The notes under the pieces are model-generated. The model was not told the origin of the DNA, did no database searches, and was given only the letters and a program-made list of their open reading frames with translations. 64,000 bases of DNA from IMG/VR virus record IMGVR_UViG_3300028805_000039, positions 63,852 to 127,851 of that record; one strand, 5' to 3'. The stretch comes from a virus (Duplodnaviria; Heunggongvirae; Uroviricota; Caudoviricetes). Of this stretch, positions 1 through 64,000 are shown one piece after another. The translations under genes were made by a program, and so were the position numbers. The first letter of the stretch is position 1. Each line of letters begins with the position of its first letter.

Positions 1-2638
1 AGAACCAGCCCCAATCACTATGGCTTACTTTATCTGCATCTTTTTTATTTGTTGCTGACTTAAATTTAGTTTTAAAATTTCTACGAGGGTATGCCTAAGA
101 AGATGTGCCCTATACATTAATTCCAACACCAATAGCAACATAACTTGGGGAATGTGTTTTATAAAATTGAGCTGAAATTAATCCTTTTTCATAGGCACGA
201 TCTAAAACAGGATTTGTAAAAGTTATTTTACAATATCTGTCATTTCCTTTAAAATAAGGTAATTTATCATCATTTTCAGCATGTGGGCCTTTATTTGGAT
301 CATTAAAACCAGAACCATTATCAATAATTTCCCATACAGCATATGGCATAGATGGATTATCTGGATATAATTCATTATATTTTAATAATTTTGAATATAA
401 TAAAATAGTTCCATCAGTTTCATCTGTTAACTAATTTTGATCATATAAAGCTACATCATGAATATCAGCAATATAATTATGAATAACATCTGGCATTGAA
501 AGTTCAGTACGATATATTCTAAGTTTAAAGATATCAACATCACAAAATTCAGAATTAATTTCAAATTTATTATTATCCATTTTAAAAGATGGAGTAGAAC
601 TTAAATCTAATGCGCCACTTAAAATACCATTTAAATAAATGGATAATAAATTACTTGATTTAGAAATTACAAAACCTAAATTAATAATTTCATCTTCTTT
701 ATATCGGACATTAGCAATTGCCAATGGTGTACGAAAATAAGCTTCCTAAGTACCAATACAAAAACCAAAACCTTGATTATTTAAATATTTAAAAATAACT
801 CCGGCTGTGTCACTAATTGTTTTTGGGGATCCTTTATCCATTTCTGGGTTGCCATCTGTATCTACTTTTATTGTGTAATGATTTGCTGCTATCTCAGCTA
901 ATGTATAAGAATTAGTGTTTTCTTCTACATAATAATAAGGAATTGTTTTAATTAAAGTAGAATATTCTTGAATATTTCTTACTCTAAATCTAATTTCAAA
1001 AGAATAATTATTTTCATTACCACTTAATGTAAAAGTATCTAAATTAACATCTACGCTCGCTCCATTAGATACTGATAAATAAGAACCATTTCCATCATCA
1101 TCATTTAACCAACCATTATTATACCAGTTGAAATTTTTAAAAGTAGTATTATAATTATTGAAACTCCAATTGTTACGAGAAGTTGTTGTTTCATTATTTG
1201 ATCTACCAGTAGAGTTTAGATTTAAAATTAAGCTATTCTTATTTACTAAACCTAAATCACGAGCTCCTTCAGTGGTTACAATAATACTTATATTTTCAGT
1301 AGTACTTCCACAAGTAAAAGTAAAAATATTTTCTTTTTCTGGATCAACACCTTCGCTTGCTTCATATAAATTAGTGACATCTAATTTTATCCAAGTTGAA
1401 GCATTATAAGAAACTTCCATCGGCGAAGCAGGAATTTGACTACCGTTTTTATAGATATAAACTTTAGATTTAGTTGAATTAGCTTCTTTATCAGGATCAT
1501 AAATCATGAAAGGAATAACACATTCATTATAATTTATAACCTTTTTTTCATATTCCCCAAACCAAATAATAGGGACTTTTGAATTAATATCACGCCAAGC
1601 TAAATCATAAGAAATATAATCAGAATAAAGATCTACCCCACTAATTTTAGTAGACATTCTCAATTTAATATTATGTGCTCCATGAGTTTGTTCTGGAATC
1701 ATAACAGTATAAGTTGAATTTCCAGTAGGTTTAAAAGATATAAATTGCTTATTTCTTTCATCACTCGTCAATTTTAACTCACGATCATCATCAATTAATA
1801 CATGTAAAGTCTAATTTAATCCATTATAAACTGGAATAAATGAAATTCCTATTTCTCCTGTCCTAATTGCAGTTGGATTAAAAGTAGAATCTTTTTTAAT
1901 TCCAAGCTCAACAGTAGAAATATCTCCTAAAATACGTCTAATACGAGAATCATTAATTCCCATATTAGAATTAACAGATGATGCTCTAACCGTAATAGTG
2001 ATATCATTACCTTTTGGAAGACGAGCCGTATCAAATAAATAAGTTTCTCCGCTATTTATTTTTTCACTAAAACTTTCATACTGTTCTCCTTTTTGGGTAA
2101 TAACAAAAGTTAAAGTAATTTGAGTATCAACATCAGATGTGGCAGTAAATTTAGCATATGAAGTTTGACCATAAATATATGTAAAACCAGAATCAATACT
2201 TGTATTGTCATAAGATAAATAAGTATCCTAAGATGATACGTTAGTTCCTCCGCCACTACCACTGCCACTAACAGCAATTAATTCTCCAATTACATATCCA
2301 TTATCTATTTGCATTACACGGAAAAAACGTCCATCGGAATTTAAAATTAAGGCATCTTTTTTTGGTAAAATTTGGTCATCAAAAGCAGATTGCTAAATAT
2401 TATAAGTTTGATCAGCATCGTCATCTGTTGCTTTAGTAATAGTTTCATCTGTCCCATGAGCCCAGATGAATCCAGTAGAACTATCAGAATTCCCACCATT
2501 ACTCATAAGATAACGACCGCCAGATTTATCTAAATAAATTTTTCCAGTATCATATGCAAAATAAATATATCCTTCATTAATTGGCATCTATTTAATTTTG
2601 CTTTCAGTCCCTCTCACTGGTTGAAAAATTTCTGCCAT
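1..2638 (-). CDS. Very large tail/fibre-associated structural protein, N-terminal 879 aa only (runs off the window); TAG read as Gln; LamG/concanavalin-like segment
   Basis: ATG at 2638 after GAGAAAGGAG. Track fragments 2393-2587, 746-1771, 431-724 and 110-349 share one frame and break at TAG. The segment LSIYLNGILSGA...DIFKLRIY resembles LamG-like beta-sandwiches. Confidence 0.8.
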
Positions 2639-2675
2639 TTGTAATGCTCCTTTCTCTAAAAATATAATAAAAATA

Positions 2676-2707
2676 AGGGAAAGAAATATTAAAATTTTCT
2701 TTCCCTT
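2676..2707 (-). terminator. Intrinsic terminator-like hairpin after the 581-aa tail gene
   Basis: Inverted repeat AAGGGAAAGAAA...TTTCTTTCCCTT followed by a T-rich run on the minus strand. Confidence 0.55.
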
Positions 2708-2782
2708 TATATAATATTTCCTTCGCTAAAATATGAAAATTTGTTTTTCTATTTTAAAGGAAGTTGTCCTTTTTATAAGGTA

Positions 2783-4528
2783 TTAAGCAAAAGATTCCCA
2801 CTCTAAATTCATTTTTAAAGTATTATCAAGATCAGAAGTAGTAGAAGGAGTTACTCTATATAATTTTAAATTATCAGAAGTTAATCTTAAATTTAAATTA
2901 ACAGAATTACCTTCTTGTTCTGATAAAGCAAAATTAGCACCATAAATACCCATATTATCTGCAACAGTAGAAGTATATTCTAAGTCTTGTAAAGTGGGAT
3001 GAGTATCTTGTACAGTATATTCAACAGTACTAATTGAAGCAATATGTCCCTAAGGATCTAAACTAATTGCTGAAATTGTTGGAATTGTTAAAGAACCTTT
3101 TTTACTCTGTACTCTTCCATTAGTACTAGTAGCTGCTTCATAAGTACGAGCTGTCCCAGTCCCAGGAGCACCATGAGTAATTTGAAAATTCATTTCAGCA
3201 TTGTTAGTACCTGTACCAGTAGCTGTAATATTAATTTTAGCATTATTATTATTGCTATCTTCAGTAAAACTAATACTACTTAAAGTTGCATCACTATTAT
3301 AATGGTCTTCAAAAATTAAAGCTTTATTTGCTACATTACCAGTGAATTTAATAAATTGATCGTCACCAGAAGGAATAACTTTCCAAACAATAGTATCATT
3401 TGTTTTATCTTCTTCAGCAATAATTAAATCACCAGTTTTTGCATTTACCACACCAGTTAAATTAATATCACAACCAGCTTTATATGTGTAACCTGGTTTA
3501 TTTGTTCCAGTAAGGGCATTAGTTGCATCAGTTAAATTTTCTAATACTCCTTTAAATTTCATGCCATCGAATTCAGCTTCTTTAGCATCAAAAAGAGCAT
3601 CAATTTCAGCTCTAGAATAAACGCTCAAATGAGCAGTAGGATCTTCTCCAACAGCTCCAATAAACACTTTAGATTCTAATTTAGCGCCCTCACCATAGGT
3701 AATAACTGGAGTAATTCCTTGTGAATCAATATCACTTTCTCCGCCTTTAAAAGAGATTTTGCTAGAAAAGACTCCTTGATCAGAGAAATTATTTGTAATT
3801 GATTGAATATCAGAATGACTAGTAATATTGATATTTCCATTTGCATCACTTGTAATATGGGTGCCGCCACCGCCATTAAATGTTACGTCATCTGTGTCCT
3901 TTGATCCCTATACGCCTAAATGTAAATAACCTGCATTTTGATTATTTTCAGTTGCGGTAGTAGACATAACATAAACTGTAGCATGGTCATTATCTGCACT
4001 AATAACAATTTCATTACCAGCATTCAATGCTAAATGAACATTAGCGCCACCTTTTAAAGTAAAATTACCAGTAGCAGAACGAGATGCATTTTTGCCAGCT
4101 TCCTCTACAGTGGTAGTAATTTGAACTCCATATGTTTCAGCATCGCCGCCGTCAGAAGCCTCAACAGCTTCACTAGAGCTTTTTAATCTTGTATCTGGAT
4201 TAATTTGAATCCATCCATTAGTATCACCAAGTCCAGTATAAACAGCTAAAATATTCTGACTAGACCAATAATAAAAATCTCCAGTTTTTAAATTAGGATT
4301 TGTTGTGCTATCTGGTAAAGTCTCACCTTGAGGAACAATATGAATAAATTGATTTAATTCAACTAATTTATTATTTGCTTGAGCAAAATATAAACGATTT
4401 GTATCTTCAGTTAAATAAAAAGCACCGGCTTTAAATACACCTTGAGCACTACTAGCATTATTAGTTATTAAAGTATCTAATGCACTTTGTGTGCCTCTTT
4501 TAAAATATACATTCATAGGATTAGCCAT
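2783..4528 (-). CDS. Putative tail fibre/structural protein, 581 aa (TAG=Gln)
   Basis: ATG 4528 after GAGAGGAG. Fragments 3908-4528 and 3050-3667 are in frame, the gap 3667-3908 translates openly, and the stop is TAA at 2783-2785 (...LEWESFA*). Thr/Asn/Gly-rich. Confidence 0.8.
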
Positions 4529-4556
4529 TTAATAATATCTCCTCTCATTATAAATA

Positions 4557-5612
4557 TTATCCATTATTTTCTTCAGAAGAACCATTTTCATCTAATTCAG
4601 CCCATTTTAATTCTTCTTTTAAGCTAATAATTTCATCAATAACAGTAGTGGTTTCTTTACCAGTAGCATCAAGTAATTTAGATAAATCTCCTACTTCATT
4701 GGTATAGCGTTCAATAGTTAAATAATTATCAGTAATACTTTGTAAGTTGTTTGATAAATTATGTAACTAAGTATTTAAATCACCAACTGCATTGTTAAAA
4801 TTTTCAGTTGTGACATAATTATTTAAATTAATGTCAGAGCCGCCTACTTTTTCATATTTCCCATTAATAACCATATACTCAGTATATGAATTATCTCCAT
4901 CTTCATTATCATTAGGAACTAAGAAAATTGTATTATTTAATTCACCAACATCTTCGATCTCAGGTAAAGTTGGAGTAATTTCATACTGACGCTAATTGAC
5001 TCCTTTAATGGCAGCTGCAATTTTTCCATCAACAGCTTCTAATCCATCCTATAAATCACTAATATTGGTTTTAATTGTTGTAATTTCATTTTCAAGTGAT
5101 GTTACTCGATTATCAATAGATTCACCTATTAATAATTCCCATTGCTCCCCATTATAAAGATAAGGGACTCCATCAACAAATGAAATATCTCCAGCGTTTG
5201 GAGAACTATTTATTCTGTTTAAACACTCATTTAAAGTTTCATCTTCTTGCTATTGAGTATCTTTAATAATAATAGACCCAGCATTAGGGGAGAAATGCGC
5301 ATCTTTAAGAGCCTGAACAAGAGAAGTTGAAACCCATTTATTCTCTGTTATATCATATTGTAAAATATAACCATCTGCTAAATCATTTGTGATATTTAAA
5401 TCACTTAAATTAGATAAGGTTAAATTTTCTAATACATTGTTTATTCCACTAATTAATGTTTTCCCTAAATATAAAGAACCATTTTTTTCTAAATTATTAG
5501 GGTCTTGAATAAAATATAAAGCATTATCTTCTAAATGATTAGCCGCTTTTAATCTATCATATGCAGCTTGAGAACCACGCTAAAATTTTACATACTTATT
5601 AATCTCCGCCAT
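4557..5612 (-). CDS. Putative tail fibre/adaptor protein, 351 aa (TAG=Gln); absent from the ORF track
   Basis: ATG 5612 after AAAGGGGT; MAEINKYVKF*RGSQAAYDRLKAAN...; ends SSEENNG-TAA at 4557 in the same frame. Confidence 0.75.
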
Positions 5613-5776
5613 TGTACTTTTTACCCCTTTCTTTTTATTTTATTTTTCCTATAATTAATTAAAAAAAATTTTTAATTAATTATAGGAACATGGCCAAATC
5701 AAGGGAAGTCCAATGTGAATATCTTTTGTTAGTTCATAATATAGATTAATTACATCTACATTTTTAAATGTATTAT

Positions 5777-8700
5777 TTAAGGATTGTCGCTATCAGTATT
5801 ATTAAAATAAAATATAATTGTTTTATCATTATAACCAGTAAATTCAAATAAAGATGTTTTTCCAGCTAATAAACTATCTGCATTAACCCAATATAAAATA
5901 TGTCCTTGTTTAAGATTGAAGCTTGTAGCAATATCAATATCTTCAACTTTTAATTCAATATTATTAAAGTTCATATCTTCAATAGAATATAATCCAGTAT
6001 TAATATCTAATAGAATCCACTTGCCCTCATCTGCTGGAATCTTTTCATTACCTACAATTAAAGTATTTAATGCATATTTATTTAAAGAACTATAAGAACC
6101 AGTTAATGTAATTTCATTATTACTTTGACTAATAATAATATTATCCTAATTATCTTGAGCTAATTTAATAATTTCAGTATTATCAGTTAATAAAGAAGAA
6201 GACACTGTAGTAACTTTTTTAACACTAATATCCATATCTAATTTATTACTATTTGTATTAATAGCTTGTAATAAAACTTTAGTTTCTTTATAACCAAGAG
6301 CATTAATTGTTAATACTTTCTAACGGAATAAATCTTCAATAGCATACCATAATATAACGCAACTTTTTGGTAAAGAATATTCGCTAGTAAAATCTTCATC
6401 ATCTTTAGTTAATATTCTATCATTAATACTTACTCCAATAATAGAATCAAGACCAAAGTCAATTGTAATACCAATCCACCTATAAGGAGCATTATTTTGA
6501 ATATCATTATCAAAAACATAAGGAGTAAGATTCTAAAAATTACCTTCGATAATAAAGCTATTAAGATTTTCATTTTCTTTTCTAACTGTGATACGATTCT
6601 AATTCTATTGAGCGACCTAACTATTAATATTATTATTAGCAATAAGATTAACTCTTTGAACATCAATATCTAAAGTATTCTATTTAAAACAAAGATTTAT
6701 AGTTTTATCATAATAATTTTCACTTTCTAAAATAATAGTTGTACCATTTAAAATATCTTCAGCATTAACCCAATAAGCAATATGCCCATTATGAAGCCCA
6801 TAAGCAATAGCAAAATCAGCATCTTCTTCAGTTAAAACTGTCCCATTTATTTTTGTTCCAACAATAGTTGGTAAACCAGTATTAATATCTAATCCAATCC
6901 AAAAACCTTCAACCTAATCTAAGTTAGTAGGCGTAAATTTATTCATGGCTGTTAAATCACCAAAAACAACAATATCATTCTCAGTCTAAGTAACAGTAAT
7001 TAAATCCTAATTCTACTATGACACAATTTGATTATCATCAGCTAAAGAAGTCATGATTTTATTAATAACTACATTCATTTCATTAATATTATTTGTTGTG
7101 TCAACAAATTTTAACATTAAATAAAAATCATGGTATTTATCAGATTTAACAACAAAGGTATTCATCGCTTCACCATTTAATTCTTCTATATTAACCCAAA
7201 GCAACAAATGTTTTTCGTCTAACCCAGCTGCAATACTCTATTGAACATCATCTTCTGTATATACTTTCTCATTAATTGTCGCATCTTTAATAGTTAATAA
7301 ATCTGTTTCAATATCTAATAATATCCATTTGCCAAGTCCATAATCTGATAAAGTAAAATCATTTAAACGTTTTAAATCACCAATAATTAAATAATCAGTT
7401 GAGTTATATTTTACTACATCTGTTAATCTCTAATTTTTCTAAGATTTATTATAATTTATATCTGTTTCTGGTAAAATAGTATCATTAATTTTATTAACCT
7501 AGATTTTCATAACTCTAATATCATTAAATTTTATTAATAAAACATAATCACTAAAACCAGAAGATTTAATCAAATAACTTTTTGTATTCTATAAAACTTT
7601 AACATCTTCCCAAATCACAATATGGCCCGCTGGTAAACCTAATGCAGTGGCTTCAGACTCATCTTCTTCAGTAAGTTCTTTATTATTAATTGATGCTCCT
7701 ACAATAGTGGATAATCCAGTATCAATATCTATTCCAATCCAATGGCCAAAAGAACTTGTTTCTCCATTAGGAGTTATATCATAAAGATTTAACTTATCAA
7801 GATTTCCTTCGATTAATACAGTTTTTCCATCTTTTGGATCTAAATAAGTATTGACTATTTTCTAATTCTCTAAAGCTTCTTCCATATTTTCATTATTTGG
7901 AACAGTTGTTAAAAGATTAACTCTAACATTCATTAAAATATCTGAAATATCATTAATACTATTAAATCTAACATTTAGAGCTATTGGATCATATCCTGGA
8001 ATAGAAAAATTAATTTTTTGTTCTGTAAGATAATCAAAAACTTTAATCCATAAAGCAATATGACCTGGAATTAAGTTTGATGCTGTGGCTTTAGCCACAT
8101 CTGTATCATCTAACTAACGTCCATTTACTATTATATTTTTTATATCTCTCTATCCAGTTTTAATATCTAATCCTACCCATTTTGATTCAACCTCATCTAA
8201 AGAGAAACTTCTTAATTTATTGATATTACCATATATTAATATATCATTATTATATTGAGAAATAGAAATACTATCTTGATTCTATTTTGATGCTCCAAAA
8301 TTCGCATCATTAGGAACTACTAAAATTTTATTAACTTTTAGATTTACAGTATTTGTAAGATCAATATTACCTTTAGAAGTATTCATTAACTACCAAGTAT
8401 CAAAATTAATATTATAATGTCCATCAATAAAATCTGAAGATACTTTTGTATCTGTATAACTATATGTTGTTTTAGCTTTATTAACAGCTATGGCTCTACC
8501 ACGTTCATCTACCCAATAACCGCCAGATAAATCAGCCAATGATTCATTTGGATAAGTTATATACTTAGTTGCATAGCCACCGACAGTATAAGGTTTGTTT
8601 AAAATCATTGGAGTATTGGTATCGCCATTATTATCAGCAGTCCAATCATTATATAAATAATAACTAATTTCTCCTGTTAATGGGTTAGTTTCTTTAAACA

Positions 8701-10594
8701 AATCAATTAGAATATTAGCTAAACCAATTGAGTTATTTTTTAAGACATCTTGTAGTTCTGGGACCTAATTCATCCAATCTAAATTAGGATCATCTTCCCC
8801 ATTTGGAATTCTCATAGTCCATGTAATTGGTTTTCCTTGTCTTATATCATACAAAAAAGCATATCCATCATTGGCATTAGGTTCTGTTGTTGGAAGATCA
8901 ATTATTCTATTATCATTCGTGCAAAACTTAGCGACAATAAAATTTGGGCTTATTTTTTTGCCATATAATAAAGACCAAGGCTTAATAATCTAGTTGAATT
9001 CAGTAGCAGACCAAGTTCCATCCTAATTTTCTGATTCTAAAGTACCTGATATTTCAATTTTTTCTGGGAGAGCGTTAGGATCATTTCTATTTTTTAATGT
9101 TACATATTCATCTTCACCATCATTATTCACTACAGTAAGATAGTTATGAAATTGTGTTGTTCTAGAAAATTTTCTGAAATAAGGACGTAAAATTCCTTTA
9201 CGAAGATCTTCCTCGTCTTCTGGTTCAGGAAAACCATAAATTAAATCATACAAAATCTTCATTGTATTCCCAATAGACGGGAAATTTAAATATAACTGTT
9301 TGCGATTTACATCAGTAACTGATTTTAATCTAGCTAATGTATTGCCCAAAGCATCTTTACTTTCAACAGGCTCTAAATTTGAACCTAATGTTAATATTTT
9401 TTCATAATCATCTAATCCACTTGGAATAAATGCTAAAGCTGTTTGCCCATTATCTAAATTATAACTATAAGCCATATTGAAGCCATTTTTATTATAATTT
9501 ACAGTATTGTTGCTAGCTTCTACCTCTAAAAGATGCGGATAATGCATTAAAAATCTTTGTTCAGTATCCATAACTGAATCAAAATAAGCTTGATTATATT
9601 TTTCTTTAGCATTTACCAATTTAACAATTTCAAATTCATTTGTTACAGGATCAATTCTTCCTGTAACGATTCTATCGTCAGCATCAACACCATCATCAAG
9701 TTCATAAGTTAATGGCGCTTCTTCTTTAAGATCAAACTATGGAGCTCTAGCATTAAGTTCAGCTACCATAATATATTTATCAATAACAATATTTCCTTGC
9801 TAAATATAAGTTTTTTGCCATACAGTAGAATCGTAAGTTGCTCCATAGTAAGTTAAATCTGTTCTTTCATGGGCTCTAAAACTTGAATTTTCTTGAATAA
9901 TTGAATTTTTAAAAGCATCCTAATAAGCCGGTGGCCCAGCCATAGTTTTATAATAATCAGAAAATTCTGCATTTATTTCATTTAATTTACTAAAAATTTT
10001 ATTCTAAAAATAAGTTTTAAATTTATCATAAGATCCATCGCCATTAATAATTAAATTTCTTAAAGAATTATTTAAATTATTAACAGTAAAAAAATCTTCA
10101 AAACTATCTCTTGTATATACATTGCCCTAAAGGACATAATTTTCCCATTCTTCCTAAGATAATGGTGTAAAACGAACATAATTATCATTATACTTAATAT
10201 AATATATAGTATTAGCGCTATATTCTCCAACAGTATATACACGATTATAAATAGTTGGAAAAATCTCTAATAATTTATCATAACTGTCTTTGCCAACAAT
10301 ATTATTCTCTTTTGTCAACAGACTAAATGTTTCCTATAATTCAATTACATCTTTAATTTTATTATAATATTTCTATTTTGCCTCATCTAAGTAACTATTT
10401 AATTTATTAATATAAGTAATAGAACTTCCAGGTGATGTATTTTTATAACGTTCACCATACTCGACTAATACATAACGACCAGCATAAACACCATCTGTTT
10501 TAGCAGCCTCATCCATTTCTTTTCTAGTGCTATAAACACGATCAAACTAAAAAGTTGCTGCTCCAATTTTTTTTATATTTCCATATAAACTCAT
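5777..10594 (-). CDS. Large tail-associated protein, 1605 aa (TAG=Gln), with six ~142-aa C-terminal repeats
   Basis: ATG 10594 after AAAAGGAG (MSLYGNIKKIGAATF*FDRVYSTR). Fragments at 9023, 8390, 7862, 7016 and 5777 are all in frame; TAA at 5777. Confidence 0.75.
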
Positions 10595-10938
10595 ACATTC
10601 ATCTCCTTTTGCTCTTCATAAACAATATCTATAATTAAATAGCCATTTGGAAGATTTTTTAATAATTCCATACTGTCCTAATCAATTCGTATATTGTTAA
10701 TAGTAGCTGATGTATTTTTTACATCTAATTCAAAAATTCCTGAATTTCCTACTACAACAGGTTTTAAACTACTATTTAAATAAAATTTTGTTCCAGGAAT
10801 AGTCTAAATACCTAAAGAAATAATTGGAGAATATTTTTTAAAGCTTTCAGAGGTGCAATACCTAGTCCAAGTCCAATCTGGGAAATTATTAGCCGCACCA
10901 TCTTTATAATATCGAAATTGTGCCATTCTTGTTGCCAT
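10591..10938 (-). CDS. Small virion-module protein, 115 aa (TAG=Gln); paralogue of 10956-11375
   Basis: ATG 10938 after GGAGG; MATRMAQFRYYKDG...I*TIPG...GNSGIFELD; its TGA overlaps the next ATG (ATGA). Confidence 0.8.
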
Positions 10939-10955
10939 AAAGGTAATCCTCCTTT

Positions 10956-11375
10956 TTAATTTTTATAAATAATAGTAATAATCAAAAATCCATTCTCTAA
11001 AACATCTAATGTTTTTTTACTATTATCATCTATAGTTAAGCCAGTAACTGCTAATAAATTACTATATTTTTGAGTTGTTTTAAGAATTCGATCTCTTAAA
11101 ACTATATCAAAATTTCCAGTAGGCCCTATAATAAATGGTAACATTTCATGATTGGCACTTGATTTTTTGTCCTAATTGATATATAGTTTTAATCCAGGGA
11201 TCGTCTAAATATGAATAGATTGTATATTCTTATATTTCTCAAAAGTCCATCTATATGGGAACAAAGAAGCTCCATAATTATCTGCATAAATATCTGTAAC
11301 TACTGGAAAATTATACTTTTTTGCGTTAGGATTATTTGCCCCATAATATCTAAACTATGCAATTTTTAAACCCAT
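10956..11375 (-). CDS. Small virion-module protein, 139 aa (TAG=Gln); paralogue of 10591-10938
   Basis: ATG 11375 after AAGGAGG; MGLKIA*FRYYG...I*TIPG...GPTGNFDI; TAA at 10956. Confidence 0.8.
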
Positions 11376-11393
11376 AATAATATAATAACCTCC

Positions 11394-14222
11394 TTAATAT
11401 ACACGTTCTGGGACTCTAATCGCGTTAATTGTCATTATACCAGAATAATCTAATGGTAAATTAATTTTATCAATAATATAATAACCATTAATTCCACGAT
11501 TTTCATCCTAAGCAGAAATTAATGTATTTGGTTCTAAATAATAAATAGGAGTCGCAGATAATGTAATTTGTTCATTGCAATAAGCATTATTGTATAATAA
11601 ATCGTCAATAATTTCTTGTATAGTAATACTTCTTGTACTAATACGTATTCTATCATCTTCTATAAACTATGAAAAAATATCTGTATTTATTAAGTAATTA
11701 TACCCAGTTAAAAGACGACCTTTTTCTTCATATTCATTATATAATTTCTAATCTATAAAAATAACATTTGGTACTGAATTATAAATAATAGCTTGACTAT
11801 TCTCATTTTTTATATTTTTTGGACGATCACCTATTGCTGTTACAGAAAATTGTCCTAGTCCTAATGAATCAGCATCAAAAAAATCAAACCAAAAAATTAA
11901 ACTTGATGGATCTAACAAAATATTTTTATTCCATGGCCCTGAATATTTTGTTTCAACAATTTCATTTCCTATTTTAGTATATGTCTCAAAATTCTCAATA
12001 TCAATACTCTAATAACTATTAATACTTGTATTTTTTTTAATTTCAAGTAACTCATCTTCTGGCATATATAAAATACGCCAAAAACCATTTATATCATGAT
12101 AATATTGTTCATATCCAGTTTTCCCTTTTTCATAAGGGCGAACACTTACATATTTATTCATTTTTTTAAAAAAGAATTTTTTATTATTATTACGTTGTAA
12201 CTATGCACTATAATCATCATCATGGTTATGCTAATAATAGTCTTTTGCCATCTAATAGATAACTTCTCTCCAATCTACTAATTTAAAAACTTCATTATTT
12301 AAAATAATATTAGGATAAATATTACTATTTAATGGTAAATCTTGCGTTAAATCTAAGTCTTTATCATTATCATTCTCTATTTCAAAAGAATATTCTAAAC
12401 GAATTGTATCATTAAAATAGTTAATACTCATATAATTAGTGCCATTGTAAGCAGAATAAAAACTAGGTTTTTTATCAATTGCATATCTCGCATGTATAGG
12501 GACTTCTAAACCTGAAGATAATTTTTTTATGCCCCACACGGTAAAATCATTTTTTATTTTTCCAATCTATGGGTTGCTTGAGTAAGTTGTAATAGTACGG
12601 CTTCCTTCAAAATGGTATTTTACATTTGAAGAAACATTATATGGTTCTATATAATACTCATTACGTCCTTCAATATCAATACGGTTATCCCAAGATGTAT
12701 TAACATATGTTTGTTTTGCCTAAAAAATAAATTGTCCTTGAGTATTATAAAAATATTCAAAAATACCAAAAGTTTTAATAATTTTATCTAATATAGAAGT
12801 TACTGTATCTCCTACACCAGCTATTAATTCATCTGGGTAATAAGTTTCAGTTAATTCATATCCAATATCTTCGCCATCAGCAATCTAAATCAAAACATAA
12901 TTACCTTCATAAAACTCTGTCTACTGACCAATATTATTCTCTTGTAAAAAAGTTTGAAAATTTTTTATATTATCTTTTAAATGATACATAGTATGTTTAA
13001 TAAATAAATCATCTTTAAATCCATAAGATAATAAAATCTAATATTCATCATATGAAATAATTGATTCAATTCCAGTGATCTATTTTAAAACAGCTATTAA
13101 AGCTTCATCTTGAAAATTTATAATTTTTTCATCTATTACAATATTATTAATTTTTAAAAAGTTTTGAAAATCTTCAAAAGAATTTATTGTATAAATAATT
13201 TTACTAGTATCATCAGTTTCTATAAATAATTCATTATCTACATTATATTTTAATAATATTTGATAATCATCTTCTGAAATTAAACTTTTTTCATTTTCTA
13301 TTTTTTTTAAAATTTTTGGCAAAGTTTCATTTTCCATTAATAAAAAAGTAGGATGAGTAAAATTGTCAATTAAATTATTATTATCTTCTCCTACTCCAGA
13401 CTAAAAGATAAATCCTTTTTTAAAAATATTAAAATTTACTAATAATTCTGGCTAATTTTTATAATAATATTTATATTTGGGCATAATGGCCCCATCGCTA
13501 GCAAGATCAACAATTTCTTCAGTATCATAATTCTAAATGAAATAAAATGTATTCCTACTATTATTAGTTAACATCTTTAAAGATAATTTGTCAATATCTT
13601 TTACTATAATATTTTGAAAATCTTCCTAAGCATAATGATGTATCATTTCTTTAATAATATAAGATAAAGGTTTTTTTTGATCAACAAAACTTCCATCAGC
13701 ATTAAAAATACGTTCTACATCAAGCTATGTTTCAGTATTAAAAATTCCACCAATATCTCCATTTAACAGACACATTTTATCTTTACCAGTTAATTTAATT
13801 GTATAAGAACTTACTGAAGCAGATGAACGAAAATCTGTTAAAATAAAAATACCCTATGGAAACCAAATAATATCTGGGTACATCTAATAATAATTAGTAA
13901 TATTATAATTAGTTTTTTCTAATTTTGCAGTTGTAATATTATTCTCAATTCCAATTTCAATTTTTACTCTTGTGGTTAATGACCAATAAATATTATTTAT
14001 ATTTAAATTATTAGTTGTTAAAGTCAAAGAACAAGTACGTCTAACACAGGAGCGTCCATCTAAAGAGATGGACCCCCCTGTAACAATTCCTTCAATTCTT
14101 TCAATAGGATAATTATCTAAAGTTAAAGAGGTAATGCGAGCATATGTTATTTTATTTCTATTTTGATCTAATTGATATAAAAATTCAAAATCTTGCAATG
14201 GAATCTATCTTGCTTTTGTCAT
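11394..14222 (-). CDS. Baseplate hub/tail protein, DUF5048-like, 942 aa (TAG=Gln)
   Basis: ATG 14222 overlaps the upstream TGA. The N-terminus IEGIVTGGSISLDGRSCVRRTCSLTL and C-terminus YTLEPNTLISA...YIIDKINLPL resemble DUF5048-type tail proteins of Firmicutes phages (recognised by eye). Fragments at 13884, 13080 and 12252 are in frame. Confidence 0.7.
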
Positions 14223-17200
14223 ACTACGCCGTATCCCCTTTCTATAGTATCAATATAAGTAATCGTTAACATATATAAATATTCAGCAAACTTCTAATAA
14301 ATTTCTTTTGTTAATCTTTCTTTATCAACTTTAATTGTTGTTAATTTATTTAATAAATTCTATATTTCAGTTAATCGTGTCTCATATTCATATTTTAATT
14401 CTCGCAAATCTTCTTCTGCCGCTGCATCTCCACGTATCTGTGTTAATAATTTATGATATAAATCTAAATTCTCAAAATATGCTGTCTCAATATTATCTAA
14501 ATATGGGTTTGATCCAAAGCCTATCCCATAATACAGATATGTCCAGCGCATACCAAGCATATCATGGAATATACGACGTAAACCACCATTTCCCTAATAA
14601 TATAAAGATGTTTTTTGACGTTCAAAATCATGTTCATTTTTAACATCAGCAGGAACATAACCCTAATTAGGATCTCTTAAATAGTAATTTTTATTTGAAT
14701 CATAAACTTCTAAAGTATTATCAGCATTGACATGGAAATATTCATGATAATTTATAAAATCAATACATAATTCTGGATAATTTGTAAAATAAAGATCTAA
14801 AGTCTACAAATCTTTTTTCCAATTTTCTTTATCTAAATATATATAAGGCACATAAGTTTTTTTGTCATCTGCTTTAATGAAATAACAACCTTCTTTATAT
14901 GCTACATCTGTAGATGTCACTTTTTCAATCAATGGGAAATTTTTATAAAATTTATCTTCAAAATCTCTTGCTTTTTGAATAATTGCAGAAAAATCAACAT
15001 GAGAATAACGGGCGTCACCATAAAATTTCTTATATTTTTCTAAAGAATAAGCAATTCCAAAATTATAAATTGGTGTTTCATTATTATTAATATGTAAAAT
15101 TTCTTCACGAGAAATAATATTCTAATTAATACCAACTCCAAAAGGTGCACGATTAAATAATAATTTTAAATAATGGTCACATTTTTGACGATAAATACTA
15201 CAATTCTAATTAGTTTTATTAATTAAATTAGATAAATCTCTTCCAATAGCTCTACTTGCCTATTTTGCTAAAAAATAATCTTTTAAAATTAAATTAGTAC
15301 TAGTTAATGTATCAATTTCTTGTTTCCATTTAATAATAGCCTTAGTATAATAATCTTTTTTTTGACGAGCATTAGTAATAATATTTTTTAATTGTTTCAT
15401 TTTACCGTCATTTTCTTTAATACCTTCTAAACGATAACCAGCTAATGTAAATTCACTTTGACTAACTACTTTTTCCCAATGAGCTTCCTAGTCCTAGAAA
15501 TCTGCCAATTTCGTTTCTAAGTTAACTAAATAAGTAATTAAATTTTTTAGATTTTCTTTATCATCAGGATCATCAACTTCAATATTAGCATTTAAATATA
15601 CAGATTTATTAGCATGAAAATAAGCTGCTATTAAATTAAACATTGTCATGTTAGCTTCTAAAATACCATAAAAACTGCCATATTCTTCAGCAAAAGGATT
15701 TGTTCTCTAATCATTTGGGATATCATGAGTAATTTTCCCTAAAAAGTTCTTTAAATAATTATATTTTTTAAGAGGGGTTATCAATAATTTATCATTTTCA
15801 TTAATTTTTAATCCTAAATTGGTATAATAATCTAAATTAGTAATTTTAGAAATATTTAATTGTTTTACATCCCAGTCATATAAGAAACTATAAAAATATC
15901 CTGAACAAGTTATTGGAGCACTATCAGTTAACCAAACTAACTTTTTACCTATCGAAGCATAATATTTTACTGTAGCATCAAATTCGTTATCATCCATATC
16001 TTTATAATCAAAAGCTAATACCAAATGATTAATAGAACTGCCTTTTATATAAATTTTAGTATCTCTCTAAAAAGGATTTTTATAATAAACTCCATTACTA
16101 GAAATATTAACATCTATAAAACTTCTTTGATTTTCTTCAATTGGAGCTCTTAATAACTAATAACCAGAAGGAATAATTCTGGCACCTTCTGCATAACCTG
16201 TAGTAATTATCTATGAATTTGGACCAATAGTGCGAATAGTTGGATAATAATATGGCTCGAATAGACTATTACTAGACTATTCTAAAATAACCAATTTATC
16301 ATCTAATCCATCATCTGATAAAAGCATTCCTAATGTACAACTTCTAATTGAATCAGAATTTCTTTGTCCTGGTCCATAAAAAATATTAGCCATATGAGCC
16401 TCAAGCTATTTACATCCATTCTAACGTGTTTCTACTTCCTCTGATTCTAATAAAGTTAAATAATTCGCAGCATCTGGATCTGTTTCTTCATCTAAAATAT
16501 ATAAAATATTTTTATAAACAGATAAGAAATAATGTGATAAATCAAACTAAAATTTATCTGTGCCTGGAGAATACGCTGGGTTGGTTGTTTCTGGATCGTC
16601 ATAACCATGCTATAAATCTTCTTCAATAGAATTGTATTTATGTAAAAAATCAAATGCTTCTAATTCATAAATATCTATATATTCTTTTATAAAATTACCA
16701 TACTCTTCTCCGGTATGAACAGTATTATCTAAATGTCCTAATTGTTGAATTAAAGCATTCTAATTCTAATAAATCCAGTTAACATAAGATGCCAAAGTCC
16801 TGAAATTATCTAATATAGAATCATTATAAACTAAAATATCATAAAAGAAATGTCTAGACTCTAAAACATCATTCAATTCATCAGCCAATAATAATTGATT
16901 TAAAACAGTACTATACTAATCTCTTACAGCATTTTCTTTATTATGCAATTCATTAATAACATTATCTAAATTATCAATTTCATCTTGAATAAGCTATTTA
17001 TTTTTAAGATAAATATTTTTGGTTTTATCTAATTTTTCAATACGTTCAGCATATAAAGTATCTTTATGCTTAATCTATTGTACAAGCTATTTAGATTCAT
17101 TTTCTACGTCAGCTGGATAATATTCATTTAAAAATTCTTTAATAGAAGTAGCCTAAGACTAATTAATTTTATCAGTGAATAAATTTAAAATAGCAAAAGC

Positions 17201-20200
17201 TTTATCATTCGCTTCTATTTCTTTTGTAAAGAAAACTAAATTCTTTAAGTCAAAAGGATTAGATACTAACCAATCATTAATTGCTCTTTCTGATACTGTA
17301 ACATATTCATCTCTAATTTGACTAATTTTATTATTAAAGGTCTATTCTACACCTCGATATGGATAATTATAATTTTCATATCTAAAATTATAATTACGTC
17401 CCTCATTACCAGGATGTTTTTTAATATCTTCTAAAATTGATATAGCATTAGTCCAAATTTTTTGTTCTGCTTCGATTTCAGCACCATACAAAGAATAGGC
17501 TTTATCATAAGCTGAAATAGCACTAAATTGCATACTTAAATATTTCTTTAAAGATCCGTTTGCATTATTCTTAATTTCATTATATAACTGCTCTAAAGTC
17601 TTTTTTGGAGTAAATAATTCACAAATCTACTCATATATTTTTTCATCTGTATTATCGACATAAGTATATTTAATTTCATTTTGAAGATCTAAACTAACCT
17701 GCTATCTTATAATATCTGTAGTAACAATTCTATCTTCTTGTAATATTTCCATTAAAGAAGCTAACTAATTAGCGTTTAAAATATTATTGCTATTAATTTC
17801 ATGTCCAACATCTTTTAAATATAAAGCTTTTATTCTATTTAATTTAGATGTAGCATGATTATTATAAGCAGTTAATAAATCAATAAGTGCATCAGCATTC
17901 TTATATAAATAAGTAGCTGTCGCATTTTGAATAGTAGTTAATAAATTCCCAGCTCTATCAACATTTAAAGATAACAATCTATTGACTAAATCAGCTTTCT
18001 GTCTGCTAATACGTAATAATTCATCAGCATATTTTTTATTTAATTTATTTAATAAATAATCATAATAAATAATAGTATGTTCAGGAGGTGGATTAGAATC
18101 ATCATAATCAGCAATATCAAAACCTCCAATTAATTCACCCTACTAAGCTTGAAGTTCAGCAATTTGCTATTCATAGTTATTAATAGTAGCTTCATGACGC
18201 AATTTTTGTTCTTTATAATAGTCAACATCAATCTAATAACTATCATGAATATAATCATAAAACTTATCTCTATTCTAAACAATAGTTACTGGTAATTCAT
18301 TTAAAAATAAACCACCAACTGTTTCAGCAGAAAAAATATCTTGCTATGTAGCTCTTGAAGATGATAAGTTAGAAATTCTTTTTTCAATTTCATTTCTATA
18401 ATTTAAAATAGTTTCGTTTCCTGATGTCTAATTCATATAACTATTGAAATCTTTTTCAATTTTTTGTGCAGCTGTTTGCTATTCTAATAATGTTTTATAA
18501 TGACCATCTTTAATTAATGTTGTTTTAGCTGAGTTTAATTTTGCTTTTATTTCAGAAACATTAGAAACTTTTCCATTTGAATCAAATTTTATTTCGATAT
18601 CTAAATAACCCAATTGTTTAGTAATCATATATTTATTCTATACTTTAATTAAGGTATAATCATTAAGACAATTAATTGGTGGATCAATATCTATATCAGT
18701 ATATAATGTATATAACTATAAAAAATAAGCAATTTCTTGAGCTATTTTTTCTCTATGATCCCATAATTTAACTTTCTATTCAACAATCTATTCATTAACT
18801 GCCTCTTGAACTCCCTTATATATTTCAGCATGAGAAGTAGATTCTAACTAATAGTTAATAATTTTTAATTTATCTTTAAGAATATCTCGTTCAGATTCTA
18901 ACTTATCAGATTCGCCTAGAGCATCTAATACACTATCCAACTATTTGCCATAAGTTCCAGCAACAGTTAAATAATCATTTTTTGCTTGTCTAACTTCATA
19001 ATTAGTTTCTTCTAAATCATAATCTACAGTACGTTTCTAATAAGTAATATTTGCTACAACTCCATTACCCAATCGGATTAAATCAATATCATCTAAATTA
19101 TACATTAATAATTCATTTATATCATTTAAATAAATATTATTATCACCAATAATTTCTGGATCAGAAATTTCTTCTCCTTCTTCAGTTTCAGGATTATAAT
19201 AATATGATTTGAATGTCTATAATTCATTAATAGCAAAACTAGGATCATATTCAGTATTTCCGCTCCACCAAGAATTAGTATAATTGTCGTAATATTTATA
19301 TCCTGGTGTATTAGAAGGTTCCCAATCCTATATATCTGGGTTCCAAATAAATACCTAAAAAATGGTCAATGAATTCTTCTATCCAGTAACAGCACCAAGA
19401 GTAACAATATCGTATACACTAACATTTCCACTATCCTAAAAATTATCTTTTTCATCAATCTCAATAACATCTTCATAAGATGTTTCATCTTTTTTCTATA
19501 CATATCTCATAGTCTAAGTGCCATTTTCTAAATAATCTAAAATTTTCTGATTATTTACATATCCCTAATAAAAAGGAGTTATCCCGAACATTGTATTAGG
19601 TCCGATTGGTTCAGTTTTATAAGCAAAAATAGGAATAATATCTCTTTTTTTGACATGTAAAATTTCTATTTTAGTAGCTTTATATTTTTCAACAACTACT
19701 TTATCATCCTATAATGATTCAATATTATAATTAATATGATTATTTGATAATAAATCATCATAAACATGTTTTACGCCATCGGCTTTTCTCCAACGATTTT
19801 TTACAACTCCATCAGCATTTGGGATACCATAACAATTTAATCGTAAATCAAAAGGTTCTAATAAATTATTTTTTGGTCCAACATATTGCTCACCAGCTTC
19901 TGTTGATAAATTAATACTAGCAATAGCATCAAAACGAGTTAATGTTAAAGTCTAATAAGAATAAATTAATTCTCTCTCAAAATCATTATATGTATTTACA
20001 TATGGATTAACTTTTATCCAAACTTTACTGATATGTCTTCCATCGTCATTAACTTCTAAACTACCAGTAACTCCAATAGTATAATAAATTGTGCCAGTAT
20101 CCTAATCGCCAAGAGAAGATTCATCATATAATATTTTTACTTCATCCCCCGGAGCAAAATGCTAAATCATAACACTATTTATGCTAATTCCTTGTGGAGT

Positions 20201-22348
20201 CATTAATACAAATCCTTGATCATCAATAATATCTGCATAATCAGGATTTTTAGCTAGCTAAATCATTTCTTGTACATTAACAATATTCCACTATTCTTCA
20301 TAACTACTAACACTTTTTGGTGTAACTAAACCATATTTAATTAAATTTTCAAAAGAAATTTCATCAATTTCATCAATCGTAGCCGATACATTATACAATA
20401 AACGACTAATACGTTCTTCCGGCGTCATAGACACGTTTAAAATACGAACTAAATAATTTCCTTCAGTTGAAGATCTAAATAATTTAACTTTTCCATCATT
20501 CAACCAATCTAAAACTTTTAGTCTAAAATAGCGTTCTCCAGAAAAATTCTCACTTGTTAAATTTGTATCTGTTCTTACATAAGCAAATGAATCACTATCT
20601 TCTTCTGGGACATCTCGTGTTACATGGCCATCTGTATACAAATTTAATAACCTATATCTAAATTTTTGCTAAGGTTTGCGAACCATAACGTATCTGACTT
20701 CAGTATATAATAATTGTTTAGTATAAGGGTCATAAACATCATTTTCTTCTTTTACAAAATATACATTTTGTTCAACTGAATTTTCAATTTCTTTTGTTGA
20801 ATAATAAATATCTTTTGATGAAATTCCTCTATATTTTGTCTATTCTAAAATGCCACTTTCTTTTAATTCATCCTAAGACAAAAACAACTATGCTGTATCA
20901 CTTTGATAAGAAATTAAACCAGAAATACCAAATTCTTTATAAGATACAGAACCATTTCTAAAAATAAAAGGATATTTACTTCCAATTGTTTCAATCTTTT
21001 TTTCTGGAATAGCTGTTTTAAAAGATTTAATTTTTGAATTATAACTAATTTTTAACTAACGAGTGCCATCACTTATAAATATATGTTCAAAATCTGCAAC
21101 TACAGTATCTTCTATTTCTTCGGTATCCCCATTGGCATTAACAATAGGATGGCTCTAAAAAGTCATAGCTGAATATACTTCATGAATATTATATTGCTAA
21201 AGGGCATATTTATATTCAATACCTTGCTAAACAGTTTGATCTTTATGATGAATAGTAGAAGGTTTTTGGCTCTATATAGCAAAACGAGATACTTCAACCC
21301 ATTCTGTAAAATTACTTTCAGCCGAACTTCTTTTAATTACAAAATTTCCAGTATAAGCAGCTTCGCCATAAACTGCTGATTCAGAACGTATATATAAAGC
21401 ACGTTCTCCCATTAAATATTCCCATTCTTCTAAATTCCCATCAAATTCTATAAAATTTAAATCCTATTTTCTAAAATAAATTACTTCATCATCATAATCT
21501 TTAGTAGGATCAGCAAGCTAATAGTAACGCTGCCTTAATTCCTCATTTTCTTCAAATTCTCCCTCTAGACTTACATCAATATAACCATTTTCATAGTTAT
21601 TTTTTGCTCGTAATTTTATTTTATATTCTGTAGGGACAGAAGCTATCTTCATAATTTTATATCTTGGACTTGATACAGTAAATCCATTTAAAGTAGTAAC
21701 TATATATTCTAAATAATAAGTATCTCCTGAATTAAATTCACTATAAATACGCCAAAAATCCTATGAAGTATCACTATTTGTATCCTAAGTAGCATCATGG
21801 ATATTTTCATTAGAAGTTAATTTTAAAACTCCATCCATATCATATATATTAAATATATATGAATATGCTTTCTCAGTACTGTCACCATAAGTAGTATCTT
21901 GTGAATAAACACCATAAAAAGAATCATTAAACATATTAATATTACCTGATGTATATCCATTAATAGATGCAGTTGGCGCGGCAATACATTTTATAATTCC
22001 AACAGTAGAATAATATCCAACATTATCATTATGATCGACAAAAGCAATCTAAACACGATAATATTGACTTTCATTAAATAATTTCTTTTTTTTATCAAAT
22101 AAAAAAATAGCATTACCTGTTTCTAAGTCATGCTATGTATCTATATAATCAGATACTAAAAAAGTATTTGTAGATGTAGTTCTAATCCTTATTGCGATAC
22201 CTTTAATAGAGTTAACACTAACAGCACGATTTAACCCAAAAGGAATTTTTAAAGTTGTTCCTAAAAAGTTATTATTATTATTAATATCATAAGTATTAAC
22301 AAATGCTGGTAAACTCCCCTCTAATTGAGGCGGATAAAGTTTAGCCAT
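14219..22348 (-). CDS. Giant tail/baseplate protein, 2709 aa (TAG=Gln)
   Basis: ATG 22348 after GGAGGATG (MAKLYPPQLEGSLPAF). Fragments at 22133, 20291, 17765, 17342, 15707 and 14360 share one frame; TGA at 14219. Interior spot-checked only. Confidence 0.7.
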
Positions 22349-22393
22349 ACTTATACATCCTCCTTTAACTCTTAATATATATTAATTACTATT

Positions 22394-22972
22394 TTATATT
22401 TTAAGTTTATCTTTAATAGACACTATATCTGCTTTTATTGATTCAAGTTCTCGATCAATAGTATCTATTTTTTCATTAATAATACTTATATCACTTTCAA
22501 TAACTTCAATTGCTTCTTCAAAGCTATTCTTTAAAGTTTCAACATAGTTATGTTCATCATTTATTAATTTTTTATAATCTTTTTGTATATAATCATGTTC
22601 ATAGGTGTTAGAACGTTTAATTGTATTAAAATCATCTTTTAATAGTTCTACCTATTTTATTTTAGTCTCTTGGACTACTGTATTTTGATTATCAGGGATA
22701 TATCTATCCATAATAACTTTTTGTTTAGTATAGTCATTATCAGGAATTCTAATATACACTTTATCTCCAATTCCATATGTAATAATATCCGAATATGCTG
22801 TAAATCTAATATTATTATCAGTAGTTACCTAATAACGACCATAATTAGCTCGACTATTATCAGTAATTGTACCAATAATTGTTTTATCAAACTATACATT
22901 TTCCAATCTTTTTGTTGTAATAGCATCAATAGCTTCAAATAACTGCTAAACAATTTCATTTCTATCTGCCAT
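22394..22972 (-). CDS. Tail-module protein immediately after the tape measure gene, 192 aa (TAG=Gln), C-terminal coiled coil
   Basis: ATG 22972 after AAAGGAG; MADRNEIV*QLFEAIDAI...FDKTIIGTITD; TAA at 22394. Confidence 0.75.
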
Positions 22973-23055
22973 TTTACTATTCTCCTTTATCTCAAAAATC
23001 TTCTATATAGATTTAAAAACAAAATAAATAAAATTACTAATAATTGTCCAAATAA

Positions 23056-23093
23056 AAAAAAGTACAAGTTTTTATAAAAAACTTGTACTTTTT
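23056..23093 (-). terminator. Intrinsic terminator after the tape measure gene
   Basis: 17-bp inverted repeat AAAAAGTACAAGTTTTT/AAAAACTTGTACTTTTT followed by a T-run on the minus strand. Confidence 0.6.
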
Positions 23094-23095
23094 AA

Positions 23096-26000
23096 TTATA
23101 TCTTTCTATTTGCATATTGAATAGCTCGATTTACTAAATTATCAAAAGCTTCTTCAATTTCATTATGGTCTGTAGCATCTGGAAATACTGCTTCAATATG
23201 AACTTCTTGCTATAGTGTCTATTCAAAACCACCAATAGATGGTGAGAATAAATTTCCTAATCCCTATGCCATAGACATTGCTGATATATCAATTTGACGT
23301 AAAATAGTAGCAGCTTCTAATAAATTATTAGTATCATTTTCATTAAATATCTATTCATGTTCATGAAGCACTGCTATCTTTCCATCTGGTCCCCAACTAC
23401 CAGTATAACCACCAGTATCTAATGAGGTGGCTTCTCGTAATTCAGCATCAAATTTATCAGAAATCGCCTTAAACTATTCTTTATTTATTTTACCACCAGA
23501 ATAATTTCTAGAAGCAGTTAAGTAATCATCTAAAGAATCGTGCAAATGATTATATGAACGTAATGTTCCTAAAGTTGCAATTAAATCATTTAATGAGGCG
23601 ATCATTTTTTCATTTTGCTAAGTCATTTCTATAATTCCATTAGCATATTCTTTTTCCCAACTTACTGCTTGGGCAAGAGCATCACTAAATTTTTCATTTA
23701 ATAAATTTGATAAAGCAAAAACTTGATTTTTTGTTTCTTCAGATGCGTCACCTATATTGGTTGTTACTGATGATACCTAATTAGCAAACTACGAAATACT
23801 AGCCCCAGTAAGCTCTAAAATACTATCTAACATTTTTTTACGATCATCTAATGCATCAGACATATCATATAAAAATGAATCACTAGCTGTTATCCAATTA
23901 TCCATATAATCTTGGATACTATCCATACCGGTTAAACTTGCTAATTTTGTTTTTTCCCATAAATCTATTAAATCAGCTCCAGTAGCCTAATAAACACCAA
24001 GCATTCTATCCATAGTATCAGCTTGATTATTAAATGCGTTTAAACTCTAATCATTAAAATAATTCTATTGATTAGCTAACCATTCATTTAACTCTTCAAT
24101 TCGTGCTCTTCGTTCCTAATCATCTAAAGTGGTATCTTTCATAATTTCAGCAAGAGTTTCTCTATAAGTTGTCTACACTTCTAAAGCTTTTTCCTATAAT
24201 TCTTGAATATAATTATCATTTAACTCTTGATAAGCATGGAGTTTATCTTCGTATTGCTATTCAGCTTGAGCAATTTCTTCTTGATTTGCTGTATAAATAT
24301 ATCCCCAATTACCTTCTGCATCACGAGATAAACGAACAGTATGTTTAGCATCTTGTGCAATCTATAAATCATTATAAGCCTGTTGCATTTCTAATTTAGC
24401 TCTTAATGCATCTAAATCATATTGACTTAATTGCACGCCTTCTACTTGATATTCATTTATCTAACGCTAAATTTCAAGTAATTCTTTTCTATTTGTTACA
24501 CCACGAGTATCACTTAATGTTTTATTTAAGTCTCTCTGTAATTTATTCAATTCATATAATTTATCATAATCTTGCAAATACAAATCTTCACTTTCAGATT
24601 GTCTACCAAAAGCTTCTTTTAAATAATCTAAACTACCAAAAGCACCGGACATAGCTTCATCAAATTTATCAGTAATATCCTCAATCATCTATTCAAAAAT
24701 AGCCTAAGCCTATTCCATAGTTTCTTGCCAAGAACTAAGATATTCTTCTTCAGAATCTTTTATCTCAGAATCTAATGTTTCTAATAATTCTTTATACTCT
24801 CTGGCCGCATCTTCTCCGCCTTCCGCTAAGGCGGTATCATATAGAGCTTGAGCTTCTGATCTTTGCATTACTAAATCTTCATAACGTTTTTTAGCAGCTT
24901 CAATAGTATTCTTAGAATTTTCTAACATAGCATTATTTAAGTCAGAAATTAACTTTTTCTATTCTTTATTAACTGAATGTCCCATTAAATCAGTTATATC
25001 TTTATACACTTGTAAAGTATTTTTATAATGAGAGAATAAATCATATTGAGTTTGGATTTTATCATTAAATTCATCAAAAACATTTAAAATTTTATCAGCT
25101 ATATTGCCGCGCATTTCTAATAACGCTTGATTTGCTTCCAATATACTATCTCGCCAATCTCTAATCTATTCAACTTGATCTCCTGTAAAATCACCATTTT
25201 CAATTAAAGCTTTAACTCTTTCATCATCTAAATTAGATAAATCAGCCATAGTCATACCTTTTGACTTTAATAAATCTATTAATCCTGTTTCATAAATCTT
25301 TATTTTATCTAAAGTATTAGTTGTCTATTTCCCAAAAATAGAAATAGCTTCAGCTGCTTTATAAGCATCATCAGAATATTTTTCTAAGAAATATTCTAAT
25401 AATTTAGCTTCATCATCTGCTATACTAATCTTTAATTCAATTTTAGTAGTAATTAATTCAAAGAAAGCATCGTTTAATTCATCAATACCTGTTGCAGTTG
25501 AATAAATTTGATCTTCTAATTTACCTAAAGTCTCTTCATACTAAGAAATTGCTTTTTTAGCATCTTCTAAAGCGGTTTTTTGCTCATTAATAGAATCTGG
25601 AATTTCATCACCTGTAGCATTATAGCTATTTTCTTCATCAATAAGAGCGTTTTCCATATCCAATAGAGCATCTTGAATTTCTTGATAATTAGAGATAACA
25701 CCATCTTTATCAATCTCAACTTTAATTCCAAGACTACCCAACTATGACATCATATCTGATTTATCTTGAGAAAGAAATTCCTAAATTTCTTTCATATAAT
25801 CAGATTGAAGCTCTAAAGATTCTTTCCTTAAAGATATTTCTTTTTCTAATTGAGCAATTTTTTCAGCTCCAAATGCTCTCTCTTTACGTCTAGCAGCTTC
25901 GTCCTAAGCTTTTTTAATATTATCAAGTCGTTTATTAACAGTATGATAACGCTCACTAGCATCAGCTTTGACATGAGATGTTAAAGAACGAGGTTTCTTT

Positions 26001-29000
26001 TCAGAGCCAGATGAACTACCTCCGCCGCCACTAGAGCCACTAGATTTACTGCCCCCAGTACCACTACTTGTATTACTTAACTTGTGGTGACTAATATTGC
26101 CACCCTAGGCCCCTGTAGCGGTAATTGTTTCTACTTTTAAAGCATGCCCTCCTGGCTTTGCATCAATCATTTTAGCAGGTTTAGTTTCCATATGACCTGG
26201 TTCTGCTATTTCCATATAACTGAAATCTCTTGTTCCACCTTCTGCACCATTTGATAGTTGCTCTGTTTTCATAATATAAGTAGCTGGAACAAAATATGAA
26301 AGTTCACTTGGCACCTCTTCTACGCCAGGATCTTCATCAGAAAAAGTAAGATTATATCCCATTTTACCAAAAGCTTCATTAGCTTGTTCGGCAGTCCATC
26401 CTGCTGCAGCAATAATTTCATTACATTTCTCTAATAATGGACCAGTATCAATTACATCGCCTGGGTTTAAATGTAAATTATATAATTCATCCTATAATGT
26501 ATCCATAGCAGAAAGAATATCATTAGTTAGAGCATCAAAATCCATCATAACATCTGGACCAATATCAAAAAATTCTCTGATACTGTCCTAATTAGCTTCT
26601 ACTTGTTGTCTTATTTCATCAAAAGAATTATAAATTGTATCATCAGTAGCTCTCTCAACCAATGTGTCATAAGCAGTTATATTTCCATCTAATGCTTCTT
26701 TCATTAACCAAGCATTTTCAGCACTTTCTAAAAATGATTTTGATAAATGAGCATCTTGACTTAAATTCAATAAATCACTATATGTATTTTCTAAGTCCTG
26801 TAACATCTATATAGTGATTTTTCCAGACTAGAATCCTTCTAACCAATTTTTCCAACTAGACTAGAAACGTTTTGCAGCTGCTTCGGCACGAAGAAGTTCT
26901 TCGGCTATTAAACGTATTATTTCAGGATTATTTAAAGCTTCTTTATCAAGATCATATAATTCTGCTCCATACTCTTTCAAAAAAGCTATTCTTTCTTTTA
27001 GAGCATCATTACTTATATCAGGATCTAATTCTTTAAGTTTTTCAGTATTGATGCCATCAACTGCTTCTTCAAAATTATGAATAGATTCTTCATAATCTTC
27101 AATTTCTTGCGTTAATTCAGGATATAAATTTTTTAAAGATTCAAATATTTGTAATAATCTTTCATAAACTTCAGGATTAGCATTTTTAAATGCTTCTATT
27201 CCTTCAATACCTTGGTATGAGCCACTATTCTAATTATATAAATCTTCAGCTATTTTTATTTCTGGAGATTTATTTTCCCCTTGAATTGCTTGAATAAAAC
27301 TTAACATACCTTCAATGCTTTCACCGGCTTGATTATATTTTTCTTGATAACCTTCTGCAGTGTCAGCAATTTCTTTTAATGCATTAAAACTTTCAATAGA
27401 ATCTTGTAAACCTTTATTAAATTCTTCTAATACAATCGTATTAAAGATTTCCTAAAATTCTTCAGCGTCTCCTTTAAAGCTATAATCCCCAGTCGCTGTT
27501 CTTGAAAAATAATGCCTTAATGTATCAAATTCAAATTCTGATTCATGAGCAGCTAAATACTCATTAATCTAATCTTCATACTGCTATAAATAGCCATAAT
27601 CATCTGAAGAAATCTCTTCCCCATATTCTAAATTAGAAATAACTTTTTTTGCATTTTTATATCTTTCAGCCGCTTCATCAAATGTAATTCCAGCAGCTTC
27701 TTTCATTAACTCAATAATCTTTTCTAATGGTACTTTAAAGTCATCAGCGGCAAAACCAGCAGCGATTAATTTATCAGATAATTTACTAACTGTTGTAGTC
27801 TGCCAATCGACGCCATCTAAAACATCACTTAGTTCGCCGGCCCTATCACCAGCTGTTTCAAACATTTCTTTTAAGCTTTTAAAACTTGTTAAGTCATTAC
27901 CCAAACCAATTGCTTCTATTAACTACTCACCAATTCTTTTATACTAATCAGGAGAAATAGTATCAAATTTGGTTAGATTCGTCATAAAATCTTCTAAGAA
28001 TTTTTGAGTATATTTAGGTAATTCTTGGAATATTTTACTAAAAGTATTTTCCCAATCTTGGGTAACTCCATCAAAAACTTCTTCAGCTTCTAATCTATTA
28101 GCATATCCTAAATTATGAGCCTGTCCAACAAATTTTTTACCAAAAGTTTTTAATTCTTGTCGATTAAAACCAGATAAATCTGGATTCTAATTTCTAACTA
28201 TCGCAATTATAGCATTTAGCTAATCTTCATTATTCTGAAACTATGCTGCTAATACATCTGCTGCTTCTACAAAAGACTATGCATTTAAAATAATTTGTCT
28301 GACTTTTTCAACATCAGCTTCTGGTCCACCAGCTTTAGCGATATCAACATCCATTAATGCCGCAGCTAAACCAGCATTATCACTTTTTAATTCCTAAGCC
28401 ATTTTAATAACAGCTGAATTTACCTAAGTACTATAAGCGTTTTCAGCAGTTGAAAATTCATCTAAAGCTGTAATAATTGGCTCTAAATCTTCCATTTTAG
28501 CAGATAATGACTCAAAAAAGTTAATTATTTCTTCATTATCAAGCCCACTTAAAAAATCTTTATCAAAACCTAGTCTATCTAATGTATTTCTATATAAAGA
28601 AACCTCAGCTTCGTCAGCTGCTTCTGCTGCTCCCAACTTGTCATAAGGATTTACATTTAATGCTTTATCAAAAGCTTCAGCACGAGCATCTTTGATCTCC
28701 TATCCCATCTTTGGAAAATAATATTTTAAGAAAGTGCTTAACTCTTTATTATTTTTAAGAGAATTAATAGCATCATTTATTTCTTCTTCGGTATATTTAC
28801 GGAGCCCAAGGAAACCACTCTAAACTACTCCCTCTATAGCACTATCTACAGCAAGTTCTTTTTCTAAATATGTATTTCTTGCTAGCTCTACTTGTTTTTG
28901 AACTTCATCAATTCTACTTGCTCGCTAAGCTTGTTCTAAATCAGCTTCTTCAAAAATTAAAGCTCCATTACTATTAATTTTTACTTTTGAAGCCAATTCA

Positions 29001-32000
29001 GGCCATAACTCTATTAATTTTAAAGCTTCTTCATTCGTTTTCTCAATAGCTTCTCGCCATTCTTTAGTGCCTTCTGTTAGCTAATCAATACTATTTCTTG
29101 CTTCAGTATAATCTTCAATAGTTGACTTTAACTAATTATATGTTTCAGTAGCTTTTTCAAACTCTTCTTTAGCTTTTTTAGTCGCTTCTACCTATTCGGC
29201 ATAAGCCTATCTTGCTTTATGGGTAGCATCATAAAAACTTTTAATAGCGATAACGACCCCTGCAAGTATTGCAATAACAATTGTTGCTGTAGCTGCAAAG
29301 GTAGCAATCGCTGCTCCAGCTTCACTCAATCCAGCTGTTAAAGCACCAATAGCTGGCACAGCACTATTGATACTAGTACCAGTTTTTATAGCAAATTTTC
29401 CAATACTTTCAAATAATTTTGGTACAGCATTGGCCCCTTTTATCATACGGTCTAAACTAAACATCAAAGTGCCCGATGCCGCCGCCGTAGATAACATTTT
29501 GTCTGACATACTCTTGGAAGTATCATTCCAAGTTTCTTTTAAACCTTTAATAGTATTTATAAACGAAGCTAATGCAGTTAACCCACTAGCAACTGTTGTT
29601 AAGCTTTGCCCAATACTCTATAACTCTCCTTTAACTTGCTATAAATATTCTTTTAAAATAGCCGCAGAAGAAGACATGTTAAAGAAACCTGTTGTGACAT
29701 CTTTACTTGCCCCTTGAACATTATTAAAATGATCCTCTAAAGCTCGCATAGCTCCATCTACATCAGTAGTAAAAGGTTTAATTATGTTTCTTATTGTCTC
29801 TAAACTTGTTTGAATATCAGTATTTAATTCTCCGCTTCTACCTTGTATCTTATTAAAAAAGGCTTCAGCAGCCTAATTGACTTCATCGAATCCTTTACTA
29901 GGATCCTTTATAGCCGCTTCAAATTTAGCTTTAAATTCATCAAAAAGTCTTTGAGTATTTGTTCCATATACCTCTTCAACTGTATGGCCAAACTATTTTG
30001 TAGATTGCTCTATTCCATTTATTATAGCCTCAAATGATGTTAAATTATTTGTATTTTTTGAAAAATCTATTTTGGTAAATGACTACATAGTTGTTTCAAC
30101 TATAGCCAATTCTTTCGCATATTTTTGTAAATTACTTATCTAAGTATCATATTTAGTTTTATCAAATTCGTTTGAAGTATTTTTTAATGCAAGAAAACGA
30201 TCTACTACTTTAGCCGCATTTGCTTCAACTGATTTAAGATTATCTTTTACTCCAGTACAAGCTGTTTGCAAAGTCTAAAAAGCTTTAATGGCTTCACTTG
30301 AGTATCCTTTTCCTTCTAAAAATTTTTCTACTGTCTACTTTCCCGAATGTGCTGCATCTTCAACTGCTTTAATTTCTTGTTTAAGTAATTTAAATCCTTC
30401 TTGAGCTTCTTTAGTGTCAACACTTGTTAATTTTCCTAAAATATCATCAAAACTACTACTACTATCCCAAAACTACTTATCATTAACTTCTACATTATTG
30501 CTATGTCTCTAAGCTGCATTAGATATTCGAGCCTTTTCTATTCCAAATTGTTCTTGTGCTTTCTATAACTCTTTACCAGCTTCAATTGTATTCTATACTA
30601 AAATATTGTGCTATTCTTGTAATAATGTTACTATTTTAGCTTCTTCTGCTGATAACTATTTCTTTTTATTTAATTGCTATTCTAAAATTATATTAGAATA
30701 AGCCGCCTATGACTTATAAGCGGTTCCTGCAACTTGATCTTTTGTATGAGTAGCCCCTGCATACATATTAGCTAATTGATTATTAGCATCCTATTTCATA
30801 GCAATAATTTCTTTTTGAGTATATCCAAAAAAGAATCTAATACGCTATATTAAATTATCAATACTAGAACTTAATTGTGGTCCAAAAATAGTAAGAAAAG
30901 CAGTGCTAACGACAGATAATACACCGGGCAATCCGCCCAATGCTTTAATTAAATTATTAATACCATCAAGATTTTTTTCTATAAAATCATTAACATCAAT
31001 AAAAAAATCATCATTTATTAATGATGAATAAATAGCTTCAGCAGCAGCTTTTACTCTATCTCTTGCTGCTTCCCAGCCTTCAGCATAAATTTCAGCTTGT
31101 TTATTTAAAGTTCCCTCAGAACCTTCAGCAATTTGTATATTATCTTTAAATTTATCAAAATTATCAAAAAGTGCAATTAAATTAGTATATTGACGCACAC
31201 CACCAACAGTGTTTGCGACTGTGATTCGCGAAGTTTCATCTAATGTCTACCATTTCTCTCCAATATCAAATAAAATAGTATCCATTTCTTTTAACTTTCC
31301 ATTAGCATCTAATACGTTAACACCTATTTTAGCTAATGCTTCTGTGTATTTAGTTAATCCTACGCCATCTTCTAATGTTTTACCAAGTTTCAAACTTTGT
31401 AAACGAGCGAAAATAGTCCTTAAACCAGTACCTACAGTATCAGCACTCTAACGAGTCTATGCAACAATAGTTGCTAAAGCAGCAGCGGCATTTTCATAAC
31501 TTAAACCTACTGTACTAGCAACTGATGCAAATTTTTCCATACCAACAGCAATTTCAGCTTGGCTGGAAGCAGTCGCCGCACCTAAAGCAGACATAACATC
31601 AGCATAATATTCAAGTGATTTACTTCCATCATCAAAATTATTCCAGACAGCTGTCATCTAATCAGATACAGTTTCAGCTGTCTATCTAGAAACATTTGCC
31701 AATTTTAAAGTTGCTTCAGTTCTACGTGCTACTTCTTCATCAGTTAAACCCTATTGATAATAAATTAAAGAAGCATTAGTATAATCTAATGTAGTAGAAC
31801 TTAAACTACGCGCTGCTTTATTAGCACGATCAGCAAATAAAGACATTTCTTCGGCTGACTAATTAGTAACAATACGAATATTATTTAAAGATTCATTTAA
31901 ATTCTAAGCATATCCATATGCACTGGAGATCCCACCAACTAATGTGTGGATAACACTTGAAGAAATCTAAAATCGTGCGACATTCTTCAATGTAATCCAC

Positions 32001-32398
32001 ATTTGATTAATCATACTATTACTACGTTCTAAAGAAACATTAGCTGTACTAATAGATTGAGTTAATTGCAAAAATGCCTATTTTCCATTTGCACCTAATT
32101 TAGATAAGGCAGAGCCATAATCCCCCAATGTTTTTCCACTAGTTTTTAATGAATTATTAAATTTTACTAAATCTAATGATCCATCTGTCCGCATAGCATC
32201 CTGTAATTTTACTTTTAATTCAGTGGCTGCTATTTTTGCTTTATTAATTTCAGCACTAATCCCAGAACCACCTAATCCAATAGATGGCTAGTTTAAAGCT
32301 TTATCTAATAAACGATTTAATTCTTGAATAGAATTTTTTGCCTAACTTGTATCAGCAGTAAATCGCATATCAACATTTAAGTGTTTTCCTCCACTCAT
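23096..32398 (-). CDS. Tail tape measure protein, 3100 aa (TAG=Gln)
   Basis: ATG 32398 after GAAAGGAG. N-terminal TP901-type core (LNESLNNIRIVT...AARSLSSTTLDYTNASLIYY), long Ala/Glu/Lys helical body, and C-terminal DTGGYTGSWG..GKIAVLH motif. Eleven track fragments are in frame; TAA at 23096. Confidence 0.9.
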
Positions 32399-32444
32399 TG
32401 GACTAAAACTCCTTTCTCTCTATAACATTATATATAAAAAAGAA

Positions 32445-32484
32445 AAACGGATTATTACCCATTGTAAAGAATAATAATCCGTTT
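32445..32484 (-). terminator. Terminator-like hairpin between the chaperone gene and the tape measure start
   Basis: AAACGGATTATT...AATAATCCGTTT followed by TTTCTTTTTT on the minus strand. Confidence 0.55.
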
Positions 32485-32551
32485 ATAAAAATCATATTCT
32501 TCTATTAATAAATAATAAATATATTAATAGAATTAATTTAATTAGGCCATT

Positions 32552-33079
32552 TTAAGTTGTCTTATCAATAATTTCTTTTAATTCTTTTATATTATTATCA
32601 TTTGCTATTTTATCTTTTATAGTATCTATATCTAAATTTAAATTACTATAATCAGTCTATAAAGAATCTAAAATGCCATAAACAGAATTGCGATATTCCA
32701 TAATACTAATAATACTAGCATTAGTATGTTTTTCAAACCAATCACAATCATCTTTTGGAATTAAATCCCAAATCTATTTCATTAATCCTGAAGCAACAAA
32801 ATTATCATATAATTTCATTGGATTCTCTTTTTGTTTATCTGTAAACTTAATATTAGTATAAGCATATAATACTTCCATTTTAATATTAAAATCAATGCGA
32901 GCAGTATTATAAAATCCTCTTTCATCAATAGAATTATTAATAATATTTGTTAATACTTCTAATTTCTTTTCTAATGGAAGAAATTGCTTTACTTCAATTT
33001 GTTCATTGCCGCAATGAATAATAGCAATTTCATCAAAGTTTGGTTTTAAGCCTAATTTAGTATATGTGACTTGTGCCAT
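32552..33079 (-). CDS. Probable tail assembly chaperone, 175 aa (TAG=Gln)
   Basis: ATG 33079 after AAAGGAGG; lies directly upstream of the tape measure gene; the TAG at 32774 reads through to TAA at 32552. Confidence 0.6.
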
Positions 33080-33114
33080 TATTTTTAGCCTCCTTTAACT
33101 CTTCTTTATTTTTA

Positions 33115-33143
33115 ATTATAACATTTTTTTTTAATTTTTGCAA
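33115..33143 (-). promoter_or_regulatory. sigmaA-like promoter for the putative chaperone gene
   Basis: Minus strand TTGCAA (33143-33138), 17 bp, TATAAT (33120-33115). Confidence 0.55.
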
Positions 33144-33148
33144 TTTTT

Positions 33149-34324
33149 TTAATCTGTATGTGCCATCATTGCCACTGCACCACTAGAAATAGGACCATCT
33201 TTTGGTTTATAAAAAGCTAATACATATGACTAAGCCTTAAATTCAGCTAATAATTCTGATGTAAAATAAATCTAATTACCTGTACTAAAAATAAAGTTAT
33301 TTTTACCAATAATATTTATCAAATTAGACATAGCAGCATACATACCTGCATGCCAAAAATATTTTCCATTTCCTTCGGGGATAAAATTAGCATGTGATCC
33401 AAAATCAAGAAAATATCTATTTCCTCCATATCCAGGTGACCAAGGAGTCATCCAACTTTTTGATTGGATACCTCCTAATAATTTTTCCTAATCATCTGTT
33501 GTAATAGTCTAATGAGATGCAGCATTCCCTAAATTCTCCATTTGATTTATAAGTAATGATAAATTATCTTTATCATTACTATTAACATTTATGGTTCCTA
33601 AAAGTATATCGTATTGAATTTGCTAACCTTTTTCATTTCGCTAAGACCCTGATGATATTGCCTTTATTCCATACTATTTTAAAATTTTTTCTAATGCTGG
33701 GACTAATAATTCTTCTTTATAATATCCTTTTAAAGATTTCTTATAATTATCTATCCTATGAGCAATAATTCCAGTTTGTAATTGTTCAAGTATTAATTTT
33801 CTAGCATAACCAAATAAATTATTCTAAATATCAGTATTTGTAGTATGACCTAGTTTGGTAATAGAAGCTACATGAGAAGCAACCATCTAACGAGTAAAAT
33901 TATTTGATTCTAAAAATTTTTCTATATCTTTCGTTATATTTTCTGCTAATCGTTCTGGTTTAATTTCACCAGCTTCTCCTCTTCTAATTAAGTCTTTATA
34001 CCGATTAAGTAAAGTATTATAACTAGCAGTATTCCCTTCCCCGGAAATTGTTTTTATCATAAAATCTTCCATTAATTCTTTAATAGCATCAAAAGCTTTA
34101 TTAAATGTTTCATCCAATTCATTATCAGTTTCCTATTCCAATGCTTCATTTAATTTATTTAAAAAGTCTTTAGCTGCTCCTTTTTGCTATAATTCTAACT
34201 ATTGTAAGAAATTTCTTTTCTGTTCTTTAAAATTATTGATTGCATTATTATAAGCACTATCAATAATACTATGAGACTAATTTTTATAATATATATACCA
34301 AGGATTATTTAATACAGGACTCAT
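33149..34324 (-). CDS. Hypothetical tail-module protein, 391 aa (TAG=Gln)
   Basis: ATG 34324 after AGGAG; includes track fragment 33887-34117; TAA at 33149. Confidence 0.7.
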
Positions 34325-34348
34325 AATATAAACTCCTAAAAAAAAAAT

Positions 34349-34381
34349 AAGGAGAGAAATATTTATATATCTCTCTCCTTT
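34349..34381 (-). terminator. Intrinsic terminator after the major tail gene
   Basis: AAGGAGAGA...TCTCTCCTT hairpin followed by a T-run on the minus strand. Confidence 0.6.
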
Positions 34382-34388
34382 AATTTAA

Positions 34389-35447
34389 TTAACCATTAGC
34401 GTTTTCAATTCTCTAACTAAGTAAATCCTCGTGAGGATCAACACCAGTTGTAACACCATCAACTGCATAGACACCATTAGGTGTAGCACCACGGTGGAGC
34501 TCTTGAGCACTTTCTTCTTCAATGATTTGAACAACAGCAAGAACTTTCTTACTATGATCAAAACGAGTGTAATCAGGGAATGCATCCATAGTGAAAGTAA
34601 AGCTTGATGGATCACCAGAAGATGCCATAGTAAATGTAAAGTTAGATTGAATCTTGCAGTTAGGAATTATGAATTCAGCAGGCATATCTACACCAGCTTC
34701 ATTACGGAAGAGGGTAGAAGCTTCAAGATAGAAGTTACCACCAAATTTATCGGGGGTAATTTCAATTTGTTGTGCAGCTGCTTCACGAGCTACATAGAAA
34801 TCAACAAGAACACTATCAAACTTAATATCATCAATTTGACCAATCTTATATCCAACATTATCATTACCGGTATGAGTATCATCATAACAATTATGCTCAG
34901 CAATAGTAATAACATATTTTCCATTTTCATCAGGAGTAATTGCTCCATGAACTGGAATGTAAGGCTCAGTTACGATAGCGCCATCACGCATAAACATAAC
35001 ATAAGCAAAGTTCTCACCCTTATTTTCTGGTAAATAAGGTTCCTAAGATAATGGAATTGTAACTGAAGAACTAGTACTATTACCTTCAGCGATAGAAGAT
35101 TTTAAAACATCACCAGCATCAATAGTTTCTGTAACATGTTGATAAATTGGTTTCCCAGCTGTAGCAGTTACAAGACCAGCACCAGAAAGAATCATAAATC
35201 CTTCTGGAGAAATAAGAGCATCTTCCATAGTGAAAGTTACAGTTCTTTCACCTTCCCATGCTACTAAACGAGCATTACCACGTCCACCTTGGGCATATAC
35301 TGTAGTAGCTGCACCCTCGAGACTAGAAGTTTTTAAAGTATCAAAATAAATAACCGGTTCATTTTTATAGAAAATTTTATTGCCAACTTGCATACGGTTC
35401 TTTGCACGAAGAACTACATCACAAATCTCACGTACACCAAACTTCAT
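34389..35447 (-). CDS. Probable major tail (tube) protein, 352 aa with only two TAG codons
   Basis: ATG 35447 after AAGGAGG. Fragments 35043-35447 and 34413-34997 join across the TAG at 35043; a second TAG at 34413 reads to TAA at 34389. Position, codon bias, the following terminator and beta-rich motifs (VTFTMEDAL, FTFTMDAF) fit a tube protein. Confidence 0.7.
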
Positions 35448-35466
35448 AATGTGTTTTCCTCCTTAA

Positions 35467-36201
35467 TTAATTATGAATATTTTTCATCCAATTGTCGGGC
35501 TTAGAGTCTGGTTTCCCGCCGGCCAAACGGCTACGGATATCTAAATCCCAATTAATCCATAAATGGTATCGTTCAATTAAATCATATAATTGAAACATTG
35601 TTAAATTTATCAATTCGTGCAAAGGCTAATATAAAGCCACTGCTAAAATTGATAAATACTAACTTAAAACACTCGCATTCTTTGCACCTGACTCAGCGGC
35701 AATTCGTTCTCGTCCTCGCTATAATTTTCTTGCAATTTCTTGAGCCTTTGCCCCACCAGGATTAAATGCTTGCTAATCCATAGGACCATTACTAACGCAA
35801 AAAATCTAACGCAATATTATCTATAAATCTTCAAAATTCTCAACATCTACAATAATATTCTCTCCCTATCCATCGTTTGGACGAAATAATAAAGAATTTG
35901 GAGTAAATAACACCTAATATTTAGGAAATAATAATAATAAAACCTATTGTACAGCCTACTTTTTATCTTGCGCTTTGGTTTCTTGCATTATTTTCATAAA
36001 TATTTGAAAATTATTTATTGTTGATAGAAGATTTTTGTCCTAAACAAACATAGTTTTATATAAAGAAAGACATTGAGCTCCAGTAAAATATACTTGCTCA
36101 CCAAGCATAGAAATTTCTTTAATTGAAGGCTAATGAACCACTAATTGGCAAGCTGGAATTGGGATATCACTCCCGCACATTAAGGCTAGCCTATAATCCA
36201 T
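35467..36201 (-). CDS. Neck/tail completion region hypothetical protein, 244 aa (TAG=Gln)
   Basis: ATG 36201 after GAAAAGGA; MDYRLALMCGSDIPIPACQLVVH*PSIKEISMLGE; TAA at 35467. Confidence 0.7.
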
Positions 36202-36808
36202 TAGGATATTCCTTTTCCTACTCTTTCTATGCCAAAATCATTTTTTTATATTCTTGTTCAAACTATTCTTGCTCATTCGGATTAGGCATTCTCTTTTTAT
36301 CTTCTTCTCCATGATAAGTTCTATACATTAAACATAATCCAGCAAATTCATCATTTAAAATAATCTAATTTGCTCCTAAGAATTCAATTTTCCCAATACC
36401 AGTTAATTTCTACTAATTAAGCATTGAATCAATTTCAGCTGCAATACGATACGGACGTAAATTATAGTCTTTTAATTGCCATTGATCAAAATGACAAATA
36501 ATATCAAATTCAATAATATTATCTCTAAATTCAGGATTCTCTGATTCGACAAAATTATCAAAACTAATAATAATATAATTCAATACGCTTTTATCTATAT
36601 ATAACTTAGGAACATTTTTAATTTCTTTGCCAAACATTTTAATTTTTTCATTATCAGAAAGATTTGGCTATTCAAGAGCGTCTCTTGTAGTACGACATAA
36701 TAATTTACATAATCTGTCATTGCTTAAAAACTTATCTATTAGTAATCTCATATCTTTATTAATAGATAAAAAACTACTTTTTGGAGGATGATAATTTTCA
36801 ATTTTCAT
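36167..36808 (-). CDS. Putative tail terminator/neck protein, up to 213 aa (TAG=Gln)
   Basis: ATG 36808 after AAAGGAG; includes IEFDIICH...LRPYRIAAEIDSML. The first TAA/TGA is TGA at 36167, but the true end is uncertain because of three TAGs near the C-terminus. Confidence 0.6.
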
Positions 36809-36836
36809 ACTCTTTCTCCTTTTACTCTTATTTCAA

Positions 36837-37967
36837 TTAAAACAATGATTCAACAACAATTGTTTTTGAGAAATTTTTATCATGGCCAATTTCTTTATTT
36901 CCATACCATAAAGTAAATTGTCCACTATAACTACTATTCCATTTAATTTTAATTCCAGGAATACCTTTTTCTGTTTTAAACTTTTCTAATAATACAGGAA
37001 CACGCGGTCCATCTATATACCAATCACCATTGCTATTTTTATCAGCATTTACAAAATATTGATATTCAATTTTTGGTTTAATAAATGTTGGACCAATAAT
37101 ATCTTCTTTTCGATTAATTTCAGGTTCTATATTCTTTTTAATATAAGCTCCTACTAATCCATCCTAAATATTATCTTCAGTCTCATTAGCAAAGTATTCA
37201 ACAGCTGTAATTTCAAAAATCCCTTTTGTACTAATTGAATCAGTTGCTTCTACTCTCCAACATATATTATTATCTGGAGAATCAGCATCTTTTAAATAAA
37301 ATTTTTTATATCTTTGAAACTATTTCATAACCTATTCATTTTTCGGTAATAAAATATGTAGACTATGATTTGGTTCATCAATACTAATACCGTGTTTCTA
37401 AATAAAATTGATTTTTGTTTCTACTGGGCCTCTAATTGCTGCATATGTGCTCTATTCATTTCCATCTTCATCCAGCCAATTAATTTCATAATCACAACGA
37501 CGAATTTCAGCTCTGAAATAAGCAATTTCATCTAAATCCTATAGAGTAATTAACCAATAACTATTGGTACGACACCACTCAAATATATCGCCAACTTCAA
37601 AACCGTGCTCAAATCCAATAGAAATAATTTTGTCATCATAATCAAATTTATTTTTGTCAGGGTTGATAAGTGCTCGCACCGGAGCCGAATGTTCAGGCCC
37701 GTGCTCTAAATTTTTTACTCCTTGGATTTTTTTTACCCAAGCTCCTTGATAAGAATACAATGTTGCTTTATCTAATGACTTTCTTTTATCCCGAATCATT
37801 CGTTCCTATTGCGGGAAGCCTCCTCTATAACGCAACTAGTCAGCTATCGTATTGGCGCCTTCTACTGTGTCTTTGTAATATTTATGAGGTTCTAAATTCC
37901 CAAGTCTTGCCCCCATTAATTTCATAGCTAAATTAGCGCCAATACCAAAAGAATCATTTTTATTCAT
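36837..37967 (-). CDS. Putative head closure/neck protein, 376 aa (TAG=Gln)
   Basis: ATG 37967 overlaps the upstream TGA; includes fragment 37539-37799; TAA at 36837. Function inferred from position only. Confidence 0.6.
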
Positions 37968-38275
37968 TCTTTTGTATCTCCATTAAACTCATTAATTAAA
38001 TTAATGCATTCAAATACTGTTTTTCTATAAATAGAAAAATCTACATCTACTACACGCAATCCCTCTAATTTAGATAAAAGCTATAAAAAACATGAATTAT
38101 GAAGAAAAATTTGATCTTTCCCAGCAATATCAATAATTACTGTTTCTAACTATCTATCCCAGTCTTCCCCATTCTCCCTCATAGGAATTAACTTCCAAAG
38201 CTAATTAGTTAATCTAATAACTTCTTTTTTTATATCTTCTTCTCTAAAAGCAAATTTATATTTACTTGAAATCAA
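37964..38275 (-). CDS. Small hypothetical protein, 103 aa (TTG start, TAG=Gln)
   Basis: TTG overlaps the upstream TGA; ...LTN*LWKLIPMRENGEDWDR*LETV...; TGA at 37964. Confidence 0.6.
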
Positions 38276-38856
38276 TAATATACACCATGACCCAAAGCAT
38301 TTTTCCAATTAGACTAATATCTTTGGTCCTCTCTATTGATCTTGCGGCGTTTATATAAACGCTACATATGATGAGATTGACGCTGACATTCTGACAATAA
38401 AGCTAATAATTTCTATAAATGATTAGCCTATGATGTCATTTTAAAATCAGCGCCACTATATTTCATGCGTGTACTTTCGATAGATGTTACCTGTCGTTGA
38501 ACCCAAGCAATCATCATTAAAATCGCTAAAATATTAATTTCCTCTGAATTTAAATCAGAGGAAAAAGTAGATTTTTCAATTAATGCTAATGGAGGTCTTC
38601 CAAAATCATTTTCATCAATAGTATCGTCCCATAGAACACCAATTAAAAAATCATCTTCAGTTACTTCATTTTCTGGCTTAATTTCTTGATCTATAGTATA
38701 ATCATATAAATTACATCTTGGAAATTCAAAACCAGGAATAGCATCTATTAACATATTTCTTAAATCTTTAATAGTATCCTATGGAGTTAATTCAACATAC
38801 ATGTCATCAGTAATTTTACCAAGAAAGCGGTTATAAATATCTGTGAATTTAGTCAC
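38272..38856 (-). CDS. Putative head-tail adaptor, 194 aa (GTG start, TAG=Gln)
   Basis: GTG 38856 after GGAGG; MTKFTDIYNRFLGKITDDMY; TGA at 38272; located shortly after the capsid genes. Confidence 0.6.
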
Positions 38857-38877
38857 AAAATACGCCTCCTTCTTTAA

Positions 38878-39429
38878 TTACCCCTAATTAACAACCTTAT
38901 AATTAGTTTGAGTTCTACGACCAGTTACTGGAGTATCAATAGCTTTTTCGACAGCCTTTTCAGTTTTATCGTCAACTTCTGTACCAGAATTAGCAATCGC
39001 TTTATCAACATCAAAACCGGTCTTTTTCTTTAAAGCCGCACGTTTTTCAAAGTCAGTTAAAGGTAATTCTACAGCAAACTTTTTAACTAATTCCAAGACG
39101 CCCTCTGGAGCATAGTCTAAACAATCTAAAAAAGCTGGTAAAGTTCCAGTCTTTAAAAGCTCAATAATCTGCGCTTCTGACATATAATATTCTGGTTCAA
39201 CATTAAGTCCAAGACTTTTAGGGACGCCTTCACTCTAAATCTATAAAAAATTAATCATCATCTCGCGGCCACCTGGCTGATAACTTAAATGCAATAATTC
39301 TTCATAAGAAATACGCTTTGTCTCACCAGGAGTAAAACGTCTTACAATATTATCTTCTGGAATTGTATATTTTACAATACCAGCACTACGATTTTTTACA
39401 TTATAAAAATATTTTCTTTGTTCTACCAT
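38878..39429 (-). CDS. Hypothetical head-module protein, 183 aa (TAG=Gln)
   Basis: Fragments 39241-39429 and 38884-39183 are in frame; ends TAG-GGG-TAA. Confidence 0.75.
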
Positions 39430-39464
39430 TTTTAATAAATCTCCTTTTACTCATAATAAAAAAT

Positions 39465-39494
39465 AGGAGAGCGGGAGATTTACTCCCTCTCCCC
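39465..39494 (-). terminator. Intrinsic terminator after the major capsid gene
   Basis: GGAGAGCGGGAG...CTCCCTCTCC imperfect hairpin with a T-run on the minus strand. Confidence 0.55.
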
Positions 39495-39527
39495 TTTATC
39501 TCAAAAATTATTTAATTAATTTTTAAA

Positions 39528-40751
39528 TTATGGATTAGTTGTGCCGCCTTGGGAAGGAGTTGTATTTTCTCCGCCTTGTGCAGGAGTGGTATTTCCACTA
39601 TTAGTACCGCTATCAGCACTAGAACCATCCTCATTCACAGCACCATCAAATTGACCATCTTTACGGCCATCATAAGTAATTACATTACCAGTAACTCCAT
39701 TAAAGTTCCAAGTATCCATTTGTCCCATAAGAGAAGTGTCAACATAGCAACAAATATCATTAGTTAACATAGCAACTACGCCAACCTTACGATATACATG
39801 AATTTCTTTACTCCAAGTACCACGATTATCGTCTTCACGTACAAGAGTATTACCCTCAAAGGCAATCTTAACAGGCTTGCTATTAGCTCCAGCAGGAATA
39901 ATCCAACAATAACCTGGATCAATAACCTTACGGCTATTAGTTTCATCTTCAAAGCCTTGATCAAGAATAGTTACAGTATGACCTTTATAATTAGCAAGAC
40001 GACCTTTTTCCCAAAGTTCTTGCTTCATACCATCAGTATAACGCCAAGCTTCTTGAGGAATCATTTTAACAGCAAATTCATAAGTACAATAAATAGCAGG
40101 AGTACCATAAGCACTTGCAATATAAATTAAACGATCAAACTCAGTTTCATCAAAACCATTAAAAGCAACACGATTTGCTGGAGGAAGTTGATTAATAGAA
40201 GCTTTAAGAGCATGAGCAACTTCTTTTGCAATTAATTCTTCCATACCCTCGTAAATAATACGAGTTACTTCAGCAAAATCAACACGACCATCAAGGAACT
40301 CTTCAAATCCAATTTGAGCAGCTCCGCCAATAGCACTAGTGCGAACTTCGAAAGCCTCTTCAGCTTTACCAAGCTTAAAGACTTCATATACACCAGCAAG
40401 ACCAACACGAGTAATGAATTGTTTTGCACGGTTATTTGAATTGAGCTTACGACGGAAAATAGGTTTATCACCTTGACCAAAGGTCTTTACTTCAGCAAAT
40501 TGCATATAGGTTTCAGTAACCTTACGTGGAAGCACTTCATCAAGAGTTTGTTCAATAAGAGTAAAAATAGTATTTTTATTTTCACGATATGCAGCATTAG
40601 TGCCACAAAGTTCATTGAGTTCTTGGCGAAGAGTTTCATTTAAAACATCATAACTAAGATTCTGTCCATTAAAACTATAAGAAGTAGGAGCAGAAGCATT
40701 AGCTTTAGCTGTAATCTTCATTAATTGAAGTAAGTTATTAAAATCCAACAT
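39528..40751 (-). CDS. Major capsid protein, 407 aa, no TAG codons
   Basis: Intact ORF with strong RBS and optimised codons; follows the protease and a decoration-like gene; has a low-complexity Gly/Thr/Asn C-terminal tail. Confidence 0.8.
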   Translation of the reverse strand: MLDFNNLLQLMKITAKANASAPTSYSFNGQNLSYDVLNETLRQELNELCGTNAAYRENKNTIFTLIEQTLDEVLPRKVTETYMQFAEVKTFGQGDKPIFRRKLNSNNRAKQFITRVGLAGVYEVFKLGKAEEAFEVRTSAIGGAAQIGFEEFLDGRVDFAEVTRIIYEGMEELIAKEVAHALKASINQLPPANRVAFNGFDETEFDRLIYIASAYGTPAIYCTYEFAVKMIPQEAWRYTDGMKQELWEKGRLANYKGHTVTILDQGFEDETNSRKVIDPGYCWIIPAGANSKPVKIAFEGNTLVREDDNRGTWSKEIHVYRKVGVVAMLTNDICCYVDTSLMGQMDTWNFNGVTGNVITYDGRKDGQFDGAVNEDGSSADSGTNSGNTTPAQGGENTTPSQGGTTNP

Positions 40752-40772
40752 TATCTTCTTTCTCCTTTCTTA

Positions 40773-41597
40773 TTATTGAATACGCATTAATTTTACGCCT
40801 GGTTGATGATCTGGCATAGTATAAACTTTAACAACTTGCCATACCATATCAGATGCAGTTGGAGTTGCTTTCTTAGTAAGAATACCCTTATTGTTCTTAT
40901 CAGGAACAAGTTTATCTTTAAGAGCTACAGTATTATCGGCAATCATATTTGTAGTCATAATATCGCCAACATGAGTCTTAACAAGACGTGGAACCATAGT
41001 AGTTCCTTCTGGCATTAATTGTTCGGTGTAAGGTCCAACAATATGGAATGGATCTTCATTGTAATGAAGTTCATACATATCAGGAGCAGCAGTTACATCA
41101 TCAACTGGGAATGACTTTGCATTATCGCCTTCACCAAAAGTAACTTTACCATTAGCAAATTTAATGCTACCATTTTTTGCGTCAACACCATTGCCATTGT
41201 AGTAACGAGATTGTCTATCCCACATTTCATCAGGTTGAAGATTACGATCCTTATCATAACCACCACCAAATGGGCTATATACACGAGCTTGATAATTATC
41301 CTTAATCATTGCGAACTCAGCATCAATTTGATGATCGCGATAAAGTTTAATTTCATTATATACTAATAACCATTCGCCAGGACCAGTAAAGTCTACAACG
41401 CCCTCAGCATAGTCATACTTTGCAAATTGACCATTTTCAAGAATTTGAATATCAGCAGCGGCTGGGAGTTGAGCATATACCTCTTTAGTAGCTTCACCAG
41501 AGAGGTGGTTAGCTTCAACTTGACCGTATCCATAGCCATTAGTCTTAATATATCCAGCTTGGCTTTCAATATTTTTCTTTAAGAAATCACTAAGCAT
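40773..41597 (-). CDS. Abundant head protein (capsid decoration/stabiliser-like), 274 aa, no TAG codons
   Basis: Intact ORF between the protease/scaffold and capsid genes, with the same high-expression codon style. Confidence 0.6.
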   Translation of the reverse strand: MLSDFLKKNIESQAGYIKTNGYGYGQVEANHLSGEATKEVYAQLPAAADIQILENGQFAKYDYAEGVVDFTGPGEWLLVYNEIKLYRDHQIDAEFAMIKDNYQARVYSPFGGGYDKDRNLQPDEMWDRQSRYYNGNGVDAKNGSIKFANGKVTFGEGDNAKSFPVDDVTAAPDMYELHYNEDPFHIVGPYTEQLMPEGTTMVPRLVKTHVGDIMTTNMIADNTVALKDKLVPDKNNKGILTKKATPTASDMVWQVVKVYTMPDHQPGVKLMRIQ

Positions 41598-41612
41598 TTT
41601 ATATTATCCTCC

Positions 41613-43226
41613 TCAATCAAAATTTCCTTCATTTTTAACTTCAATAGCACGAGCAACCCAAGCGGGCATATTTGCATAAGCATCATCTGTAGTGCTATCA
41701 AGATTATAGGTAGTAGTTTTAACTTCTTCTTCTTTCTTTTCAGAGTCATTTAAATCAAAACTTACTTTATTACGTACACAAATTACTGATAATTTAGCTT
41801 CAATTTCATCAAGGCTATATTTATCAATATTATCTACGCAATCTTTCTTTTGCTCACTATTAAGCATAAAGAAAGAATCAATTAATGCTTGTTTCTTTTC
41901 TTTATCAATACTATTCTTAAAATCACACAATTCTTTATTTTCATTAACTAATCGTGTAATAGTAGTATTTAATTCATTTACTTGAGCTTCAAGAGCAGTA
42001 TATTTATTTAATAACTCTTGATATTCAACTACTTCATCAAGACTATATTTAGTCTTGTTCTTTTTCTTTTCATCTTCTAATTCATCATTATTAGATTTTT
42101 TTTCATCGGCAGGGGTTTCTTCTTTTTTAGGGTCTTCTTTAGGAGACTATGAGTCTTCCTTCTTTTCAGGCTTTTTCTTCTCTTCAGTCTATTCTTCTTT
42201 AGATTTCTTTTCTTCTTCATCATTCTTTTTCTGTTTATATTCAATCTCAAAAGAATTTATATCTTCAAGAGTGAATTGAGAATTATCAAAAGAATCAGAA
42301 GAAAATTGAATAAGTTCGTCAGCAGGAATAAATTCTTCTGTGTCGGTTAAAGAGAAATTTAAACGAGAATAAGTAGAATCTTCACGATTTTGAAGAACTG
42401 CAAATTTTTGACCTTCAGTTTCCTCATAAACACCAACTAAACGATAAATTAATTCATCATTAGTTTTATAATTATTCCACATATAATCGTAAATTGCGTC
42501 CCAAAGACGACCACCAATTTCAACAGCATAAGTATTAAACACTGGTGTTCCTCCTTTATCATTACTCAAAATTTCTTTCATTGCCTCAATTAATGAGAAC
42601 AATCTTTGCTTAAAATTATCTTCAAAAGAAAATTGTACTTTAGAAATAGATGCTCCTTCAAAGCAGGGTTCAACATCTTCTCCTAAAACACAAAGCTTTG
42701 ACATAATTGCTTCATTAATAATGAAAAACTACGGCTTTCCATTATTATCTTTTGTCCAAAATGCATCTAAAGTATTATCATCTAATTCCATAGATTGATT
42801 ATTTCCATGTTCTATAATTCTTTGAGACTCTGGATATTGTCCAGTCCAAATATATCCCTCAGTTACTAAATATTCATGAGGTACTCCATCATCTTCAAAC
42901 CACTAAAACCAAACTTTAGCATCCATTGAAACAAAGCCATAAGGTCTAGTAGTATCTTTAATCTATATAGTCCCATTTGAAATTTCAATTGTTCTATTAT
43001 GTTCTTCAAAATCTTTTTTTTCAGAATTATAATAACCAACGATTGGGCAACCTGGAATAGAATTAGCGAATTCTTTAGCTACTTCTTTTGTAATTACACT
43101 TCTATTACGATTAGCCTATTGGCCTACATAGCATACTTTTATTTGACATTTTGAAATAAGAGGATTAACAGGTTTTATGTCTAATACTTCAATAGGCATA
43201 TCTACCATGTTTATACTAACATGCAT
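41613..43226 (-). CDS. Prohead protease/scaffold fusion, 537 aa (TAG=Gln)
   Basis: ATG 43226 after AAAGGAGG; N-terminal protease-like region (KVCYVGQ*ANRNRSVITKE...PGCPIVGYY, LCVLGEDVEPCF), a charged linker and a coiled-coil C-terminus; TGA at 41613. Confidence 0.75.
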
Positions 43227-43241
43227 GCTTGTCCTCCTTTC

Positions 43242-44873
43242 TTAGCTCATAGCTTCTTTATTTTTAATAGTTTTTTCAGATTTTTCATCATCTGGTTTTT
43301 CTGGTCTACCACCAGTACTTTTACTATCTGATATTTTTTGAGTTTTATTAGAATTATTTTGATTTTTTGTGCCCAAAATATCTTGTCCACTAACAGTATT
43401 ACTACTCAATGGAGGAATCATCAAGTTAGGCAAATCAAGTATTTCATTTTCAAAATATGCTAAATTAACAACTGAACTCTATGAATGACCAAGAGCAACC
43501 ATAGGTAAAAATTTAGACTAACCATTAGAAGTTAAATCTTTATACATTTTTGAAATATCTTTATAATTATACTAAGTGGTTTCAAGCATCACAAAAGTAA
43601 AATTAAACTTTTTATTACTACTTTTTTTATCTACTAATTTATTAAAAAATATATCAAACTATAAAATTAAATTGCGCATAGTAGATTCATCATCTAAAAT
43701 AGATTTTTCTAATGATAAATTGCCATCAGTATTAAATAAATTTCTTGAAATACCAAGAGCATCATATAAAGCTCTTTCAACTTTTGCTAAATCATCAGTT
43801 TTAGTAGTAGTATTCTTATCACTAATATCAATAGATTGTACATCAGCAAAAGTAGTTACTACATCAATACCGATAGCTTTACTTAACATAGCAACCATAG
43901 TATTATGTATATCTCTTGCTTCATCAACATCAAATATTAAATCACCATTTTTATCCATAGGTAATTTCTGTACTAAAATTTTTAAAAGCTGTTGCATCTA
44001 TTTCTTTCTATCTAATTCCTAAGCAGCATCTAAATCAATAATAGCAGGAATTGCATTAAAGAAAATAGGGAAATCACTTCCATTAATATTAAATTTAACA
44101 GTACTGCCTGGATCTAAAAGATACCAACCTTGGCGTCCTTGATAAGTCCCAGTATTATTATCTGTCCAATCTATTTCAGTATTTGTAAGTTTACCCTATT
44201 TATAGAGCATATATCCTTTTGCAAATTCTTCTGGGAACATTCTTATAACTTTTATTCTATAAGCTGGATCAACAAATTTATCATCAAAAAATGCCATATT
44301 AAATTCAATGACTGGAGCACCTTCAACATTGAATCTGGAACGACAATATTCTAATGGAAGTTCTTGCAATACAACGCCTTTTGCACTATTAATTATATAT
44401 CCATAATAACAACCATGTTTTACGACTTTAAGTGCTATATCGCCACAAATTTTTTTAATATAAGAATTATCTAAATATGATAAAATCTTTACATATTCTT
44501 CTAATACTTTATCAGTTTTAGCATTCTCTTTAACATTTTCTGGATAAATATACCAATCATATCTATAAAGAAATGCAAAATAATTACAAACTGTCTAATA
44601 AATACCACTAGCATTATAAAAAAAATCTGAAATAATTCTCATTTTTTTATAATCCTTCTTAATAATAGTTGCTAATATTTCTTTTTTATTACAAAAAGGT
44701 AATTTAGCTTCTTTTAATGTACCTAAATCTAATAAAGCATCTTCTAATACTTTTACTCCAACTTTTATTTTTCCATAATCAGTAATATTTTCATTATTAT
44801 CTCCTGTGGGAAAACCAAAATCAAATAAATCAAAGCCTTTATTATGGATAGCTTCTTGTCTTTCAATATCCAA
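43242..44873 (-). CDS. Portal protein, 543 aa (TTG start, TAG=Gln)
   Basis: Fragments at 44595, 43659 and 43242 are in frame; lies between terminase and protease; C-terminal GGRPEKPDDEKS typical of SPbeta-like portals. Confidence 0.8.
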
Positions 44874-44887
44874 AATACTATCCTCCT

Positions 44888-45244
44888 TTAATAGCCAGCT
44901 TTATGCATTATATAATCATAAGTAATTAAATTTTCTTCAGTATAAGGAATTTCAATTAATTTTAAATCATGTAATGCACAAAATCTACGCTTCTTATTAT
45001 CATTATATTTTTGCTAATAAAATCCTTTTTTCCCACCAAATTTCGCAGTAGGTTCATAATGCTATTTTCCTTGATATTCAATAATAAAATCAATTTTTCC
45101 ATCATCATCAAATATTACGAAATCAAATCTAAGTGGACGGCCATTATCACTTCGGAGTTCTGGAAAAATATATTCTTCTTCAAAAGTTAATCCAGCTTCA
45201 TCTAAAATTTCTTCAATCTTTATTTCACCTCTACTAGATCGCAT
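44888..45244 (-). CDS. Small PD-(D/E)XK-type (DUF559/Vsr-like) endonuclease, 118 aa (TAG=Gln)
   Basis: LRFDFVIF...IIEYQGK*HY...DNKKRRFC...LIEIPY motif pattern; the TAG at 45062 reads through to TAA at 44888. Confidence 0.65.
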
Positions 45245-45258
45245 TTTCCTTTCCCCCT

Positions 45259-47016
45259 TTAACTTATAAACATCATATCAGTAACTTTAAATTTTTTCTT
45301 TTTCTTTTTACTATCTTCTTCAATTTTTATATAATATAAACCATATTCTGCCGCAGAAAATTTATCTTTCTTAATTCCTTTATTAGCCTATTTTAAAATA
45401 ATATTAACCCCTTCATTCTCTTCTCTAAGATTCATCATTTCCTCTTTAAGAATGGAAGTTAAAGTAAATGGTTTTAAATATTCTGCCCTCTTTTCAGGAG
45501 TCATTTTCTATCCAGCTTTTGTATTTAATAATTTAGCTTTAGCTACTCTTTCATCAATTAATAATTTAATTTTTCCAGCATTTAACATTGTCTAAAAATT
45601 AGCATGAGCTTCAGTATTTTCTGGAGCGTGAGCTTTCATTAAATACATAGCTTCTTCTTCTGTCTCATTAGTATGAAATTTTTTATATTCATCAATAGCG
45701 TCAGCCTAAGTTCCCCCATAAACTCCGAAGTCGGGAAAATCTTCTTGCGTTTCATTATCATGCTATGGTTTAACCATATAATCAACAAGACCCATACCAA
45801 TACCATTAGCATCAATAACAATTCTACGAGCTTTATATTTATAATAAAGTCTTTTAACTTTAATAGCCTAATCCTCCATATGGGTATCTGCCATTGTATA
45901 AATATTTACTAATGATTTAATTGATGGCCCCATTGACTATGGAGTTACTTTCCAAACACAAACAACACTATCACATCCTTTTCTACCAACGTCCATAGAA
46001 AGGATATAATAACTTTTTGTTGACGAACGACCAGATGATTCATATTCTGGTTGATTTAATATTCTATGTTTATCAAAAGTTTCTCCATTAAAGAAAGCAT
46101 TTTCTGCTGTACCGCTCCATTTACTTTCATATTCACGATCAAATGAAGCTTCATTATAAGTACCATCTCGTTGTAAATCTTGTAGAAATGTTCTATCTAA
46201 TAATTTCATTAATACTGGTATTCGCCAAGTACCACCCATAATAAATGCTTTTTCTGGTTCAGTTATCATCCAAACTAATAACTAAATTAATTTATCATAG
46301 GCAAAAGTCCCTTTCCAACCAGCAGTAGTAACATATATCTAACTTTTATTTAATGTTTCTTCTGGATATGACTATCCATCCATTGCCAATCTTGAAACGT
46401 TCATTGTAGGAATAATAACTTCTGAAAGAATTTGTCCATCAACACCAACACATTCTTCTATTAATCCGCCATGACGACGTTTACCACGAGACTTTTCTGT
46501 AGCGGCAATATTATCAAAATATGAACCATTTTTAAACATAAAAATACAATAATCTTTACTTATTCGTGTTTTACCAGGCCGATGATCTAATTCTTTATCT
46601 AAAGCTGGAATTAATCTACAAAGTTCATCTACTTTTTCTTTAATAATACCAGCAGCCTATTCTTTACCACCAGAAGTAACAAATAATTTTGCTCTTGGAT
46701 AAAGAATACAACGAATCATTAAAACTAACACAGAAAGAAATGATTTTGAATATGCACGTGGGAATACCATATAAACATATTTATACCGCATAGCCGCACG
46801 TAAAAATACTCTTTGATAAAAGAAAAAATGTAATCCATCATCTGGAATTTTACCATCTAATCCAGTCTATAAAAAATCAACAAACATATCAGGATATTCA
46901 CGCCAATAACTTACATACTATCTAATGTAAGGTTTTAATGGTGTAATACGCTCTTCTGATATACCAATTTTTCTAGTACTAGATGATGATAAATTTAGTA
47001 AATCTTGTAATGCCAT
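45259..47016 (-). CDS. terL: Terminase large subunit, 585 aa (TAG=Gln)
   Basis: Walker A-like VFPRAYSKSF, Walker B GGLIEEC, coupling motif IYVTTAG, and RNase H-like nuclease ILSMDVGRKG; TAA at 45259. Confidence 0.9.
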
Positions 47017-47017
47017 T

Positions 47018-48244
47018 TTAGATTAAAATTTCATCATTGTCAAGTAATGATGCTATATATTCTTCATCATCAATAGCTTCATCATCAACAAGTTCTTTCA
47101 ATTGCTAAAAGTCTTCGTCATTTAAGAAGGCTTTTTCATCTTCATCAAAGAGTTCGGCTTCAAATGCATCATCATCGCCAGCAGCATCAGCATCACGCAT
47201 TGCTTCTTTTTCTTTATCTAATTGAATTTGTTTGACAGCACCTTCAATTAAATTACCAAGATTCATTTCTTCTGTTATTAATGTTCTAGTATATTTCTAT
47301 AAATCCTATAAAGTTCTATCTACTTTATCTTGAGGGCCATCTGTATAATAGCGAGGGAAGAAGCCATCTCGTTCACACATGGCAATTAATTCACTGATAG
47401 AATCAACCGCATTGCCACTATCAGTTTTATTTTGAGCCGCAGTAAATTTACCACTTTTCATTAACATATCATACATTTTACTAGCCTTCTGGGCGCCATC
47501 AATATCGCCCATATCTAATAGCTAATTCGTTTTTAAAGATGTTTTACAAATCATTTTTAATGTATCAATATGTCCAGCAGATTGGATATCATAAGACTCC
47601 ATCATATCATTATAAAGTTTTTCTAAATAAATCCATTCGTCTGGTTTATAAGTTTTACCCCATTTTATTTTAAGTGCTAATTTTTCTTCATCGGTCAATG
47701 AATCAACTATTACATCATCATCTGATTCATTTGGCTCGGTTATCTCAAAATCCTAATATACTGGTGGGGGAGATGGAGCATTAAAATTTTCTTCCTCATC
47801 TTTATTGATTAAACCAGCTTCTGCTACTGCTTTATCAATTTCTTGAATATCATATCCTTGGCGCTTCATAGCTTCTTCAATTTTATGAGCGGCTAATTCT
47901 TGAAGATAAGCAGTATCTTTCCATCGATATTGCTTAAACTATTTAAGTTTCATTTTAGAAATATAGCGGCCCATAATTGTAGTTCCTGTCACAGACGCTT
48001 TATCTCTACCATATGAAAGTAATAATTTATTCCATTCTTCTGGAACATATGGAACATCACATTCTTGCAATATCCATAAAAATGTATCCGGATTCCAATT
48101 ATCTACATGCATAGTAATACAATCTTTACACATATTAAGTCGGCCTGCCGGATATTTAATTAAATCATTTGAAGTATAAAAATTATCTTCATTTTTTGTT
48201 CTTTTGCACTTTTCACAAAAGCGCTATTCTTTTGATCTTGGCAT
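47018..48244 (-). CDS. Zn-finger protein upstream of terL (candidate terminase small subunit), 408 aa (TAG=Gln)
   Basis: ATG 48244 after AAAGGAGG; CxxC...CxxC N-terminus and acidic C-terminus; fragments at 47939 and 47306 are in frame. Function inferred from position. Confidence 0.6.
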
Positions 48245-48320
48245 AACTCAGCCTCCTTTTATATTCATCACAAAAGGCTGGAATTAACTAACAACTTTTG
48301 CCCTAAAAAATTTTTTTTAT

Positions 48321-48626
48321 TTATTTTTCATTAAAATAAATACTATCTTCAAAATGAAATCCAATAAATCCTTTTAATTGCATTTTACTTACATATCTTC
48401 CAATATTAATAGTATTTGGGTGGTATTCATTTAATTTATTCCATTCTTCTTGTATAAATGGAATATCTAGTTCTTTACAAATTTCTAATATATTATCTTT
48501 AAAATTATTTTTTATACATTCTTTACAATAATGGCTACTTCTAATTAAATGTTTACCTTCAGTATAATGTAAATAAAAATCTTTTAAATCTTTATATGTA
48601 TTACATAATTTACAATATTTTTCCAT
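48321..48626 (-). CDS. Small CxxC/CxxC Zn-finger protein, 101 aa, TAG-free; paralogue of the N-terminus of 47018-48244
   Basis: Shared motifs C..C...K....FY, C..CI, LDIPFIQEEWNKL versus CDVPYVPEEWNKL, and GRYVSKMQLK versus GRYISKMKLK. Confidence 0.75.
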   Translation of the reverse strand: MEKYCKLCNTYKDLKDFYLHYTEGKHLIRSSHYCKECIKNNFKDNILEICKELDIPFIQEEWNKLNEYHPNTINIGRYVSKMQLKGFIGFHFEDSIYFNEK

Positions 48627-48701
48627 AAAAAAACCTCTAATTAAAATTTTTCTTTTAATTCACTTAATAACTTTTGCCCAAGCGCATCTTTATTCCTAGC
48701 C

Positions 48702-49760
48702 TCATTTTTTCTTATTTCGGCAGCATTTACAGATGGAATAAAAGCCATCCTTACTGGTTTTATTTTTACTAAAATATTTGTTATGCGCCAATTTAACTTG
48801 ACCGCATCTACTGCATCGTTTAAATTTTCCGGGTTTTACTTGGGTATAATACCAATTTAAATATTCATCCTCAGCAGCGGATGCTATTAATGTTGGAATT
48901 TTACGACGCCATAAACTGGAAATATATTCAACGCTATGTTTTATACCGAATTCTTGTTGGAGAGCTATTTGAATATCTATATTTTGCATTCCATCAATTT
49001 TATATTCAACAAGTCGTTTATACAATGGATAAGCTTCTAATGCTTTGTCGCATATCTATTCAAAATCATAAATTAAATACCACATATCATTTTCAAAATA
49101 ACCCCAGCTATCTTCTTTTAGTTTTGAATAATTACATAAAATACCAGAACAAACAGCTGGGTCTATTAAAGTAATTCCTTTAGAAATTAAATTATCATCA
49201 TTATCAATTTCTATATCTCCTTCTAATGGAATAACATTTTTTGAATGAGTAATTTTTGTAAGAGTAATTGGTCTACGATATGCATTTTTAATTATATATT
49301 GATCTTTACGCAGTTCAATTAAAGTAGATTTAATAATATAAGCCTATCTACCTTCTGCTGTTTTTAATTTAGTTTCCCAAATATTTATGGCTTCTTTTAA
49401 TTGTTGTAAAGGTTGTATTTCTTCTATATCTTTTTTTGTTATTGTTATTTTTGGCTAAAATATAATATTTTTATTTTCTGTTATTAAATTATAAATTCCG
49501 TCTTCGCCATTTTCAAATTGGGACACAAGCCCTTCAAAAGAGGTTTCTCGTTTATTTACAGTAGTCATACGGTTGTCAGTTAAAATTTTTCGTTCTTTAC
49601 GCTCTTGTTTCTCCATACATAAAATGAGATAATCAGCCATAATTTCTAAGTATTTTTCTCCTGGGTCTGGATTTTCTTGTAAAATTTGTTTGATTAATTC
49701 ATTTCTATCTTCTGGGTTGTCAAGCGTATAGTCTAATTTAATCAAATTATCAACCTCCAC
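48702..49760 (-). CDS. Putative DNA-binding regulator with HTH-like region and C-terminal Zn finger, 352 aa (TAG=Gln)
   Basis: Fragments 49455-49760 and 48702-49025 are in frame; contains an HTH-like YKIDGMQNIDIQIAL...SVEYISSLWRRKI and CSRC...CKCC. Confidence 0.65.
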
Positions 49761-49781
49761 TTAACGATTTCTCTATCATAG

Positions 49782-49832
49782 ATTATACTAAAAAATTTTT
49801 TGTTTGACAAATTTTTAAAAAAATTATATAAT
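49782..49832. promoter_or_regulatory. Back-to-back sigmaA promoters with overlapping -35 boxes
   Basis: Plus strand: TTGACA 49804-49809, 17 bp, TATAAT 49827-49832. Minus strand: TTGTCA 49810-49805, 17 bp, TATAAT 49787-49782. Confidence 0.75.
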
Positions 49833-49871
49833 ATTATTAGAAAAAATATATAAAAAAGAGGTTAAAAAAAA

Positions 49872-50126
49872 ATGAAGTTGATAAAAGAAAATACTACTCG
49901 TAAAGTTGATACTCTCGGCAGAGTTAGTATTCCGAAAGGAATGCGAGATAGACTTGATATTAAAGATGGCGAAGAAATGGATTTTTATTTATTGGAAGAT
50001 GATTGCGGAAATCAATATGTTGCATTAACAAAACAAATTGAAGATAATAATAAATATATTGTTGCCGCAAATGTTTTAAAAGAACTTAATTTAGAAGTAC
50101 CAGAAAAACTAGAGGAATTAATTTGA
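49872..50126 (+). CDS. AbrB/MraZ/SpoVT-family DNA-binding protein, 84 aa
   Basis: TTRKVDTLGRVSIPKGMRDRLDIKDGEEMDF matches the swapped-hairpin AbrB signature. Confidence 0.85.
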   Translation: MKLIKENTTRKVDTLGRVSIPKGMRDRLDIKDGEEMDFYLLEDDCGNQYVALTKQIEDNNKYIVAANVLKELNLEVPEKLEELI

Positions 50127-50467
50127 TTTATACTAGTTATTTTAGTAATTATAAAAATTTTCCTCAAAATTTTATTCCTATTGGAATAACTCGTTATCCT
50201 CCTAAAAATTGGAAAGGAATTAATTTAGATATATTAGCGCCAAGTGAAAAATTATTAAAAATGTACAAGAATAAAGAAATAGATGAATATATTTTTAAAA
50301 AAAGATATTTTAAAGAATTATCTGATAAAAATTTAACGCCGGCAAACGTGCGACAATAGCTTGAAAAATTTGGGAATATTATTCTATGTTGTTATGAAAA
50401 ATCAGATGATTTTTGTCATCGACATCTTTTGGTTGAATGGCTTGGCGAAGGATAGGAGTTACCGTAA
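50123..50467 (+). CDS. DUF488-like protein, 114 aa (two TAG read as Gln)
   Basis: MIYTSYF...GITRYPP...LAPS; the family motif LCCYEKSDDFCHRHLL lies downstream of the TAG at 50357; TAA at 50465-50467. Confidence 0.75.
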
Positions 50468-50646
50468 AATCGAAATGAAAAATCATTTAGAAATTTTTTA
50501 GGTCAGACCAAATGATTTTGTGTATAAAAAAATTTTTTTATCCTGAAACTATACGCCCCCCATTTTATTCTCAGTAAATATCTACAAAAAGTATTGGATA
50601 TTTTTCTGAAAAAATTTTAATAGTAATGAATGAACACCCCTTATTT

Positions 50647-50681
50647 GCTCGCCCCGCTGACAGCCAAAGCGGGGCGAGTTT
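50647..50681 (+). terminator. Strong GC-rich hairpin in the long intergenic region
   Basis: CTCGCCCCGCT-N9-AGCGGGGCGAG, an 11-bp stem followed by TTTCG; the U-tract is short. Confidence 0.45.
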
Positions 50682-50714
50682 CGCATTGTTTCCAGTTCGT
50701 AAATTTTTACGCCA

Positions 50715-50880
50715 AAATGTTACAAAAATGTAACAGACCGTTACATCCTGTAACCAAGAGGACTAAACATACATTTAATTAACTTTTATTACAAAATAGT
50801 TACAATAAATAACTCTATTGTAACCAAGAGTATCAAACACATGTTTAGTTATTTTAATTTACAAAATAGTAACAAATTAA
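50715..50880. repeat. Cluster of GTTAC/GTAAC motifs and an imperfect ~60-bp direct repeat
   Basis: TGTAACCAAGAG...TTACAAAATAGTWACAA occurs at about 50749 and about 50819; GTTACAAAAATGTAAC at about 50719. Confidence 0.6.
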
Positions 50881-51396
50881 TTAAAAAAATGACAAATTAA
50901 AAAAATAAATTCTTTAATACACTAAATCGTAAAAAAGCCAGTCAAATACTAAATTAACATTATTCTTTAACACATTAAAGTAATAAAAAACCAAGAGAGA
51001 TAATAGTAACAATGTATCATCAAATAATTGCGCAATAGGCGAGATAGATAAAGAAGCTTCACAAAGCAAGGCAGAGACATTCGTCAAGCCTATACGTTAG
51101 CATAACACAACAAGACTATGAATAAACAATAAGACAAAAGAGTAGATAAACAACAAACTAAATACGATAGTAATAGTAATACATTAATTATTATAATAAT
51201 TACAAAAGAAAAACATTGACAAACAGCACCACTTGTGGTATAATAGAAGTGGTGCCTTGCGATAAGGTAAGCGGCGACCTTTGTTAAAAAAATAACAATC
51301 TTTTTTATAAAAAAACTCTTGACATTTGCCCGGGCTTGTGATATTATAATACCAGAAAGAGAGAGATAAATAAATTAAAAGAAAGAGGTAAACAAA

Positions 51397-51624
51397 ATGA
51401 AAGAGATTAAGTACGCAATTCACAATAACAAGAATGAGGTTGTTGATTGGGCTAACACCGAAGCAGAAGCAGAAGCACTTGTCAAGAAAGCCGCTAAAAG
51501 AGGCTGGAAACGCACCATTCACAAAATCGAATGGACGATCAATGAAAACCCTGAAATCTGGGAACTCGAAGGTGGCAAGGAAGATCCCACCAAGGTGGAA
51601 TGGGGCAATAATGAAGAGTGGTAA
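51397..51624 (+). CDS. Early hypothetical protein, 75 aa
   Basis: Own promoter, GAGG RBS, TAA stop. Confidence 0.75.
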   Translation: MKEIKYAIHNNKNEVVDWANTEAEAEALVKKAAKRGWKRTIHKIEWTINENPEIWELEGGKEDPTKVEWGNNEEW

Positions 51625-51690
51625 AAACCACTCTTCTTTTTTTATAAAAAAACTCTTGACAGATTGGCACATCCATGTTATAATACAATC

Positions 51691-51738
51691 ACAGGTTGAG
51701 GGAAACCACACGCGGGTAGTCGAGGGGAGAGACTAACT
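51691..51738 (+). ncRNA. 48-nt structured repeat element, copy 1 (putative small RNA/leader)
   Basis: Starts about 7 nt after TATAAT; GGTT-GAGGGA-AACC, AC-ACGCGG-GT, AGTC-GAGGGGAGA-GACT; no ORF. Confidence 0.65.
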
Positions 51739-51846
51739 AAATAGTAACAAAAGAAAAACAAAAAGTTTCTAAAAATAGTTGTTGACAAATAACATCCTTT
51801 GTGCTATACTATAATCACAAAGGGAAGAGAAAAGGAGATAACAAAG

Positions 51847-52155
51847 ATGATTAACATTAGAACTATCAACAAACTCACTGAGAATGATGGACTTACTCTT
51901 AAAAATGGTAAGCTTATCACTTACAAAAGCGGTTGGCAGGTTGCCACCGAGGGCGTAGAGTGCCACACCGCACGGGAAGCCATTAACGCGGTTAAGGCTT
52001 ACGGCGGTAACTGTGGGGTGTGGTTCGCTGGTGGTATCTACTACATCGACAAAAGCCACAGAGTCAATACCAAGCGCGAGGCGCTTGAAATTGGCAAAGC
52101 TCATAATCAAATCTCTGTTCTGGGCTGGCGTAAAATGGTTTTAGCGTACTGCTAA
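51847..52155 (+). CDS. Early hypothetical protein, 102 aa
   Basis: ATG 51847 after AAGGAG (the track start at 51799 lies inside the promoter). Confidence 0.75.
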   Translation: MINIRTINKLTENDGLTLKNGKLITYKSGWQVATEGVECHTAREAINAVKAYGGNCGVWFAGGIYYIDKSHRVNTKREALEIGKAHNQISVLGWRKMVLAYC

Positions 52156-52218
52156 AACCATTTTATTTTTTATAAAAAAATACTTGACAAGTCAATCTAT
52201 CTATGCTATAATACAATC

Positions 52219-52266
52219 ACAGGTTGAGGGAAACCGCACTCGGGCAGGAGAGGGGAAGGACTGACT
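52219..52266 (+). ncRNA. 48-nt structured repeat element, copy 2
   Basis: Own promoter; GGTT-GAGGGA-AACC, GC-ACTCGG-GC. Confidence 0.65.
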
Positions 52267-52380
52267 TAAAAGTAACAAAAGAATGACAAAAAATTTTTCT
52301 ATTTTTTTTGAAAAAATGCTTGACAAATCGCCCGGGCTTTGCTATAATACAATCAGAAAGAACAAGGGAGGACAAAAAAA

Positions 52381-52782
52381 ATGACTTACTACTTCGACAT
52401 GGATGGCGTTCTGGCTGACTTCCACTCTACTTACACTGAGCGCGCACAGGCTTTGAGCCGCGACTATCTTGCCAATCTCGCCCCGTTCGTTGAGAATGTC
52501 AAGACTGTCCGGAACCTCATTGCTCACGGTGAAAAGGTTTACATTCTCACCAAGGCCGCTAACGATGATGCCAAGGCTGGCAAAATTGACTGGCTGGCAA
52601 AGTACATCCCGGAAATTACGGCAGAACAGTTTATTTGCATCGTAGGCTCTGGTCGCAAGGTTGATTACATTCGTGAAGCTGGCATTCTTGTGGATGATGA
52701 TATTAAGAACATTCGGCAGTGGGTCAAAGGTGGCTTTGAGGGCTATCTGGTAGAGACTAAAGGTGCCACGGTTATTCTCTAA
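52381..52782 (+). CDS. HAD-superfamily 5'(3')-deoxyribonucleotidase-like phosphatase, copy A, 133 aa
   Basis: Motif I YYFDMDGVLADF, motif II ILTK, C-terminal LVDD. Confidence 0.8.
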   Translation: MTYYFDMDGVLADFHSTYTERAQALSRDYLANLAPFVENVKTVRNLIAHGEKVYILTKAANDDAKAGKIDWLAKYIPEITAEQFICIVGSGRKVDYIREAGILVDDDIKNIRQWVKGGFEGYLVETKGATVIL

Positions 52783-52977
52783 CCGTGGCGCTTTCTATTT
52801 TGCCCGGGCAAAATCGCCAGCTCCGAAAGGCCCCGGACTTCACCACGCTAAAGTGGTGAAGTAAAAAACGCGAATGATTGTTAAACAAATAACAATAAAA
52901 AATGTCCCGAAACTACTTGACAATAGGCACAATGTGTGGTAGAATACAGTCACCAAGAGGAAAAGAGGTAGACAGCA

Positions 52978-53382
52978 ATGACAATTAGATTCGCAACGAC
53001 TGCTGATGCTATCCGCATTATTAGGGCTATACAGAATAAACGCATGGACTACAATACGCCGCAAGATGTGCGGGAAGATGTGAACGCGGGGCGGCTGATT
53101 GTAGCAGAGGAAAACGGCAAGCTTTTAGGGTCTGTAGCTGTCGTGTATAAAGTCCATCGTGGTTATTATGCTATCATGAGAATGTGCGTGTATTCAAAAA
53201 CCAGCAAGGGCAAAGGGGTAGCAAGTGCGTTAATTGACTACGTGTTAGCTCTTGGCCTTGGCACTTATGGTGCAACGCCTTGGAATGACAATCCGGCCAT
53301 GATTCACATTTTTGTTAAAAGAGGTTTTGAGTACCAATACACATTCAAAAATAAATACGATTTTTATAAAAAAGGGGCTTGA
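52978..53382 (+). CDS. GNAT-family acetyltransferase, 134 aa
   Basis: TIRFAT..D start, acetyl-CoA motif A (VYSKTSKGKGVASALI), N..MIHIFVKRGF. Confidence 0.8.
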   Translation: MTIRFATTADAIRIIRAIQNKRMDYNTPQDVREDVNAGRLIVAEENGKLLGSVAVVYKVHRGYYAIMRMCVYSKTSKGKGVASALIDYVLALGLGTYGATPWNDNPAMIHIFVKRGFEYQYTFKNKYDFYKKGA

Positions 53383-53436
53383 CAAGTTCAAGCCCTTATG
53401 TTATAATACAATCACAAAAGAAAAGGAGATAAAAAA

Positions 53437-53607
53437 ATGTTTAATGTTTACTACATCCGCAATGGGTATGAACTCAACGCTAAATTTGAAAAAAGAGGAA
53501 GTGCTCTTTTATTTGCTCATAATTTTGTATCTATGTTAGGCGGAGATTATGCCGCTGTTACTGATACAGAAACAAATAAAACTATACAAGTTTATAGCAG
53601 ATACTAA
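53437..53607 (+). CDS. Early small protein, 56 aa
   Basis: Promoter plus AAGGAG; MFNVYYIRNG...QVYSRY-TAA, followed by the hairpin AAAAAGGCTGATTCAGCCTTTTTT. Confidence 0.7.
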   Translation: MFNVYYIRNGYELNAKFEKRGSALLFAHNFVSMLGGDYAAVTDTETNKTIQVYSRY

Positions 53608-53694
53608 AAAAGGCTGATTCAGCCTTTTTTATTTACATTAAAAAAAATGAAAAAAGTGCTTGACAAATCGCCCGGGCAATGTTATAATACAATC

Positions 53695-53742
53695 ACAGGC
53701 TGAGGGAAGCCCCACGCGGGGAGACGAGGGGAGAGACTGACT
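53695..53742 (+). ncRNA. 48-nt structured repeat element, copy 3
   Basis: GGCT-GAGGGA-AGCC and CC-ACGCGG-GG carry compensatory changes relative to copy 1. Confidence 0.65.
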
Positions 53743-53876
53743 TAAAAGTAACAAATTGATGACAAAAAAATTTTTAAAAAAAATGAAAAAAGTGCTTGAC
53801 AATTTGCCCGGGCTGTGCTATACTATAATCAGAAAGAGGGAAGGAAAACCCAAATAAACCGGAAAGGAAGAAAAAG

Positions 53877-53984
53877 ATGGAATTTTACAGTATGGAACAG
53901 TTCGAGATTCTGGGCGACCTGATGGAAGACTATCAGGAGTGGCTGGACTTTGAAGAGGACATGAAAACTAATCCTTGGGGCTGA
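53877..53984 (+). CDS. Acidic micropeptide, 35 aa
   Basis: Promoter plus GAAAGGA; MEFYSMEQFEILGDLMEDYQEWLDFEEDMKTNPWG. Confidence 0.6.
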   Translation: MEFYSMEQFEILGDLMEDYQEWLDFEEDMKTNPWG

Positions 53985-54075
53985 AAAAAGCCCCAAGGAA
54001 ATTAAAAAAAGTACTTGACAAGTAAGACAAAGTATGTTATAATACAACCAGAAAGAAAGAAAAGGAGATAAAAAA

Positions 54076-54246
54076 ATGTACATCGTAACTGCTTACAAGA
54101 TTTGGGAAGAGTTTGAAGACTACAACAAAGCCGAACTGTACTTCGCCGCTTTGAAACATGGTGGGTACAAGTATGTGGAACTGAAAAAGAAAACCACGAC
54201 CGACAAATACGAATACTTTGAAAGTATCAAAATCTTTGTAAAATAA
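54076..54246 (+). CDS. Early small protein, 56 aa
   Basis: Promoter plus AAGGAG; MYIVTAYKIWEEF...KIFVK-TAA. Confidence 0.7.
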   Translation: MYIVTAYKIWEEFEDYNKAELYFAALKHGGYKYVELKKKTTTDKYEYFESIKIFVK

Positions 54247-54321
54247 TTAAAAAAGGGGCTTGACAAATCAAGCCCCTATGTGATATAATAAAGGCACAAA
54301 AGAAAAAAGGAGATTAAAAAA

Positions 54322-54471
54322 ATGACTATTCGTGAATTTTATAATTGGGCTGTCGCTAATGATGTTGAGGATTTTTGGTTTGGTGAAATGTTCCCCAATG
54401 GGATTGAAGTCTTTGAAATTGAAGATTTCACAATCAATACTGATAATAATTTTGTTTCTATCAACAATTAA
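54322..54471 (+). CDS. Acidic small protein, 49 aa
   Basis: Promoter plus AAGGAG; MTIREFYNWAVANDVEDFWF... Confidence 0.7.
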   Translation: MTIREFYNWAVANDVEDFWFGEMFPNGIEVFEIEDFTINTDNNFVSINN

Positions 54472-54553
54472 AAAAATAATTAAAAAAGGGGCTTGACAAG
54501 ACAAGCCCCTTGTGTTATAATGTAATCACAAAAGAGAAAAGGAGATAAAAAAA

Positions 54554-54709
54554 ATGAAAATGATTCAGAACATCGAATGCGGTAACATCTTCCCCTATAC
54601 CCTTGAGGGATTGATCGAAATGAGAGAAGAAGCCCGTGAACTTTACGATATTGAAGATCCCACTAATGCGGTGAGCATTTCCGAATACTATCAAATTATC
54701 ACGCTGTAA
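54554..54709 (+). CDS. Acidic small protein, 51 aa
   Basis: Promoter plus AAGGAG; MKMIQNIECG...YYQIITL-TAA. Confidence 0.7.
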   Translation: MKMIQNIECGNIFPYTLEGLIEMREEARELYDIEDPTNAVSISEYYQIITL

Positions 54710-54773
54710 AAAGCGTGATTTTTTTTTTGAAAAAGTGCTTGACAAATCGCCCGGGCAATGCTATAATACAATC

Positions 54774-54821
54774 ACAGGTTGAAGGAAACCGCACCGGGGC
54801 AGAGGAGGGGAGAGACTGACT
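54774..54821 (+). ncRNA. 48-nt structured repeat element, copy 4
   Basis: GGTT-GAAGGA-AACC, GC-ACCGGG-GC; promoter has GCCCGGGC in its spacer. Confidence 0.65.
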
Positions 54822-54945
54822 TAATAGTTACAAAAGAAAAACAAAAAATTTCTAAAAAAAACTCTTGACATTTGCCCGGTCTTGTGATATTATAATACCA
54901 GAAAGAGGGAAGGAAAACCCAATAAACCAGAAGGGAAAAGAAAAG

Positions 54946-55377
54946 ATGAAAGAACTATACAGAGTGGAGCACATGACCAGAAGTGACTATGATGAATACA
55001 TGTGCGGGGGCTATAACTATAGGGTGCAGAAAATAAATGTGCTCGCGGAAAACCTGCAGGACGCCGCCCAAATCGTTAAAGAAATGTTCCCGTCTCATGT
55101 AATTAATGATGGTTATGTCAAAACTGTCGCTGAACTTGAGGCAGAACAAGCGGCAAAGGAAGCAGAATGGGAAGCCGAAAAAAGGAAAAAAGCAGAGCAG
55201 AAAGCCAAAAAAGAAGCTTTTGAAAAAGCCCATCCTGAGATTGTGGCAGAGCGCAAAAGAAAAGCAAAAATTACCAGAGCAAAAACAACAATTAAAGGAC
55301 TTGAAAAGCAGATTGCAGAAGCTGAAAAGAATCTTGCATACTGGAAAGCAAAACTTGAAGAACTTGAAAAGGGCTGA
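54946..55377 (+). CDS. Early protein with C-terminal Glu/Lys/Ala coiled coil, 143 aa
   Basis: ATG 54946 after AAGGGA; TGA at 55377. Confidence 0.75.
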   Translation: MKELYRVEHMTRSDYDEYMCGGYNYRVQKINVLAENLQDAAQIVKEMFPSHVINDGYVKTVAELEAEQAAKEAEWEAEKRKKAEQKAKKEAFEKAHPEIVAERKRKAKITRAKTTIKGLEKQIAEAEKNLAYWKAKLEELEKG

Positions 55378-55443
55378 AAAAAGCCCTTTTCTTTTTTTAG
55401 AAAAGTGCTTGACAAATCCCCCAACCTATGATACAATACAATC

Positions 55444-55491
55444 ACAGGCGGAGGGACGCCCCACGCGGGGAGCCGAGGGGGAAGACTGACT
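55444..55491 (+). ncRNA. 48-nt structured repeat element, copy 5
   Basis: GGCG-GAGGGA-CGCC (two pairs changed) and CC-ACGCGG-GG. Confidence 0.65.
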
Positions 55492-55597
55492 TTAGGTTAC
55501 AAAATGGTAACAAAAAATTTCTAAAAAAAGTAGTTGACAAATGCCCGGGCTTGTGATATTATAATACCAGAAAAAGAAAAGAAAGGAAGTAAATACA

Positions 55598-55771
55598 ATG
55601 TATAGAATCAAAATCGAAAGCGAACATGCCCCCAATACTTACAAATGGTATAATAACCCTCAGCAAGCGCATCTTGTAGCCTATACCATTATTAAGAATA
55701 AGGACGCAAATATTGTAACAGTGGAAAACCTTAAAGAAAAAAAGATTGAAAAAATTTATAAAAGGGCTTGA
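55598..55771 (+). CDS. Early small protein, 57 aa
   Basis: Promoter plus AAAGGA; the TGA stop lies inside the next -35 box. Confidence 0.65.
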   Translation: MYRIKIESEHAPNTYKWYNNPQQAHLVAYTIIKNKDANIVTVENLKEKKIEKIYKRA

Positions 55772-55830
55772 CAAATAGCCCGGCCTATGGTATAATAAAG
55801 GCACAAAGAAAGAAAAGGAGATAAAAGAAA

Positions 55831-55989
55831 ATGAACGTTAACGAAATCAAAGAAAGAATTGAAAAACTTGAACGCTGGTGCTGGTTTGAGCAGATGGCAG
55901 ATTTTATGAACTGGACAGCCTACAACAAAGCACAGGCTGAAATCAAAGAGTTGAAAAAAAAGTTAGCAGAAATTGAAAAAGGGGCTTGA
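55831..55989 (+). CDS. Early small coiled-coil protein, 52 aa
   Basis: Promoter plus AAGGAG; ends KGA-TGA inside the next -35 box. Confidence 0.7.
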   Translation: MNVNEIKERIEKLERWCWFEQMADFMNWTAYNKAQAEIKELKKKLAEIEKGA

Positions 55990-56048
55990 CAAAACAAGCC
56001 CCAGATGGTATAATAAATACAGAAAGAAAGAAAAGGAGAATTAAAAAA

Positions 56049-56333
56049 ATGAGTTATTTTATGGGAAATGGTCGTGCCGATACTTGCCGCCACAACGATG
56101 AAGTTTATAAAGGCAAGGCGGTTGAGATGATGATTGATGTGCTGGAAACCCGCGACGGCTTTGAGCTTCGCAAGGCAAGCGACAGCACTGGAGCGGCGGC
56201 AAAGTTCCGCATCTTTTGGGACGGTGAGTGCATCAGCACCGTCTATAATGAAAAGGAAGCACGGGCACTGTTTAACGACTTCGCCCCAGCGCCCCAGCGG
56301 AAGGCGGGACGCCCTAAGAAGAATGCGGCATAA
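56049..56333 (+). CDS. Early protein, 94 aa, with C-terminal AT-hook-like RKAGRPKK
   Basis: ATG 56049 after AAGGAG. Confidence 0.75.
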   Translation: MSYFMGNGRADTCRHNDEVYKGKAVEMMIDVLETRDGFELRKASDSTGAAAKFRIFWDGECISTVYNEKEARALFNDFAPAPQRKAGRPKKNAA

Positions 56334-56440
56334 AAAGCCGCTTCTTCATCGCCCGGGCAAAGATTACAAAAGAAAAACATTGACAAATAGCCAAAAGCAT
56401 GTTATAATGTAATCACAAAAGAGAAAAGGAGATAAAGAAA

Positions 56441-56617
56441 ATGACTTACGAAGAAATGTACGACTTGCTGGCCAATACCCTTGGGATCGATGAGAATGCC
56501 CTTGATTTGGCTTTTGCTGTTGGTGGATGCAATGAAGAAACTGCTGAAAGAATTTTATTCTATTACACTGGCTGGCATTCCTTTGAGGGCTGGTTGGGTG
56601 AGCAGGAAGAGGGCTGA
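56441..56617 (+). CDS. Acidic small protein, 58 aa
   Basis: Promoter plus AAGGAG; MTYEEMYDLLANTLG...GWLGEQEEG-TGA. Confidence 0.7.
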   Translation: MTYEEMYDLLANTLGIDENALDLAFAVGGCNEETAERILFYYTGWHSFEGWLGEQEEG

Positions 56618-56721
56618 AAAAGCCCTCTTTTGCCCGGGCGGAAAAGTTACAAAAAAAAGTCATTGACAAACCAAAAGATGTATGGTATTATAATACCAGA
56701 AAGAGAAAAGGAGATAAAAAA

Positions 56722-56895
56722 ATGAAAGTCAAAGATTTAATGAACATTCTCAGCAAGTATGACATGGACGACGATGTAAGGGTTATTAGTTATGATGATA
56801 ACGCAATAATTCAAATTGGTAATTACAGACCCTCTGCTGGCCCCTATGGTGACAAGTATCCTTTCTTTATTCCGTATGGTGAAATTACTACTTGA
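56722..56895 (+). CDS. Early small protein, 57 aa
   Basis: Promoter plus AAGGAG; MKVKDLMNILSKYDMDDDV... Confidence 0.7.
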   Translation: MKVKDLMNILSKYDMDDDVRVISYDDNAIIQIGNYRPSAGPYGDKYPFFIPYGEITT

Positions 56896-56974
56896 AAAAA
56901 ATAAAAAAGGGGCTTGACAAAACAAGCCCCGCATGATATAATACAATCACAAAGAAAGAAAAGGAGAAATAAAA

Positions 56975-57100
56975 ATGATTACTTGCGCTGAATGTCTGTG
57001 CCATAATGAGTGCCCGCTGTATCGTGGTGAAGATACCGACCCCTGTTGGTATGAAAAAATCAGAAAAGAAAAGGAGAACAAAGAAAATGAAAAAGTTTGA
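56975..57100 (+). CDS. Cys-rich micropeptide, 41 aa
   Basis: Promoter plus AAGGAG; MITCAECLCHNECPLYRGEDTDPCWY... Confidence 0.6.
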   Translation: MITCAECLCHNECPLYRGEDTDPCWYEKIRKEKENKENEKV

Positions 57101-57224
57101 AGCTAAGATTACCCGCGACAATGCCGAAATCAAGTGCATTGTGGAAGCTATTGACAAAGACCACGCCGCCCGCCGCTTCTTTGAGATTCTGGGAGAGCAC
57201 GGCCTGAAAATCAAGGAACTGTAA
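57087..57224 (+). CDS. Early small protein, 45 aa
   Basis: AAGGAG RBS inside the previous ORF; TAA stop. Confidence 0.65.
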   Translation: MKKFEAKITRDNAEIKCIVEAIDKDHAARRFFEILGEHGLKIKEL

Positions 57225-57352
57225 AAAGTTCCTTGACTTTTGCCCGGGCGATTTACCTCAAAAATTTTAAGTAAAAAAATTAAAAAAGAGGCTTGACAAA
57301 TGCCCGGGCTTATGTTATTATAATACCAGAAAGAACAAAGGAGATAAAAAAA

Positions 57353-57562
57353 ATGAACATGAATGAGAAAATCAAAGAACTGGAAGCCAAAGGGTACAAC
57401 AAGCATGACACCTATGAAGTGGATGAAGCCGCGAATGGTGGATGGGTTATTACAGTTTATACCAGTCTGTGGGGTTTTGAAGAGTATTTGTATGATACAG
57501 ACGGAAATCCCATTGAAGCAACAGAAATCAATCTGTATGGCAAGCCCCAAAAAATTTATTAA
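57353..57562 (+). CDS. Early small acidic protein, 69 aa
   Basis: Promoter with GCCCGGGC plus AAGGAG. Confidence 0.7.
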   Translation: MNMNEKIKELEAKGYNKHDTYEVDEAANGGWVITVYTSLWGFEEYLYDTDGNPIEATEINLYGKPQKIY

Positions 57563-57633
57563 ATTGGGGCTTGACAAATAAAACAAAGCATGTTATAATA
57601 AATACAGAAAGAAAGAAAAGGAGAAATAAAAAA

Positions 57634-57852
57634 ATGAAAGCAATTATGGTTGATAACAAGATTCTGTCTCTGGAAAATGTAAAAGAAGTTGAATTCTATG
57701 AGGGCGGGACAGGAGCACAGCGAAATCCCTTTTATTATGGGGTAGCAATTGATTATATGAATGGAGAGCATTCTTCGTCTGGCTCTACAAACAATAAAGA
57801 AAAAGCCAAAGAATGGTTTAATAAAATCTTTGAAATTATTACCGCTGAATAA
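57634..57852 (+). CDS. Early small protein, 72 aa
   Basis: Promoter plus AAGGAG. Confidence 0.7.
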   Translation: MKAIMVDNKILSLENVKEVEFYEGGTGAQRNPFYYGVAIDYMNGEHSSSGSTNNKEKAKEWFNKIFEIITAE

Positions 57853-57949
57853 GCGGTAATTTTTTACTGCCGAAAATACTTCAAAAATTTTAAGTAAAAA
57901 CCGCAAAAAACCTATTGACAAATCGCCCGGGCAATGCTATACTATAATC

Positions 57950-57997
57950 ACAGGTTGAGGGAAACCGCACTCGGGCAGAAGAGGGGAAAGACTGACT
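57950..57997 (+). ncRNA. 48-nt structured repeat element, copy 6
   Basis: GGTT-GAGGGA-AACC, GC-ACTCGG-GC; promoter has GCCCGGGC. Confidence 0.65.
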
Positions 57998-58114
57998 TTA
58001 AGTTACAAAATAGTAACAATAATTTTTTTAGAAAAAATAAAAAAAAGGCTTGACAAGCCCGGGCATGTATGCTATAATGTAATCACAAAGAGGGAAGGAA
58101 AAGGAGATAAAAAA

Positions 58115-58336
58115 ATGGAAAAGAAATTTATTTATGATGTAGCAGGCAACCTTTATGAAGATACCGAAGCCTTTGGCAAGGCTTGGAAGGCCGCAAAGGA
58201 AAAGGCCACAACTCTCCACTGTGCGATTTATCGCACTGTCTGCAAGGGAGAGACAGAACGCCGGGAGGTGTTCTTCAAGGGCAGGTGCTTCAACAATGTA
58301 AAATACGCCACTTCTGACAACGTGATGATTTTCTAA
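58115..58336 (+). CDS. Early small protein, 73 aa
   Basis: Promoter with GCCCGGGC plus AAGGAG. Confidence 0.7.
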   Translation: MEKKFIYDVAGNLYEDTEAFGKAWKAAKEKATTLHCAIYRTVCKGETERREVFFKGRCFNNVKYATSDNVMIF

Positions 58337-58436
58337 GGGATTAAAAAAATCCCTTAGAAAATTAAAAAAAATGCTTGACATGTAAAACAAAGTATGCTAT
58401 AATACAGACAGAAAGAAAGAAAAGGAGAATAAAACA

Positions 58437-58760
58437 ATGAAAGTTAAAATGAATCAGCTAACCTATCACGCAAAAGAAGAAAGACGCGATAGACGCGAAA
58501 TCGTCAAACAAGTTGGAATTGGTAAACCAATAGCACAGGTTAAAAAATTCAATGACAATGGTAGAGAAAAAATTGAAATGCTCACAGATACAGGGCTGGT
58601 TATTATAATGGGTGATGATAATAAAATCATAACTCTTTACCTTGCGAGTACCGCAAAAGCGGCAGCCATTTATAAATCAGCACACGGCGCAAATGCAAAA
58701 ATGCCTGCACAAATCTTTGAACAAATCAAAATAAATCGTATCATGTTCCCCGCTGATTAA
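58437..58760 (+). CDS. Early hypothetical protein, 107 aa
   Basis: Promoter plus AAGGAG; followed by the hairpin CCCCGCTGATTAAAGCGGGG. Confidence 0.75.
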   Translation: MKVKMNQLTYHAKEERRDRREIVKQVGIGKPIAQVKKFNDNGREKIEMLTDTGLVIIMGDDNKIITLYLASTAKAAAIYKSAHGANAKMPAQIFEQIKINRIMFPAD

Positions 58761-58834
58761 AGCGGGGACTTGATTTTTATAAAAAAAAATGATATAATAA
58801 ATTATAAAATAAAATAAAGGAGGCCGAAAAAGTT

Positions 58835-58951
58835 ATGGACTTAATGCTTGCCCGGGCACTTTTAGCAATCGCAAAGTATTGCGCTTCTTGTGATGATTGT
58901 GATAAATGTGCTTTACATGAATTCTGCGGGAAAATACCATTAGAGTGGTAA
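58835..58951 (+). CDS. Cys-rich micropeptide, 38 aa
   Basis: AAGGAGG RBS; MDLMLARALLAIAKYCASCDDCDKCALHEFCGKIPLEW. Confidence 0.6.
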   Translation: MDLMLARALLAIAKYCASCDDCDKCALHEFCGKIPLEW

Positions 58952-59145
58952 TTAACGCGGCGACCGCACCCAATCGGGGCGGTTCGAACTTTCGCACGGT
59001 AAAGCGTTGAAGAATTTTTCGGCCATTAAGTCGGGCAAAACTTTTAATGTTTTTTGCCCGAAACCTATTGACAAATAAATACTCTTGTGTTATACTATAA
59101 TTGTTCCAAGAGAGAACAACAAAAACAAAAAAGGAGAATACAACA

Positions 59146-59328
59146 ATGTATAATGTGCGGTTTACTGACACCATCCATGGTGAGATGGAAGAGAACTTTG
59201 ATAGCTATGATGCGGCTATGGAGTATTGGAATAGCTATGCTGATACCGAGTCTTGTGTGGCTGGTGTCATGATGGATTTGGATAATTGCGAAATTATCTG
59301 GAATTTTGACGACAGGGAGGCAGAATAA
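59146..59328 (+). CDS. Highly acidic small protein, 60 aa
   Basis: Promoter plus AAGGAG. Confidence 0.7.
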   Translation: MYNVRFTDTIHGEMEENFDSYDAAMEYWNSYADTESCVAGVMMDLDNCEIIWNFDDREAE

Positions 59329-59589
59329 ATGAAAAAGATTCTTGCTTTTGTCCTTGTTTTTGTTCTTATCCTATCGTTGGGCATAAGCGCTTATGCTTAT
59401 AATAAATCTATCTTTGATTTGAAATACCATTTCAATTATGCTTATGTAGATTTGTTAAATGGTACGACAGTTGAGGGTAAAGTCCAGAGTTGGAAAGACT
59501 GGGAAGATTCAGACATGTTGCAAGTCACTTTTGAGGATGGAGCTACTTATTATTCCCATTCTTCTAACATTATGCTTGTTTCAAAATAA
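59329..59589 (+). CDS. Exported protein with N-terminal signal peptide, 86 aa
   Basis: MKKILAFVLVFVLILSLGISAYA; GGAGG RBS; abuts the previous stop. Confidence 0.75.
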   Translation: MKKILAFVLVFVLILSLGISAYAYNKSIFDLKYHFNYAYVDLLNGTTVEGKVQSWKDWEDSDMLQVTFEDGATYYSHSSNIMLVSK

Positions 59590-59662
59590 TAATAAAAAAG
59601 GGCTTGACAAACAAGCCCTTTTGTGCTATTATAATACCAGAAAAGGAAAGGGAAATAAAAAA

Positions 59663-59842
59663 ATGACTACTTACAGAGAACGCCTGCTTGACCGCATGAT
59701 TGCCCTTTATGGGCTTGAAAATCCAATTGTTATCGAGTTTGCCAATATGTGCGAAAAATATGGGGATAATTCTTGGAATGATGATTTTCTGCGGCTCTTG
59801 GTAGAAGCCCATGAAGCAGACCCAGTTTTTAAGGAAGATTAA
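59663..59842 (+). CDS. Early small protein, 59 aa
   Basis: Promoter plus AAGGGA. Confidence 0.7.
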   Translation: MTTYRERLLDRMIALYGLENPIVIEFANMCEKYGDNSWNDDFLRLLVEAHEADPVFKED

Positions 59843-59948
59843 AAATCTTCCTTAATCGCCCGGGCAGAAAAGTGACAAAAGAAAGACATTGACAAACTAT
59901 AAATAATGTGTTATAATAAAGGCACAAAAAGAAAAGGAGAATAAAACA

Positions 59949-60386
59949 ATGAATAAAGTTTTCAACAAAATAAAGACATGGGCTGAACCTGTGAGCGATT
60001 GGTGGTTTTTTAATTGGGAAGCTGTTGTAGTTATAATTTTTATAGCGGCTGTGCTTATTGGGCTTGTGGTACTCGCTTTATGGGCTTCTGGTGCTTTTTA
60101 TGATGAAGTCGAAAATTATGACTTCACAGCGCAGGTGTATGATAAAGACCACTATACCACTCAATCAGTAAGTTATATTACTTCTGGTAAAACTCGCATT
60201 CCTGTATACCATACTCATCATCACTACAAAGTAATGTGGGAAGATGGTGGAGAACGTGGTACATTTGAAATTGGTGAAGACCATTATGATTTAATTAAAA
60301 TCGGGGACTTTATCAATGTTCATTGCTCTGTGAGGGCAGACAAGCAGGGTGAACTTCATTATTATTATAGTTTCAAGGGATATTAA
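59949..60386 (+). CDS. Membrane-anchored protein, 145 aa
   Basis: One hydrophobic helix (AVVVIIFIAAVLIGLVVLALWA) followed by a beta-rich soluble domain. Confidence 0.75.
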   Translation: MNKVFNKIKTWAEPVSDWWFFNWEAVVVIIFIAAVLIGLVVLALWASGAFYDEVENYDFTAQVYDKDHYTTQSVSYITSGKTRIPVYHTHHHYKVMWEDGGERGTFEIGEDHYDLIKIGDFINVHCSVRADKQGELHYYYSFKGY

Positions 60387-60477
60387 AATCCCTTGAAATT
60401 TTTTTCAAAAAGTGCTTGACAAGTCCAAAAGAGTATGTTATAATGAAGGCACAAAGAAAGAAAAGGAGAATAAAAAA

Positions 60478-60939
60478 ATGAATAACGAAGTAATTAAGGC
60501 AATGAATAAACAGCCCCGTAAAAAAAGCAATTTTCAAAAGTGGTGGGAACAAAACGATTATAAAGTTTGGCGTGTCGTGCTGTTCCCCATTTGGATTTAT
60601 GTGTGGAGCAGAGAAAAAATTAAAACTTATCTTAATTCCCGTACAGTATGGAATGAAAACAGAGCGAATGAAATACTTAGTTATTACATTCCCCGCTGTG
60701 CTCGTTGGAATAATGAAAATAAAACCTTTTATTATTTTAATAATGGGTATGGATGGGAAATGGGCTTTGCTAAAAAGTATTTGAAAATTAAAGACCGTAG
60801 ATTTTGGAATCTTTATGCGTGTTGGCGTATTCGTGATTATCTTATCAAAAATTTTGAACTGGAAGGGTTCACCAAAGAAATTGGTAACTGCTACGATGGC
60901 TGGACTGAAATCACTTTCAGAATGAAAACAGAGGATTAA
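60478..60939 (+). CDS. Trp/Tyr-rich early hypothetical protein, 153 aa
   Basis: ATG 60478 after AAGGAG. Confidence 0.75.
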   Translation: MNNEVIKAMNKQPRKKSNFQKWWEQNDYKVWRVVLFPIWIYVWSREKIKTYLNSRTVWNENRANEILSYYIPRCARWNNENKTFYYFNNGYGWEMGFAKKYLKIKDRRFWNLYACWRIRDYLIKNFELEGFTKEIGNCYDGWTEITFRMKTED

Positions 60940-61003
60940 AAAATCCTCTGTTTTTTTCAAAAAAGGGCTTGACAAATCGCCCGGGCTATGTTATATTATA
61001 GTC

Positions 61004-61051
61004 ACAGGCGGAGGGACGCCACACTCGGGTAGTAGAGGGGGAGGCTTTTTT
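61004..61051 (+). ncRNA. 48-nt structured repeat element, copy 7 (3' end diverged into a T-run)
   Basis: GGCG-GAGGGA-CGCC and AC-ACTCGG-GT, then AGTAGAGGGGGAGGCTTTTTTT. Confidence 0.6.
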
Positions 61052-61184
61052 TATTTGGAGAATGTGGGGGAGGTTGCCCGGGCGGCGGCAAAAGAAAAAC
61101 AAAAAATTACAAAAAAAGACATTGACAAATAACCAGAAGTATGCTATTATAATACCAGAAAGAGAGATAAAGGAGGACAAAAAA

Positions 61185-61373
61185 ATGTATTTCGTTCTTG
61201 ATATTGTCAGTAATAAAACGGTCGCAATGACCGCTTTTAGAGACGCGGCGGAAATTATCGCCGCAAACTTCCCCGCAAAGTGCGTAGTTCGCTACGCCGC
61301 TGAAATAGTTAGCGGGTATTCTAAAGACAGCCTGTTCTTTGAGAATGAGCAGGAAATGAAAAAAGGGGCTTGA
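61185..61373 (+). CDS. Early small protein, 62 aa
   Basis: AAGGAGG RBS; ends KKGA-TGA inside the next -35 box. Confidence 0.7.
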   Translation: MYFVLDIVSNKTVAMTAFRDAAEIIAANFPAKCVVRYAAEIVSGYSKDSLFFENEQEMKKGA

Positions 61374-61428
61374 CAAAATAGCCCCTTTATGATACAATAC
61401 CAATAGAAACAGAAAAGGAGAAATACAA

Positions 61429-61548
61429 ATGATGTATGACATTTATCCCTGCGATCTTGACCCATTCGGGGAGTGCCCGAAGCATTGTCAGGATTGCGCC
61501 CATTGCGTGGGCTGGTTCATGGATGAACCAGAGGACGAAGAAAATTAA
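61429..61548 (+). CDS. Cys-rich acidic micropeptide, 39 aa
   Basis: Promoter plus AAGGAG; MMYDIYPCDLDPFGECPKHCQDCAHCVGWFMDEPEDEEN. Confidence 0.6.
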   Translation: MMYDIYPCDLDPFGECPKHCQDCAHCVGWFMDEPEDEEN

Positions 61549-61688
61549 AAAAGGGGCTTGACAAATACAACCCCCTGTGCTATAATAAAGACACAATAAA
61601 GGAGATGAAAACAATGAAAGCACGACCGCCGCCCGCAAGGGCATGTGATTGGATTACTAATAATTAGATAGTAATGTATAGGAGAATA

Positions 61689-61826
61689 AACTAATGAATA
61701 GAATTAGAGATGAGACGAAAACCTTTTAAGGTTTTCTAATAGATAGTATAGAATAGAAAGATAATAGAAAATGAGGAAAAACTAATGAATAGAATTAGAG
61801 ATGAGACTAAAACCTTTTAAGGTTTT
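61689..61826. repeat. Two 47-bp direct repeats (period 91 bp), each ending in an 8-bp inverted repeat
   Basis: AACTAATGAATAGAATTAGAGATGAGACNAAAACCTTTTAAGGTTTT at 61689 and 61780. Confidence 0.8.
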
Positions 61827-62005
61827 TGATGAATAGAATAGAATGATAGTAATAAAATAGAATAGAAGTAAGTGCCAAGGGGCGGCTCGGTTGGAGGATG
61901 GAAGTAGCCGAAAAAATTTTTCAAAAAATTTTGAAAAACCCCTTGACAAATGCCCGGGCATTTGTTATAATACAATCACAAAGAGAAAACAAGGAGAAAA
62001 AGAAA

Positions 62006-62119
62006 ATGATGACTAACGATTATTGGGAAGCTCACGAAGCCGAATGGCTTGCCGCTCAGGAGTGCATGGAGTGGCTCCTGTTTGAGGCCGACATGGCCAC
62101 TGACCCCTACCGGGATTAA
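62006..62119 (+). CDS. Acidic micropeptide, 37 aa
   Basis: AAGGAG RBS; MMTNDYWEAHEAEWLAAQECMEWLLFEADMATDPYRD. Confidence 0.6.
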   Translation: MMTNDYWEAHEAEWLAAQECMEWLLFEADMATDPYRD

Positions 62120-62198
62120 AACCCGGTAGGGAGAAAATACTTGACAAGTCCAAAAGTGTATGATATAATTAAGGCACAAAAACAAAGGAGATAAAAAA

Positions 62199-62516
62199 AT
62201 GAGAACTTGTAAAAACTGCGGTTGTTATCTTCCAGATAATTGGACTACTTGCCCCGCATGTTTTATGGATGAAAAGCAAGTTGAACATAAAACAGAAAAA
62301 CAGATTGATTCACACAAAGAGTCTTTTCTTAATAACATTTGCCGCGTTGATACATTCCATAAAAACAATACTAAAACATCAAATGTTTTTGCCTCTTATG
62401 AATACGCTATTAGATTTGCTCATTATATAGCTTGCGAATCTGACATAGCAATGGTTATTGTAACTGACATTCCCAGTGGGAAAATAATTGAAAAACTTTC
62501 TCGTAAAGGGTATTGA
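62199..62516 (+). CDS. Protein with N-terminal Zn ribbon, 105 aa
   Basis: CKNC-N9-CPAC; the TGA stop lies inside the next -35 box. Confidence 0.75.
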   Translation: MRTCKNCGCYLPDNWTTCPACFMDEKQVEHKTEKQIDSHKESFLNNICRVDTFHKNNTKTSNVFASYEYAIRFAHYIACESDIAMVIVTDIPSGKIIEKLSRKGY

Positions 62517-62572
62517 CAAATCCAAAAGCGTATGGTATAATTAAGGCACAAAAGGAAAAGGAGATAAGAAAA

Positions 62573-62713
62573 ATGTACGAATACGAAATTCGCTATCTGG
62601 CAACTGGTGAGACTGATTTTCTGTATGGATATTCTCGTCAGGACTTGGCAAGACGCTATCCCGAAATCCCAACCGATACTTATGTTATCATCTGCCGCGA
62701 GTACATCGACTGA
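62573..62713 (+). CDS. Early small protein, 46 aa
   Basis: Promoter plus AAGGAG. Confidence 0.7.
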   Translation: MYEYEIRYLATGETDFLYGYSRQDLARRYPEIPTDTYVIICREYID

Positions 62714-63035
62714 TGGCTCGCGGTTTTCTATTCATTTTTTTAGAATGGTTATGCATTGTATAAGCATACATTATAAATGAATTTTATACGGGCTATTTTC
62801 GGCGCGCCGCTCCTGGCCGACGCGGCGCGTTTTTCGCTGTAATAATTCTGCCACAATTTTGTCATCAATTTGTAACACATTCGCACAAACAGGCAAAGTC
62901 CCGAAATGAATAATTATACAATGAATAATGAATAAAAATTCAAAAAATTTTTTTGAAAAAATTAAAAAAAAGTGTTGACAAACGCCCGGGCATCTGCTAT
63001 AATCATAGACAGAAAGGGACAAGGAGGATAAAAAA

Positions 63036-63443
63036 ATGACTAACTACTACTTCGACATGGACGGCGTTCTGGCTGACTTCCACGGTGCTTATACTGATAG
63101 GGCACAGGCTTTTCAGTATGATTTTATTGCTAACCTTGCCCCATTTACCGCAAATGTTGAACTTGCAAAGTCCCTCATAGCACAGGGCAATCGGGTTTAT
63201 ATCTCCACCATTGCCGCAAGTGAAGAAGCAAAGCAGGCGAAAATTGATTGGCTTGCTAAGTATCTTCCGGAAATCCCCAGCTATCGTATCATTATCATTG
63301 TTGGGCATGGTAACAAGGCCGAACACATGAGAACAAAGACCGGAATCCTCATTGACGACAAGCGCGCCAACTGCCGCCAATGGGAAAAGGCCGGACAGCG
63401 TGCGGTGTGGCTGGAAATCAAGGGGGGAGCAATCTCCCTTTGA
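63036..63443 (+). CDS. HAD-superfamily 5'(3')-deoxyribonucleotidase-like phosphatase, copy B, 135 aa
   Basis: YYFDMDGVLADFH, ISTI and LIDD motifs; paralogue of 52381-52782. Confidence 0.8.
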   Translation: MTNYYFDMDGVLADFHGAYTDRAQAFQYDFIANLAPFTANVELAKSLIAQGNRVYISTIAASEEAKQAKIDWLAKYLPEIPSYRIIIIVGHGNKAEHMRTKTGILIDDKRANCRQWEKAGQRAVWLEIKGGAISL

Positions 63444-63537
63444 TTCTAAAAAAAATTGTTTTGTAACTATTTTGTAGTTGATTTTGCCCGGGCTATTTGT
63501 TATAATTAAGCCAGAAAGAAACAAGGAGGACAAAAAA

Positions 63538-63972
63538 ATGTACGCTATCACTTATTCCAACATCATTCACTGCAAGAAATCCGGCGACACCGCACAGCAG
63601 ACCGCAAACTTCTACCACACCGGACGGACGGAAAGACACGACGATCGCCCCTGGTATGAGGGAAGTGATATTGAAGAAATCGCCGCAAGCGTCAAGTCTA
63701 ATGGTTTTAGTCTTGCTGATGGCCGCACCAATCACGGCGACACGCTGGAAGAAAAATGGAACGATTTTCGTACCCGCACCGCTTCCAATCTCTTTATTTA
63801 TGTAACCAATAATTTTACCGGTTATTACATGAATATTGATGAGTTTGAAGAGTTTGTGAAAATGTGGTGCTATGTTAGCACAGAATCCGCAAAAAACGGC
63901 GGGCGGTCTAAAATTAGATGTAAGCACGAAAGCCAAAAAATGCGGAATTGGTTAGCTCACAGGGCGGGATAA
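63538..63972 (+). CDS. Early hypothetical protein, 144 aa
   Basis: ATG 63538 after AAGGAGG; promoter TTGATT-N17-TATAAT with GCCCGGGC in the spacer. Confidence 0.75.
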   Translation: MYAITYSNIIHCKKSGDTAQQTANFYHTGRTERHDDRPWYEGSDIEEIAASVKSNGFSLADGRTNHGDTLEEKWNDFRTRTASNLFIYVTNNFTGYYMNIDEFEEFVKMWCYVSTESAKNGGRSKIRCKHESQKMRNWLAHRAG

Positions 63973-64000
63973 AAACCCGCCCAAAACGAAAAAAAGTTCT

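Follow-up and report, generated by a model that had tools for sequence, protein, structure and literature searches.

Phage lambda carries two nut sites, each composed of boxA and boxB; the phage N protein recognises boxB, a 5-bp stem capped by a GNRA-like pentaloop. Type III antitoxin RNAs of the ToxI kind consist of tandem repeats located directly upstream of an endoribonuclease toxin gene. RNA anti-CRISPRs are solitary repeat units nearly identical to a CRISPR repeat of the host. HK022, a lambdoid phage of E. coli, encodes put RNA twice per genome (putL and putR) for cis-acting processive antitermination; putL is structured from position +3 of the PL transcript and requires no phage protein, and the ~70-nt put RNA, a V-shaped arrangement of two long stem-loops whose stem I contains a triplex, binds the beta′ zinc-binding domain of RNA polymerase and suppresses terminators (PMC9378689). 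Hairpins bound by CsrA expose GGA in the loop and have stems of 4 bp or fewer and mostly 6-nt loops; ligands selected by SELEX combine a 4-bp stem with a GGA-containing 6-nt loop, flhDC mRNA is protected by CsrA at two sites near its 5′ end, the B. subtilis hag leader is another CsrA-bound RNA, and no CsrA-titrating sRNA is described in the same review for the FliW-regulated CsrA of B. subtilis (PMC7652899). In Bacillus and in phage SP82, RNA 5′ ends can be stabilised by polypurine and Shine-Dalgarno-like sequences (PMC7509114). These STAB-SD/polypurine sequences, exemplified by the early RNA of SP82, cry3A and the aprE leader, bind ribosomes and thereby extend the half-life of RNA located downstream (PMC7509114, PMC3997798).

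Seven promoter-linked copies at the start of the early region

The window, that is, the whole 64,000-nt stretch of rumen-phage DNA analysed here, contains seven copies of a 48-nt element, all on the + strand (Table 1). Their positions, reported earlier from inspection of the letters alone (hereinafter, the sequence-only reading), were recovered exactly by a degenerate 37-nt pattern, with 0 mismatches, and by a covariance model of the element, which matched the same seven loci in the 239,565-bp genome and no further ones even at E <= 10. As 100 shuffles yielded 0 pattern matches, no copy is expected by chance. Alignment of all seven copies bore out the claim that the 48 nt can be aligned without indels. 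The element was also said to contain no ORF, and indeed none is conserved within it: the GGCG/CGCC class lacks the TTG at positions 6-8, and variation along the element follows no 3-base period. Copy 7, described as ending in a T-run, continues into GGCTTTTTTT, and this T-run type is kept in 14 relatives. The copies are dispersed at intervals of 528-3054 nt, each with a separate promoter, and the small genes downstream differ from one another. Each element is part of a ~150 bp repeat (family D5) that includes the promoter.

Table 1 Element copies and associated transcription signals (positions in the window)
Feature	Coordinates	Strand	Score	Remarks
Element copy 1	51691..51738	+	71.6 bits	P1 GGTT/AACC; 18:27 A-T; 22:31 G-C
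Element copy 2	52219..52266	+	77.9 bits	P1 GGTT/AACC; 18:27 G-C; 22:31 T-A
Element copy 3	53695..53742	+	75.7 bits	P1 GGCT/AGCC; 18:27 C-G; 22:31 G-C
Element copy 4	54774..54821	+	72.7 bits	loop GAAGGA; 18:27 G-C; 22:31 C-G
Element copy 5	55444..55491	+	73.1 bits	P1 GGCG/CGCC; 18:27 C-G; 22:31 G-C
Element copy 6	57950..57997	+	77.9 bits	P1 GGTT/AACC; 18:27 G-C; 22:31 T-A
Element copy 7	61004..61051	+	70.4 bits	T-run type; core 1-41, then CTTTTTTT
Promoter of copy 1	51656..51684	+	12/12 consensus	
Promoter of copy 2	52184..52212	+	12/12 consensus	
Promoter of copy 3	53660..53688	+	12/12 consensus	
Promoter of copy 4	54739..54767	+	12/12 consensus	
Promoter of copy 5	55409..55437	+	11/12 consensus	
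Promoter of copy 6	57915..57943	+	11/12 consensus	
Promoter of copy 7	60969..60997	+	11/12 consensus	
Second promoter after copy 1	51782..51810	+		followed by RBS and ORF
Second promoter after copy 2	52320..52348	+		
Second promoter after copy 3	53796..53824	+		
Second promoter after copy 4	54865..54893	+		
Second promoter after copy 5	55534..55562	+		
Second promoter after copy 6	58050..58078	+		
Next promoter after copy 7	61122..61150	+		
Intrinsic terminator 5′ of copy-1 promoter	51613..51636	+		immediately 5′
Terminator 5′ of copy-2 promoter	52130..52166	+		
Terminator 5′ of copy-3 promoter	53605..53631	+		
Terminator 5′ of copy-4 promoter	54698..54719	+		
Terminator 5′ of copy-5 promoter	55366..55391	+		
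Terminator 5′ of copy-6 promoter	57838..57860	+		
Hairpin and T-run 5′ of copy-7 promoter	60930..60957	+		read directly from sequence

Each of the seven copies is preceded by a promoter of the TTGACA-17-TATAAT type, and the distance of about 7 nt from the -10 box given in the sequence-only reading is precise: the first position of the element falls on the 7th base past the hexamer, the predicted +1, with the P1 hairpin starting at the predicted +4. Across the wider family, a promoter is present in 173 of 175 instances, and the element starts 7 nt after the -10 box in 167 of the 173 promoter-linked ones. The 5′-end position of the element is obligatory. Canonical terminators directly precede 69% of the element promoters but only 18% of other promoters, indicating that the former head transcription units. 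The second promoter asserted for copies 1-6 was found in each case; it is strong, with a -35 to -35 distance of 125-136 nt, and family-wide such a promoter lies ~100 nt downstream in 87% of instances. Consistent with the earlier remark that no obvious terminator intervenes, none is conserved between the element and the second promoter or downstream genes. All seven copies lie in the opening 10 kb of a predicted early region that spans 40 kb, runs in one direction and contains about 100 promoters along with many terminators; given this placement of seven consensus promoters, bulk production of the RNA early in infection, as proposed previously, is plausible.

Fold and covariation in the wider family

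About 190 further instances of the element were found in phage contigs from the sheep and cattle gut, and their strong covariation indicates that the RNA fold is under selection. Among 130 unique sequences, the four column pairs with the highest mutual information are all Watson-Crick. Paired cells amount to 99.1%; shuffling lowers this to 78%, and sliding the partners to 41-61%. Of the 27 fully paired combinations that the three co-varying modules allow, 14 occur.

P1 is a 4-bp hairpin with the 6-nt loop G-A-R-G-G-A. The proposal that its stem varies while pairing is kept withstood the larger sample: the [AG]GGA loop is carried by at least six stems (GGTT/AACC, GGCT/AGCC, GGCG/CGCC, ACAAC/GTTGT, GCTG/CAGC and GGG(A)C/GCCC), and in class B the helix is lost and GAGGGA kept. 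Covariation likewise confirmed P2 (18-19/26-27), where most of the mismatches tolerated at 18:27 and 19:26 read as G-U wobbles in the transcribed sense strand. Missing from the proposed layout was a new pair set, 21-22/31-32, that crosses P2. Because position 22 pairs with position 31 (T-A 63 times, C-G 50, G-C 16, with one exception), the core is a mini-pseudoknot of four base pairs. The third helix of that layout, P3 (28-29 with 43-44), had to be abandoned, since the unique sequences contain no compensatory change and ~15-28% of them break it without repair; 27:45 is G:G in one third of the unique sequences. The conserved core of 37-41 nt thus comprises one 4-bp hairpin plus 2+2 crossing pairs, with invariant CAC, GGG and AG and an invariant GAGGGG(R)A tract that repeats the loop motif 24 nt downstream.

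In a syntenic relative, the flanks are 86-91% identical and the element differs at 0-4 of its 48 positions, that is, it is more conserved than its surroundings; four of the eight changes in all constitute two compensated pairs and one more retains a wobble. Single-sequence folding energies are no better than those of shuffles, except for copy 7 (z = -2.1), so the case for an RNA fold is made by covariation rather than stability; P1 itself is weak (-4 to -7 kcal/mol).

Rfam 15 yielded no matches in the window at gathering thresholds and, in E-value mode, nothing meaningful over the copies, the sole overlap being Clostridiales-2 across copy 5 (score 17.5 bits, cut-off 58.6 bits, E = 1.4). No likeness to riboswitches or ribozymes was found among Rfam models, and a pattern scan of GTDB genomes for a bacterial counterpart gave chance-level matches only. 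Covariation in ~190 instances and the absence of an Rfam match support the earlier claim of an unrecognised functional RNA family, which is phage-borne, strand-specific and distinct from the described ones, albeit with the structural model revised to admit the pseudoknot and drop P3. The use of the element is modular: it heads spacers with a second promoter, hairpin arrays, or, in a few relatives, stand-alone non-coding RNAs facing convergent genes. In several stand-alone units (L011, L018, L035, L106 and the T-run type), it makes up nearly the whole predicted transcript.

Resemblance to CsrA sites and 5′ stabilisers

Like CsrA-binding RNAs, the element presents GGA in a hairpin loop of 6 nt whose stem does not exceed 4 bp, offers a second GGA-containing purine site ~25 nt away and, as in flhDC, lies near the 5′ end. 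GGA occurs downstream of P1 in every copy, most commonly at positions 36-38, ~25 nt from the GGA at 11-13, a distance covered by the spacing allowed between two GGA sites for one CsrA dimer. It differs from CsrA sites in that GGA occupies loop positions 4-6 instead of 3-5, and known sites have no invariant pseudoknot in between. Sponges such as CsrB and RsmZ carry 4-22 GGA hairpins per RNA, whereas the element has one hairpin and one linear site, its multiplicity coming from seven separate promoters; a sponge of this type on one RNA was therefore rejected. The likeness to STAB-SD stabilisers consists of a purine tract near the transcript 5′ end that resembles a Shine-Dalgarno sequence but lacks a start codon, a small hairpin 3 nt from that end, and a host-type early promoter in a phage with many small early genes. 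Known stabilisers, however, are simple sequences or plain hairpins and not a conserved pseudoknotted fold; moreover, the tract of the element is partly base-paired, and in many units little if any RNA follows that could be stabilised.

Of the three mechanisms put forward earlier (antitermination, a protein sponge and a mimic neutralising a defence system), a CsrA- or Shine-Dalgarno-like platform appears to fit the sequences best, and a defence-system mimic is neither favoured nor disfavoured by them. We tentatively suggest, as a possibility that falls short of being probable, that the element is a 5′-end platform capturing a host factor for GGA/Shine-Dalgarno-like motifs, either CsrA or the 30S subunit. 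The element would form, from the predicted +1, the 5′-terminal domain of abundant early phage transcripts, in which the (G)ARGGA-loop hairpin is followed by the mini-pseudoknot and by single-stranded GAGGGG(R)A, 24 nt after the first motif. This fold would fix the geometry of the two motifs, and a bivalent host factor, the CsrA dimer or the 30S anti-Shine-Dalgarno tail, would bind the extreme 5′ end, with the consequence that the transcript would be shielded against 5′-initiated decay. The bound factor may additionally be titrated, because the seven consensus promoters would make the RNA in bulk. The predicted duplex of the purine tract with the 16S 3′ tail (a generic sequence) has an energy of -12 to -17 kcal/mol, and the same calculation for a real RBS of this phage gives -9.7 kcal/mol; the purine run at 28-41 contains no conserved ORF. 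No phage-encoded CsrA (PF02599) is present in the genome.

Several observations nevertheless sit uneasily with such a platform. Within the purine tract, the base at 31 is dictated by its partner at position 22 and not by Shine-Dalgarno complementarity, the conservation of G36 and G37 exceeds what anti-Shine-Dalgarno pairing explains, and a stem-closed 6-nt loop is poorly placed for pairing with 16S rRNA. Known CsrA sites and 5′ stabilisers have neither the mini-pseudoknot nor the invariant CAC, GGG and AG, and a simple protective hairpin fails to explain the conservation, because P1 is weak and the whole element folds no better than shuffles. Finally, the second promoter, present in 87% of instances, is unexplained by a stabiliser role.

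Antitermination, decoy and DNA-level alternatives

The main rival, viable but in our estimate unlikely, is a cis-acting modifier of the put/nut kind, whereby the nascent fold would bind its own polymerase and render it resistant to the terminators of the early array, possibly including Rho. Both put and the element are phage early-transcript RNAs immediately following a host-type promoter; the element begins at +1 and its hairpin at +4, and putL similarly from +3 (PMC9378689). In both, a small hairpin comes first and tertiary contacts follow, and neither obviously requires a phage protein. A compact core in which many bases never vary, the pattern expected of a specific macromolecular contact, would also fit, as would the crowding of seven copies into the first 10 kb of a 40-kb region rich in promoters and terminators, the excess of terminators directly upstream of element promoters (69% against 18%) and the lack of a conserved terminator before the downstream genes. 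However, at 37-48 nt against ~70, the element is half the size of put, has a 4-bp hairpin and a 2+2-bp pseudoknot where put has two long stem-loops and a triplex, shares no sequence likeness with it and occurs seven times per genome, not twice as in HK022; membership in the put class was accordingly rejected. The early transcribed region has no -10-like pause element, several units of relatives face a convergent gene or are almost entirely element, where read-through would be pointless or harmful, and the second promoter is again left unexplained. With lambda nut, the element shares a small purine-loop hairpin in nascent RNA of a terminator-rich early region and, in relatives, further hairpins downstream, but P1 combines a 4-bp stem with a purine loop of 6 nt, there are seven sites, not two, and the element is probably not a nut member. 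No boxA consensus was seen, and the phage lacks a NusG-like protein.

It is similarly doubtful that the element acts in trans as a decoy or ligand-binding RNA, engaging a defence or RNA-processing protein or holding a small molecule in the pseudoknot pocket, in which case the purine motifs would not be a sign of CsrA or ribosome binding. The stand-alone units listed above and the many consensus-promoter copies with which the early region opens are what a decoy would call for, and a 2+2-bp pseudoknot probably requires a ligand or protein for stability; an expression platform could be provided, in the T-run type, by a GCC/GGC pairing in competition with P1, a weak indication read from the sequence. 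Yet there is no identifiable defence-related partner, no resembling riboswitch or ribozyme model in Rfam and no counterpart to mimic in the scanned GTDB genomes, and in 87% of cases no intrinsic terminator delimits a discrete small RNA. An antitoxin RNA of the ToxI type was rejected, the copies being dispersed, with their own promoters and differing downstream genes.

A purely DNA-level role, as an operator within the stretch transcribed first or a promoter cassette spread by recombination, is very improbable: although the element resides within a repeat that also holds the promoter, a protein-binding DNA palindrome would not explain crossing compensated pair sets and at least six P1 stems, G-U on the sense strand accounts for most exceptions at 18:27 and 19:26, and syntenic copies are more conserved than their flanks.

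Occurrence of the element in a rumen phage and its relatives

The window corresponds to bases 63,852-127,851 of an IMG/VR phage record of 239,565 bp, which is rated complete by CheckV and originates from sheep gut or rumen samples. Within window positions 1-50,000, the minus strand carries very long ORFs, corresponding to structural or late genes, which are open only if TAG is a sense codon; two examples are listed in the Table. The early genes, very small ORFs in the standard code, are lined up on the plus strand beyond approximately 51,000; nearly all of them are individually equipped with an AAAGGAG ribosome-binding site (RBS) and a TG-extended promoter close to perfect TTGACA-17-TATAAT. 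The style of these promoters and RBSs points to a low-GC Gram-positive bacterium as the candidate host. The promoter-dense early region spans ~40 kb and contains ~100 promoters, and the seven copies of the 48-nt element occupy its first 10 kb. Many further promoter-driven non-coding units are found along the early region when the whole genome is considered; in the early regions of these phages, non-coding RNA units are as plentiful as genes.

Coordinates of features in the window
Feature	Position	Strand	Remark
ORF, 2709 aa	14219-22348	minus	75 in-frame TAGs
ORF, 3110 aa	23096-32428	minus	84 in-frame TAGs
Palindrome GCCCGGGC	51328-63486		20 sites
Element copy 1	51691	plus	second promoter downstream
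Element copy 2	52219	plus	second promoter downstream
Element copy 3	53695	plus	second promoter downstream
Element copy 4	54774	plus	second promoter downstream
Element copy 5	55444	plus	second promoter downstream
Element copy 6	57950	plus	second promoter downstream
Element copy 7	61004	plus	runs into T-run
-35 box TTGACA in GC-rich hairpin GGGGCTTGACAAAACAAGCCCC	53375, 54256, 54489, 55982, 56910, 59600
Leader of second promoter after copy 3	53838-53860		small GGA-loop hairpin, GAGGG-AAGGAAAA-CCC
Leader of second promoter after copy 4	54907-54929		small GGA-loop hairpin, GAGGG-AAGGAAAA-CCC
Purine motif after T-run of copy 7	61041-61100		GGGGGAGGTTGCCCGGGCGGC

A degenerate pattern built from the layout proposed in the sequence-only reading matched the window at exactly these seven positions, with 0 mismatches, and gave no match in 100 shuffles. 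When the entire genome was searched with the pattern and with a covariance model, the same seven copies were recovered and no others, even at E<=10. The copies indeed align without indels, and their reported start ~7 nt after the -10 box was borne out: six bases separate the -10 hexamer from position 1, which is the expected start site. The initial ACA is also present at ordinary gene promoters in this region; G4 is therefore the first base of the element itself. The second strong promoter described downstream of copies 1-6 and the T-run of copy 7 were likewise recovered. A terminator precedes all seven copies, and the downstream genes vary between them. In copy 7, the purine motif returns past the T-run, and this second block is kept in all relatives of the T-run type.

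Three related contigs were identified in IMG/VR, and one scan of a metagenome collection returned 111 contigs. The relatives come from sheep, goat and cattle samples; four sequencing runs of cattle gut samples yielded only assembled contigs of related phages, two of these runs being labelled metatranscriptomic but probably representing DNA. Altogether, the covariance model and an nhmmer profile yielded ~190 instances, ~100 of them unique over 48 nt. The suggestion that the element belongs to no known family stood: Rfam 15 contained no relevant match at either gathering or permissive E-value thresholds, blastn against GenBank phages (INPHARED) returned no element-carrying relative, and the published literature searched held no earlier description of the motif. 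A scan of 185,579 species-representative GTDB genomes produced 8 matches, 6 of which were reported by cmsearch with scores of 11-19 bits, compared to 60-78 for true copies; given these low scores and their scatter over unrelated phyla, we consider them chance matches. Thus, within the searched collections, all occurrences of the element are on phage-like contigs, and the searches revealed no host RNA as a possible target of mimicry. Two IMG/VR pattern matches in GC-rich contigs (L010 and L012) were also dismissed as chance.

Fold, covariation and purine motifs

Among 130 unique sequences, the four position pairs with the highest mutual information are all Watson-Crick: 18:27 (G-C in 58, C-G in 44 and A-T in 24 sequences, with four exceptions), 22:31 (T-A in 63, C-G in 50 and G-C in 16, with one exception), 6:15 (C-G in 69, T-A in 61) and 7:14 (T-A in 88, G-C in 42). 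When 56 sequences selected for diversity were aligned, 99.1% of the cells were paired, compared to 78% with shuffled partners and 41-61% with partners slid by 1-3 columns, and none of 500 shuffles reached the observed covariation score. The way in which the sequences were collected does not explain this signal because the varying positions were free (N) in the search pattern, whereas it does partly explain the apparent invariance of the fixed positions. The three co-varying modules could form 27 fully paired combinations, and 14 of these occur, indicating that the pairs have re-assorted many times. In the related contig L009, syntenic copies show only 0-4 differences per 48 positions, although their flanks are no more than 86-91% identical. 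Four of the 8 differences make up two compensated pairs (G22:C31 to T:A and G18:C27 to A:T), a C19 to U change keeps a wobble with G26, and the other three fall at unconstrained positions.

Two of the three helices of the original layout are substantiated by these data, namely, the P1 hairpin (4-7 paired with 14-17 around the loop G-A-R-G-G-A, with covariation at 6:15 and 7:14) and P2 (18-19/26-27, with covariation at 18:27). The third, P3, is unsupported: A28 and G29 are constant, changes at their proposed partners are uncompensated, and one third of the sequences have G:G at 27:45. A closing helix, 15-17/40-42, was discarded for want of covariation. A helix absent from the original layout, 21-22/31-32, crosses 18-19/26-27, and, judging from the alignment, the core is an H-type mini-pseudoknot of only 2+2 pairs. 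Folding energies are ordinary, with z-scores near 0 for all but one of the seven copies, which suggests that the fold probably requires a partner for stability.

Downstream of the pseudoknot lies a nearly invariant GAGGGG followed by purines, GAGGGG(R)A, which repeats the loop motif GAGGGA at a distance of 24 nt. GGA is present again in the downstream purine tract of every instance, most often at 36-38. In weaker model matches, the P1 stem is swapped for ACAAC/GTTGT, GCTG/CAGC or GGG(A)C/GCCC, with AGGGA, AAGGA, GAAGGA or GGAGGA kept in the loop, and one divergent class (AGAGAGAGGGAGAAACC) has lost the helix and keeps GAGGGA in a single-stranded purine run. G24G25 is changed to AA in L106 and to GA in L057, two related contigs in which all four covarying pairs are kept, and this weakens a G-quadruplex reading. 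A coding reading, raised by TAG, CAG or GAG at 27-29 in a phage in which TAG would encode Gln, was rejected, since 27 co-varies with 18, the variation is aperiodic and there is no conserved start. The leaders of the second promoters after copies 3 and 4 start with a small GGA-loop hairpin; hence, GAGGGAA recurs at 5' ends outside the element.

Transcriptional setting and candidate functions

Away from contig ends, a consensus promoter precedes 173 of 175 instances, at the canonical start distance in 167. A second promoter follows in 152 (87%) of the 175, with its -35 box at a median of 101 nt from position 1, and 14 are of the T-run type. As initially noted, there is no obvious terminator before the second promoter: a conserved hairpin or terminator is absent in most copies of the family, and among 137 unique instances with a second promoter, a hairpin occurs in 51 and a T5+ run in 51. 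Part of the spacer between element and second promoter (TTACAAAAGAAA...) is also found upstream of element-less promoters and therefore looks like promoter-upstream DNA. A canonical terminator lies directly upstream of 69% of the element promoters compared to 18% of other strong promoters on the same contigs, indicating that transcription units tend to begin at element promoters. This 5' domain is combined with other cargo in relatives, namely, GTTA...TAAC small-hairpin arrays (at least 10 hairpins in L045), and predicted stand-alone short element RNAs adjoin the terminator of a convergent gene in four contigs (L011, L018, L035 and L106).

We tentatively favour a role of the element as a 5'-terminal platform that would capture a factor reading GGA or Shine-Dalgarno-like motifs. 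Binding of such a factor would protect the RNA, and bulk synthesis of element RNA could also titrate the factor. Besides the pseudoknot, the feature that appears most clearly selected is [AG]GGA displayed on a hairpin with 4 bp and a 6-nt loop, with a second copy of the motif ~25 nt away. This hairpin architecture was selected by SELEX for CsrA, which protects flhDC mRNA at two sites near its 5' end (PMC7652899), and Bacillus and the early RNA of phage SP82 offer known examples of Shine-Dalgarno-like 5' stabilisers (PMC7509114). The predicted pairing of the purine tract with a generic 16S 3' tail amounts to -12 to -17 kcal/mol, compared to -9.7 for one of the phage's own RBSs. However, base 31 is fixed by pairing rather than by Shine-Dalgarno complementarity, the pseudoknot and the invariant CAC, GGG and AG are without precedent in such sites, and the phage genome encodes no CsrA. 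A NusG/LoaP-like protein was not found in the phage genome either.

The main rival, which we consider unlikely, is a modification of RNA polymerase resembling that by the HK022 antitermination RNA put. The +1 position, which matches putL (PMC9378689), the terminator-rich array and the head-of-unit placement speak for it, and the small size and different architecture of the element and the stand-alone or convergent units in relatives speak against it. It is distinctly doubtful that the element is a self-sufficient, pseudoknotted RNA of ~40 nt which, made at the +1 of host-type promoters, attaches to the RNA polymerase transcribing it in a Gram-positive host and confers terminator resistance, as a second, unrelated and much smaller counterpart to put with seven sites driving the 40-kb early region. 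A decoy or ligand-binding RNA with an unspecified partner seems improbable as well, and the crossing compensated pairs make a purely DNA-level role very unlikely; the remaining probability belongs to roles beyond these readings.

The element does not belong to put, the CsrB/RsmZ sponges, ToxI or any Rfam family and is probably not a nut site either, although it may work like put or like 5' modules of the flhDC or STAB-SD (stabilising Shine-Dalgarno-like) type, and we regard it as a new family of RNA among the kinds of phage 5' RNA elements already known. This well-supported structured family without an Rfam match belongs to rumen phages that are large and uncultivated and decode TAG as an amino acid. 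Its interest lies mainly in being small, well defined and abundant, a miniature put-like RNA being one open reading. With ~40 nt, promoter-defined ends, a testable pseudoknot and two clear sequence motifs, it is an easy target for biochemistry; the identity of its partner (CsrA, the ribosome, RNA polymerase or a defence protein) would reveal how these phages handle their first transcripts, and the element could be turned into a small 5' module with which to engineer RNA in Gram-positive bacteria.

Other recurrent signals of the early regions

The palindrome GCCCGGGC occurs at 51 sites in the genome against 0.09 expected, all in the early region (genome 110-160 kb), where most of them separate the -35 and -10 boxes of promoters or lie immediately past gene ends; it looks like a putative operator for an early-promoter regulator. 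At several places, the -35 box lies inside a GC-rich hairpin, such that the end-of-gene hairpin and the next promoter overlap; these hairpins read as terminators on the minus strand. From genome position C1:128921, ~1 kb past the window end, to ~150 kb, there are many promoter-driven units without RBS or ORF, one of which begins with TGTCAGGAGGGGTTGAGAGAATCCCCCACCC and resembles the P1 loop and CAC segment of the element, although the covariance model does not score it. A second repeated RNA module lies downstream of the element in five related contigs (L045, L061, L063, L071 and L122), namely, tandem arrays of 2 to 10 or more small hairpins, AGTTAGAG-nnn-CTCTAACT, that recur every ~20 nt; in L045, the array is ~300 nt downstream of the element at 1086.
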